Positions 1 to 64,000 of a stretch of 64,000 nucleotides of DNA are shown here, in pieces. A model generated the notes under the pieces. The model was not told where the DNA came from. It saw only the letters and a list, made by a program, of their open reading frames with translations, and ran no database searches. The position numbers and the translations under genes are program-made. The stretch spans positions 23,188,001 to 23,252,000 of the forward strand of contig OX597838.1 in assembly GCA_951406725.2 (NCBI GenBank). The letters run 5' to 3'. Every line of letters begins with the position of its first letter. Position 1 is the stretch's first letter. Origin of the DNA: Octopus vulgaris. Lineage: Eukaryota.

Positions 1-13
1 GAATGAATTAAAT

Positions 14-56
<43 letters not shown>

Positions 57-99
57 TTATATATATAGATAGGTAGGCAGATAGAGAAAGAGAGAGAGA

Positions 100-409
100 G
101 AGATTTGTTGACTGAGCGGATTCACGCAGTGGTATAACGCACGCACACACACCCATGCATTAACCGAAGCCGTCAACAGGTTTTGTGAATGTCGTAAAAC
201 GGCAAGTCTTGCTTTTTCTCTTTCTCTCTCCGCCCTCGCCTCACTCTCTCTCTCTCTCACATACACTCACACTTGTACTCATGCATAAGTACATGTATAT
301 AACGGAATATGTAGGAACGAAATGTATTCTGTAATAAAAAAAGAAAAACGAAACGAAATTTTATTTTAAGATGTAGGATCGTTGTTTATATACACACCCA
401 CCTCTATCC

Positions 410-464
<55 letters not shown>

Positions 465-1241
465 GTATGAAAACTTACACATTATATATATATATATATA
501 TATATATATAATGTATGAAAACTTACACATTATATAATACATTACCTAGAGATTCTTTTAAATTTTATTCCACAATTCCTGTTATATTTGTGGGTTTGTT
601 TTGTGTAAAAGATCCGCCTCTTCTACCTTCTTTCACTACATATATTTACATCTTTCTTTGGTAGGGGGTGGGATTGGAAGGAAAAGCAAAAAGAGAAAGA
701 GAGAGAAAGGGCGAGAGGAACCACCTCCCGTATGTACACACACATATAAATAAAAAGATTATATATAATTTGTTCTTCATCGTCTCTATTCATTTATCCG
801 TCTGGATTTTATTATATTGTTGTCCTTACCTTTTTTTTTAATTTTCCGAAGCCTCTGTGTGTGTGTATGTGTTTATGTAAGTGTATGAGTGTGTATCTGT
901 GTCAATGTACGCGTGCTTGTGTGTGTATATATATATATATAAATATATACAAGCGCGTGTGTTTGTGTATGTGTGTGTGTGTGTATAATTGCGTGTGAGT
1001 GTGAGAGTGTGTATGTATGTGTGTGTGTGAGAGTGTGTATGTATGTGAGTGTGTGTGTCTACGTTAAGCGTATGTACGCACGCGTATCTGTGTGTTTTTT
1101 TTACGACAGTCGACAGCCGGTACTAAGCGGGGTTCCTTCCTTCCTCCCGTGTGTGTGTGTGTGTGTGTTGTTTGCACCAGTTTTTCTGTTTTTGTTTGAC
1201 GCTGATGGCGTTGGTAGGTCGTCAGATTTGGCACCTCTGAC
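100..1241 (+). promoter_or_regulatory. Possible promoter/5'UTR region of ANKRD13
   Basis: Relatively CpG-retaining unique sequence (100-260, 1060-1240) directly upstream of the ATG. The TSS cannot be located from sequence alone. Confidence 0.3.
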
Positions 1242-1376
1242 ATGTCTACAAGCAAAACGACAACAACGATATCAAGAAACTACACCAGCAGTGATATCGA
1301 GAAGGACTACCCTCTACACTGGCTCGTCTGGACCAATAACTACCAGGAGCTAGAAAAGGAGCTAAGTAAAAGTACG
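1242..1376 (+). CDS. ANKRD13: First coding exon (45 aa) of an ankyrin repeat domain-containing protein 13 family gene; ends at a phase-0 GT donor
   Basis: MSTSKTTTTISRNYTSSDIEKDYPLHWLVWTNNYQELEKELSKST matches the ANKRD13 N-terminal motif (Y/F)PLHxLVWxNxxxELExxL. It is followed by ACG|GTGAGT at 1376/1377, and the ORF read-through past the donor is not ANKRD13-like. The paralog (A/B/D) cannot be assigned. Confidence 0.85.
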
Positions 1377-1584
1377 GTGAGTGAGTTTTCGTTCGGCTTT
1401 TTTCGCCGTGTTCCATTCACTTTTCCACTCTTTTTTACGATGAGACGACGACACGGTCACACACTTCTTGTTGCTCGAAATGTGTGTGTCTATAATAAAT
1501 ATATATATATATATATGTAATGCCTACAGGTATGTATATTCTATGCATGGATGGAGGAATGAATGTGTGTCTGCTCTTACCTGT

Positions 1585-1613
1585 ATATATATATACATAT
1601 ATATATGTATATG

Positions 1614-1644
<31 letters not shown>

Positions 1645-1659
1645 GTATATATATGTATG

Positions 1660-1696
<37 letters not shown>

Positions 1697-1703
1697 GTGT
1701 ATG

Positions 1704-1769
<66 letters not shown>

Positions 1770-1785
1770 TGTATGTATATGTATG

Positions 1786-1818
<33 letters not shown>

Positions 1819-1825
1819 GTATATG

Positions 1826-1856
<31 letters not shown>

Positions 1857-2220
1857 GTATATGTAAGTATATATGTATATATATGTATATGTAAGTATAT
1901 ATGTATATATATGTATATGTAAGTATATATGTATATGTAAGTATATATGTATATATATGTATATGTAAGTATATATGTATATGTAAGTATATATGTATAT
2001 GTAAGTATATATGTATATATATGTATATGTAAGTATATATGTATATATATGTATATGTAAGTATATATGTATATATATGTATTTGTAAGTATATATGTAT
2101 GTATGTATATATGTGTATATATATGTATGTATATGTATGTATATATATATGTGTATGTATATGTATGTATATATATATGTATGTATATATGTATATATAT
2201 GTATGTGTATGTATGTATAA
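1585..2220. repeat. Compound (TA)/(TATG) microsatellite
   Basis: Directly visible. Confidence 0.95.
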
Positions 2221-3006
2221 ACTCCTTATAATGTATGTATATTTAATGACAGATTTTCTTGCCTGTTTAGCCAGCAGTTGACATCATTTGAAAACTAAGA
2301 ACTAAAACAAAGCGAGGAATCGCATTGTGACCAGCGGTGTATAATGCCTGATATTCTGATCATTACATTAATATAGTGATAGCTATAGCTATGAATACCT
2401 ATCTGTCTACCTATGTGTCATTATACATACATACATTGGTATGTATGTCTTTCTGCCTGAGAGAGACTTTCTACACACCCACAGTTCCTGTGTGTATGCA
2501 CATATGTATGCGATTGTGTTTCATTTAGTAACGATAGCAGCGGTACACTTCAGGTATAACAGCATTAGTAAAAGAAAATTTCAGCCCGTACACATCTCGT
2601 TAATGTATTGAGTTCTTCGTGGATAGCCACGACTGTCAGAACGTACTCAATACATTTCTGATGTGTCGAATTAGTTATATGGCAAACGGTATCGTTGATC
2701 CTCGTTAATAAAAGAAATTAGATCACATAATATAGATAGATGTACCATGTGTGGACTATATAGGTGTTGTGTGTTATCTCTCCTCCGTGTGTATGTGTGT
2801 GTCTGTGTGTGTTAATGTTTTATATACCGTAGCACCCATCAGATGATATTGTAACAGAAGAGCCTCTTAAACAGAATATTAGTGTCATATATGAAATGTA
2901 CACACACGTAACTATAGTTATTAAAATATATTATCAAAACGGATAACGACTAACTACATTTATAGAGAAAATATTTCAGCCCAACTTTCTGGTAATATAT
3001 GATTAC

Positions 3007-3076
<70 letters not shown>

Positions 3077-3398
3077 GGAGAGAAAGACAGAGAGGGTGTG
3101 TGTATATGGTATAATATCTTTCAATCTTCCTGATTGTATATGTGTGTGTACGTATTATTCACTGCTGTATGTATGTATATTTATGTGTATCGTGTATGTC
3201 TGTGTATGTATGAGTGATTATGTATTATATAGTGTGTATAAATTATGTTTGAAGGGAAGTGTTACAAGGAAAAGTCAAATAAAAAATAAAATGACCGGAT
3301 TTTTGTTACAATATTCTGTTTCGGTTTCCCGCACTCCTTCAGCTGATTGTACTACATTATCTTTTCATTATACATACATCCATACATATATATGTATG

Positions 3399-3458
<60 letters not shown>

Positions 3459-5208
3459 TTTGTCTATCTAGTTGTCTGTCTGTCTGTCTACACAAAGTAT
3501 GTGTGTATAAATATATTTGTATGTGAGTGTATATATATACTTATGTGTGTATATATATGTGTATGTGTGTATATATATGTATTTGTGTACACGTGTGTGT
3601 GTATATATACACGTGTTTGTGTGTGTATATATACACGTGTGTGTATATTTGTGTGTATGTATATAGATGTGATATATGTGTACGTGTGTGTAAATGTATA
3701 TACATATAAACACACACGTATCTGTCTGTCTGTCTGCCTATCTATCTATCCAACCATCCATCCATGTATGTATACATATATATAATTTAGTTGTAACAAG
3801 GATCGAAACAGGCTGAAAGAATTGTCCTACCAAGTCCCCAAACCTTGGAAAGAGGGGAAAACAGAGAGTAGAGTTACCCATATTTCTATAGTATTTCTGT
3901 TTCATACAAAGGAAATCAGAATTCTTTAAAATATTCTGGTTTTCAAAGAATTTCAGTTTTTAACCCTTTCTCTCCCTTTCGTGCCCTTTTCCTCTTCTTT
4001 CCCATGAGGTGTGGCACACTGAGGGACAGTTTTACCAAAAACTCCACCCTTGTCTTTTTTTTTTTTTTTTTTGGAAAGCATTCGCTAAGTACGAATAGCT
4101 GTGTAGTTAAGTAACTCGCTTCGTATCCTTGTGGTTGTGAGTTCTAGCCCGCTATACGACACATGGGTCGAGACAAATATTTTTCTGCGGTAATTTCTGG
4201 TTGACTAACATCTTGTGATTGGTATTTGATATACTGAAGGTGTATGCATAACCAGTACCTTTGTTTCACGGTTCAATTAAAAAGAAAAAAAAATGAATGA
4301 CTGCACCCAGGGATTGAAACCGTGAACCATCATCTTTAACTCGCCACACTCTCTCTGTTATATTAAGTTGGAAATAGATAAAAATATAACAGAAAATTAT
4401 ACTTTATTCCTTCTCCCTATTTTTTTTTTTATTCAACTGGGATTCGATCTCGGTTTCGTTTCTCACAGTCTCACATACGCACGGTGTCAGAAATACTGTC
4501 GTCACATTTCTCTCTCTCTGTATCCTCTTTGTTGACCTCAGTTTAATTGTTTGTTAATTAGTCCAGCTACCTATGTCTACCAACCATATATTTATCTATC
4601 TACCATCCTCTCTCTTTGTTATCCTATTTATCTATCTGTCTGTCTCCCTCCCTCACTCCCGCCCTCCCAGCCAGTCATGGAACTTTGGTCAGGCTCTGTT
4701 ACAGTGTCCCATTTTCATTATACGTTCTTATTTCTTAGACTGCATTTGTCAACTCAGTGATTTTTGACCTCAGGTCGTGTGTTGGCATTAAAAGAATTAA
4801 ATCACGTGTTCTCATATTAGTAATTAAAACACCCTCCTTATATTTTGATGGTAGGAGACCTCATTCAGAAAGTTTCCAGAGAAGGTGTCCTAACCTTGAA
4901 GAAGTGAAATATATGGGGTAAAAATATAACCTATTGACCTGTATTATTTCTTACAATTTGTATTTTAGACACTCCCCCCCCCCACGCATATATATATATA
5001 TGCGCTTGGCTTAGATTTTTCTTTGGGGCTGGCCAGATCGGAGCAATCTCAAGATTAATCAGCTGAAATTGCGAGGATGATCCGGTTCTTGACTGAAGAT
5101 TGAAGGCTTCGAATGTCCCGTCCGTGTTTTTTGTATCGTCTTCTAAATGCTTTGCGTTCTTGTCCCAGTTTGTATTTTTTTTACATATATATATATACAT
5201 ATATATAT

Positions 5209-5595
5209 GCGCGCTGGAGTGTAAGTAGCTTGCTTACCAACCACATGGTTCCGGGTTCAGTCCCACTGCGTGGCACTTTGGGCAAGTATCTTCTACTATA
5301 GCCTTGGGCAGACCAAAGCCTTGTGAGTGGATTTGGTAGAGAGAAACTGAAAGAAGCCTATCGTGTATGTATATATATATATATATATGTGTGTGTGTTT
5401 GCGTGCCTGTTTGTTCCCCCATCATCGCTTGACAACTGATGTTGGTGTGTTTACGTCTCCGTAACTTGGTGGTTTGGCAAAAGAGACCGATAGAATAAAT
5501 ACTAGGCTTACAAAGCATAAGTCCTAGGGTCGATATGCTCAACTAAAGGCGGTGCTCCAGCATGGCCACAGTCAAATGACTGAAACAAAGAAAGG
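5209..5595 (+). mobile_element. tRNA-derived SINE, family A (GGAGTGGCTGTGTGGTAAG...internal microsatellite...GACTGAAACAAG)
   Basis: More than 20 related copies in the window. The head has A/B-box-like motifs (GGTTCAGTCCC). Confidence 0.85.
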
Positions 5596-5664
5596 AATAC
5601 ATAAAAGTTGTCTAAAAATCCAAAAGTTAGGAAAAAGATGCACTCGTATATCTGTCGATAGAGT

Positions 5665-5866
5665 GGGTATATTATCCAAAGTGTACAGCATTATATATCC
5701 ATTGCAGCTGAACTTACCAAGCAGTTTCGCAGTAGGAGTACGACGGAGTGTTAGATAATTGGATTGTTACCTAACACTCCGTCATACCCCTAGTGCCAAC
5801 CGATTGGTAAAATTTGCCGTGATGGATATATATATACAATAATACTGTACACTTTGGATAATACCC
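5665..5866. repeat. Fold-back inverted repeat of about 200 bp
   Basis: GGGTATATTATCCAAAGTGTACAG...GACGGAGTGTTAG pairs with CTAACACTCCGTC...CTGTACACTTTGGATAATACCC. Confidence 0.85.
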
Positions 5867-6049
5867 AGTAAATCATCTATCCGAAAGAGAAGCACCTTCT
5901 GTTAGTTATAGAGCAGTAGAGTGTTTAGAGAAAGTCAGTTATGACCGACACACGTGTGTAAAGCTAAGCACTTTATGGATGCAAAACTCTGCGAAGCCCA
6001 ATGGACCGATCATAACTAATTTTCTCTCTCTCTCTATATATATATATAT

Positions 6050-6216
6050 ATTTTTCTCTCCTCGTTTCTCTCCATGTTTTTTTCTGTGTCCCTTTCTGTA
6101 GAAGAGCGTAGGCTTGAAACGTTAAAGACTTTTTCAATTCCTGAGCGTTATACTAATACATCTGTTTGTTTTCTACACCACCTGTCTTTGTCTTTTGTTT
6201 TTTTCGTGAACTCTCC

Positions 6217-6220
<4 letters not shown>
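6050..6220 (+). mobile_element. Short Penelope-like pLTR-type element in (TA)n; HHR motif at 6092-6127 (core CTGTAGA)
   Basis: cttt CTGTAGA a gagc gtag gctt GAAAC GTT aaag; flanked by (TA)n. Confidence 0.65.
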
Positions 6221-6264
<44 letters not shown>

Positions 6265-6354
6265 GTTTAAATTTATAGAAAAACAAAAGACAAAGACAAG
6301 TGTATGAACAACAAGCAGGTGTGTTAGTTTGACGCTCGGGGAAAACGAAAAGGT

Positions 6355-6390
6355 CTTTTACGTTTCGGGCCTACCATCTTCATCAGAAAG
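6355..6390 (-). ncRNA. Minimal hammerhead motif with canonical core and damaged stem II, in element 6262-6445
   Basis: Minus strand reads cttt CTGATGA a gatggtaggccc GAAAC GTA aaag. Confidence 0.65.
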
Positions 6391-6759
6391 GAATAAGAGA
6401 AAATAAACAGAGAGAAAATTTTAAAAACTTGTAGATTTAGTCGTCAAATATATATATATATATATATATATAAATGTACATTAGCAAGACCTACAAATCT
6501 TTCAATTCATTGCTTATATATATATATACACATACGTACGTACATACAAACATAGCAGTTTCAGTATTCATTATAATTGTTTTGGATTTACCCTTCCAAA
6601 TATATTCATAATTCATTTAAGCGGACCCAGGATTTACCCATCGTATGAATTACTGTAGGATTGCTCACCATAAGTAATTCTGGGTGCTCCTTACTATTTG
6701 ATGCAGTTAACCTGAACTCAAACTATACCTGAGTGCTCGTATGGTACCCACCTGGATAA

Positions 6760-7000
6760 TTTTAGGAATATCATACAGAGATCGTGTCACAAATGAGGAA
6801 GTGAAGAGAAGAATAAGGCAGGCATTGGGGCCATGTCAGGAACTTCTTACCACAATAAAGAAACGCAAGTTCAGGTGGTTTGGGCATGTCACCCACTCAT
6901 CAGTGATGAACAAAACAATCCTTCAGGGAGTAGTCAAAGGTGGCAGGCGCAGACGAAGAAAGAGGTGGGAAAATAACATCTGTGAGTGGACGGGTGGAAG
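6760..7000 (+). mobile_element. RTE-clade LINE 3' fragment
   Basis: ILGISYRDRVTNEEV...KKRKFRWFGHVTH...ILQGVVKGGRRRRRKRWENNI. Confidence 0.85.
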
Positions 7001-7991
7001 GATCTGGACCCAAAGTCATCACCCGCGGGATATGTAATGTAACTTATCACACACACTCACACGTGTATATTTGCATACCCTACCATCCATTAGTGTAAAT
7101 GATTTTTGTTTTTTTTTGTGAAGTGTTATGTGAGTTATATTGTGGAAATTTTATAACCAGAAATATGTCGATCATGGTTGATTAACAGGGCTGAGTAATT
7201 GAAAATGTGGCTTTGCTGTTGAACAACATAAAGTACCAGTCGAATACTAGAATCAGTTTTAAATATTTCTTAAAACCGGAATAGGCAAGATTTTTTGGGG
7301 AGTGAACTACATAAAACACAGCTCAACATCTGGTTGGTCGAGATGTGCCATTCAGAGAATCTCGTGGGCTGCAGTTTGCCTACAACTGCTCTTAAGCACT
7401 TGTCTGCCAGTCGAATTATCATAGAAGACTTTGTTCTGTGTCATCCTCTCAAATTTGTTTTTGACCTTGTGCCTATAACAAGTGGCAGATGGCACTATTG
7501 TGCAAGCAGTGAATGAAGTACCTGGGGTAGAATTTCATTCTCTGTGTTTCACTCCAATACACATGACTTTTGTGTTCCTGTGATAATAAATACCATAATC
7601 CTCATTTATATATATATATATATATGACTGAGAGAACCATTGAAGTTTTGGAGAAAATGCTTTTGTTTTTCCATTCTTGGTTTAAATCCCTCCAAGATTA
7701 ACTTTTGTCTTTCATCCCCTTGAACTTGACAAAATAAAGTACCAGTCATAGACTGGGGCTGTTTCCTTCCACTGATATCAACCCCTAAAAATTGTTTTGT
7801 GCCTTAAACCTTTCTCTATCCAAAGCATTTTGATAAGTTTGTCCTAGATAGCCATGCTTGTTTTCACACATTTAATTAGCATTTGTTTCCTACATTCTGA
7901 ATAACTGCAAGCTTTCCTTTCATAAGAACCAAGGAAATATGTTCTGTGTATCAACGGTTAATCCAGAATGAATTACAGATATTTATAGGTA

Positions 7992-8194
7992 GGGCAAAGG
8001 TGGCGAGCTGGGCAAAATGCTTAGTGGCATTTCGTCTGTCTGTATGTTCTGAGTTCAAATTCCACCGAGGTCGATTTTGCCTTTCATCTTTTCTGAGGTT
8101 GATAAAATAACTACCAGTTGAGCACCGGGGGTCGACGTAATCGACTTTGCCCCTCCCCTCAAAATTGTTAGCCCTGTGCCAAAATTTGATGCCA
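7992..8194 (+). mobile_element. tRNA-derived SINE, family B, with 13-bp TSD
   Basis: GGTGGCGAGCTGG...GAGTTCAAATTCC head; ATATTTATAGGTA repeated at 7979-7991 and 8195-8207. Confidence 0.85.
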
Positions 8195-8214
8195 ATATTT
8201 ATAGGTAAGTAAGG

Positions 8215-9760
8215 CGGTGCATCATCATCCATTCGAACACATTTCTCTCCTGTGACATCACAATTTTCTCTCACACACTGTCTTGCAATCCGAAATACCT
8301 CAGTTCTTTGGTCCTCACGTCTCTGGACATTGGCAAACTTCTTCTTTTCTGCTTCACTCTTGGCTATGTATACCTGCTGCACAGCCTCCCTTCTGGCTAC
8401 CTGGTACCGTTCCCTGCTACCACCATCCTTCCAGGCTTTCCAGGCCTATTTCTTTGCCCTAACGGCTTTGTCTACTGTTCTATTCCACCACCATGTAACT
8501 CTGGGTCTGTAAGGGACTTCGTACCATCCACAGACCTACCTTCTATGTCCGACATCTGTAACTCCTCCTCCCTCTCATCAGATTTCTTGATGAGGATGTC
8601 CCTAAATCTCTGACCGTGTGAAGGGTTCTTTAGCTTCCAAATCCTTCTTTTCTGGATTGGTTTGCTTCTAGGTATCCTTCTGGCCTCGAGCCTAAAGTCA
8701 ATAATGACTAACCAATGCTGGGGGGTACATTCTTCACCTGGGAGGGTCTTTGTATTTAAGAGCAACCCTGCATCCTGCTGTCTGGTGAGGATGAAATCAA
8801 TCTGGCTAGCAGAGTCCCCTGATTGATAGGTTATAAGGTGGCTGTCTGGCTTCCTGAAGTTAGCGTTGCAGATTAAAAGGTTACATGCATCACAGAATTC
8901 CAGTAGCCTAGTCCCCTCATCGTTTTGGGTGCCAATACCATGGCCACTGTGTACCCCAGTGAAGATACCAGATTCCCCCCCCAACATGCCCATTAAAGTC
9001 TCCAGCTACAAAGATGAGGTCATTTCCACTCGTCTTTGAGGTAGACTGCAGAAGGGTATCGTAAAAGTGGTCCTTCTGATCATTTGGTAGCCCCGCATGT
9101 GGGGCGTAGGTGGAGATAATTGTAGCTGTGCTGTTCTGTAGGACTAGCCTGAGCTTAAGCAACCTATCGCATACCCTGACAACCTCTATGACCTTATCCA
9201 CCCATTTCTCCGCAAGGAGTATGCCAACACCCCCTACACCATCCATGTTACCTTGCCAGAAGACTTTATACCTATGTGCCTTGCCTGTGAGGACCCTAGC
9301 TGAAGCTCCTCTCCATCTTACCTTTTGTATGCAGCATACATCAACCTGTCTCCTTTCACGCATCTCTACAATCTCACTATACCTACCTTTCAGTGTGCCA
9401 ACATTGACAGTGCCAACTCTGAAAACTGGGGAGGTAATATGGGGTGAGGTTTGGGGAGGAGGGATGTTATTCAGCGCCTGAAAAGGAGAGGGTTGTTGTG
9501 TTCATTTTTTAGGCATGCTTCGTTGATCTCTCTTCCGACCTGACAACATTCAAGTGTTTAAGCATGTTAAATTGCCGCTCCTACTGGATGTAGGAGCCGG
9601 TGTTAGCAGCGTTGTAAGCATAAGCGTTAAGGTTATTGAATGAAGTAGATTTTAGCGGTGTCGCAGAAATATGGATATTCCAGCTGAAAGCTGGTTGCAT
9701 TTGTCCAAGTATAGGGGGGATTGTAGGTATGTGGAGGGTTCCACCAGCGAGGAGAGGTTC
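8215..9760 (-). mobile_element. RTE-clade LINE 5' part: probable 5'UTR plus frameshifted APE endonuclease domain; RT absent
   Basis: VGTVNVGTLKGR, DVCCIQKVRW, GVGILL, ISTYAP, VAGDFNGHVG, SQIDFILTR motifs across ORFs 8917-9363, 8472-8993 and 7951-8382. Confidence 0.9.
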
Positions 9761-10757
9761 GTGTATATATGTGTATGTATATGTGTGGTGTATATATGTA
9801 TATATATGTGTGTGTCTGTATATATGGATGTGTATATGTGTGTGTGTATATAGATGTATGTGTGTATATATATATGTGTGTGTGTGTATATATGTATGTA
9901 TATGTATGTGTGTATATATATATATATATATATGTGTGTGTATATATGTATGTATGTATATGTATGTATGTATATATATGTATGTATGTATATATATGTA
10001 TGTATGTATATATATGTATATATGTATGTACATATATGTATGTGTGTATATATGTATGTATATGTGTATATATATATGTATGTGTGTATATATGTGTGTA
10101 TATATGTATGTGTGTATATGTATGTATATATGTATATATGTGTATATATATATGTATGTGTGTATATATGTGTGTATATATGTGTGTATATATGTATGTG
10201 TGTATATGTATGTATATATGTATATGTGTGTGTATATGTATGTATATGTATATGTGTGTGTATATGTATGTATATATACATATGTGTGTATATGTATGTA
10301 TATATATATGTATGTGTGTGTATATGTATGTATATATATATGTATGTGTGTGTATATGTATGTATATATATATGTATGTGTGTGTATATGTATGTATATA
10401 TATGTATATGTGTGAATATGTATGTGTATGTTTGTGTATATGTATGTATATATATATATGTATGCATGTATATATGTGTGTATGTGTATGTGTATATATG
10501 TGTGTGTATGTGTATATATGTGTGTGTATGTATATATGTCTGTGTATATATTTATGTATGTGTATATATATGTTTATGTATGTGTGTATATATGTGTGTA
10601 TGTATACATGCACGTATGTTTATGTATGTCTGTATGTACATGTATATATGTGTATGTATAAATGTATATATGTATGTGTATATATATATATGTTTATAAT
10701 GTATGCTTATGTGTGTGTGTGTATATATATATATGTGTGTGTGTGTATGTATGTATG
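9761..10757. repeat. Compound (TG)/(TA) microsatellite, about 1 kb
   Basis: Directly visible. Confidence 0.95.
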
Positions 10758-11289
10758 AAAGATATTTTTGAAGAATTTTAATAAAAACCATTTGATATTT
10801 GAAAGAAATATTACTCTGTGTAAATATATTCACAACTTAGAAATTTTTTTTTCATTTACACTTTATGAAATATTTCAAATATTGGAGAATTTTTTTCTTT
10901 TCTTTTTGCAACTCTTTTAGAATTCTACAGCAAATGATAAGTGGGAATTGATTTTCTCTTGGTAGTCGTTCGAGCTGCTAAAAATAACGGCCAAATGTGT
11001 CTTCGAACACACCTCTTACTGTCTGCGAAAATGAGAAGGACACATTTTATGTAGTCGTAGGGATCCTTAAAAAGACAGGATTTGCCTTACTGGAATGCTT
11101 TTTTGTTCGTAGGATCTTAGTCAATCGTGGATGATGAACCGAGGAAGCTAAACAATTTAGCAACCTCAGTTCCAATCAAATCAGCTCTGATCGCACAGAC
11201 CTTACAATCGTAGATGTTCCAGGCGTGACCACTCCCTTTTATTCAGTTATTCACACGAGATTCTTCTAGAAGTAACATTACCCTATGCG

Positions 11290-11485
11290 TCATCCCATTT
11301 TTATTTTTATTTTTTTACGACAATGAGGTGTGACTCGAGGGAGATTTCACTGCTTTTCTAAAGGGACCGCATAACAAGATGGTTCTAGAACTGCCATCGC
11401 CCTCTGTATCATTCCATTTCTTTTTTTACGACAGTGAGGTGTGATTCGAGGGAGATTTTGCTGCTCTTTCTAGAGGGACCGCGTA
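11290..11485. repeat. Two-copy direct repeat, period about 117 bp
   Basis: TTTTACGACA(A/G)TGAGGTGTGA(C/T)TCGAGGGAGATTT...AGGGACCGC occurs twice. Confidence 0.8.
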
Positions 11486-12413
11486 TCGTATATTTGGTGC
11501 TTGTTTCATGTAGAAAGACAGACCTACGGCGACTGGTGGTGCTTGAACAGGTCAACACGAGCGTAATTTTAGTATAAAATTTCGCAAACACACACTCACA
11601 CATACAGCTCACCATCCACCTATCTTCCAACCATTCTCTGTCTCTCTCTCACTTTTGCCTTTTCACACATTGTACATAGTTCAATCATTCATTCATTTGT
11701 TTTCTCTATATCTCTATACGTACACACGTATCGAACATTCAGTTTACATAACTGTTCTGGCACACACGCACACATATATAAACACACACATATATTTGTT
11801 CACGTATATACATTGATGTAACGATCTACCACCTCTCTCTCTCGCACACACACACACGTACACACGCGTCTACCTGCTTGACTCTCTTTTGTCGAAGGAC
11901 TCGTATACCCCACACAATTATGTACACTGTACTTATCGCATCCTGTTGGGGACCCGCCCAATAGCTCTGACTGGGTTAGCTACAGGGATGGGAGAAGCTG
12001 GTAATGATGTTACACACACACACACACACGTGCACACACATGTTTTGTATTTTGTGCGCATAGTACGTATAGAGGTAAATCTAGAATCATGCCAAATCCG
12101 CGATGCGGTTTCGATTTCCGGTTACACTTTCCGTTTTATATATACACTCATTGATGTACTTAAGGAACTCAGAGAATGTCTTGTAATCTTATCCCCGCCC
12201 CGCCTTTCTATTTCTTCCCACATTTCTGACTAATACACACTCACACACACACATACACACATACATACGTACATACATACATGTGAGTAATATCGTAATA
12301 ATTATATTAGTAATATATTTATTTATATATATGTGTGTGTATGTTTGTGTACAATCACATTCTGGAAGCTACCGAGCTGATGATCACGATTGACGTGCCC
12401 CTAACCAACTGAT

Positions 12414-12469
<56 letters not shown>

Positions 12470-12908
12470 TACACACATGTATATGCGTACACGCGCTCTC
12501 AACTCCCTCCCACACTGCTGATTACCTTCTCTTGTTGTCTAGCTCCGAAAATAGATTTCACACACACACGCATACTCACATACATACACACACTCACATA
12601 CATACACACACACACATAACCGCGTGCGCACCCACACGTCTTACTAATCGTTCAGTTTCCAAACACTTCCCGCTCCTTCACCTCCGCATTTTACACACCC
12701 TCGCTAATGAAGAAGCAACTTTGCCTCCGACCTCTACTCACCTTATGACGAAGGTGACGGAAAGCAATCGGTGGTGGTGGTGGAGGTGGGGGGAAGGGGG
12801 GAAGGCATTGCTGTATATTTTTAAGAGTTTTATGTGCCTTCTTTCACGTTCCGTGTTCAAATCCCGTCGCTGTTAAAGCTTTCTTCCTTTGATCGATAAA
12901 ATAACGTA

Positions 12909-13176
12909 CAGGTTATATACCTCAACTTACATCGTTTCGAGTTACGTCGTTTTTTTTACTTTACACACTCTTTTCTTCTCTTTTACTTGTTTCAGTCATT
13001 TTGACTGCGGCCATGCTGGAGCACCGCCTTTAGTCGAGCAAATCGACCCCGACCCCGGGACTTATTCTTTTGTAAGCCCAGTACTTATTCTATCGGTCTC
13101 TTTCTTTTGCCGAACCGCTAAGTGACGGGGACGTAAACACACCAGCATCGGTTGTCAAGCAATGCTAGAGGGACAA

Positions 13177-13209
<33 letters not shown>

Positions 13210-13580
13210 CATACATACATACATACATACATACATACGACAGGTTTCTTTCAGTTTTTTTTTTTTTGTTACTTTTTAGAAATTAACGGGAAATATAAAC
13301 CTAATTTCAGTCGATTTATCCGACTTAATGTCGTTCTCAATAAAGCTATTTCAAAGCAAAAATTTTTGTTTTTTAAATAAATAAATAAATAAATAAAAGT
13401 CAATACTGAAGGGGAAAAATCAAATAGAATTCATGGGGAAAATATATAAGCCATTTATTAAAACAAATAGAAGATAAATTAATTTTCTTTTTTTTTTTTT
13501 AATGGTCTCTTCGTGTTACGTCGTTTTTTCGAGTTAAGTCGCTTGGAACCAAATTATCGACGTAAGTTGAAGTATGCCCG
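12909..13580. mobile_element. pogo/Tigger-like non-autonomous DNA transposon interrupted by a SINE
   Basis: TA|CAGGTTATATACCTCAACTTACATCG at the left end and CGACGTAAGTTGAAGTATGCCCG at the right end form imperfect TIRs, with internal repeats of the ACTTA(C/A)GTCG-like motif. Confidence 0.6.
12970..13255 (-). mobile_element. SINE family A, 5'-truncated, nested in the pogo-like element
   Basis: Reverse complement of the family A 3' half. Confidence 0.85.
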
Positions 13581-14261
13581 CACAAGGGTGGAATTAAATC
13601 CGCTTAGATACTCTTTCTCGTTCCAGATTTGAGGCCTTTGAGTCACTACTGCTTCTTAGACGCGAATATTTTACAGACATTATTGCAAAGGGGATTGAGC
13701 GGAGTGGGTTGACAAAATGCCAGACAAAATACTTTGCCATGTTTAGGCTACGCCTCTTTACATTCTGATTTTTTTTTTTTTTTTTTTTTGTTGTTGAATT
13801 CTACCAAGGTCGACCTCGCCGTTTTTTTCATTCTTCAGGGGGTGTGGTGGTAGCATAACGGTACCGGTTAAGTGCTGAGGTCAATTAAATCGACTGTAAC
13901 ATCCTCACCACCACCACCACCGATAACAAACAACAACAAACAACTCAGACATTTTCTGGTCTTGTGCCATTATTGTTAGCGATCAAGATATCTGCAGACA
14001 TTTGCCGTTGTTTTTTGTTTGTTCCTTGAACTAGCAGACATGTAACGTTCCCCAACCCCACGTTTTTGGGTTTTTACAAAAAAAATTTTGGTTTTCTAGT
14101 CTTGTGTCTTAAGCCCGTCGCCAGACTTCAGTGCCTGGAGTGTGTATAGGGGGATGTTTCTGAATATCCTTTGGTGGAACTAATTTGTAATAATCCTTTC
14201 TTCTATAGGCGCAAGGCCTGAAATTTGGGGGGAGGGGATGGTCGATTACATCGATCCCAGG

Positions 14262-14650
14262 TGCAGGAGTGGCTGTGTGGTAAGTAGCTTGCTTACCAAC
14301 CACATGGTTCCGGGTTCAGTCCCACTGCGTGGTACCTTAGGCAAGTGTCTTCTACTATAGCCTCGGGCCGACCAAAGCCTTGTGAGTGGATTTGGTAGAT
14401 GGAAACTGAAAGAAGCCTGTTGTATATATGTACGTATATGTGTGTTTGTGTGTCTGCGTTTGTCCCTCCAACATCGCTTGACAACCGATGCTGGTGTGTT
14501 TACGTCCCTGTAACTTAGTGGTTCAGCAAAAGGGACCGATAGATTGAGTACTAGGCTTCCAAAGAATAAGTCCTGGGGTCGATTTGCTCGACTACAGGCA
14601 GTGCTCCAGCATGGCCACAGTCAAATGACTGAAACAAAAAAGAGTAAAGG
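14262..14650 (+). mobile_element. SINE family A, full length, inserted into a family B SINE
   Basis: Complete head, body and tail; family B sequence (minus strand) continues on both sides at 14190-14260 and 14653-14797. Confidence 0.85.
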
Positions 14651-14809
14651 GAGTGCTCAGCTGGTACTTATTTTATCGACCCTGAAAGAATGAAAGGTAA
14701 AGTTGACCTCAGCGGCATTTGAACTCTGAATGTAAAGGATGACAAAATGCTGGAAGGCATTTTACCCGGCATGCTAACGATTCTGCCAGCTCGCCTTAAT
14801 AATAATAAT

Positions 14810-15155
14810 GGTTCCAAATTTTGCCACAAGGGCAGCAATTTTAGGGGACGGCACTAGTCAATTACATCGACCCCAGTGCTCAACTGGTACTTATTCTATT
14901 GACCCTGAAAGGATGGAAAGTAAAGTTAACCTCGGTGGGATTTGAACTCAGAACATAGTGACAGACAAAATGTCACTAAGCATTTTGCCTGCTGTGCTAA
15001 CAATAGGCACAAGGCCTAAAATTTGAGGGAGAGGGCTAGTAAATTATATTGACCCCAGTACCTGGCTAGCACTTATTTTATTGACCCCGAAAGGATGAAA
15101 TGTAAAGTCAACATTGGTGGCATTTGAACTCAGAACATAAAGACAGATGAAATGC
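14810..15155 (-). mobile_element. Two family B SINE copies/fragments
   Basis: GACCCCAGTGCTCAACTGGTAC...ATTTGAACTCAGAAC. Confidence 0.75.
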
Positions 15156-15156
15156 T

Positions 15157-15166
15157 ACATACATAC

Positions 15167-15217
<51 letters not shown>

Positions 15218-15415
15218 CATACATACATATATATATACATACATACATACATATATACATACATACATACATATATATATACATACATACATACATACAT
15301 ATATATATACATACATACATACGCATACATACATACATATATATATACATACATACATATATATATATACATACATACATATATATATATACATACATAT
15401 ATATATACATACATA

Positions 15416-15447
<32 letters not shown>

Positions 15448-15554
15448 CATATATACATTATATATATATAACATATATATATATATACATACATATATAT
15501 ATACATACATACATATATATATATACATATATATATACATACATATATATATAT

Positions 15555-15587
<33 letters not shown>

Positions 15588-15997
15588 CATACATATATAT
15601 ATATATATATACATACATATATACATACATATATATATATATACATACATATATACACATATATATATATATATACATACATATATACACATATATATAT
15701 ATATATACATACATATATACACATATATATATATATATATACATATATACATACATATATATATATACATACATATATACACATATATATATATATATAT
15801 ACATACATATATACACATATATATATATATATACATACATATATATACACATATATATATATATACATACATATATATACACATATATATATATATACAT
15901 ACATATATACATATATATATATATACATACATATATACATATATATATATATACATACATATATATACATACACATACGCACACATACATACATATG
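15157..15997. repeat. Compound (TA)/(TACA) microsatellite
   Basis: Directly visible. Confidence 0.95.
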
Positions 15998-17039
15998 TGA
16001 AGGAACATGGCTTGGTGGTTAAGGTGTTGTACTCACTATTGTGAGATCGTGAGTTCAGTTCCTAGACCGGGCGTAGCGTTGTGTTCTTGTGCAAAGCACT
16101 TCATTTCACATTGCTCTGTGATCATTTCGTCATCTGGCATGTGGCACCCAGTTGCACCTGTACAGGTAATGTCGATCTGATGGAGGGAGTGAGCTTATGT
16201 CTACACAAACATTTGATCACTATAAACAAATCATCTGTGTGGTTGTTCTGTAAGAAATTGTCAAACCCTCAGACGTTGTCTAATGACGAGAGAGCCCCTC
16301 ATATATTCTCTCTTTCTTTTTACTCTCTTTTACTTGTTTCAGTCATGCTGGAGCACTGCCTTTAGTCGAGCACATCGACCCCAGGACTTATTCTTTGTAA
16401 GCCTACTACTTATTCTATCAGTCTCTTTTGCCGAACCGCTAACTTTGACTGCGGTCGTGCTGGGGCACCACCATGAAGGATTTTTGTTGAAAGAATTGAC
16501 CCCTTGGAACTTATTTTTTTTAAAGCCTGGTTCTTATTCTGCCGGTTTCTTTTGCTGAATTGCTATGTTGTGGGGATATAATCACACCAACACTGGTTGT
16601 CAATCGGCGGTGGGGAACAAACAAAACACACACTCATAAATATATACAGATATGCATATGATGGGCTTCTTTCTGTTTCCTTCTACCAGATCCACTCAGA
16701 AGGCTTTGGTCGGTTCAAGGCTATAGAAGTCACTTGCTTGATGTGCCACGCAGTTGGACTGAACCTGGAACCATGTGGTTGGGAGGTGGGGGGGGACACA
16801 TGGTTGTAATTATGCCGTGATTTGTCGAAGATTTGACTGCTATTTCTACCGTGTCAAATGATGGTATAGTTTTTCCCTTCTGTGAGTGTTTTTTGCTGAT
16901 GGTTGTCTAAAAACGTGGAATGGCAGAAAGAAGAGGAGCATTGGATAAATATTCATGTGTGAGGTGGGAGGGTATGAGGGCCATTTCGTTATGGCCTTGT
17001 TTATGTTCTACATTCAAATTCAACCATTTGTTGACCATA

Positions 17040-17655
17040 GGCGCAGGAGTGGCTGTGTGGTAAGTAGCTTGCTTACCAACCTAATGGTTCTGGGTTCAGT
17101 CCCACTGTGTGGCACCTTGGGCAAATGTCTTCTACTATAGCCTCGGGCCGACCAAAGCCTTGTGAGTGGATTTGGTAGACGGAAACTGAAAGAAGCCCGT
17201 CGTATATATATATATATATATATATAAAGTTAATCCAAACAAGAAAGCACAAAAAAACACAACGCGAGGACGTGGAACAAATATAGTATTATTGGACGCT
17301 CAGGAAAGAAGGAGGGTTTAATGTTTCGAGCGGAGCTTTTCGTCTGAAACATAGGAGAAGGAAAGATCCAGAGAAGGGAAGACAGAGGAAAAAAATCGCC
17401 AACGGTACACATGGTCAAATTTTGTATATATATATATATATATGTGTGTGTTTGTGTTTGTCCTCCTAGCATTGCTTGAGAACCGATGCTGGTGTGTTTA
17501 TATTCCCGTCACTTATCTGTTCGGCAAAAGAGACCGATAGAATAAGTACTGGGCTTACAAAGAATAAGTCCCAGGGTCGAGTTGCTCGACTAAAGGCGGT
17601 GCTCCAGCATGGCCGCAGTCAAATGACTGAAACAAGTAAAAGAGTAAAGAGAGAG
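17040..17655 (+). mobile_element. SINE family A with an HHR-bearing element inserted in its internal (TA)n
   Basis: Head 17040-17200, foreign segment 17228-17425, SINE resumes at about 17445. Confidence 0.85.
17316..17350 (-). ncRNA. Degenerate minimal hammerhead motif
   Basis: Minus strand reads gttt CAGACGA aaagc tcc gctc GAAAC ATT aaac; same family as 58117-58151. Confidence 0.5.
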
Positions 17656-17769
17656 AGAGTAATGTCCTTCTTTCTTCAGCTTTTGATGAGATAAAGTTCC
17701 AGTCAGATATTTCAGCCAGTAATTTGTAGCTGTGATGTCTACATCACTAATTATTGTTAATGATTTAAG

Positions 17770-18036
17770 GAAATGAGATGACAAATGAATTAATGATTAT
17801 CTTTTGAACTTCATTAGCTTACAGCCGTTTCTGCTGCAAGCTGCAGTGGACTCATAGCTGAGTGGCTGGGTAACACCATATAGCTTCAGCAAAATAAATT
17901 ACACTTCATATTCGAGATTCCGATGAAGCTGTGTTATTCAGACACTCAACCATGCGTTCACCTCATCCTATAGCAGAAACAGCTGTGAGCCAATGATGCC
18001 CATAAGATAATCGTTTATTCCTTTGCTGTCTCATTC
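17770..18036. repeat. Diverged fold-back with an HHR-like motif in each arm
   Basis: CATTAGCTTACAGCCGTTTCTGCT pairs with AGCAGAAACAGCTGTGAGCCAATG; right arm CCGATGA (17920)...GAAACAGCTGT. Confidence 0.65.
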
Positions 18037-18173
18037 TCTTATTACTGCTCTGTACTTGACTAACACTTTGTTCTGAAACATATCCATATTGAGTTCTACA
18101 TCACGTTATTAATCTTGCTATGCCTTAGCAAAAGATTAATAATTTAAAATGAAAATAAAGAAATAATTCTCTT

Positions 18174-18515
18174 AGGTGCAGGAGTGGCTGTGTGGTAAAA
18201 AGCTTGCTTCCCAACCACATGGTTCCCCCGGGTTCAGTCCCACTGCGTGGCCCCTTGGGCACGTGTCCTCTACTTTAGCCTCAGGCCAACTAAAGCCTTG
18301 TGAGTGGGAGGCAGACTGAAAGAACTCCGTCGTATATATATATATATATATATATGTATTTGTGTTCAGTTTCCATCTATCAAATCCACTCACATGGCTT
18401 TGGTCAGCTCAAGGCTATAGTAGAAGACACTTGCCCAAGGTGCCACGCAGTGGGACTGAACCCGGGGCCATGTGGTTGGGAAGCAAGCTTCTTATTACAC
18501 AGCCACACTTGCACC
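18174..18515. mobile_element. Two SINE family A heads in inverted orientation around (TA)n
   Basis: 18174-18332 (+) and 18366-18515 (-). Confidence 0.85.
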
Positions 18516-20066
18516 TATCTACACATGACTGCGCCTATTATGTGTATATCTTCTCTATATGAAAAATATATTTCACACAAATATGAACTTCGCCTTGTCT
18601 AATTATCTCTCTAATTAGCTGTACTTAACCACTTCTGTTTCATAGTTTTGTCAATCAGCTTGGTACCTCTGTAGTTGCTTCTTTCTCAAGTTTGTATCCC
18701 TTGAATAATAACACTGCTTTGCCAGTCTTTGGTGCAATGACTCTCCTACCTATTGACTCTAAGTGACTCATGCATAACCTACTTCAGTTATTTTCAGTAT
18801 CTCAACAAATATGTTGGTTCAGGTATTCCGCCTGCATTCCTATCCCCAATTGTCATTTCGATCCAGGGACAGGTGTGACTGTGCTTTTGAAAAGCTTGTT
18901 TCTCATAGGCACAGGACAGGTTGTATGGTTAAGAAGCTTGCTTCCCTTTGATGTGGTCTTGAGTTCAGTACCACTGGTTGGCACTTCAGGCAAGTTGTCG
19001 TCTGCTATGGGCTCTCGACTGACCAAAGCCTTGTAAGTGGATTTGGTAGACAGAAACTAAAAGAAGCCCATCTTCTGGGTTTGTGTGTGTATGCATATTT
19101 ATGTTTTGTGTGTATATATGTCTGTATGTATGTGTATGTATGCATATATGTGTGTCTGTGTGCATGCATGTATGTATGTATGTATGCATATATGTATGCA
19201 TGTGTGCATATGCTTATATGTGTGTACCCTTGTTTCGAAATGTGGTTGTAAATCATCATCATCATCATCATCATAATTAATTCCGGTTTATTGGCCACAA
19301 GGGCTAATATAAATCAAAAGCATGTAAGGACAAACACAAGACAATAAAAAAACAAAGGGCTTTGCAAAAAGAAAAGGTCCGTGTAAACATTATATAACAG
19401 TGAAAAATCATGCACAGCACCATTTCATTCTTTTTAGAAATCTCCTGCATCACAAATCCTCGGATACGTGAATTAAATGCTTAACGAAGGGAGATATTTC
19501 ATAAAGATTGAAATGTCCCTATTTTCACCTTATTCCCATTATACATGTTTTCCGGGACTTCTTTGAAACAATGTACAACTGAATGATCTCAGACACACAC
19601 ACACACACATACACACACACTCCTTTTGCTACTCCCAAGTATCTTGCTAGAATCCATTCATTCAGGTGAGTGTATTGTTTGTTTTGTTTGTCCTGTTTGC
19701 ACAGCAAAATATAATAATATATACACTTTAACATGCATGTGCACAGATACACGCATGCACACACACACACACACACACACCAAAACACACACTCGTTATT
19801 ATGTTCTTAGTGAACACAAAGAAGCTGAGCAAGTCACACACACACACTATCAGGTACCAATATACTTACGCATACAGACTATAGTTATAACCAGGCTCCA
19901 TTTTATCCACACATGCACACACACGCACATGTGCGTGCGCATACGCAATCAGGTACGAGTGCACTTACACAAACACACTCTCGTTATAGTCAGACCACAG
20001 TCTGTCTACCTGCACGCATAACAACCAGGTACCTGTATACTTACGCATTATAGTTATAACCAGGCC

Positions 20067-20103
<37 letters not shown>

Positions 20104-20565
20104 GATTTCTGGTACCACCATCACCACTTCCTTCTCAACTACCTCCCCCCACCCACACACGCGTTTGCTACCAGCAGACATCGGTTAAGTTCATACGCTG
20201 TTCCCAGCATATGATATCAGGTACAGAGCGTGTGTGTGTGTGTGTGTGTGTGTGAATTAAGGTATGTATGGAGGTATCATACTGTTCAAAGTATATGACG
20301 ACACAAGCTTTCCTCTCCTCTCCTCGTATAGAAAATCAATATGTATTAAACAGTGTCAGGTATTAAAATTTGAAAGACTTACCTCTCTCACTCACTTTCT
20401 CTTTCTCCCCCCCTCTCTCTCTCTCTCTCTTGCTTTGTATACCTGTTTCTTTGTATCTCCTCCATCAAGCCGTGTGTGTGTTTATACACACTAATAACAC
20501 CTTTGATAACACTTGTCCCTCTCATATATTTTATTGTTTTTGCTCATCATATATATATATATATA

Positions 20566-20609
<44 letters not shown>

Positions 20610-20975
20610 GTATGTGTTTATACACATACACACACACAAATGTACGCACATGTACGTGGGTGTGTGTGTATATATGTCTATATGTATATATATGTACACA
20701 CATGCATGTGTATATATATATGTATATGTATGTATATATATGTACACACATGTATATGTATATATATATATATATATGTACACATGTATATGTTTATATA
20801 TATGTACACATGTATATGTTTATATATATGTACACATGTATATGTTTATATATATGTACACATGTATATGTTTATATATATGTACACATGTATATGTATA
20901 TATATATATGTACACATGTATATGTATATATATATGTACACATGTATATGTATATATATATATATGTACATATGC

Positions 20976-21007
<32 letters not shown>

Positions 21008-21008
21008 G

Positions 21009-21039
<31 letters not shown>

Positions 21040-21491
21040 GTATATGTATGTATATATATCTACACACATAGAAAGACTTTGCCTTTCATTCTTTTGGGGT
21101 TGATGAATTAAGTACCAGTCAAGTACTGGTGTTCAGTGTGATAGACTGCCCCCTCTCCACAAATTCCAGGCCTTGTGCCTATAGTAGAAAGGATTATTGT
21201 TCCTAACCATTGTTTTGTATATATATATATATTTGTGTGTGTGTGGAGGCGCATGGCTTAGTAGTTAGGGTGTTGGACTTGTGATTGTAAGATTGAGGTT
21301 TTGATTACTGCACCAAGCAATACATATGTGTTCTTGAGCAAAACACTTCATTTCATGTTGCTCCAGTCCACTCAGCTAGCAAAAATCAGTAATCTTGCGA
21401 TGAACCAATCATATGTATGCTGCGGAAACTAGGAATCTGACCCCATGAGTCAGTATGACTTGGGAAGGATCTTTATCTTATCTTTATATAT

Positions 21492-22074
21492 CACAGGGTG
21501 CGAGGGATAAATTGTTGCCATATTATAATTTTTAATTTCGTGCATGTGCTTTGTTTGTTTTTGATTTTGTCAACTACATAGTATAGTAGGGTCAGTTGGG
21601 CACTGTCTGTGAGAAAACACCACCATGATGCAATAGGCTCTGCCAGAAATTTGGAGATGACACGCTGTACTACTTGGCATTTGTACTGGAAGCTCCAATA
21701 CGAACAAATGGTGAACACACAGGACAACCGTTGGCTTGCCATGTCTCCAAAACATGTACTGAGAGTGATAAAAATCAAACCTCCAGTCAACTACATGGTG
21801 TTTGGAGTGATCACCTGTGATGGTGATGTTATGCCTCTATCTTCCCACACATCCTCAGACTCAACACGGAAGCCTACATCAAGTGCCTGGTGGAGGTAGT
21901 GCTGCCCTGGGTCAAGAGCTTGAAATTTACCAGAAGGGTGTACCTGTGGTGACAGCAAGATGCTACCTCATATTTCTTATTAAGGGATACTGCAGGCTGG
22001 TATATGATACGCAGTTTTTCGCGGAGGCACTGCTGGCAATTAGGGGCAGCGGGCAAATATGGTGGTGCCCTGTG
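21492..22074 (+). mobile_element. Internally deleted, decayed Tc1/mariner-superfamily transposon
   Basis: Ends CACAGGGTG.../...GCCCTGTG; remnant NTQDNRWLA...MVFGVITCDGDVMP...LNTEAYIKCLVEVVLPWVK...QQD. Confidence 0.7.
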
Positions 22075-22756
22075 AGTGTGCATATGCATCTACTCACTAT
22101 GCATGCACATGAATATGTGCATACCCATATACATGTGCATGTGCTTGTGTGCATATGTACATGGAGATAAACAAACAAATGCGACTGAAAACAATACCTC
22201 CGCCTTCGCTAAGGCGGAGGTAATAATAATAATGGTTTCAAATTTTGGCACAAGGCCAGAAATCTTTAGCGGAGGGGGCAAGTCGATGACATCGATCCCA
22301 GTGCTCAACTGCTACTTGTTTTATTAACCTTGAATGGGTGCAAAACAAAATTGATCGTGGTGTAATTTGAACTCAGAACACAAAGAACTGCTGGAAATGC
22401 CGCTAAGAATATGAAATAATAAAGTCTTGGGCAAACAGTAAAACTGATTGTTAAATTTTTTTTTTTCTTCCTTCTAGACTATCATCATTTTTTTTTTTTT
22501 CTTTCTTTTAGAATTAGCTTGAAATTTAACTCGACTACGGTGATGGTAGCGGTGGTGGTGATTGAAAGAGTCGAGTGGAGAAAATTAATAAAAGAGATTT
22601 TAAAAAAATAAAATAATGCAAATAATTAAAACACGGTGATCTGGCAAAAAGGCAAATAAAATAATGATACGGTGCTTGAAGCCGTTTTTGTGCAGTAATC
22701 TTCTGTTGAATGTAAATATTTGAGATAGAAGCCATGAATTAGAATGTTCTTTTATT

Positions 22757-22970
22757 TAGTTCAGTCATTTTGACTGTGGCCATGCTGGAGCACTGCCTTT
22801 AGGTCAAACAAATCGACCCTAGGACTTATTCTTTATAAGCCTTGTACTTATTCTATCGGTTTCTTTTGCCGAACCACTAAGTTACGGGGACGTAAACACC
22901 AGCATTGGTCATCAAGCAATGTTGGAGGGACAAACACAATCACAAACATATACACACACGTATACATATA

Positions 22971-23052
<82 letters not shown>

Positions 23053-23218
23053 TGAATGATGGGCTTTTTTCAGTTTCTGTCTACCAAATCCACTCACAGG
23101 GCTTTGCTTGGTCTGAGGCTATAGTAGAAGACGCTTGCCCAAAGTGCCACGCAGTGGGACTGAACCTGGAACCACATGGTTGGGAAGTAAGCTTCTTACC
23201 ACACAGCCACACCTGCAC
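22757..23218 (-). mobile_element. SINE family A, full length
   Basis: Reverse complement of family A. Confidence 0.85.
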
Positions 23219-23229
23219 CTCTGTATGTG

Positions 23230-23272
<43 letters not shown>

Positions 23273-23275
<3 letters not shown>

Positions 23276-23500
23276 CAGCAAGCTGGCAGAATCGTTAGCA
23301 TGCCAAGCGAAATGCTTAGTGGTATCTCATCTGCCATTATGTTCTGAGTTCAAATTTTGCCGATGTCAACTTTGCCTTTCATCCTTTCGGGGTTAATTAA
23401 ATAGGTACCAGTTATGCACTGGGGTTGATGTAATCGACTTAATCCTTTTGTCTGTTCTTGTTTGTCCCCTCTGTTTAGCCCCCTGTGGGCAATAAAGAAA
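23273..23500 (+). mobile_element. SINE family B
   Basis: GGCAGCAAGCTGGCAGAATCGTTAGC...GAGTTCAAAT...AATAAAGAAAT. Confidence 0.85.
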
Positions 23501-23539
23501 TATATATACATGTATGTATATATGAATCATATATATATG

Positions 23540-23700
23540 TAGGAGTGGCTGTCTGGTAAGTAGCTTGCTAACCAACCACATGGTTCCGGGTTCAGTCCCA
23601 CTGCGTGGCACCTTGGGCAAGTGTCTTCTGCTATAGCCCCAGGCCGTCCAATGCCTTGTGAGTGGATTTGGTAGACGGAAACTGAAAGAAGCCTGTCTTA

Positions 23701-23744
<44 letters not shown>

Positions 23745-23965
23745 CGCGTTTGTGTGTCTGTGTTTGTCCCCTTAGCATTGCTTGACAACCGATGCTGGTG
23801 TGTTTATGTCCCCGTTACTTAGCGGTTCAGCAAAAGTGACCGATAGAATAAGTACTGGTCTTACAAAAGAATAAGTCCCGGTGTCGAGTTGCTCGATTAA
23901 AGGCGGTGCTCCAGCATGGCCGCAGTCAAATGACTGAAACAAGTAAAAGAGAAAAGAGTAAAAGA
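23540..23965 (+). mobile_element. SINE family A, full length, CpG-rich (young)
   Basis: Close to the family consensus seen in other copies. Confidence 0.9.
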
Positions 23966-24804
23966 GAATAAATGTATGTATGAATATGTGTTAAGGTACT
24001 AAAAGAGAATGACTCTCCCCAGACACAATAAAATATGCCTCAACACAGGAATTCACATAAAGAATCTCACAAACCAAATCCAAAAACGAAATATATATGT
24101 ATGTATGTATGTATATATATGTGTGTATATATATTTGAGAGAGTAGCATTTTATATTTATATATTTTAATCTTTCTTTAAATCTGGCAATAAATCAGATG
24201 GAAATTAACAAAAAGACTTTTAATTTGTTCATTAAGTCATCATCATCGTCACTGCTCTCATTATCATTATTACCATCATCTTCTTTTTTTTTTTTTTTTT
24301 TTTTTGCTTTCGGTATTATTTAGTTTTTATTTCTGCATTTCATTGGTTTTAATTAAAGAATCAAGTCTTTCGCTGTACTGGATGTGAATTTGTTTAACGA
24401 TTTATATTTATAGTTTTTTTTTTTTCTCCTCTTTAACTCTGCATTCTATCATCATTATCATCACCCCCCACACCACCACCACCACGTCAGTCAAACACTT
24501 ATGTCAAACACAGCCCTCCTTTGTAATATTTCTTTACTTCAGAACACTTCTGTTGTCCAGTAAAGGGCTCTTGTCCTCTCCACTTTGTTCAGGGAATTCC
24601 CCAGGGACAGCAGTGACTGCAAACACTATTATTTACACATTTGCTTCGAGTACTATATATGCATGTATACATGTACATGTGTGTGTGTGTGTGTGTGTGT
24701 GTGATCATTATCCGGTTTCCATGCTTGTATGGATTGGATGTTTTTTTTGGGGGGTTTTTTTTTTCCCCCAGAGATGGAGAGCTGGACCAGGTTCCAGTCT
24801 GATT

Positions 24805-25030
24805 TAAGTTAAGTTAATTTTTTGGCTCAAAAAGCAAAAAGCAAGGCCATGTAGGAGGACATGGAGTTATGTACTGGGTGGTGTTCATGCAAAGAGTTCA
24901 GGCCATTTCTGGTCAAGAGAGACTTTGAACCGAGCAGTCATCGGCAGCTTATTCCACGGATCCGCAACCCGGACGGAGAAGGCCCCTCTCCTTCGATTGA
25001 GATGAAATCGTCGCAGATAGAGCTTTTCGG
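24805..25030 (-). mobile_element. CR1/L2-type LINE 3' end inserted in another repeat
   Basis: KLYLRRFHLNRRRGAFSVRVADPWNKLP...FKVSLDQKW, with a short (TTAAC)n-like tail. Confidence 0.75.
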
Positions 25031-25799
25031 ATTTAGCATGGTTTCTATGGCTGGATGCCCTTCCTAAAACCAACCACCTTCACAGTGTATGCCAGGTGCA
25101 TCTCAAACGGGCTGGCATAAGTGCTTCTTATGTGGCCCAGGATGGGAGCTTTTTACATGGCACATCTACCTATCTACTGCTCTCTCTTTCCTCTCTCTCT
25201 CTCCATCCATCCATTCATCCATCTCTCTATCTTTCTCAATCCATTACTCTATCTATCCCTCTCTTTCTACCTATCTCTCTCTACCTACCTATCCATCATA
25301 TCCATCACTCAATCTATCTCTCTATCTACACACATACATACATACAAAACACAGATGTAGATCATCATTTTAAATGCTATCATCCACTTTTTCATGCTTG
25401 CATGGGTTGGATTGAGTTTATTGAGGCAAATGTTTTCTTCTATCATAGCCTTAGACTGACCAAAACCTTTTGGATGGATTTGGTAGCCAGAAACTGGAAG
25501 AAGCCTGTCATATATAATTATATATGTGTGTGTATGTGTGTGTGTTTTTGTACCCATTGTTGGTTTGTTTACGTCCCTGTAATGTAGAGGTTCAGCCAAA
25601 AGAGACTGATAGAATAAGAACAATCACATTGTAGTATTAAGTTACATCCCTTGAAATTCTGTGTTCATAACCCACCAACAGTTGAAGCTATCATCCATCT
25701 GCCCAGATTTGATTATATTTTCCACAGCCATGGAATTTTGTTGAAGCATTTTATAGAAACATCACAGCCATGGGATGTTATTAGAGTATTTTCTGGAAA

Positions 25800-26410
25800 T
25801 ATCACAGTTGTGGAAGTTTATCTTAGGGCTGTATTTGCAAGTGATGGGAATCAGGTGGTTGAATTGGATGCTAGAATTGCATGTACTGGCATGGTAATGT
25901 GCTAGGCCCAGGATTTGATCTTCTGAAGAGGAGCGGTTGGCGAAAAAGCCAAACTCGCTTTCTTCAATTCAGTTTTCCTGCTTATCCTTACCTATGGTCA
26001 TGAATGTTGGATAAAAACTGGAAGAGTATGATCATGAATGCAAGCAGCCAAAATGGAATTCCTCTGTAGGATCCCTGGAGTAGTGTTATTCTACAAGGTG
26101 CATAGCTCAGAGATAAGGGGTGTCCTCAGGTTGAGCTGCTCTTTCTTCACATTGAGAGGTCACAGATCTAGTTCTATGGACAAATGATTACAATGTCATA
26201 AGAAAGAGTCGGAAGATGGATTCTTCAAACCGAGCCAATCTGCTGGAGACTTAAGAGTAGACCGAGAACAAAATGGTTGGATATGACGGTCATGCTTGGG
26301 AATCCAGCAGAGAAATTTAATGATGGTTGCTTCTAATAGGACTCTATGGAGGAGTTGTCTGAAGACTCTCCACAACCTTTCCAGAATTGGCGGACAGAGA
26401 CGATGGATGG
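25800..26410 (+). mobile_element. Decayed RTE-type LINE 3' part
   Basis: YLRAVFASDGNQVVELDARI, ILTYGHECW, MQAAKMEFL, RPRTKWLD; (GATG)n tail. Confidence 0.75.
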
Positions 26411-26514
26411 ATAGAATTACTGCTGTGGTATATTATTGTAATATTTTCTAGAAATATCGTAGCTATAGTATATATTTTGACTCCACTGACCCATTGCCAC
26501 CATGGCGTATCATT

Positions 26515-26812
26515 ATCACTGTGATCGACCAGGCTATCAGATGTTGCTACACATTGCTGGTCACAATGCGCTTTGCATTGTTTTAGCCTACAAATGATGC
26601 CACCCTGCTGGCTAAGTGAGCAGGCCAACAGAAGAAAGAGTGAAAGTTGTGGCGAAAGAGTACAGCAAGGGTCGCCCCCCCCCTACCGGAGCCTCGTGGA
26701 GCTTTAGGTGTTCTCGCTCAATAAACACTCACAATGCCCGGTCCGGGAATCGAAACCGTGATCCTACGACTGCAAGTCTGCTGCTCTAGCCACTGGGCCA
26801 TTGCACCTCCAC
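26515..26812 (-). mobile_element. tRNA-derived SINE, family C
   Basis: Reverse complement of GGAGGTGCAATGGCCCAGTGG...TTCGATTCCC; related copy at 48957-49250. Confidence 0.8.
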
Positions 26813-27375
26813 ATATCATTATAGTATTATGAAATGTAACAGCTACTTGATATTTCACCACAGGATATCAGGATTGTTGTAAATATTATCTCTTTAATTT
26901 CACAGTTTCTCCTTCCACATCTAACACTATTTCTACATCATTATACAGCTTATTCACAGGCACGCCAAAGTGGCACCTAATATTCCTTTGTCATTTAATC
27001 CTGCTCAGTCCAGTGGAAAATGCACACTTTCTCTTGGTTGCTGGAAAAAGAAAAAAAAAAAAATTGAGGTTTTCAATATTTGTTCGGAACTAATGTTTTG
27101 ACTAAAAGTTGTTTTAGTATTGTAGCCAAACCGGTTTGTTTTGTTAGCATAAAAGAAAATGAAACTAAATTATGTTTGGTTCCTTTAGAGTAAAGAAAAA
27201 AAGAAATTTTTTTTTTAAATGACAAATTAAATCAAAACAGGCCATAATGCAAAAAAAGAAACAAAACATAATTTTATTAAAGTTAACATAATGAAAGATA
27301 ACACATTATAAATTGTATAAAACAGCATTATGAACAATGTTACGTAAAGACACAATACAATGGTATGACGTGCAG

Positions 27376-27598
27376 AAGGCGGTGAGCTGGCAGAAATGTT
27401 AGCACACCGGGCGAAGTGCTTAGCGGTATTTCGTCTGTCTTTACGTTCTGAGTTCAAATTCCGCCGAGGTCAACTTCGCCTTTCATCCTTTCGGGGTGGA
27501 TAAATTAAGTACCAGTTACGCACTGGGGTCGATGTAATCGACTCAATCCGTTTGTTTGTCTTCTCTGTGTTTAGCCCCTTGTGGGTAGTAAAGAAATA
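27376..27598 (+). mobile_element. SINE family B with 14-bp TSD GGTATGACGTGCAG
   Basis: TSD at 27362-27375 and 27599-27612. Confidence 0.9.
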
Positions 27599-27971
27599 GG
27601 TATGACGTGCAGTGCTATATTATGAAACATCATTATTTAATGTCTGTTTTCAATGCTGGCATGGGTTGGACGGTTTGACAGGAGCTGATAAGCCAGGAGG
27701 CTTACAGTCTACTCAGGGAGCGCAACAGTCTACTTTGGCATGGTTTCTATAGACGGATGCCCCTCCTAATGCCAACCACTTTACAGAGTGTACTGGGTGC
27801 TTTTTACGTGTTACACAGTGCTATTGAATATACAAACATTATCAAGCACAACATTGTTGATGATAGTGTATTAGTTTACAGGTGTGGCTGTTTGGTTGAG
27901 AAGCTTGTGGTCATTGGTTTAGTCCCACTACATGGCACCTTGGGCAAGTGTCTTCTAATATTGCCCTAGAC

Positions 27972-28203
27972 CAGGGTTTTTCAACCGTTTTTTTATCTCT
28001 GGATCCTCTTCATTTCTCTTTTATTTGTTTCAGTCATTTGACTGCAGCCATGCTGGAGCACCGCCTTTAGTCGAGCAAATCGACCCCAGGACTTATTCTT
28101 TGTAAGCCTAGTACTTATTCTATCAGTCTCTTTTGCCAAACCACTAAGTTTCGGGGACATAAACACACCAGTGATGTTGGGGGAACAAACACAAACACAT
28201 AAA

Positions 28204-28251
<48 letters not shown>

Positions 28252-28717
28252 CACACACACATATATACGATGGGCTCTTTAAGTTTCTGTCTACCAAATC
28301 CACTCACAAAGCTTTGGTTGGCCCGAGGCTATAGTTGACGACACTTGCCCAAGGTGCCACGCAGTGGGACTGAACCCAGAACCATGTGGTTGGTAAGCAA
28401 GCTACTTACCACACAGCCACTCCTGCACCATAGCATATTATTAGTATTTTATTCTGGTAGACCCCCCATAGCCATTCGATGTTTAAAATTATAGAAATTT
28501 CTTTCAAAATTCCTATTTTGGTTTCACATTAACCTGTGTAGGTGGAACTATGTAAAATGTTAAAGAAAGAAACCTATCTGCTTACAAAACATACTAATGC
28601 ATACATCTAAATTAAAAGTTTTTTAGGGGCCCTTAAAATATTTGTGAATTCCAAATTTACTATTTTATTACGTGGACCCTCCAAAAGTCTTATATGGACC
28701 CTGGTTTTGAACCACTA
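27972..28717. mobile_element. hAT (Charlie-like) MITE with 8-bp TSD CCCTAGAC
   Basis: TIRs CAGGGTTTTTCAACC / GGTTTTGAACCACTA; TSD at 27964-27971 and 28718-28725. Confidence 0.8.
28013..28428 (-). mobile_element. SINE family A nested in the hAT MITE
   Basis: Reverse complement of family A. Confidence 0.9.
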
Positions 28718-29157
28718 CCCTAGACTCGCAAAAGCCTTGTGAGTAGATTCCGTAGACAGAAATTGAACAAAGCCAGTCACATGCATGTTTATCCTTGTCT
28801 AGAATCACGTGATGGTTATAAACAACCATCGCCATCATACATGCAATGTTTCTAGGTTTCCATATTCGGATGGTGCTTTTTACATGTCACTGGCATGGGA
28901 GCCAGTCAGGGGTTACTGATATCAACCACATTCGGATGGTGCTTTTTACATCACTTGCACAGGAACCAGGCAGGAGGCACTGGCATTGACCACATTCACA
29001 TGGTGCTTTTTACATGTCACAGGCACGGGGAGCCAGTTAAGCAGCACTGGCTATGACTACAATTTCGATTTCACTTGTCTCAGCAGGTCTTCTCAAACAC
29101 CTCATATCACCCAACGCAATATTATTATTATCATTATTATTATTATCATCATCATCA

Positions 29158-29695
29158 CCGCCTTCCTTTACTCAGGAAGGAAAGTCTGTATTTATATGCT
29201 TGGTGACCATGGCGAAAGAGCTTGTATGGTGGACGAGATTGAAGGGGCTGAAGTCAAGCACTTTTCTCTTTGGCCGATCCCTGATCAACTTCTTCAAGTT
29301 TCACTTGAAGAAGAAAATAAGGAGAAAGAGGGAAGTGTTGTCTTGTAGCCAATTTGCTAAAAGGTGAATGAAGGCGGCGAGAATGGTGTGAGTGAACAGG
29401 CCTGCCTTGAGCATATGCCTGTAAGTTGGGAAAAAGGAAAGGAAAGAAAAAAAGCACTTGACCCAAAAGTCAGGGTACCCTTGGTTTATATGGGGTTTTT
29501 TTCATGAGCAGCCCTTTAAACATCTATTGAGGATCACACATTGTTGATTTTAAAAAAAATTTGTTGGCGCTGTTCACATGCAAAACCCTCACAACACCGC
29601 ACACTCACACACATACACACAGACACACTTTGTTTTGTCCTGTACTGTGCATAATGGTTTTCTTCATGCAAACCCTTGAGGTTAATAAAGAAATC
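29158..29695 (+). mobile_element. L1/Tx1-like LINE 3' end plus 3'UTR
   Basis: VFICLVTMAKELVWWTRLKG...INFFKFHLKKKIRRKR...FAKR resembles Tx1/L1 ORF2 C-termini; ends AATAAAGAAAT. Confidence 0.55.
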
Positions 29696-29891
29696 ATTTA
29701 GTAGTAGTAGTAATGGTGGTGGTGGTGGTGGCAGTAGTAGGTTTCATCATTTAGGATGTGTTTGTGTGTGTATTGTGTTGTGTTCCAGGCCACTAAATCA
29801 TTTGTTTCTTTGTTATTGTGGTCCAGTGCCTTTGTAGACAACATAGATATGTTGGAGATGTGTGTGTGTGTATATGTGAGTGTGTGTTGTC

Positions 29892-29935
<44 letters not shown>

Positions 29936-30039
29936 TGTACAGTTAGTTAAAAAAAAAAGTGAAAACCCGCCAGTTCTGTATCCAAATAACACTCACTGCA
30001 CTCAAACGATCTGGAAATTTCCGGATAAACAAGTTTTGC

Positions 30040-30767
30040 TCAAAACTTTCCCTTTCTTTCTCTCTCTATCACTCCTGCTTCCCTCTCTCTCACTTCTGCT
30101 TCCCTCTCACCCCTGTGTCCCTCTCTCTCCTGTTTCCATCTCCCTCTCTCTCACCTCTGCTTCCCTCTCTCTCACTTCTGCTTCCCTCTCTCTCACTTCT
30201 GCTTCCCTCTCTCTCCTGCTTCCCTCTCCCTCTCTCTCACTCCTGCTCCCCTCTCTCTCACTCCTGCTTCCCTCTCTCTCACCTCTGCTTCCCTCTCTCT
30301 CACTTCTGCTTCCCTCTCTCCTGCTTCTCCCCTCCCTCATTCCTGCTTTTCCCCTCTCTCGCTCTCTCTCTCTCTCTCCATTCTTCTCCCCTTCTCTCTA
30401 CATTTTCACTCTTTCTCTCATTCTCTAACTTTCAATCACTTTCTCTCCTTCCCCTTCCTTCACTACCTCTTTCTCTCTCTCTGTTACTTTACTCCCTCTT
30501 TTTCCCTCTCACTCTCTTGCTACATTCTCCCTCCCCTCTTTCTCTCAACACTCACCATCTTTCATACACTTTCCCTTGCTCTCCCTCTCCTCTCCTCTCT
30601 CTCTCACTATACTCCTCCTCTCTCTCTCACTATACTCCTCCTCTCTCTCTCTCACTATACTCCTCCTCTCTCTCTTGCTTTATTCTCCCCCCCCTATCTG
30701 TCTACACTTTCACTCTTTCTCTCTATCTTTCCTACACTCTTTTTCTCTCCCTGTCTTCTCTTTCTCC

Positions 30768-30799
<32 letters not shown>

Positions 30800-30815
30800 A
30801 CCTCTTCTTTTCTTC
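30040..30815. repeat. CT-rich minisatellite (about 21-bp CTCTCTCACTTCTGCTTCCCT units) and polypyrimidine tract
   Basis: Directly visible. Confidence 0.9.
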
Positions 30816-31504
30816 TTATTTCTAATAACATTGAATCTTTTTATTTGCTTTCTCCCATGGAAAAAAAAAAATTTTTTTCCAAATTTAAACTTTTTTTTTC
30901 ATTTCAAAACAAAATTAAACTTGAGTTTTCGATTTATTTTTGTTCAAAAAAATTTCATTTGATTCACTTCACTTGTACAACAATTGTTGGCTTTTTGTGA
31001 AAGTTTGTACTAGTGGTGTTGGCATTGGTGATGGATGGTAGTTGTAGTAATGGTGGCAGTGTTGTGAGGTGTGGGGGGGGGGTTGTAAAGTGGTTAGATG
31101 GCCACAGCTGGGATACCTCTATTCATGGGGCCCCGCTGCTAGCCACCGAGTACTGAGCTGACATGAGACAACCATAGTGTTTTATTGCTTGTGCAAAATC
31201 AGGTTACCACAAAGAAACTAAACGTTCCTAGCTACCATCCATTTTGCATCACCCCCCCATCACCATCACTACCATCATCATCATCATCAATGTAAGTTTG
31301 ACATTGTGATTCTGTGGTACCTTTTCTTTTTGTTTTATTCTTTTATCTGGTTTTCATTAGACTGTGGCCATGCTAGGGCACCACCTTGAAGACCTTTTAG
31401 TCGAATGAATCAATTCAGTACTTTTGATTTTTTTTTTTTTTTTTTTTTTGATAGCCTGATAGTTATTCCGTTGGTCTCTTTTGCCAAATCGCTAAGTCCT
31501 CTAT

Positions 31505-31805
31505 CCGATCAGTCAAAGTCGACTTTCGGTCACTCGGTTCAGTGTCCTCCAGTCAGTTCTATCCTGGGCCGCTTCCTTCAGATTGGCCATGTCCATTCCG
31601 GTATCACTCCTGATGGTGTCAAGCCAACGGGTTCTTGGTCGGCCTCTTCCTCTCTTGCCACTGACCATTCCGAGCATGATGTCCTTCTCCAAGGATTTTC
31701 TCCACATAATATGACCGAAATATGCCAATCCACGCTTGGTGATCCCAGCTTCTAGCGACATTTTCGGCCTTATCTGCTTAAGAACTTCTCCATTGGTGAG
31801 TCTCA
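31505..31805 (-). mobile_element. RTE (BovB-like) LINE 3' end inserted in a family A SINE
   Basis: TNGEVL...LAYFGHIMWRKSLEKDIMLGMVSGKRGRGRPRTRWLDTI. Confidence 0.9.
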
Positions 31806-32364
31806 CTAAGTTACAAGCTGGTAAATTCACCAACACTGGTTGTCAAGTGGTGGTGGGGAATAATGACACACATACATACAACGGGATTCTTTCAGTTTCC
31901 ATCTACCAAAAATCACTCACAAGACTTTGTTCAGCTCGAGGCTACTGTAGAAGACACTTGCCCAAGGTGTCATGCAGTGAGACTGAATCTGGAACCATGT
32001 GGTTGGGAAGCAAGCTTCTTACCACAATTTTTGGTAATTCTGATGGACCAGATTTATATTTGGTTGGGGAGAGAGTGGCTGGGGGAGGGGCAGAAATTTA
32101 TAGATTTTTCACAGTTGTAATGAAATTGATCATGTGACTCATGTAGAAACTCTTTGTTTGCAGTCTGTGTTTGTTATATGAATATTAGGTGCTGGCGTGG
32201 CTGTGCGCTTAGAAAAGTTTTCTTCCCAACCACATGGTTTTGAGTTCAGCCCCACTGCATGGCACTTGGGCAAGTGTCATCTACTGTAACCTTGGGCTGA
32301 CCAGAGACATGTGAGTCGATTTGGTGGTTGAGAACTGAAAGAAGCTTGTCTTCATCATCATCAT

Positions 32365-32705
32365 CATTGTTTAGCATCCGCTTTCCATGCTGGCATGGGT
32401 TGGATGGTTTGACTGGGGACTGGTGAGCCAGATGGGTGCACCAGGCTCAAATCTGATCTGGCAGAGTTTCTGCAGCTGGATGCCCTTCCTAATGCCAACC
32501 ACTCCGAGAGTGTAGTGGGTGCTTTTACGTGCCACCGGCATGAGGGCCAGTCAGGCAGTACTGGCAACGGCCACGCTCAAATGGTGCTTTTTATGTGCCA
32601 CTTGCACAGGAGCCAGTCCAGTGGCACTGGCAATGCCCTTGCTCGAATGTTGTTTTTCACATACCACCGGCACAAGTACCAGCAAGGCGACACTGGTAAC
32701 GATGT
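32365..32705 (-). mobile_element. Non-autonomous retroelement with (GAT)n tail and internal GGTGCTTTTACGTGCCAC repeats (family D)
   Basis: Related copies at 27630-27810, 28860-29110, 45620-46060, 55880-56020 and 63020-63225. Confidence 0.65.
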
Positions 32706-33359
32706 GACGCTGGTAATGACATATATAATTTAATATACACTAATTAAAGAGCTATTAAATTAAATCAAAAGGCCCAACACTCAAAAGGTGTTCTTTACAT
32801 GCCACCAGCACTTGGCTTGACAGGTCCTTTCAAGCATAGCACATCGCCAAAGGTCTTGGTCACTATGTATGTGTGTATCTGTATATATACACACACACAC
32901 ATACATGCATAGGCATGACAAGGTGTGCCTGTGAGGTGAGAACCTTGCACCCAACCACATGCTTCTGGGTTCACTTCCACTCTGTGGTTCCTTGGGAAAG
33001 CTTTTTCTTTCTACTGTAACTCCAGGCGGATCAAAACCTTGTGAATGATTTTTATAGACAGAAACTGAAAGAAGCCTGTCACACACACACACATGCACAC
33101 ACGTCTGTAAGTGGAACAGTAAAACTATGCAAGACTTTTCTGAGGTTTAAACTGTGACATTGTTTTCGTTATCTACATTCCAGTGGACATTTGTTAATTA
33201 AAAAAGGGAAAGGACTAATATAGTAATTAGCTGGTTGTGTGACTTAGGTTGAAGGTCTTTAGTTGGTCTGTGTTGGTCTGAGGATTACGACATCCTGACT
33301 TAAAGATAATATGGACCTCTTGGTTAATTTTTTAAGAAGTCTCTTTCATAGATATTTCC

Positions 33360-34230
33360 TTTGATTGATCCGTCTCCTATCAATTTCTCTGTCTCCTTTT
33401 ATTGATTTGTCTGTTTGCCTGCATCCTTCCATTGATTTGTCTGTCTCCTATTGATCTGTTTGTCTGTCTCCTTTTATTGATTTGTCTGTTTGTCTCCTAT
33501 TGACCTGCTTGTCTGTCTCCTATTGATCTGTTTGTCTGTCTCCTATTGATCTGTTTGTCTGTCTCCTATTGATCTATTTGTCTGTCTCCTATTGATCTGT
33601 TTGTCTCCTATTGATCTGTTTGTCTGTCTCCTTTTATTGATTTGTCTGTTTGTCTCCTATTGATCTGTTTGTCTGTCTCCTATTGATCTGTTTGTCTGTC
33701 ACCTATTGATCTGTTTGTCTGTCTCCTATTGACCTGCTTGTCTGTCCCCTCCTATTAACCTGCTTGTCTGTCCCCTCCTATTGACCTGCTTGCCTGTCCC
33801 CTCCTATTGACCTGCTTGTCTATCCCCTCCTATTAACCTGCTTGTCTATCCCCTCCTATTGACCTGCTTGTCTGTCCCTTCCTATTGACCTGCTTGTCTG
33901 TCCCCTCCTATTAACCTGCTTGTCTGTCCCCTCCTATTAACCTGCTTGTCTGTCCCCTCCTATTGACCTGCTTGTCTGTCCCCTCCTATTAACCTGCTTG
34001 TCTGTCCCCTCCTATTGACCTGCTTGTCTGTCCCTTCCTATTGACCTGCTTGTCTGTCCCCTCCTGTTGACCTGCTTGTCTGTCCCCTCCTGTTGACCTG
34101 CTTGTCTGTCCCCTCCTATTGACCTGCTTGTCTGTCCCCTCCTATTGACCTGCTTGTCTGTCCCCTCCTATTGACCTGCTTGTCTGTCCCCTCCTATTGA
34201 CCTGCTTGTCTGTCCCCTCTTATTGATTTT
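33360..34230. repeat. Minisatellite grading from a 23-bp to a 26-bp unit
   Basis: CTATTGATCTGTTTGTCTGTCTC units change to CTATTGACCTGCTTGTCTGTCCCCTC units near 33725. Confidence 0.95.
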
Positions 34231-34929
34231 TCCATCTCTATATAACAATTGATCCATTCATCCTTTTCTGGCTTTCTCTCTCCCCACCGCCCATAAATCT
34301 GTTTATCCCTCCACCACCGTGTACCACCTGTCTGTCTCTCAGTCTACCTGTATACTCCCCCACATGCTTTCACCCCTATCCCCATCAAACACTGCCATAC
34401 TCCCTCCACCCTAGCTACCATTACCACTGTATACTAGTTTTTCAGTTTGTCTTACCCATACGGTGCAAAGTGTCTGGTTTTGGAAAATAAACAAACATCA
34501 GTAACTATAAATAAACCTTTAGAAAACAACAAAGTCAACAAAACTTGTCCATCTGCCTCTCCTCTTCAACATAGCTAGTGCGATAGGGTTGGCTCAGATC
34601 GACCCCTACCTGTATTTTGCCTGTGATCACTGTCCCTGGATCCTTTATCTTTCTTGTCTTTTATCTTATTTCAGTTATAGGATTGCAGCCATGCTGGGGC
34701 ATCACCCATCTTGAAGGGTTTGGTTAAACAAATCAATCTCAGCATGTATTTTCTTTAATGTCTGGCACTTGTTTTATCGGTCTCTTTTGCTGAACTGCTA
34801 AGTTACCAGGATATAAACAAGCCAACACCATTTATCAGGAACAGTGATTTGCTTTATTTGCAAAAGGAGTGACTGATGGAGAGGTCATTATAGAGACAGA
34901 TTACAAAGTATCAGGCTGTACATTTTTTT

Positions 34930-35200
34930 GTGACCCCCTTCGGTCAGACACTGACCATGGGTTTGCACCTAGAGAGTTACCCTCTGAGGCACAAGTCTGG
35001 GCAAGATTGTTTTGTTTTTTTTTATGGAAGACCAGCAGTCGCCCATGCATACCGGCCTTCCCTCTCCATGTCACTGATGTTGTCCAAGGGAAAGGCAAGG
35101 GTCGATACAGCTTGGCACCTGTGACGTCGCAACTCATTTCTACAGCTGAGTGAACTGGAGCAACGTGAAATAAAGTGTCTTGCTCAAGAACACAACACAC
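34930..35200 (-). mobile_element. SINE body and tail (family C-related core)
   Basis: GTGTTCTTGAGCAAGACACTTTATTTCACGTTGCTCCAGTTCACTCAGCTG core shared with 21330-21380 and 42860-42920. Confidence 0.75.
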
Positions 35201-35218
35201 AAGAAATCAGTAAAAAGT

Positions 35219-37468
35219 AAAAGCCACAAATGTTTTGTGGAGAGGCACGTTGATTTGAACTCAGAACATAAAATGAGCAAAATGCAACAAAGCATTTTAC
35301 CAGGCGTGCTAACGATTCTGCCAACTTGCCACCTTTAATGATAAATAAAGTAATTAAATAACGGTTTCTCTCAGACCTAAAGCCACAAATGTTTTGTGGA
35401 GAGGCATGTTGATTTGAACTCAGAACATAAAATGAACAAAATGCAACAAAGCATTTTACCAGGCGTGCTAACGATTCTGCCAACTTGCCACCTTTAATGA
35501 TAAATAAAGTAATTAAATAACGGTTTCTCTCAGACCTAAAGCCACAAATGTTTTGTGGAGAGGCATGTTGATTTGAACTCAGAACATAAAATGAACAAAA
35601 TGCAACAAAGCATTTTACCAGGCGTGCTAACGATTCTGCCAACTTGCCACCTTTAATGATAAATAAAGTAATTAAATAACGGTTTCTCTCAGACCTAAAG
35701 CCACAAATGTTTTGTGGAGAGGCATGTTGATTTGAACTCAGAACATAAAATGAACAAAATGCAACAAAGCATTTTACCAGGCGTGCTAACGATTCTGCCA
35801 ACTTGCCACCTTTAATGATAAATAAAGTAATTAAATAACGGTTTCTCTCAGACCTAAAGCCACAAATGTTTTGTGGAGAGGCATGTTGATTTGAACTCAG
35901 AACATAAAATGAACAAAATGCAACAAAGCATTTTACCAGGCGTGCTAACGATTCTGCCAACTTGCCGCCTTTAATGATAAATAAAGTAATTAAATAACGG
36001 TTTCTCTCAGACCTAAAGCCACAAATGTTTTGTGGAGAGGCACGTTGATTTGAACTCAGAACATAAAATGAGCAAAATGCGACAAAGCATTTTACCAGGC
36101 GTGCTAACGATTCTGCCAACTTGCCGCCTTTAATGATAAATAAAGTAATTAAATAACGGTTTCTCTCAGACCTAAAGCCACAAATGTTTTGTGGAGAGGC
36201 ATGTTGATTTGAACTCAGAACATAAAATGAACAAAATGCAACAAAGCATTTTACCAGGCGTGCTAACGATTCTGCCAACTTGCCACCTTTAATGATAAAT
36301 AAAGTAATTAAATAACGGTTTCTCTCAGACCTAAAGCCACAAATGTTTTGTGGAGAGGCACGTTGATTTGAACTCAACATAAAATGAACAAAATGCAACA
36401 AAGCATTTTACCAGGCGTGCTAACGATTCTGCCAACTTGCCACCTTTAATGATAAATAAAGTAATTAAATAACGGTTTCTCTCAGACCTAAAGCCACAAA
36501 TGTTTTGTGGAGAGGCACGTTGATTTGAACTCAGAACATAAAATGAACAAAATGCAACAAAGCATTTTACCAGGCGTGCTAACGATTCTGCCAACTTGCC
36601 ACCTTTAATGATAAATAAAGTAATTAAATAACGGTTTCTCTCAGACCTAAAGCCACAAATGTTTTGTGGAGAGGCACGTTGATTTGAACTCAGAACATAA
36701 AATGAACAAAATGCAACAAAGCATTTTACCAGGCGTGCTAACGATTCTGCCAACTTGCCACCTTTAATGATAAATAAAGTAATTAAATAACGGTTTCTCT
36801 CAGACCTAAAGCCACAAATGTTTTGTGGAGAGGCACGTTGATTTGAACTCAGAACATAAAATGAACAAAATGCAACAAAGCATTTTACCAGGCGTGCTAA
36901 CGATTCTGCCAACTTGCCACCTTTAATGATAAATAAAGTAATTAAATAACGGTTTCTCTCAGACCTAAAGCCACAAATGTTTTGTGGAGAGGCACGTTGA
37001 TTTGAACTCAGAACATAAAATGAACAAAATGCAACAAAGCATTTTACCAGGCGTGCTAACGATTCTGCCAACTTGCCACCTTTAATGATAAATAAAGTAA
37101 TTAAATAACGGTTTCTCTCAGACCTAAAGCCACAAATGTTTTGTGGAGAGGCACGTTGATTTGAACTCAGAACATAAAATGAACAAAATGCAACAAAGCA
37201 TTTTACCAGGCGTGCTAACGATTCTGCCAACTTGCCACCTTTAATGATAAATAAAGTAATTAAATAACGGTTTCTCTCAGACCTAAAGCCACAAATGTTT
37301 TGTGGAGAGGCACGTTGATTTGAACTCAGAACATAAAATGAACAAAATGCGACAAAGCATTTTACCAGGCGTGCTAACGATTCTGCCAACTTGCCGCCTT
37401 TAATGATAAATAAAGTAATTAAATAATGGTTTCTCTCAGACCTAAAGCCACAAATGTTTGGTGGAGAG
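35219..37468 (-). repeat. Tandem satellite of about 14 x 159 bp, each unit containing a family B SINE head
   Basis: AAGCCACAAA at 35221 and 35380 gives period 159; units nearly identical; 2-nt deletion in the unit near 36375. Confidence 0.95.
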
Positions 37469-38251
37469 AGGCACAATCACCTGTGTCACACCCCACTCAC
37501 ACCGCCACACTCGTTTCTCTGCTATTTATTTTATCGATCATTTATATTTTATAAGCCATTGATTCTTCCGCCAGCATGTTATCAACCTGGTTGGCTTTGT
37601 TGTCTGTCTCCTGTTTGAAACATGTCCGATAGTCTGCCTGCTTACCTGTATGACTGTCTGTCTGTCTGTCCGTCCGGGCCACCTGCCTGTATGTCTGTCT
37701 GTTCATCTGTTATGATTGTCCTCTCTCTCTCCCTCCCTCCTCCTCCCTCTCTCTCTCCCTCCCTCCTCCTCCCTCTCTCTCTCCCTCCCTCCTCCTCCCT
37801 CTCTCCCCCCCCTTACCACCTCTGTACACAGTCTTTCAATAGTGTCCTGTCTCCTTGGTAATATTGTTTCTTTGACTCTCTCTCTCTCTATCTCCTTCCT
37901 CGTGGCCACCACCCTCAGAATTTTTTTTTTTTTATCTATCGATTTATCTATACATTTCATTTCATTCAACCATCAGGCACTTATGATTACAACTATTTAT
38001 TATTATTATCATCATTATTATTTCTAGGTTTTTGTAATATTTTCCCCAAAGCCTATTGGTCACAGCTGACTTCACTTCCATACTTTGCTGTCTTACTACT
38101 ACTACTACTACTACTACTACTACAATAATTATTATTACTGCTGTGACCACCATAACACATTTTTGTTACTCCTGGTTTCTTCAGTTTTATACTGGTTAGA
38201 AACAAATAACTCTTGAATGTGAAATATATATATACATATATATGTGTGTGC

Positions 38252-38294
<43 letters not shown>

Positions 38295-38467
38295 GTGTAT
38301 CAATTTATATATATATATAAAGTGTTGTATCAATTTATATATATATATATATATAAAATATTAATTAGAGACAAAACCACTATTATGCAAATCAAACAAA
38401 GAAAGACTTAATCCAATACATAAAATTTTTTATATAAATTAAATATAATTAAGATTAATTAAGATAT

Positions 38468-38513
38468 CCACTACGATCGTTTCTTGTCACTTCATTGGAC
38501 ATTCATCAGGTGG
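38468..38513 (-). ncRNA. Type I minimal hammerhead ribozyme with canonical core, in a (TA)n-flanked element (about 38355-38575)
   Basis: Minus strand reads ccac CTGATGA a tgtc caatgaagt gaca a GAAA C gatc G TA gtgg: stem I ccac/gtgg, stem II tgtc/gaca, palindromic stem III ACGATCGT. Confidence 0.85.
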
Positions 38514-38719
38514 TTTTAAGACCTTCTATGCAATTTTGATTTTCCCTGTAAATTTGGATTTATTCCCTAATATTTATTATTATATATATATGTATATATA
38601 TATATATAAAGTGTGTATCTCTCTCTATATATAAAGTATGTGCGTGTACATATATATATATTACAGAGATGTACTTGCATAGCTAGTGACCTGATCTGAG
38701 ATCGTATGCTGGAACGAAA

Positions 38720-39007
38720 ACAATTGCAGCGTGGAAGGTGTTTATAAGCCATTTACGAAACACACAAAATCTGTTAGATTCACTTCAACATTTAAATTTA
38801 ATTTGTCAAAATATTTTCGTCACTTTGAGTCCGCGACCTGTTCGCTGACAAAATTCCAAGATGCAGCACGGAATTTTATCAGTGAACAGGTCGCGATCTC
38901 AAAGCGACGAAAATATTTTGACAAATTAAATTTAAATGTTGAAGTGAATCTAATGTTTTTCGTGTGTTTCGTAAATGGCTTATAAACACCTTCCATGCTG
39001 CAATTGT
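38720..39007. repeat. Near-perfect fold-back of about 290 bp
   Basis: ACAATTGCAGCGTGGAAGGTGTTTATAAGCC...AAATTCC / GGAATTTT...GGCTTATAAACACCTTCCATGCTGCAATTGT; loop about 38858-38869. Confidence 0.95.
38872..38927 (+). ncRNA. Variant hammerhead motif with G3-C8 core; mirror copy at 38800-38855 (-)
   Basis: tttatca GTGAACA g gtcgc gatctcaaa gcgac GAAA atat TT tgacaaa. Confidence 0.55.
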
Positions 39008-39110
39008 TATATATATATAAAAGGAAAGTTTACGAAAATAAACAAAAGACGAAAGCAGGTGGAGTACAAACAAACAAATGTATTAGTATAGCGCTCAGGA
39101 ATAGAAAAAG

Positions 39111-39145
39111 TCTTATGTTTCAAGCCTACGCTCTTCGACAGAAAG
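39111..39145 (-). ncRNA. HHR motif, CTGTCGA-core family (element about 39020-39210)
   Basis: Minus strand reads cttt CTGTCGA a gagc gtag gctt GAAAC ATA aga. Confidence 0.5.
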
Positions 39146-39443
39146 ATACACGGAAAAAAACAAGGAGAGAAAAAAAATGCATGTAGGAGCTAACGATCTA
39201 TCATGGTGTCCCTGTTTAAATATATATATATATATAGCAAGGGTTAGACAAATATATGTTGAGGCAGTGTTTTAAACTCCTAGTCCCCCCCCCGTCACAT
39301 TCGCTTGGTCTCTTATTCCACACATCTTCATAAGCGCAGAGACCGTATAATTTGTGAATTAGGGAAATGACATCACCACCACTTGTAGTTCAATATTTTT
39401 GAGGGAGCAGAAATATAAACGAGCACTAAAACACATTCTTATA

Positions 39444-39660
39444 TGAGCAGGTGCTGAAAAGTTCCTGGCTTTAAGGGTCTCACAAAAGGCTTGGTTGGAG
39501 GCCCAACCTTCTATGTTCTTTTACAAGGTTTAGAAAAACTGAAAGACTTCTGCAATAAGTGTGCGAATCTGAGAAGGGAATATGGTCGGTAAAATCATAA
39601 TTAACTGATGCTCCTATATTTTCTTTTATCCAAAGCCATGAACTTTTCAGTATCCCCTCG
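39444..39660. mobile_element. mariner-type MITE
   Basis: TA|TGAGCAGGTGCTGAAAAGTTCCTGGCTTT ... AAAGCCATGAACTTTTCAGTATCCCCTCG TIRs. Confidence 0.75.
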
Positions 39661-40084
39661 TGTGTGTGTATATGTGTGTATGTGTGTGTGTGTGTGTTTG
39701 TATATATATCCCAACATGCATATGTCCATGATGCAAACGATTCTACCAGCTTAATATAGCAATGACAGTTTTAATTTCAAATTTTGGCACAAGGCCAGCA
39801 ATTTTTTTTGGGTGGGGGGGATAAGTTGATTAGATTGACCCCAGTGCTCAGCTGGTACTGATTTTATTGACCCCAAAAAGACGGAGGTCAGAGTTGACCT
39901 TGGTGGAATTTGAACTCAGAACGTAAAGATGAGCGAAATGCTGCTAAGCATTTTGCCCATCATACGATCAATTCTGCCAGCTCTCCACTTTACTGATTAA
40001 TAGAACATCACTTTCAAGTTTTGACCCAAGGCCAGCAATTTCTGGTGGGGTTGGATAGGTTGACTAGTTCGACCCCAGTGCTGT

Positions 40085-40243
40085 AGGCATGGGAGTGGCT
40101 GTGTGGTAAGTAGTTTGCTCAGCAACCACATGGTTCCGGGTTCAGTCCCACTGCGTGGCACCTTGGGCAAGTGTCTTCTACTATAGCCTCAGGCCGACCA
40201 AAGCCTTGTGAGTGGATTTGGTAGACGGAAGAAGCCCGTCGTA

Positions 40244-40292
<49 letters not shown>

Positions 40293-40530
40293 GTGTGTGT
40301 GTGTGTGTGTGCGTGTATGTTTGTGTGTCTTTGTGTTTGTCCCCCTAGCATTGCTTGACAACCGATGCTGGTGTGTTTATGTCCTCGTTACTTAGCGGTT
40401 CGGCAAAAGAGACCGATAGAATAAGTACTGGGCTTACAAAGAATAAGTCCCAGGGTCGAGTTGCTCGACTAGAGGCGGTGCTCCAGCATGGTCGCAGTCA
40501 ACTGACTGAAACAAGTAAAAGAGTAAAGAG
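40085..40530 (+). mobile_element. SINE family A inserted in a family B SINE
   Basis: Full head, body and tail; family B sequence resumes at 40535-40660. Confidence 0.85.
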
Positions 40531-41344
40531 AGAGGCCGGTACTTATTTTATCGACTCTGGAAGAACGAAAGGGAAATTCGGACCTCAGGTGGAATTTGAA
40601 CCCAGAACATAAAAGACCGGTGAAACGATGCTGCGTGCTAACGATTCTGCCAGTGTGCCACCTGATAACAATAGACTTATGAACAAGTACATGAAAGAGC
40701 AACAACTGCATAACAAAATAACAAAACAATATAATAAAAGAAGCAACAATAAATAATAAATAGCAATAATAGGTTTTTTTTCAGTCAATTTTGTCAGTTA
40801 TCCAATCAATTTTTCATATTCTGTTTTAGTTGGGGTTTTTTTTATTTTTTATTTTTTGTCATTTTTATTTATTTTATTTATTCTCCATTGCAATCTATCA
40901 TACAACCCAATCATATAATTTCAATAATACAGACCAATCATACAGTCTAATCTACTGTCCAATCAAATTGCTTGACTTTTGATTTCCTGTTTTCTTTATA
41001 TTTGATTAGGTATTTTTTGTTGTTGTTTTCTCTTCTTTTTTTTTGTCCCGAATTATATGTTCACCACTCTTACACACGTGTGTATGTATATGTATGATAG
41101 ACACAGATATATAATACAATAGTGTGTGTGTGTGTGCCTTTTATCTGTTAGTTGTTTCAGTTGTTGGACTATGGTCCCATGGGGGCACTGCTTTGGAGAA
41201 TTTTAGTCAGTCAAATTGAACCAAGTACTTATTTTTTTTTAAGCCTGGTGTTCATTTTATTGGTTTCTTTTGATGAACAGAGCTAGAAGGATGTAAACAC
41301 ACCAACACCAGATGTCAAGTGCTGGTAGTAGTAGGACAAACACA

Positions 41345-41385
<41 letters not shown>

Positions 41386-41436
41386 ACCGACCAGGCTATC
41401 AGATGTTGCTACATATCGCTAGTCACAATGCGCTTG

Positions 41437-41802
41437 AAACAAGAGCACTCAGAGAGCACAAAACTCTGCCAAGGCAACACCAATGTCCTCTCAATGATTA
41501 GCCAGAGATGATTTTTAAAATGAGAATATCTGAAATAAACTCGACTCCTCCGACAAACAAGAATACTAAAAATGAACCCGACCACTCTCAAAAATTAAGT
41601 AAGAAAAACAGGAAAAATAATCCAGAATCCTTGTCTGGTATTGGATCGATCCCAAAATTTAATTAGTTCGTGCCAGTCATGAGGCCAAACATCCCTGAAA
41701 GTTTCATCCGAATCCATACTGCAGTTCTTGAGATATCTTGTCCACGAACAAACAAACATGACTGAAAACAATGCCTCTACCTTTGCTAAGACAGAGGTAA
41801 TA
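41437..41802. mobile_element. Helentron/Helitron2-type non-autonomous element
   Basis: AACAAGAGCACTCAGAGAG...CTC(C/T)GCCAAGG sub-terminal motif and a terminal ACCTCCGCCTT-CGCT-AAGGCGGAGGT hairpin (intact in the 22166-22225 fragment); second copy at 55232-55612. Confidence 0.6.
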
Positions 41803-42188
41803 AAATCGAATAACAATGATAGTTGTTTCATTCTTGAAATTAAAATGCAAAAAAAAAAAAAAAAAATTCTCTTCAGTGTTTTGGACATAAGTCCTTCATT
41901 ACACAGGAAAGGAAAGCAAACAGCTAGAGAAAAATTGTAAAGAAACGACGGGGAAGACCGTTAAGGCAGAAACACTACATGTAGTTATAGCTTGGCATTA
42001 TCTTGGAGAATGGTTTCAAAGCATAAAAATTTTCCACCATGTTGGTGGAGAAAAAAAGCTTAACACTCACATTACTATATTTCAGTCGAAATTTGCTACC
42101 TTCATTTGAATTAATTTTGAAACTAATTTAGTAGAATTTTAGTAAAATAACTTTGTTATTAAGCTGTTTAAAAAAAATTTTTTTTTAA

Positions 42189-42408
42189 CCCTTTAGTGTT
42201 CGCATTATTCTGCCAAAATTAATGCTTCTTCATCTACATTGTTTTGAATTAATCATGCATTATCTTGTAGCTATGAGATTTTGATGAGGTAGCTGTTAAT
42301 TTTTTAAACAATATTGTAGGGTTGGTGTGAGAGACCAGATCTGGCCAGTTTGAACATAAAACAGGCAGAATATTTTTGGCCAGATATGGCCGTTTAAATG
42401 CTAAAGGG
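42189..42408. mobile_element. piggyBac-like MITE with TTAA TSD
   Basis: TTAA|CCCTTTAGTGTT ... AATGCTAAAGGG|TTAA. Confidence 0.85.
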
Positions 42409-43283
42409 TTAATATGGTTTAGCATGGAATTGATGGGTGATTTTAATTAAAATCATTAGTTAAACAGGAAATTTGAATCATAGAACCTTGGGGGCTTTTT
42501 TCAGGCGGATTGGTATTAAAAGAGTTAGTGTTGTGCATGTGAAAGAAAGAAAGAAAATGCAGTAGTGTAGCTAGGGGCAACTCTTGAATTTGTTTCCCCC
42601 CCCCCTACTGGGTTCAACTTCACTTTTTGTCCTTTCAGGATCAACAAATTAAATACCAGTGAAACATTGGGGTTGATGTAACCGACTAGTCTCCTCACCT
42701 CAAATTTCAGGCCTTGTGTCTTTAGTAGAAAGATTATAAAATAAAATAAATAAAAATAAATGCGCCCTTTTAAAGCCTAGCCAGGCTCATGGGCCCGGTT
42801 TCAATGGCATATGTGTTCCCCAACTGGACAAGACGCCAGTCCATCACAGCATTACTCATTTTTGCCAGCTGAGTGGACTGGAGCAACATGAATGAAGTGC
42901 TTTGCTCAAGAACACAACGTGTCGCCCACATGATGCTGACACCCTAACCACTAAGCCACGTGCCTCCACAGAAAGGATTATTATTATTATTTATTTTATT
43001 CATCATTATTTTGTCTATTTTATTTAGTTTTAGAAAAACTTTAGCATGCCTTTTACATTTCTGGAGCATATTGAACTTATTCTTCTTGTGACTTTTGGCC
43101 CACCCTGTATATTTATATATCCTCCTCATCATCATTTCTTAATATCCGCCTTCCATACTGGTAATCGGATGGACAGTTTGACAAGAGCTGACCAGGTAGA
43201 AAATCATAAACCTGAAAGAGAAGCACACTCTTATATCTAACACACACACACACACACACACACACTCTCTCTCTTTCTCTCTC

Positions 43284-43321
<38 letters not shown>

Positions 43322-44470
43322 CCTCAGTCCATCAAGCTACTTTTTACTGATAAACAATTATGGATTAAATGTTTATTCACTCTCAGAGTTATTTCTTCTA
43401 AGTGGCAAGACATACCCTTTTTTGAATTGGTCACCCTCTCGAATATATATTCAAATATGTGTGTGTGTGTGTAATCACGCATAGCCATGCAAATACTTGA
43501 AAATCTGCATATTAATTTTGCCAATCAATAAGCATCCTGCTCGTTATATTATGTTAAGAATAAAAAATGAAAAAAAAAAAAAGAAGAAACATCTGGAGAA
43601 ATGACAAAATTAACCTTATTGCTCATTCTGGATCTATACCAACAGTTCCTTATCCGTGGTTTTTATCCCAAATTGGGATACAGTATAATCCTGAAAGGGT
43701 CATTCAAGCAAAACCTTTTTTGATCCTTATATTTCCCCGTCTGTTTTTCCTTCTCTTCCTTTACACCCACCTTCCTTATCTCTCTGTTTTTTTCCCTTTT
43801 CTTTTGTTTGTTTTTCTTCCTCTTCTTTTTTCCCCATCTGCCGCCCACCTTATATCATTCCCTTGGTTTCCTTTCTCTCCTTCTACCCTGTTATTAATTA
43901 AGGTCATTAACCACCTTTGTAATACAGATGTAGTCATTGATTCTCTGTTCTAATTTTAGATTTAATTTCTGTAATCACACGCACACGTGTGCGTACACAC
44001 ATCTTATCGGCAGACACTTAATGTAGACACACCTACACAAATGCATGCAAATACACATATACACAAATACACAAATGCGCATATACGAACATACGCAGGA
44101 GTGCACATGCAAATGCACAAACCAATTATGTACATGCATGCGAATACACACACACAAACACACGCTCACAGACAGACCTGTTATTTTTACTGATAATAAT
44201 GAGGTGATAATGGCAGGTTGTTAATGAGAAAGATAATTAAATCAATGCTTCATGCTGACACCAAAGTTGGTAAAACACAAAGCACAACAGGGAAACCATA
44301 AGAATTTGGCCCAGGAATCAATATTAGGTTATTATCTGTGTTAGAGGAGGAAGACTTAGGAAGAATGCCTGATACAGAATCTGTGGTTTCTACAATCAAA
44401 TGTGTGGGTGTATGTATATATATGTATGTGTGTATATATATGTGTGTATGTATGTGTATATATGTGTATC

Positions 44471-44513
<43 letters not shown>

Positions 44514-44719
44514 GTAGGTATATGTGTGTATATATATGTAGGTATATGTGTGTAGGTATATGTGTGTATATATATGTAGGTATATGTGTGTATATATATG
44601 TAGGTATATGTGTGTATATATATGTATCTGTGTGTGTCTGTGTGTGTGTGTATATATGTATCTGTGTGTGTATATATGTATCTGTGTGTGTATGTGTGTA
44701 TATATGTATCTGTGTTTGT

Positions 44720-44755
<36 letters not shown>

Positions 44756-44869
44756 GTATATATATATCGTTATTATACAAGTGTTGTAAGTCCAAAAGGG
44801 TTTTTTTTTTTTTTTTGTCTTCAGAAAACGAAAAAATAGTTTCACCATTCCATTTTCTTTTTTTTACAA

Positions 44870-45183
44870 TAGCAACAGTTTCAGCTTAACAATAATACTT
44901 TGTTGGGTGCATAAAATCAGAACTCCATGCATGTTACTTTCAGTCAGAAGCATTTTTGCAAAACTGTTGTATGTGGGACTTACAACACTTTCATAAAATG
45001 TTAAACCATTATACTGCACTTTGACAAATTTTGATATCTTGGCATTTGAAGCAGCTGGAGATACGATAGTTTGACCGGAAGAACCAGCTATTGCAAGCAT
45101 AAACCTCAAATGCCTAGGAGGGTCCACCTTAGTAAAACAGAAATCAAAGGGGTCCACAGGCAAAAAATGGTTGAGAATCACTG
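44870..45183. mobile_element. hAT-like MITE fragment with one TIR
   Basis: Ends GGTTGAGAATCACTG (reverse complement CAGTGATTCTCAACC) with sub-terminal GGGTCCAC repeats, as in the 27972 element. Confidence 0.55.
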
Positions 45184-46083
45184 ATTTAGATTATTGTCAA
45201 ATGTAATCCCTATTTATCCACGTTGTTTTTGGCTTAATCGTGCATTATCTTATATCTTTGAGATTTTGATAATTTGATTATTTATTTCTACAATGACATT
45301 GTAGGGTAGGTGCGAGAGCTCAGATGTGGCTGGTGTTTAAATTGTTTGATAGTTGAATAAACTTTTGGCAAGACCGTGTAGCTGTTGCACTGTTGTTGTG
45401 TCACTAGACAATACAAGGCCATTATGCTGTTGTTATCTCACTGGAAAAGACAAGCTGCTACACTGTTCTGTCACTGGAGAAGGCAAGCCATTATACTCTT
45501 GTCAATCGTTCGACCCATGCCTGCATGGAAGATGGATGTCAAACAATGATGATTACATATATACATATATATATATAATATGTATATATACATATATGTG
45601 TATATATATATATATATATGGGTCTTCCCTTTGAACGTTGGGCCTCATGGAGGCAAAGTGGCTGGGTGCCTTTCGAGTTTTGGGCCTCACTGAAGTGAGG
45701 TGGCTGAGTCCCTTTTGAGCATTGGGCCTCATGGAGGCAAAGTGGCTGAGTTCCTTTTGAGTGTTGGGCCTCACAGAGACGATGACCAAGATCTTTGGCA
45801 CTATGTCGTGCTTGAGAAGACCCATCAAGCTGAGCAAAATTACAGTCGTGAAAGATACCGGTGTAACGCAAATGGCACCCATGCCAGTGGCACGTAAAAG
45901 CACCCGTTACACGCTTGGAGTGGGTGGCATTAGGAAAGGCATCAAGCTGTAGAAACCATGCCAAATCAGACTGGAACCTGGCACAGCCTTCCAGCATGCC
46001 AGCTCAATCAAACCATCCAACCCATGCCAGCAGGGACAACGGATGTTAAATGATGAAGATGATATACACACGCAAACAAACAC

Positions 46084-46249
46084 ACTATTTATTAAAGCCC
46101 AAAACGATCTTCACAAACTATTACTCAGTCTCACATGACTGATCGTTGGACAGTTACGATGATACTGTATCACTGCAATTGTCCAATGGACAGCCACATG
46201 AAACTGAGTAACAGTTTGTGAAGATTTTTTTCCGGCTTTAATAAACAGT
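46084..46249. repeat. Fold-back carrying two outward-reading decayed HHR motifs (46116-46155 -, 46177-46216 +)
   Basis: aactgt CCAACGA ... GAGAC tga GTA atagtt and aattgt CCAATGG ... GAAAC tga GTA acagtt. Confidence 0.65.
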
Positions 46250-46514
46250 ACATTACTCTACCTTTGGTATTCGAGTACTATTTTTCACTACCTTGTTTTG
46301 CATTTGTGTGCTTACTATTGTGTGTGTGTGTGTGTGTGCATACATACACACACACACACATATATATATGTATGTGTATGTATGTACACACATATACATA
46401 AACATACCTATGTGCATGTATATATCTATATAAAAACATACCCACCCACTCCACCTTAAGTAGAAAACAAATATACAATAGAAAAAAAAACAGTTAAAAG
46501 CCACAAATGAAACA

Positions 46515-46554
<40 letters not shown>

Positions 46555-46849
46555 AACATAAAGCTAAATGTTATTTCAAGTTTTGGCAGACTTCAAGTTG
46601 CAACAAGCCAAATATTTTCATAGTGCCTACCATTACACACACACACACACACACACAAATGTTTGTGTATTGCTGTTAGACTTACTGCACTGCCACCCAC
46701 CTGGCTATTCTCCATATTTATGTACATGGACGTTTTTTCCTCGTTTTCTTTTTTATGACTTCAGAGAAAGCAAGAAAAGCAGTGGCCAAGACCTTTAGCA
46801 AGACCTCTGGTATTAGTTGTTGTGAATGTGGTGGAGGTGACAGAGGTGG

Positions 46850-47165
46850 TGGATGTGGTGACAGTGGTGGATATGGTAGTAACGGGGGTGGGGTGGATGT
46901 GGTGACAGTGGTGGATGTGGTTACAGTGGTGGATATGGTAGTAACAGGGGTGGGGGTGGATGTGGTGACAGTGGTGGATGTGGTTACAGTGGTGGATATG
47001 GTAGTAACGGGGGTGGGGGTGGATGTGGTGACAGTGGTGGATGTGGTTACAGTGGTGGATATGGTAGTAACGGGGGTGGGGGTGGATGTGGTGACAGTGG
47101 TGGATGTGGTTACAGTGGTGGATATGGTAGTAACGGGGGTGGGGTGGATGTGGTGACAGTGGTGG
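46850..47165. repeat. G-rich minisatellite, 63-bp higher-order unit (18+18+27)
   Basis: GGATGTGGTGACAGTGGT GGATGTGGTTACAGTGGT GGATATGGTAGTAACGGGGGTGGGGGT, about 4.5 copies. Confidence 0.9.
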
Positions 47166-47917
47166 GGATGGTAGCAATTGTGGTGGTATTGGAGGGAAAT
47201 AGATCACAAGACTTCACACCTGGCCTTTACCTTTTACTCATTGCAGTCATTAGATGGCAGTCAAGCTGGAGCACTACCTTGAAGGGCTTCTGTAAAAAAA
47301 AAAATAATCAACCAGTACTTATTTTTAAAAATTTGATACTTACCCTATTGGTCTCATTTTTGCACATCTGAAGTTCCAAGGATGTAAATAAACCAACACT
47401 GGTTGTTACGCAGTGATAGGGAACACTGACAGCAACAGACACAGAAGTTCTATCTACCAAATTCACTCACAAGGCATAAGTTGGCCCAGGACTATAGTAA
47501 AAGACGTTTGCCCAAGGTACTGTGCAGTGGAATTGAACTCAAAACTATGTGGTTGTAAAGCAAGCTTAACCCCATAGCCATGACTGCATCTGAATTCTTG
47601 CAATAGAATTAGCTCTAAAGACGCCCAACTGGCAGGTTGGTGGTGGTGATATTTAACGAATTGATCCATTAAGTCTAACCACGCAAGAACAGAAACGAGT
47701 GTGGGGCATCAGACACTGCTTCACAGATTCCTTCATCTAGGTTTCCACTTATGAAGCTTGTGTTGGATTGAGGTGAAGACCAAAGAAACTTGTCCAAGGT
47801 TCCATGCACTAATATCAAACCTTGAACATGATTGTGAAGCAAACACTTTAAATCCTTAGCATTTAAACTGACCATAACCAGATCAAATATTCTACCTGTT
47901 TCATTTTCTAATTGGGC

Positions 47918-48060
47918 AGTGTAATGGTTTGTCTTGTCCAGTGACATAACAACAGGGTAATGGTTTGTCTTGTTCGGTGACATAACAACAGGGTAATGGT
48001 TTGTCTTGTTCGGTGACATAACAAGTGTGATGGCTCACCTTGTCCAGTGACATAGCAACA
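47918..48060. repeat. 36-bp tandem repeat, 3-4 copies
   Basis: GTAATGGTTTGTCTTGTTCGGTGACATAACAACAGG. Confidence 0.85.
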
Positions 48061-48191
48061 AATCGCCAGGTCTGGTCAGCGTTTGTGAGAGATGCAGCAT
48101 TGAGGATGAATGAAGCTAGCTCAATCCACCCCGGGTGAATGCTGTCTCAAGTCAAGAAGAAAGAAGAAGACTCGAGGATTTACAGTACTAC

Positions 48192-48233
<42 letters not shown>

Positions 48234-48898
48234 GCAAGGAATGTGATGATGATAATGAAGATAATGGTATATCCACATGCATATGCATTTACTGGCTTGC
48301 CATTGGTTACAGTGATGTGTGTTCCAGTTGATCCGAGCAACAGAAAACAGCCTGCTCATGAAATTAACGTGCAAGTGGCCGAGTGCTCCATGCACATGCA
48401 TACCCCCCAACGAAGTTCTCAGGGAGATTCAGCAGAGCGCACCGAATGTAACAAGGCTGGTCCCTTTGAAATACAACTCATTTTTGCTTACTGAGTGGAT
48501 TGGGGCAACATGAAATAGAGAGTCTTGCTGAAGGACTCAATGCACCGCCGGGGAAACGAACTCACGACCTTATGCTCGTGTTTTGTATATCCTCCACATG
48601 CCTTGACATGCACATACAGACATTCATGCGTGCACACATGTGGCATTTTGGACACTTGACATATATGCTAGAAAGATTGATCTCACAGAAAAGAAAACAG
48701 AAAGCAGACCCCTCCTCTCCATCTCGCCACTGGTCTCTCTCTGCCTGCCTGCCTGCTTTCTGACCTTTTTCAGAAATATCTGCACACTGGTGGTGGTGGT
48801 GGTGGTGATGGTATGCTTTCTCACTTTCCTTTGATTTATCTATTTGATCAGTGTTTGAGAAAGTCTTTTTTATTTCATCTTCATATGTGGTATTTGTA

Positions 48899-48954
<56 letters not shown>

Positions 48955-48956
48955 CG

Positions 48957-49250
48957 TGGAGGCGCAATGGCCCAGTGGTTAGGGCAGCGGACTCACAGTT
49001 TCGATTCCCAGACCGGGCATTGTATTTATTGAGCAAAAACACCTAAAGCTCCTCGAGGCTCCAGCAGGGGGGTGGGGGGTAGCGATCCCAGCTGTACTCT
49101 TTCGCTGCAACTTTTTCTCACTCTTTCTTCTGTTGGTCTGCTCGCTTAGCCAGCGGGGTGGCGTCATTTGAAGGCTAAAACAATGCAAAGCGCATTGTGA
49201 CCAGCGATGTGTAGCAACATCTGATAGCCTGGTCGATCACGGTGATCACG
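48957..49250 (+). mobile_element. SINE family C
   Basis: GGAGGCGCAATGGCCCAGTGGTTAGGGCAGCGGACTC...TTCGATTCCC tRNA-like head. Confidence 0.8.
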
Positions 49251-49262
49251 TGATATATATAT

Positions 49263-49595
49263 AGGTGCAGGAGTGGCTGTGTGGTAAGTAGCTTGCTTAC
49301 CAACCACATGGTTCCGGATTCAGTCCCACTGCGTGGCTCCTTGGGCTAGTGTCTTCTACTATAGCCTCAGTGGATTTGGTAGAAGGAAACTGAAAGAAGC
49401 CTGTCGTGTATATGTATGTGTGTTTCTGTGTTTGTCCCCCCAACATAGCTTGACAACCGATGCTGGTGTGTTTACGTCCCCGTAACTTAGTGGTTTGGCA
49501 AAAGAGACCTATAGAATAAGTACTAGGCTTACAAAGAATAAGTCCTGCGGTGCTCCAGCATGGCCGCAATCAAATGACCGAAACAAGTAAAAGAG
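49263..49595 (+). mobile_element. SINE family A with internal deletions
   Basis: Family A head and tail. Confidence 0.85.
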
Positions 49596-50310
49596 AGTGT
49601 GTATATATATATATGTGTATATATGTAGGTGCAGGCATGGCCGTGTGGTCAAGAAGTTTGCTTCTCAGCCATGTGGTCTAGTGTTCAGTCCCACTGTGTG
49701 GTGCCTTGCTGGACATGTGCTTTCTACTATAGCCCTGGGCCAACTAAAGCCTTGTGAGTGGATCCTGTAGATGAAAACTGAAAGAAGCTCATTGTATATG
49801 AGGTCTGACCAGAAAGTAACGGGACTGGGTGTGCTGTGTGAGTTATGGGCATTGTCTACAGTGACCAGTCACTCAATCAGCAGGTCTACAAAGAAATCCT
49901 GCAGTGTTTGCTTCACTCGGTGCATGAGAAAAGTTGTGGAAGGACAAATTGCGACTGCTTCACCATGACAATGCATCTGCTCATGACACCCTGGGCATCA
50001 GTAATTCACCCTTGGAAACATAGGTGTTTCATTCATCGTCCTTAAACAAACCTTATTCAGGGACCTTTGGAGCCTGATGGGCTACTCAAACTGAAGAAAA
50101 TTCTAACTGGATCCCAGCTGCAAGGTTATGTGCTGTTTATCTTGATATGAGATCACCTTGTCGCGCACATATGGTTGTGATGCATGTGCCTAGTGTACCC
50201 TTATCAGACGGGTAGTCATGATGGGTATATTGGGGCTTTGTATATTTGTACCCCAGTGTCACTTTGATGGCATGCACTGCTCTCTCATTCAATAATAATG
50301 ATGATCATCA

Positions 50311-50725
50311 TCATTGTTCGACCGTGGTCGAGACAATGGAATTTACCATGCTATGCCAGACTTCACGGTCCATCATGGCATTACGGAGGTCATGTTGCTG
50401 GATGCCTGTATCCCAGGAGATTACATCAGGGTAGGAGAGTGTGCGCCCTCTGGTATTGCGAGAAGATGGCTTCCAGAGGAGAAGAGTAGAAATTACTTCT
50501 TTTTCAGCTCTACAACAATGTCCAGCAAACTGGACTCTCCTACTTTTCACAAGAGATGACACAGGTGCATTTTGGTTGGATGGCGCTTCCACGAGAGATT
50601 TTGAGCTCTCATAAGGAGGCGAGTGTAGGTTCCATCCAACCGCCTCTCAAGCTTCTTTGATAACGTCCAGGTTTCTGAGCCATATAGTAGAATTGGTTCG
50701 ACTGTGGCTTTGAAGATTTCAAAGC
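50311..50725 (-). mobile_element. RTE-group LINE 3' end
   Basis: FKATVEPILLYGSETWTLSKKLERRLDGTYTRLLMRA...RRVQFAGHCCR. Confidence 0.85.
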
Positions 50726-50742
50726 CATAATAATGATAATAA

Positions 50743-50990
50743 TTGGTTCACTGGAAGCTGTCTCATAAGTATGACATGAGCAGAAGTGGGAAATTATATG
50801 AGCACCAACTGGAAAGGGTTGCTGAAAATGAACAATATAAAATCGTGTGGGACATGACTATCCAGTGTAACTGTTTTACTGTGGCTAGAAAACCTGACAT
50901 TGTTGTCGTAGAAAAGAAGAACAAAGCAATTATTGTGGATATTGCTTCACCATGGGACCACAGGGTGCACAGGGTGAATGAGAAGGAAAG
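50743..50990 (+). mobile_element. R4/Dong-type non-LTR fragment (restriction-like endonuclease region)
   Basis: VHWKL...YEHQLERVAENEQYKIVWDMTIQ...ARKPDIVVVEK...IIVDIASPWD. Confidence 0.8.
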
Positions 50991-52127
50991 TGAGAGTTTC
51001 AAGCTTCCTGATAGGATAGGCCCAGCCTTTTTCTCACTTTCTGAGATCATTGGCATACTGGATCAACCTCCCAGTTCATCTGATCTTGCTCCATGTGACA
51101 TTTTTTTTCTTTTCCCCAAGCTCAATGGGATCATCAAAAGGACTCATTTTGAAGGCATGGAGCCCATCAAGAGGGCCGTAATGACTGAACTGAGGGGCAT
51201 ATAAAAGCTTGGCAGAGAAGGGTGCAAAAGTGCATTTGACTAGATGGGGATTACTTTGAAAGGGAACCCATGTAGTTTGTTGTTTGAAATTGAAATAAAT
51301 CGTTTGTGACACCAATCATTACAGAGCTCGAATATACATGAGTGTGTGTGTGTGTTCTGTTAGCAGCACTTGACAACCTATGTTAGTTTGTTTACATCCC
51401 CATAATTTAGCAGTTTGGTAAAACAGACTGATGGTTATAAGTACAAAACTTAAAAATAAGTATTGGGGTTGACTGGGTGGGGATGGGGTCAACTGCCTTG
51501 ATACTCTTAAAGGCAGTGCTCCAGTATGGCTGCAGTCCAATGACTGAAACAAGTAAAAAAATGAAGGATATATCTGTATCTATCCATTTTTCTGTGTGTG
51601 TTTATATATGTGTGTGTATGTATATGTGTGCATATGTGTGTGTGTGCATATGTGTATGTACTTGTGTGTGCATATGTATTTACATGTGTGCATATGTATG
51701 TACATGTTTGTATGTGTGTGTGAATGTATGTATGTGTGTATATATGTGTATGTATGTGTGTGTATGTATGTGTGTTTGTGTATATGTTTATATTAATGCC
51801 ATAAATATACCGCATGGTAACAAGAAAATACTCTGTGTTTAAAAGGATTTATAAAGAACTGACAGAAAACAGATAAAAAAAATATTCATTTTATACAATG
51901 CCAGTCCATGAATAAGTAATTTTATTGTTGTGTCTCATGCTAGAACATTATTTCATGGATAGTTGTTCTCTCACAATTCTATGTCGAAGCACATATCTTG
52001 CTCCATTTTCCACTTTGATCTTCTGAAAGTCTGTGACAAAGTTGATGGTCTCTCAAGCATCTGCTTACCAATGTCATAGCTTTTATCCTTGACATAGCAT
52101 TGATCTCATCCACTGCCGCTGTGTTGT

Positions 52128-52421
52128 AGAGGCACATGGCCTAGTGGTTAGAGCAGCGGACTTGCTGTAGAGGGATTGCGGGTTCGAATCTCAGATCAGG
52201 TGATGTGTGTGTTTATGAGCGAAACACCTAAACTCCACACAGAAGGTATAATGGCGAACTTCTGCTGACTCTTTCGCCACAACTTTCTCTCACACTTTCC
52301 TCCTGCATCTTGCAGCTCACCTGCGACGAACCGGCGTCCCGTCCAGGTGGGGAACCTATACGCCAAGGAAACCGGGAAACCGGCCCTTATGAGCCAAGCA
52401 TGGCTCGAGAAGGAACAAGCA
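52128..52421 (+). mobile_element. tRNA-derived SINE with TSD ACTGCCGCTGTGTTG
   Basis: TGGCCTAGTGG A box, GGTTCGAATC B box; TSD on both flanks. Confidence 0.85.
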
Positions 52422-52519
52422 ACTGCCGCTGTGTTGCAGCTTGTCTTTGCAAAACTGCACATTTCACATTCTTCAGACTGTACAAAAATGGTTGTAAGAA
52501 AGTAATCTTTTCTCTTTTT

Positions 52520-52900
52520 TCTCTTTTTACTTGTTTCAGTCATTTGACTGTGGCCATGCTGGAGCACCGCCTTTAGTCGAGCAAATCGACCCCAGGACTT
52601 ATTCTTTGGAAGCCTAGTACTTATTCTATCGATCTCTTTTGCCGAACCGCTAAGTTACGGGGACATAAACACACCAGCATCAGTTGTCAAACGATGTTGA
52701 GAGGACAAACACAGACACACAAGCACACACACACACACATACACACATATATATATACATATATACGACAGGCTTCTTTCAGTTTCCGTCTACCAAATCC
52801 ACTCACAAGGCTTTGGTCGGCCCGAGGCTATAGTAGAAGACACTTGCCCAAGGTACCACGCAGTGGGACTGAACCCGGGACCATGTGGTTGGTAAGCAAG
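52520..52900 (-). mobile_element. SINE family A
   Basis: Reverse complement of family A. Confidence 0.9.
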
Positions 52901-53159
52901 TATTTTTCTAAAAATGATGGAATTGGAGGAAACTTGTCTTGTATCTAGCACCTTAAGTCTTTGCTTGTTATTGGTGGTCCATAGGCGTTGCTGTGTAGAG
53001 GTGCAGACATTGGTGTGTTCTAAGAAGCTTGCTTCCCAATCACATGCTTCTCTGTTCAGTCCCACTGTGTGCCACCTTGGGCAAGTGTCTTCTACTGTAT
53101 CCTCAGGCTGACCAAAGCCTGCTAAGTGGATTTGGTAGGCAGAAACTGAAAGAAACCTG

Positions 53160-53205
<46 letters not shown>

Positions 53206-53292
53206 AAAGTTTACGAAAAAAACAAAAGACGAAGACAGGTGGTGTACAAAACAAACAGATGTATTAGTATAGCGCTCAGGAATAGAAAAAGT

Positions 53293-53328
53293 CTTTTACG
53301 TTTCGAGCCTACGCTCTTCTACAGAAAG
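53293..53328 (-). ncRNA. HHR motif, CTGTAGA core with intact stems (element about 53200-53360, inside the (TA)n of a SINE)
   Basis: Minus strand reads cttt CTGTAGA a gagc gtag gctc GAAAC GTA aaag. Confidence 0.6.
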
Positions 53329-53366
53329 GTACACAGAAAAAACAAAGAGAGAAAAACATGTGTGTA

Positions 53367-53414
<48 letters not shown>

Positions 53415-53451
53415 GTGTGTGTGTGTGTGTATATGTATGTGTGTGTGTGTA

Positions 53452-53510
<59 letters not shown>

Positions 53511-54721
53511 ATATGTATATGTGTGTGTGTATGTATATGTGTGTGTGTGTGTGTATGTGTGTGTGTGTGTATATGTGTGTGTATGTGTATGTATATGTGT
53601 GTGTGTATGTATATATATGTGTGTGTGTGTATGTATATATGTGTGTGTGTGTATGTATATATGTGTGTGTGTGTATATATATATGTGTGTGTGTGTGTAT
53701 GTATATATGTGTATGTGTGTATATATGTGTGTGTGTATGTATGTATATATGTGTATGTGTGTATATATGTGTATGCACATATGTTTTATATGTGTGTGTG
53801 TCTTTGTGCTGTGTTTGTCCCCCACCACTGCTTGACAACTGGTATTGGTGTGTTTACGTCCCTGCAACTTAGTAGCTTGGAAAAAAAGGGACTGATAGAA
53901 TAAGTACTGGGGTCAATTCATTCAACTAAAAATTCTCCAAGGCGGTGCCCCAGCATGGTCGTGGTCTAATGACTGAAACAAGTAGAAGCTAAAAGATAAG
54001 ACTCGTTTTGATTTACCACCACTAAGCACATTGCCAAAACATTACCCCCAATTGTGACATGGCCACCACAACTGAATGCTACTCCATCACTTTGTCACAG
54101 GCCATCACCACTGTCACCACCTCACCAGCATCTTTATTGAGTCACAGGCCAGCTACATCATCATCGGCAGCATCACTACTACCACTACACATCATTAGTG
54201 TGTCAAAGGCCACCACTCACATCACCACCACCACTACCACCAGACATATCGCCACCACCATGCAGTGTATCACCATTGCTACCAGCAAATGCATCACCTC
54301 TCACACCACCACCACCATCAGCACAAGCAAGCATTACATCATCACCACATTGCATTCCTCCACCAACCATCATTTAACACATCACCACTCACATACCACC
54401 GAGCACTATGCCACCACTGCAACTAAACAGTATGTACTCAATTACAACCTCACATACCCCTCCACCACCTCCACTACCACCACCTACATTTCTGCTTTAA
54501 ATCTTCTGGTTTTTGTTTAATCAGTTAGTTTCAAGCTTCCTGATAGGATAGGCCCAGCCTTTTTGTGTGTGTGTGTGTGTGTGTGTATCTAATATGAATT
54601 GGTATTTTCTCCACTGTCCGACTAATTTCTGCATTCTGTGCCCTCAATAACAATAATAATAGTTCTTTCTAATTTTGATGCAAGGTCAGCAAATGATAAT
54701 AGTAATAATAATAATGATGAC

Positions 54722-55195
54722 AAAAGCTCTGATGCATTACCACCCCCACCCGCGTCTCTCTTATCTTAACTGATTGGAAGTGTTGTCATGTACGTGTTTT
54801 GTTTTGGTGTAGAAGGTTGGCCACAGCAAATATTCTGCCTAATACCACAGATTTGCTTGTCAGTTGTTTGACCTTAATCAGTTGAACATGTCCTTTAGTG
54901 GCTGACAGTATGTGCATCTCTGATGATGAGCAGGAATAGTGGAAGAGCATCATAGCCATGTGCTGAGAGGGATTTTTGGGGGTTTGAGTAATTCACCCTT
55001 CGAAACATGGGTGTTTCATTCATTGTCCTTAAACAAACCTTATTCAGGGACCTTTTGAGCTGGATGGGCTACTCAAACTGAAGAAAATTCTAACTGGGCC
55101 CCAGCTGCAAGGTTATGTGTTGTTTATCTTGATATGAGATCATCGTATCATGCACATATAGTTGTGATGCATGTGCCTGGTGTACACTTATCAGT
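54722..55195 (+). mobile_element. Repeat of about 550 bp associated with (TAA)n; probable R4/Dong-type 3'UTR
   Basis: Related copies at 50000-50300 and 59690-60415, all flanked or tailed by TAA repeats. The clade assignment is inference. Confidence 0.5.
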
Positions 55196-56042
55196 AGTAG
55201 TAATGATGATAATAATAATAAGAAGAAGAAGAACAAGAGCACTCAGAGAGCGCAAACCTCCACCAAAGCAACACCAGTGTCCAATCAACAATTAGCTAGA
55301 GATGATTTTTAAAATGAGAATATCTGAAATAAACTTGACTGCTTTCACAAACGAGAATACTAAAAATGAATGCGACTGTTATCAAAAATTAAGTAAAAAA
55401 AAAAAAAAAAAAAACGGAAAAAATAATCCAGAATCCTTGTCCGGTACCAGATTGATCCCAAAATCTAATCAGTTTATGCCAGTCATGAGGCCAAACATCC
55501 CTGAAAGTTTCATCCGAATACATCCAGCGGTTCTTGAGATATCTCGTCTACAGACAAACAAACAAACACGACTGAAAACAATACCTCTGTCTTCGCTAAG
55601 GCGGAGGTAATAATAATAATAATGGTTTCAAATTTTGGCACATGGTCAGCAATTTCAGGGGTGGGTGTAAATCAATTAAATCAACCCCCAGTGCTCAACT
55701 GGTATTTACTTTATTGACCTTGAAACGGTGTAAAGGCAAAGACAACCTTTACTGAATTTGAACTCAGAACATAGATGGATGATATGCTGCTAAGCATTTT
55801 GCCCAGCTGACCAACGATTCTGCCAACTTGCTGCCTTTATAGTAATAATGATAATAATAATAGTAATAATTTCTGTGGTTGGTGTTAGGAAGAACATCCA
55901 GCTGTAAAAACCATGTCAAAACAGACACAGAAGTCTGGTGCCTCGTCTTCTGCCTGGCCATCTCCTGTCAAACTTTCCAACCCATGCCAGCATGGAAAGC
56001 AGATGTTAAATGATGATGATGATTCCGATATCTGAGGGAGAG

Positions 56043-56075
<33 letters not shown>

Positions 56076-56894
56076 TCACCACTGTTATTACTATCACCAC
56101 TATTACCACCACCACCACCACCATACAATTACCACAACCATTATCACCACCATCAATACTACCACTACCACCACAACTACTTCTACCACTACCACCACTA
56201 CTTCTATCACCACCACCATCACTATCACTGCTGCCACCAGTGCCACCACCACTACTATTACCACCCACCCAACCCCTGTCACCACCACAACTACTACCAT
56301 ACACTACTATTATCACCACCACCACCACCACTACCTCTTGTACTGCATGTCTTGAAACCAAAACAAGCTGGTCAGAGAAATTAAGTTTACAAGCTGTACC
56401 AAGCTATTTCATTAAGTCACTTAACTCACCCCACCCCATCTCTCTCTCTCTCTCCAATATTGTTGTTGTTCTTCTACTTGTTGTCACCCAACTGTCATTT
56501 GTGACCTCTGGCAAACTTAAAAACATTTCAACATCAAACACCATTTTTTTGCTTTGATGGGTTTTTGTTTGTTTTTGTTTTACTGTTAGTCTCAGAAACT
56601 GACTCATTGTAGCATGGTGGGTGGTGTTACTTACATACCAAATTTCTAAGTTGACTGTATGGTTTTAACAATTAGACTCAGACAAATGGCGGGGAACATT
56701 GTATATGGCTGTAAAGGATACTTAACAGTCCTTGCTATAATCAGGTTTTAGTATGTGTGTGTATATGTATGTACATATATACTTGGAAATGGATGCGTGG
56801 CGTTCAATCAAATAATAATATATATATGAATTTTTTGCGTAATGAGATAAAAAAACCAAGGCTGTATAGATATTAGAGCATTTATAGATAGAAG

Positions 56895-56946
56895 GTCTTA
56901 CAGCTGTTTCTAGGATATTAATTAATAATATCCCTTCATTGGAGAC
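56895..56946 (-). ncRNA. Type I HHR motif; core CCAATGA is probably CpG-decayed CCGATGA
   Basis: Minus strand reads gtct CCAATGA a gggatatt attaatt aatatcct a GAAA C agct G TA agac. Confidence 0.65.
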
Positions 56947-57355
56947 GGTGTGAGAGGAAAAATTAAGTCATAGTTAGTTTCGATGTGATACAAATAGAGG
57001 GTGAGGTGGAGGCAAGAAAATAGATGTAAGATATGTATGGTTATTGAGTTTGTAAATCCGTTTTTTTAGGCATAATGGTACATATGTGTAATATTCCAAT
57101 ATCCTTTGAGTAAAATCCAAAAGTCCAACAGAGTTTAATATGAGGCCATCCAGATGTAGAGTTTATAAGCAATGTAAGATTCCCTTAAAGTTGGTCATTC
57201 CCAGTAGGGAATTTATATAGAGTGTAGCAGATTCAAGGTTTGTGTTTAAACTGACCTAGAAATAGGGAATGTATGGTCAAATTGAAAACAGGAAGAGAGG
57301 AATGACAAAAAAAAAAAGGGTAAGAGAAAATGACACCATTATCTCTTATAACCTC

Positions 57356-57389
<34 letters not shown>

Positions 57390-57520
57390 AGCTGTAAAAC
57401 CATGCCAAAACAGATATTGAAGTATTTGCACATATGCATATTTGTCTGTTAATTACATTCTTAACTGTTAAAATATTAAAATATAGAAATTGTTATTGAA
57501 TTATAATACAGTTATTTAGA

Positions 57521-57600
57521 GACCTGAGGATTGGGGTTGCGTTTAAGAAATGTTTCCTGTATAAGGAACATTAAACGCACCTCATGAAACACGTGTAGCG
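57521..57600 (+). ncRNA. HHR motif with canonical core and long stem II; stem I weak
   Basis: CTGAGGA ttgggg t tgcgtttaa...tttcct gtata aggaa...ttaaacgca cctcat GAAA C acgt G TA. Confidence 0.6.
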
Positions 57601-57782
57601 GAGAAATTTAGAAATGATTAGTAAGTATTAAAATGAAATTCTATTATATGGTGTGATGTATATTAGGATTTGATGAATTGCATGGGGACCTCTATCTCTA
57701 AATAACATATTTTTCCTTATCGAGAATAATTCATTTTATTTGAATCCCTATGACGCCCCGGTATTTTTATTCCCTAATAAAT

Positions 57783-57833
<51 letters not shown>

Positions 57834-58116
57834 CAGAGAGAGAGAGAGAGAAATCTCTATTAAGCAATTCAATAATGAAAGATGTTATTCACACCACATA
57901 GAAAACATACTATAAAAACCTTATTCTAAAAATCAATAAAGTACAAAATTATATACATATATATTGTGAAATTTGATTTAGAATTGCTAAATTGAATTTT
58001 TCCCTGTAAGTTCCCTACTATTATTATATGCATATATTTATATATATGACTGCATGTGTATCATTGGTGATCTGTTTTCCTCCGTCTTCCCTTCCTTGGA
58101 TCTTTCCTCTTCCTAT

Positions 58117-58151
58117 GTTTCTGACGCAAAGCTCCGCTCGAAACATTAGAT
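58117..58151 (+). ncRNA. Degenerate HHR motif (element about 58048-58255)
   Basis: gttt CTGACGC aaagc tcc gctc GAAAC ATT agat. Confidence 0.45.
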
Positions 58152-58300
58152 CCTCTTTCTTTCTTTCCTTTCCTGAGCGTCCAATAACACTATACTTGTT
58201 CCACATCCGCGCGTTGTGTTTTCTCTTTATGTTTTCATGTTTGAATTAACTTTTTATACATATATATATATTTATATATTTATATATATATATATTTATA

Positions 58301-58349
<49 letters not shown>

Positions 58350-58387
58350 TTATATATTTATATATATATATATATATTTTATATATT

Positions 58388-58486
<99 letters not shown>

Positions 58487-58559
58487 CCATAATGGACCGT
58501 TAGCTCCTACACGCATTTTTTTCTTTCCTTGTTTCTCTTCTTGTTTCTTTTCTGTGTAT

Positions 58560-58595
58560 CTTTCTGTCGAAGAGCATAGGCTCGAAACGTAAAAG
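58560..58595 (+). ncRNA. HHR motif, CTGTCGA core with intact stems (element about 58482-58692)
   Basis: cttt CTGTCGA a gagc atag gctc GAAAC GTA aaag. Confidence 0.6.
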
Positions 58596-58691
58596 ACTTG
58601 TTCTATTTCTATTCCTGAGCGCCATACTAATACATTTGTTTGTTTGTACTCCACCTGCCTTCGTCTTTTGTTTATTTTCGTAAACCTTCTC

Positions 58692-58727
<36 letters not shown>

Positions 58728-59510
58728 TATATGGGTACAGACGTCACAAACAGTAAACATGAAATACGAAACAAGCAGTAAACAATATGAAATACAAAAA
58801 AATAAATGAGTTGAATATGCAAACAACAAGAGAAACAAATGGAAAACAGGACAAGTAACATAAAGAACGACCCTTCATCAATTGTCGGCTGCATATCTAC
58901 TCATCGTTTTGTGCACTGAATGGCACTGATTTTGTAGACAGAAACTGAAAGAAGCCTGTTGTATATATGTGTGTGTTTGTGTCTCTGTCCCCCACCACTG
59001 ATTGACAACCAGTGTTGATGTGTTTGCATCTCTGTAACTTAGTGGTTCAGCAAATGGTGCTGATGGAATAAGTACTAGGTGTAAGAAAAGGAATGAGTAG
59101 TTGATCTGATTCTGTCAACTAAAAAATTTTCATGGCAGTGCCCCAGCATGGCCATGGTCTGATAACTGAAACAAGTGAAAGATAAAAGATACACGATGGG
59201 CTTCTTTCAGTTTCCGTCTACCAAATCCACTCACAAAGTTTTGGTCAGCTCAACACTATAGTGGAAGACACCTACCCAAAATGCTCCATTGTGGGGACTG
59301 AACCGCAAACCATGTAGTTGGGAAGCAAGCTTCTTAACCACAGAGCTACACTTGTGCCTATATATGTGTGTGTATTTTTAATAAATGCAATGTTTGAGTA
59401 CATGTGCACACACATATAACACATATATAGGTTTGGTGATGCAAACATGAAAATAAAACTCAAAATGTGTGTGTAGATTAGATAGACACATACATACATA
59501 CATAGACAAG

Positions 59511-59673
59511 ATTAATATTTAGCTGAAGCAACAGAGTGACTCAAGGTCTGAGATGTTTAATCAATTATTTTCAAATTTATCAAATTTTATATCAATTTTA
59601 TCAAATTTTGAGAAGTGCTGACACATGAAACTCTTAGTCCTTGAATCACTCTGTTGGTTCTCCTAAATATTAA
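59511..59673. repeat. Small fold-back/MITE-like inverted repeat
   Basis: TTAATATTTAG...CAACAGAGTGACTCAAGG pairs with CCTTGAATCACTCTGTTG...CTAAATATTAA. Confidence 0.7.
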
Positions 59674-61039
59674 TAATAATGATAATAATAAATGCTCTGA
59701 TGCAGTACCAGACAGTGGCTCTCATGGCTTCTGGTCTTAACTGATTGGATGTGTTATCATGTACATTGTTTTGTCTTTCTATAAAAAGATGGGCTACAGC
59801 ATATATTCTGCTCGATACCATAGATTTGCCTGTCACTTGCTTGACTTTAGCCAGTTGAGCATGTCACTTAGTGGCTGACGATAAGTGCATCTCTGATCAC
59901 AAGCAGAAGTAGTTGGGGAGCATCATAGCCATTTTCTGCTCCGCCGGCTACTGGACCACGCCCGGGGGGGCAACGCACGCACGACCTAAGCTCCCGGGGC
60001 TAGAGATAGCCTTCCTTGACCTCGCCAAAGCCTTCAATACGGTTTCGCACTCCCTCGTTTTTGTGGGCATGAGAATTCTTTGGAGTTTGAATAATTCACT
60101 TTTGGAAACATGGGTATTTTGTTCAACATCCTTAAACGACTCTTATTCAGGGACCTTTTGAGTGGGATAGGCTACTCGACCTGAGGAAAATTCTAACTGG
60201 GCCCCACCTGCAAGGTCATGCACTGTTTATCTTGATATGAGATCACCACGCTGCTGTTTATCTTGATATGAGATCACCATGTCATGCCCATATGGTTGTG
60301 ATGTATGTGCCTGGTGTACCCTTATCAGATGGGTAGTCACGATGGGTATGGTAGGTTTCATATATTTGTACCCCAGTGTCACTTTGATGGTGTGTATTGC
60401 TCTCTCACTCAGTAATACACACATACATACAATGAACCAACTTCATGACAGGAGGTGCAGATGAGAGCAGCTGCATCAAACTCTATCATGCACCAAATGG
60501 CAATTGCTAAAAAGCATTCGTGAAGTAAAATCATGTAGCAACACCAAATGGCAGTGCCCCAGCATGGCCACAGCTCGTGAGCTGAAACTAGATAAAATAA
60601 AATAATACATACATACATACATACATACGTACATGCATACATACATGAACAGCTTAGTCAAGGGTGAAAAGAGTGGATAGCCACTGTTTAATATAATAAA
60701 CATAGATAATATATACATGTGTGTATGTTTGTCTGCATCTCTCTCCATCATCATCATATGTCTGCCTTCCATGCTAGCTGTCCTGTGTGCCCATGCTATA
60801 AAATAGCAAGGAGCACCTGTTTGATAATGTTACTACCAGCACTACTTCAAAAGCCATTTTAACTCCTTCCAGGGTTGCATTGGACCCTTATAATATCTGT
60901 TCTCTTGACAACAGGCCACAGAATACATAGTGTAGAATTTGGCCCCTAGTTCCACACTGCCCTCACCTGATAACTGCCTTGTGTGCTCATGTTATAAAAT
61001 AGCAAGGAGCACCTGTTTGACAATGTGAGCTGGAGATAC

Positions 61040-61290
61040 CTATTTCTTCATTACCCACAAGGGGCTAAACATAGAGGGGACAAATAAGGACAGACATAGG
61101 TATTAAGTCGATTACATCGACCCCAGTGCGTAACTGGTGCTTAATTTATCGACCCCGAAAGGATGAAAGGCAAAGTCGACCTCGGCGGAATTTGAACTCA
61201 CAACGTAATGGCAGATGAAATACCGCAAGGTATTTCACCCGGCATGCTAACGTTTCTGCCAGCTCGCCACCTTTTCCAGCTCACCGCCTT
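61040..61290 (-). mobile_element. SINE family B, CpG-rich
   Basis: Reverse complement of family B. Confidence 0.85.
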
Positions 61291-62242
61291 CGCCCCCTTC
61301 CATACTGTTCTGTCCCCGTCTTTCCACCCCTTTCACACACACCATGTTGTTTTTAATTGATAAATACATTGACTCCACTTCCCTGTTTCTACTCACTCCA
61401 CTCGAAAGATTCTTCCCACCCTTCACCTACTCTCCCTCTCAAACCAGTCTTTAACCGGTGTGTCATTCTTTACTAATCCTTCTGTTATTTCTTCTCTGTC
61501 ACTCTTACAAGTTGTAGTATTTAAAAAAAAAAAAGAAAAAGAAAAAAAATGTATGTGAAAACCATTTCAGCCACATCTCATGTGAACCCACCAGAAATTC
61601 AGGGAAATATCGCTGACTAGCACAACGCTTATATATTATAAGGACCACTTGCAGTTCAATGCTGAATTATGAAGAGCCTGTAAATTAATGTGCTGCTCTG
61701 CCCTCATTTCAATCTTCGAGTTTGCCCATTTAATTTATGTTGTGTTTGTAATAGGTACAGGTGTGGTTGTGTGGTTAAGAAGCTTGCTTCCCAACCACAC
61801 AGTCTTGGGTTCAGTCTCACTGGTAACCTTGGGCAAGTGCTTTTAAAAAAAATTTTTTTTTTTACTATAAACTCTGGCTGACCAAAGCCTTGTAAGTGGA
61901 TTTCATCAGCAGAAACTGAAAGAATCCTGTTATATTTCATTTTCTCTCTGTTTATTTTCCCTTATTCCTTTCTGTTGAAGAGTGTAGGTTCAAAATGTAA
62001 GACTTTCATTTTCCTGAGTGTCAAACTAATACACTTGCTTGTTGTTCATACACCTGTCTTCGTCTTTTGTTTCTCTATAAATTTCAACTACATGTATGTA
62101 TATATATATATATATATATGTAGTAAGCCTAGTACTTATTTTATCAGTCCCTTTCGTTGAACTGCTACATTACGGGGACTTAAGCATACCAACATCAGTT
62201 GTCAAGCGATGGTAGGGGGACAGACAGACACACACACACACA

Positions 62243-62284
<42 letters not shown>

Positions 62285-62392
62285 ATGGGACTGAACCTGG
62301 AACCATGTGGTTGGGAAGCAAGCTTCTTACCACACAGTAATATCCAGGATTTTTTTTTTCCTGACAAAATTCTGATTAATGTTTTCACTTTC

Positions 62393-62676
62393 CCTCTTCA
62401 TGTGGTCTTCGAAGGGGTAACACTCCGCTTCTCTATACTATACTCAAATACCTCTTCAAGTGGTACTTTAAGGCATGACAATTGCCATTTCCACCCTGAC
62501 TTTCCTCTTTAAGTGGCACTCAGAGACAGCACTTCTGTCACACTCACATGTGTCTTCAAGTGGTACTTTTGAAGAAGTAACATTCCACCTCTCCGTTCAG
62601 CTTCCTCTTCAAGTTACACTTGAACTGGCAATATACCCCCAGCTTCACTCTTACCAGCATCAAGTGGTACCTGAAG
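62393..62676. repeat. Six copies of a semi-palindromic CTTCAAGTGGTACTTTGAAG-like motif with mostly unrelated spacers
   Basis: Motifs anchored at about 62400, 62458, 62511, 62558, 62611 and 62662. Confidence 0.7.
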
Positions 62677-62799
62677 TTATTTGTTTGCCTAGTGTTCTAT
62701 CCAGGGGGTGATTTATTCTGTGCCATCATAAGTACATGAGTACATTAGGCTGTTGTTCGGGGGTCTCACAGGTCTGGGAACCCAGTTCTGATCTATGTC

Positions 62800-63010
62800 G
62801 ATTGTTGTGGATGGATGAAGACAGTTTCATAAAGAAGTGCTGATCACTTAAAGTGGAGGAAAGTTGTGGAAGAGGGAAACCCAGGAAGACATGGGACGAA
62901 GTAGTGAAGGCCAAGATGAAAATGCTGAACCTTATGAAGGAGATGACGGAGGACCAAGATACGTGGAGCATTGCTGTACTCAAAAAGACCTTCCTGTTAA
63001 AACAGAACTG
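62800..63010 (+). mobile_element. RTE LINE 3' end
   Basis: MDEDSFIKKC*SLKVEESCGRGKPRKTWDEVVK. Confidence 0.8.
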
Positions 63011-64000
63011 AAATCCTAAACTAAGATGCCATGTAAAAAAGCATTGGTGTGGGTGCTGGTTCCATGTAAATAGCATTGGTGATGGTGCCACGTAAAAAAG
63101 CACCCAGTACACTCTGTAAAGTGGTTGACATTAAGAAGGGCATCCAGCTGTAGAAGCCACACCAAAACAGACTACGGAACCTGCTGCAGCCCCTGATCTT
63201 GCCAGTTCCTGTCAAGCCATCCCATAAAGATGTCTGTCTTTATGTTCTGAGTTCGAATTCCACCAAGGTCGACTTTGCCTTTCATCCTTTCAGGGTCGAT
63301 AAATTAAGTACCAGTTGTGTACTGGGATCAATCTAATCGACTGGCCCCCTCCCACCAAAATTTCAGGCCTTGTGCCTAAAATAGAAAAAAAATATTCCTT
63401 GTGTAGTTCGATGATTGGTAGGGGGTGGTGGATGTTGTCTTCCATGGAGGGAGTACAGGTAATGGTGGTAGTGATGGTGGTGGCAGTGATGGGTGCTGGT
63501 GGTGACAGTGACGATGGTAGTGATGATGGTGGTTGTGACAGCGGCGGTGGTGGTAGTGATGATGGTGGTGGTGGTGGTAGTGATGATGGTGGCAGTGGTG
63601 GTGTTGATGGCATTATCTAGACTTCCAGTGCTTGCTTACTCACTAAGTACTCAAGTTGTACTATTGTGCGTACCTGCGCACGCGTATGTGTGTACATGCG
63701 TGCCATGTGGTTTGGTCTGTATGTATGTCAATGGCCACTGTGTCCGTATGTTGTCTGTATATTCTTTCTGTCTGTGTCACTAGATGGCTTCGTACTGCCT
63801 GTGTGTATGTGTGTCCATGTATACGTTTATGTATGTGTGTGTGTAAGCCAGCTCGTTAGATCAGCTGAAGTCATGTGAGAGAGACTGCTGTTAGCGCCCA
63901 GACAGCAACAGCGAAATAAAACAATAGAACAACACTGTTGTAGACAGCAGCAGCAGCAACAGTAGCTGTTGTAGTATTGGTGGTAGTGGTGGTGGTGGTG

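Follow-up and report, generated by a model that had tools for sequence, protein, structure and literature searches.

Penelope-like elements (PLEs) of the Hydra clade have been described as encoding RT followed by GIY-YIG, with KWK, DKT, CxCx5C, CxxC and CxH motifs and no CCHH motif (section 11 of PMC8557442), and hammerheads in these elements have already been published in the same paper (Craig et al. 2021). Its available text also describes PLEs as unusual in keeping introns. In PMC3846280, an antisense template was proposed for both intron retention and head-to-head copies, and an unspliced sense template was not excluded; in the available parts of these two papers, PLE intron retention, the template strand and the role of the hammerhead are stated as open. 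In a different PLE, RT was reported to start at two internal sites and to use mainly unprocessed RNA as its substrate, and the hammerhead to be assisted by protein (PMC11167929), the in vitro data being those of a Poseidon-clade element, not a Hydra one.

Here, we analyzed a hammerhead motif in a 64,000-nucleotide stretch of Octopus vulgaris DNA (the window). The original prediction overlooked both the identity of the motif, which ends a Hydra-clade Penelope-like element, and the spliced junction that it carries. We hold with good confidence that it is a Hydra-clade PLE terminal-repeat hammerhead in a short retrocopy, likely made from a spliced, uncut transcript and likely silent in place. As a ribozyme the motif is ordinary, one end among about a thousand in a known kind of element; the interest lies beyond the single motif, in what the family records of splicing, priming and occasional cutting.

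The octopus family resembles the Hydra clade (PMC8557442) in having RT then GIY-YIG, the same motifs without CCHH, (TA)n targets, an inverted 5'-truncated copy, and a hammerhead of canonical topology, often with a mismatch at the base of helix II. By our own count, 15 of the 26 Hydra rows in File S2 of that paper are mismatched there (14 U·U and 1 U·C); unlike these 26 rows, which contain no A·A, A·C or A·G at 10.1-11.1, the octopus family has all three. It also differs in a 3-kb AT-rich region with two splice donors between the ORF and the hammerhead, whereas the Hydra elements listed in PMC8557442 are mostly under 3 kb. The minimal hammerheads of metazoan PLEs (Cervera and De la Pena 2014, PMC4209133) are likewise of type I with a short helix I and a small palindromic helix III, and are found in solo and inverted copies, with an intron ending at helix I as in Penelope of Drosophila virilis. 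Their consensus, however, has G10.1-C11.1 with one extra base, whereas the octopus stem has 4 bp closed by A·A; and the octopus intron, of 1.1-1.5 kb, ends ~9 nt before helix I, the compared intron being 75 nt long. Penelope itself (Schostak et al. 2008, PMC2377424) shares the internal start site, the short first exon and a 5'-UTR intron in the terminal repeat, but it is described as keeping the intron on transposition, whereas 81% of the counted octopus arms lost it precisely. The PAc Poseidon element (Frangieh et al. 2024, PMC11167929) is alike in its two internal RT start sites defining the tail and in its unprocessed main template. It belongs to another clade, and in the available part of that paper none of the RNA reads ended at the cut site, whereas ~3% of the octopus genomic arms start there. 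Metazoan non-LTR retrozymes (bioRxiv 10.64898/2026.07.22.740005) are also short non-coding type I hammerhead repeats from PLE ends, but they form head-to-tail tandem arrays, whereas the window copy is a solo head-to-head stub; with no tandem array, a retrozyme identity was rejected.

The hammerhead motif and the insertion that carries it

The core boxes claimed in the original prediction, CUGAUGA, GAAA and GUA, were all found on the minus strand (Table 1). Read from 38513 to 38468, the layout is CCAC (helix I, 5' strand), CUGAUGA, A, UGUC (helix II, 5' strand), a 9-nt loop, GACA (helix II, 3' strand), A, GAAA, CGAUC, GUA and GUGG (helix I, 3' strand), which presents CUGANGA, GAAA and NUH in the order of a type I core with helix I open-ended. 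The cut site fell where it had been placed, between 38472 and 38471, and the palindromic, dimer-type character of helix III was borne out: ACGAUCGU (38480-38473) is short, as in PLE minimal (dimer-type) hammerheads, gives a computed 8-bp self-duplex of -10.0 kcal/mol, and covaries between subfamilies (CGAUCG or CAAUUG). The description "fully canonical" does not fit, however. Helix III has 2 bp as a monomer, and A lies opposite A at 10.1 (38502) and 11.1 (38484), at the base of helix II, in place of the conserved G-C pair. There was also no Rfam match for the motif: the whole window gave none at the gathering score, and the 34 matches at E<=10 in 36000-42000 included no hammerhead family. The miRNA matches from Rfam were rejected as microsatellites and a long inverted repeat. 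In the available part of PMC3088659, 10.1-11.1 is described as the most conserved hammerhead pair after A15.1-U16.1, and a natural U·U is called surprising; our literature search on this pair returned no cleavage rate for A·A.

Table 1. Positions of the motif, the insertion and the first coding exon of the host gene in the window
Feature	Position	Strand	Basis or remark
Type I hammerhead motif of PLE terminal repeat	38468..38513	-	Sequence layout; sole descriptor match in window
Core box CUGAUGA (C3-A9)	38503..38509	-	
Helix II with 9-nt loop	38484..38502	-	4-bp stem, 38501-38498 with 38488-38485
GAAA box and palindromic helix III ACGAUCGU	38473..38483	-	
Predicted scissile bond after GUA	38471..38472	-	Hammerhead geometry; family arms beginning there
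Hammerhead-bearing arm, ending at short 3' end and running into (TA)n	38357..38539	-	
17-nt remnant of 27-nt first exon	38523..38539	-	Joined to 38522, exact spliced junction
Inverted 5'-truncated second arm, tail only, long 3' end, without hammerhead	38540..38583	+	Head-to-head with first arm
(TA)n target with AAAGTGTGTATC unit	38263..38356	.	Repeated on other flank at 38581-38642 (85%)
First coding exon of ANKRD13-like host gene, then GTGAGT donor	1242..1376	+	Encodes N-terminus

A relaxed hammerhead descriptor, run over the whole window, matched at this motif only, and any match at all was obtained in 4 of 200 shuffled windows. Folded alone, the motif was no better than its shuffles (z -0.63). 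In the predicted ensemble of the window copy, helices I and II had P=0.002 and a rival helix dominated, because the 5' strand of helix II pairs with bases after the cut; since nearest-neighbour folding is without the core tertiary contacts, this value understates the active fold. The motif had been named the best candidate for a still-active ribozyme here. It is the sole descriptor match in the window, but the activity of this copy is doubtful, because the promoter region is absent, the host transcript is opposed and there is no second hammerhead in cis, and because its subfamily folds worst among those compared and its descent is apparently from uncut RNA.

The window copy is a 230-bp head-to-head stub in (TA)n, promoterless and likely derived from spliced, uncut RNA, and the flanking (TA)n/AAAGTGTGTATC repeats likely represent a target duplication. 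It has a single hammerhead motif with no tandem unit. Over 38513-38433 it differed from all of the 32 compared subfamily arms only at 38495, its one private change in loop II. The copy is young and likely silent where it sits, activity in place being unlikely for a promoterless spliced stub; the minus strand at this locus could still be transcribed by antisense read-through. In contigs of four presumed-RNA runs, coverage of the tail was far higher than that of the motif and no joints were found; such contigs are blind to ends and strand, and were set aside.

The parent element and its subfamilies

A parent copy, L091 (G000:C10), carries a direct pair of motifs, 2,979 bp apart and flanking coding sequence for RT and GIY-YIG, as well as a motif in inverted orientation, and thus shows the terminal-repeat location of PLE minimal hammerheads. 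Its 659-aa frame has LYRDD at 187 and YIG at 551, the order being RT and then a C-terminal GIY-YIG. The RWK/DKT motifs are represented by KWK in an upstream frame of L091 and by IVQSDKTRN in a second parent copy, L144. L091 also has the CxCx5C linker, with CxxC and CxH near the end, and it is without CX2-5CxxC and the two-cysteine CCHH core. Together with insertion into (TA)n, as in Hydra-clade PLEs, these motifs point to a new Hydra-clade PLE family, and the aligned Hydra blocks in the supplement of PMC8557442 resemble the parent ORF by eye. Pfam searches of the parent ORFs gave no significant family, and the parent protein had 197 relatives at E<=1e-30. The ORFs examined in L091 and L144 are both interrupted, that of L091 near its start, and the active master is not among them. 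Membership in Naiad was rejected since EN is C-terminal, and identity with Hydra-1_Obim was rejected since protein and motif differ. Five motif strings of the octopus family are absent from the available supplement of PMC8557442, and our literature search on octopus hammerheads found none describing this PLE family.

Three further features of the parent copies were observed. In L091:1467-4765, the upstream hammerhead is preceded by a 3'-UTR exon (with the junction of the donor called donor 1 below), not by the first exon; the copy thus exceeds one unit, as a circular template or a template switch could explain. On the minus strand of L091:2400-2700, an asparagine-rich (AAT)n stretch lies between RT and EN, and such stretches have been described for rotifer Penelope ORFs (PMC3846280). 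L142:5619-7220 (plus strand) holds a second, diverged PLE ORF remnant (GGLYRDD) next to a copy that has kept the intron.

In the microsatellite-rich 2.8-Gb source genome, a search at the DNA level yielded 51 motif matches from 40 of the 637 candidates scored, many of the matches lying in divergent pairs. Positions 10.1 and 11.1 were left free in the pattern and were both A in 51 of 51 matches, so that the mismatch is the norm of the subfamily. With a downstream 19-mer as the anchor, at least 938 family arms were counted in the genome. In an unbiased sample (the first 100 listed places, which gave 74 regions and 44 motif-bearing arms), the 10.1-11.1 pair was A·U in 18 arms, A·A in 17, A·C in 7 and A·G in 2, and the loop III palindrome was CAATTG in 22 and CGATCG in 20. 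Among 11 chosen variants, loop II varied while helices I and II and the core never did, and covariation in the two helices cannot be judged from invariant strands. The palindrome showed a G-C/A-U double change (5 versus 6 of the 11 variants), which is probably one or few inherited events. A distal extension of helix I was paired in 80% of cells over the 11 variants, and a loop 1-loop 2 contact motif was not identified.

Among subfamilies with 9-nt loops, the main A·U and A·C ones were predicted to form helices I and II at P 0.68-0.99; the A·A subfamilies were at P<=0.05, and the long-loop A·U variant likewise. Because the A·A subfamilies fold poorly, the window copy is a poor candidate within its family. 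Subfamilies that differ only at 11.1 (U, A, C, G) provide a natural series on the weight of the 10.1-11.1 pair. Another subfamily (L161, L163, L167, L172) has a 27-nt loop II, CUGAAGA in the core, A·U as the closing pair and another first exon.

Splicing, priming and possible cutting in the family

The shared module was preceded by three different sequences. In four intron-containing copies (L141, L142, L144, L145), a short exon is followed by a GTACGT donor (donor 2), 1116-1496 nt, and TTTTAG (TTATAG in L145) before helix I. In the window copy, the first exon is joined at 38523/38522 exactly to the acceptor position of these copies. The other donor, GTAAGT (donor 1), lies 2,875 nt upstream in L144, is also present in L145, and is joined to the same acceptor in L091. 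Exact-pattern counts gave 268 spliced versus 63 intron-retaining arms, and the 44 arms of the unbiased sample comprised 25 spliced at donor 2, 1 at donor 1, 12 unspliced and 6 other. We think it very improbable that the junctions are DNA-level deletions with microhomology and not splicing. AG is indeed common to both sides of the donor-2 junction, but a single acceptor is joined exactly to two different donors (CTG/GTAAGT in L144 and L145; AAG/GTACGT in four loci), and the junction recurs in subfamilies whose second exon begins with AT, not GT. At L195 (G000:C1:189194661-189195785), unrelated sequence that ends in TTAG is joined at the acceptor position of both arms, a possible capture of other sequence at the splice site.

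For 43 of 46 spliced arms, the start lay no more than 27 nt from the junction, and for 11 it lay at exactly 27 nt; the window copy begins at 17. This fixed point 27 nt upstream suggests a transcription start, both promoter and start site being read from the copy ends alone. Since the head-to-head copies have sense-strand spliced junctions, they argue for a sense template. A literature search on intron-less PLE copies found none, Arkhipova 2003 and Evgen'ev and Arkhipova 2005 lying outside that search.

The 3' stops of 102 arms were short in 45, long in 44 and other in 13, and a long and a short end were paired in 22 of 28 two-armed insertions, as they are in the window copy. The two 3' ends and their pairing match the two RT start sites and one-sided tail described in PMC11167929.

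For the cut-site count, the anchor begins 4 nt after the cut, and the consensus C at -8 was present in 466 arms and not in 65. Nearly all of the arms with this C that were among the 100 listed run through the cut site. After full-length mutants and arms starting at +4 or later were dropped from the 65, 36 remained by eye. Apparent starts at -2 to 0 numbered 17 of 36 by eye and 16 of 35 in a scripted recount that left out four arms from the other sample, a modest excess over the uniform null of 26.8% (p = 0.007-0.013). Starts exactly at the cut site were 6 of 35 versus the 5-6% expected (p = 0.01-0.02), and these arms are separate insertions because their flanks differ. A second cluster of starts lies at -7/-6, inside the palindrome. 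Most of the -1 arms share AG with the inverted arm, as in microhomology, and without the five -1 arms the count is 11 of 30 (p = 0.16) and the excess is lost. About 3% of the arms may come from cut RNA; most templates, that of the window copy among them, appear to have been read through the cut site.

We propose that a promoter in the terminal repeat would make a short RNA of first exon, intron, hammerhead and tail, which would be spliced and then bound by the element's protein. Copying of the bound RNA into nicked (TA)n would begin at two internal points, one for each strand of the target, and this two-start copying would yield two head-to-head arms, one ending long and the other short. Only rare cutting by the hammerhead is predicted, as a palindrome dimer or helped by the element's protein, and with cutting so rare most templates would be copied through the site. 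With its promoter region gone and host pre-mRNA reading the other strand, the window copy would not be cut.

Two other readings of the hammerhead were weighed against this proposal. It seems quite improbable to us that the window copy works as a ribozyme where it sits, dimerizing in trans to cleave antisense RNA from the host intron, even though its core boxes are intact, its sole private change is confined to loop II and its palindrome could hold an 8-bp duplex. Ten of the 17 arms starting at -2 to 0 have the ATATCT tail, which goes with A·A subfamilies, and L047 and L092, of exactly the same subfamily as the window copy, start at the cut; however, the A·A pair and the dominance of the rival helix in the predicted fold, the lack of a promoter region and of a partner motif in cis, and the available data of PMC4209133, in which a metazoan PLE motif showed no monomer and low multimer activity, all speak against activity at this locus. 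It is rather unlikely that the hammerhead of the whole family is a dead relic, with 11.1 drifting freely and the near-site 5' ends reflecting microhomology and fold-back, not cutting. The varying identity of 11.1 between subfamilies (U, A, C or G in 18, 17, 7 and 2 of 44 arms), the start cluster inside the palindrome and the loss of the excess without the -1 arms speak for a relic. Yet none of the 11 variants differs in helix I, helix II or the core, whereas their loop II is variable, both halves of the palindrome change, exact cut-site starts exceed expectation, and the Hydra rows of PMC8557442 are often mismatched at the same pair.

Our preferred reading, a retrocopy of mostly spliced and uncut RNA, may be extended, tentatively and with somewhat less than even confidence, to the family as a whole. 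Most insertions would copy sense, spliced RNA from its own start, against antisense templating of head-to-head copies and intron retention; the small cut-start class would mean that A·A hammerheads cut in vivo; and the template of L091 would have been an RNA circle, closed by hammerhead ligation or back-splicing. If so, the complete life cycle of PLE RNA would be recorded in the genome by this family. A single genome here offers counts of copies with and without the intron, of both donors, of a fixed start, of two kinds of 3' end and of starts at the cut site, and the pasting back of mostly spliced, uncut RNA bears on how PLEs are thought to copy themselves.

The host gene and other sequences of its first intron

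The motif had been called antisense to the host gene, and the ANKRD13-like gene is real and on the plus strand. Pfam matches to Ank, ANKRD13_C and UIM lie on that strand just beyond the window end. Exon 1242-1376 was spotted by eye after these flanking matches (150 of 535 frames, with window frames left out); Pfam on 150 of the 264 non-simple window frames had given no host exon. The protein P0152 (98% identical over this exon; Pfam PF11904) joins it directly to the next one, which begins 1088 bases past the window end, and the motif is therefore antisense within a 63,711-nt first intron. Since the host pre-mRNA reads the opposite strand, the hammerhead would not cut it. A minus-strand exon candidate at 44867-45190 was dropped for want of a homologue. 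Neighbouring minus-strand genes are indicated by an ankyrin-repeat exon ~100 kb upstream (L260:2264-2740) and a UCH (ubiquitin hydrolase) exon ~78 kb downstream (L277:7629-8219).

Other repeats were observed in the same window. At 38719-39008, two 139-nt arms are 92% complementary, 12 nt apart and end in (TA)n; this repeat, distinct from the adjoining hammerhead stub and with partial matches in L005, L025 and L029, is possibly another head-to-head PLE-type insertion. On the minus strand, 6345-6390 holds a degenerate hammerhead of the minimal type, CUGAUGA...GAAACGUA, which has 4 bp in helix I but a badly paired helix II and fails the descriptor, and 7954-9501 holds a broken LINE-type endonuclease fragment (Pfam Exo_endo_phos, E 6.6e-5). 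A tandem array at 35220-37468, in which Pfam matches were repeat artefacts, has a 159-bp unit in 14.2 copies with 99% matches and is a very young array in the same intron.

Follow-up and report, generated by a model that had tools for sequence, protein, structure and literature searches.

Within the window, by which is meant the whole 64-kb stretch of DNA analysed, two inverted arms of 139 nt each (38719-38857 and 38870-39008) are 92% complementary to one another. Each arm carries the same series of elements, in the order stem I, GUGAACA, an extra G, stem II, GAAA, a palindromic AAUAUU and U17. The sequence-only reading of this DNA had described a two-arm fold-back in the hammerhead register with GUGAACA in place of CUGANGA, and the sequence is as described in both arms. 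The interval it proposed, 38800..38927, holds the motif, but the element extends further and spans 38660-39008. Likewise, both arms do carry the motif, but they are copies of one element and do not constitute independent evidence. The features, in plus- or minus-strand orientation, are these:

38660..38857, minus strand: left arm, an inverted copy of a Penelope-like terminal repeat (pLTR) with a tail extension
38660..38718, minus strand: tail of ~59 nt, present on one arm only, a signature of Penelope-like insertion
38802..38852, minus strand: left-arm hammerhead, with U4C at 38844 and a predicted cut between 38809 and 38808
38845, minus strand: left-arm G3
38859..39008, plus strand: right arm, a 5'-truncated pLTR copy from which the tail is absent
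38875..38925, plus strand: right-arm minimal type I hammerhead, with a predicted cut between 38918 and 38919
38875-38881/38919-38925, plus strand: right-arm stem I
38882..38888, plus strand: right-arm core G3 U4 G5 A6 A7 C8 A9, with the swapped 3-8 pair
38889..38889, plus strand: extra G between A9 and G10.1, common to sister families and relatives
38890-38894/38904-38908, plus strand: right-arm stem II
38909-38912, plus strand: right-arm GAAA
38912..38917, plus strand: palindromic stem III AAUAUU, too short in a monomer; pairing between two motifs is predicted
38918, plus strand: right-arm U17
38975..39008, plus strand: likely start of the element's open reading frame, with a putative ATG at 38975 (38752 in the left arm), ~57 nt past the cut site

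An inverted insertion of two Penelope-like terminal repeats

A strict minimal-hammerhead descriptor in which positions 3 and 8 are left free matches the window once on both strands, at 38882. Twelve Markov-shuffled windows gave 0.08 matches each, none of them with a Watson-Crick 3-8 pair. The three-way junction that defines a type I hammerhead is present, with stems I and II in register. The literal C3 and G8 of CUGANGA are absent, and positions 3 and 8 are instead Watson-Crick complementary, G3-G8 exceptions amounting to ~3%. Stem I of the right arm contains one A-C mismatch. The palindromic stem III proposed earlier exists, but its in-register part is AAUAUU (15.1-16.1), since the longer AAAUAUUU includes A14 and U17; the computed energy of the stem III duplex between two motifs is only -0.2 kcal/mol. 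An alternative register, with C3 two bases further upstream, was rejected because it would yield G17 and lose the palindrome. The U4C change of the left arm is private, occurring in 0/56 copies of the anchor-picked sample described below. An Rfam scan of the 64-kb window at the gathering threshold returned 0 matches, and searches based on CUGANGA exclude the variant by construction, as had been foreseen.

The arms represent two pLTRs, inverted relative to each other, of a Penelope-like retroelement encoding a reverse transcriptase (RT) with a C-terminal GIY-YIG endonuclease. In ORF-bearing copies the pLTR unit sits ~1 kb behind the end of the GIY-YIG ORF, and longer copies show, upstream of the unit, a microsatellite-rich stretch of ~1 kb and then the ORF end. 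The GIY-YIG domain (PF01541) scored above cut-off in the element ORF. Pfam gave no RT match, and the RT piece was named from its homologues (39-56% identity) and a YVDD motif; a linker cysteine motif was also seen. Copies of the element stop at two places ~59 nt apart, and in the window the longer end is found on the left arm only. Two hallmarks of endonuclease-bearing Penelope-like elements are thus present: the pLTR is preceded by an RT bearing a C-terminal GIY-YIG, and there is an inverted 5'-truncated copy with a one-sided tail. Such inverted, truncated arms, with a tail of 30-40 bp at one end, are described for Penelope-like elements (PMC8557442), and the window feature is on this basis a short inverted insertion of two pLTR copies, 38660-39008. 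The Neptune/Nematis-type elements of Craig et al. 2021 (PMC8557442) differ in that their reported tail is 30-40 against ~59 here; of the marks that would place the element with them, the linker cysteine motif is the one seen. The features that mark Penelope minimal hammerheads (an extra nucleotide at 9/10.1, a short palindromic helix III and location in the pLTR) are all found. The proposal of a natural hammerhead variant is supported, although it had missed both the membership in a Penelope-like element and the supposed action of this class as dimers.

As a repeat, the arm is dispersed through the 2.8-Gb host genome, where a first look gave 2,338 candidates. A segment of a protein attributed to Octopus vulgaris matches this genome at 100%, making an octopus the likely host. 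A transcript spanning the window feature is computed to fold as a hairpin of ~-208 kcal/mol which buries the motif, and the window copy has one motif per strand with no partner on the same strand. On account of the 139-bp fold-back, the U4C in one arm and the single motif per strand, the window copy is likely to be a dead, inert insertion. In a sister family, two motifs do lie on one strand, in tandem elements with a period of 4,589 nt. No tandem full-length copies of the G3-C8 family were found in the 2 same-strand candidate pairs on contig C1, one of which is a local duplication and the other two separate insertions. Contig C16 is enriched for long ORF-bearing copies of the family (23/40 top matches) and for G3-G8 copies.

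Positions 3 and 8 in the family and its relatives

Exact patterns with the same flanks found 6,326 copies in the host genome. G3-C8 accounts for 5,800 of these, G3 with a base other than C8 for 352 and bases other than G3 for 174, whilst reversed-pattern controls gave 0 matches. Because exact patterns fix the bases adjoining the core, a core-independent sample was added, comprising 87 distinct arms obtained via an anchor ~50 nt downstream of the motif and drawn from the first 89 of 5,916 anchor matches, all on C1. The core is spanned by 59 of the 87 arms, and 52 of these 59 are G3-C8. The remainder of the motif is similarly constant in the anchor-picked copies: U4 G5 A6, A9, G12 A13 A14, A15.1-U16.1 and H17 are each found in 52-56 of 56, G10.1 in 55/56, C11.1 in 50/56 and U17 in 56/56. 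The expectation that G3/C8 would prove fixed in the consensus of genomic copies, and that GUGAACA, GAAA and the stems would be conserved with it, is thus borne out by both counts. Contigs of three further organisms hold the family as well; in these, no G>C places reach at least 3%, and C>G places number 2, 1 and 0. Two insect-metagenome RNA sets with a small share of family words were discounted as evidence.

No C3-G8 subfamily was seen inside the G3-C8 family among the first 100 of the 174 non-G3 copies. A looser pattern, with 23 matches, found 2 family copies with C3-G8 (L172 and L179), for which single reversions in G3-G8 copies are the best explanation.

Sister Penelope families in the host genome share their stem II frame and extra G with the G3-C8 family. 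A pattern leaving 3 and 8 free recovered 30 sister motifs, of which 22 are C3-G8; the other eight comprise three T-G, two A-G, one G-G, one C-A and one copy of the G3-C8 family itself. Homology of the pLTR behind the motif was detected in two of the five sisters tested, the score of L278 being reached by 1/1,000 shuffles and that of L265 by 5/1,000; L257, L196 and L175 were not significant. A young sister family (RT identity 53%) carries C3-G8, and the long ORF of a sister family begins past the hammerhead, in the region that corresponds to the putative ATG of the G3-C8 element. More distant comparison is provided by a metagenomic set of 34 loci with a related endonuclease, 25 of them having at least 200 nt downstream. 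Eight sense-strand motifs lie behind these endonucleases (six C3-G8, one C3-A8 and one A3-U8), against 0.015 expected per shuffled set, and scanning both strands added one C3-G8 and one C3-A8 on the opposite strand. The A3-U8 motif (L225:1710-1750, plus strand) is a minimal hammerhead whose stems are intact and whose stem III is nearly palindromic; it is known from a single copy, located 385 nt behind a related GIY-YIG ORF.

A structural alignment was built from 16 motifs hand-picked as representatives. In this alignment 94% of cells are paired (94% in stem I, 97% in stem II), a level which 0/500 shuffles reach and which slid controls, at <47%, do not approach. Two-sided changes occur in 9/12 pairs, a count inflated by relatedness among the rows. 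The 3-8 pair is CG in 12 motifs, GC in three, which together represent one evolutionary event, and unpaired in one. As the sister families and most of the metagenomic relatives carry C3-G8 at the homologous position, G3-C8 is, judged from these sequences, a derived state reached by two transversions, and the structure of the motif is in other respects conserved across animals. This agrees with the original suggestion of a covarying natural variant.

Proposed cutting by the swapped core and its alternatives

The active hammerhead fold has positions 3 and 8 paired with each other, and among double changes in this core region PMC9901934 reports rescue by the G:C swap only. In the hammerhead of the anole Penelope PAc, single mutants were dead and the C3G/G8C double mutant was partly active (PMC11167929). 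The premise that compensatory 3-8 swaps partly restore activity is in line with both sets of mutagenesis. Cutting by the anole hammerhead is reported to require the element's protein, and insertion in vitro to proceed without cutting (PMC11167929). Minimal Penelope hammerheads are described as slow and are thought to act as dimers (PMC4209133, PMC6765202). A G3-C8 core is stated to be more active with G17 than with C17, as data not shown (PMC3884650).

It seems rather probable that this minimal hammerhead in a Penelope pLTR, with G3-C8 where its sisters have C3-G8, preserves slow self-cutting in the source element. In view of the published 3-8 rescue, the need for protein, the work on dimers and the presence of U17, a weakly active ribozyme that depends on dimerisation and protein is the favoured interpretation, ahead of a dispensable relic, to which a minor share of the probability is given. 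Were the source element transcribed in tandem, stem III would form between two motifs by pairing of their palindromic AAUAUU. With nucleotide 8 kept in its active position by the G3-C8 pair, cleavage would take place after U17, probably aided by the element's protein. U17 may also avoid a G3-C17 trap that is possible with C17; it is found in some C3-G8 relatives too.

Some indication of constraint comes from variants common to many copies, which were taken as marks of changes in source elements. At a threshold of at least 15%, such variants fall at 1/41 structured positions versus 8/55 loop or flank positions (one-sided Fisher P=0.043; 0.029 at a 10% threshold and 0.072 at 20%). The sole structured variant is an A-to-G change which keeps a U-G pair. 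As four of the eight free variants amount to one loop change, these figures hint weakly at avoidance of structured positions by subfamily-level variants.

The leading alternative, which we regard as possible but clearly the less probable, is that the motif descends from a hammerhead whose cutting was dispensable. C3 would have changed to G, G3-G8 elements would have transposed anyway, and drift, template switching or better folding for RNA-protein binding would later have given rise to C8 or spread it. Several observations accord with such a history. The first is the G3-G8 form itself. In the host genome 205 copies match G8 with S3, and no C3 is present among the 100 listed. On contigs C1-C8 there are 41 C8-to-G copies versus 7 G3-to-C copies, which exceeds the expectation from decay, and the unpaired form has thus likely been amplified. 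G3-G8 copies occur on several sequence backgrounds, with 18 of the 100 listed lying on C16. Their non-CpG divergence of 0.033, compared with 0.026-0.032 for G3-C8, gives no separation in age, and a tree of 25 endonuclease-region rows, built without matches of <350 aligned bases, left 17/21 inner branches open and did not recover the order of the two forms. The second is the young sister family, in which position 9 is C in 86 and A in 11 of the first 100 of 4,307 matches (A9C examples are L196:2586-2592 and L385). This family has intact 1,312-codon frames, with ORFs in tandem, and its A9C is either another natural variant of the core or an indication that cutting is dispensable. Both the G3-G8 subfamily and the A9C sister family make it less secure to argue from covariation that cleavage is required.

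The ends of DNA and RNA copies also bear on this alternative. The 5' ends of 61/87 arms fall within the first 20 positions, upstream of the motif, whilst 1/87 starts at the cut site, apparently through an internal deletion; because the ends cluster upstream and not at the cut site, genomic copies derive from uncut RNA. Among 1,837 RNA reads on both strands there was no pile-up of ends and no dip in coverage at the cut site. The reads were drawn from a single raw-read set, of which ~6% was read and which comprised at most 4 samples; as the library was an ordinary cDNA one, the test is weak. Most of these reads are probably read-through of dead copies and for that reason say little about source elements. 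In addition, cleavage was reported as unneeded in vitro for another Penelope (PMC11167929). Set against all this, the dominant form bears exactly the change that restores the 3-8 pair, G3-C8 outnumbers G3-G8 ~28 to 1, and the rest of the core is without a subfamily-level variant. G3-G8 elements may, moreover, be mobilised in trans, or may cut with a wild-type dimer partner.

It is attractive to consider, if only tentatively, that the 3-8 pair crossed a fitness valley, from an ancestral C3-G8 as in the sisters, through the amplified unpaired G3-G8, to a compensated and active G3-C8. If this were true, the A3-U8 of L225 and the published U3-A8 would complete all four Watson-Crick versions of the 3-8 pair in nature, and with the A9C sister family the series would amount to a natural allelic series on whether Penelope elements need ribozyme cutting.

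A further explanation, which we consider improbable, is that a different signal, for instance splice acceptors or a pLTR promoter element, accounts for the retention of G3 and C8, and that the restored pair is coincidental. G3 and C8 each create a CAG behind pyrimidines, the Penelope intron of D. virilis is reported to end at helix I (PMC4209133), and an acceptor-like stretch lies ~20 nt before the core, with 39/87 arms starting within 3 nt of its AG. This upstream stretch is nevertheless retained in RNA, as seen in 151 loose-ended reads, and no splice joint falls at positions 3 or 8 among the joints listed. A coding constraint on positions 3 and 8 is likewise unlikely, both being likely outside the coding frame because the putative ATG lies downstream of the motif. 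A chance look-alike, or mutations private to the window copy, might be suggested by the lack of an Rfam match and the private U4C of the left arm, but is refuted to the point of being negligible by the census of 5,800 exact copies against zero control matches, the core-independent sample, the shuffled controls and the homologous position and covarying stems of the relatives.

Two observations on the RNA and on long copies may be added. Long copies (L003:1470-1496, L008 and others) contain a branch-point-like word, a pyrimidine run and an AG ending ~20 nt before the core. In RNA on L002:1470-1710, A>G is seen at 28 places and T>C at 30, versus 3 and 5 in DNA contigs, an excess likely to reflect A-to-I editing of fold-back RNA from inverted arms, with RNA and DNA coming from different organisms.

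Known systems and other repeats in the window

The minimal hammerheads of Penelope elements (Cervera and de la Pena 2014, PMC4209133) resemble the octopus motif in their location in the pLTR, the extra 9/10.1 nucleotide, the G10.1-C11.1 pair and a rudimentary palindromic helix III, and also in being present as thousands of truncated single copies and inverted opposite-strand pairs. They differ in having CUGANGA where GUGAACA is found here, and H as the extra nucleotide where G is found here. The sole 3-8 covariant reported among them is U3-A8 in Schistosoma, with ~1,300 matches. The Penelope-like variants of Lunse et al. 2017, as related in PMC6765202, likewise have a reduced stem III and cleave as dimers. 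A natural compensatory change at 3-8 is also seen in the U3-A8 hammerheads of Perreault et al. 2011 (PMC3088659). U3-A8, however, involves two transitions and keeps a pyrimidine at 3 and a purine at 8, whereas G3-C8 involves two transversions and places a pyrimidine at 8. Engineered C3G/G8C hammerheads (PMC11167929, PMC9901934) have the identical swap, reportedly with partial rescue, but were made in the laboratory, whilst the octopus G3-C8 is natural, family-wide and accompanied by U17.

No natural G3-C8 hammerhead was found in the literature searched, the coverage of which is incomplete, so that an earlier description is possible and a first report is claimed provisionally. The portions available of PMC6155905, PMC11014351 and bioRxiv 10.64898/2026.07.22.740005 hold nothing on natural G3-C8. 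What this family adds is its high copy number, an outgroup which fixes the direction of change, and unpaired and A9C forms that have been amplified. The swap familiar from laboratory rescue is met here as the natural, family-wide state, its direction fixed by relatives. Since the usual hammerhead search pattern demands C3 and G8, it overlooks this family with its thousands of copies, and genomic counts of ribozymes are therefore underestimates. The function of hammerheads in Penelope-like elements has been described as unclear (PMC8557442). With C3-G8, G3-C8, G3-G8 and A9C all amplified in one genome, the relation between cutting and transposition success becomes testable.

The window contains other repeats. 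A second hammerhead-like repeat, probably from another Penelope family, occurs at 39141 and 53324 on the minus strand and at 58564 and 6096 on the plus strand. It has U at position 6 (CUGU-C/A-GA), an extra A and a stem II of 4 bp; stem II is damaged in the copy at 39141, which is 130 nt away from the G3-C8 insertion. A tandem array at ~36000-37470 consists of a 159-nt unit in at least 10 copies with 95-100% identity, and this unit is related to dispersed repeats at 39902-39991 and 40588-40663.
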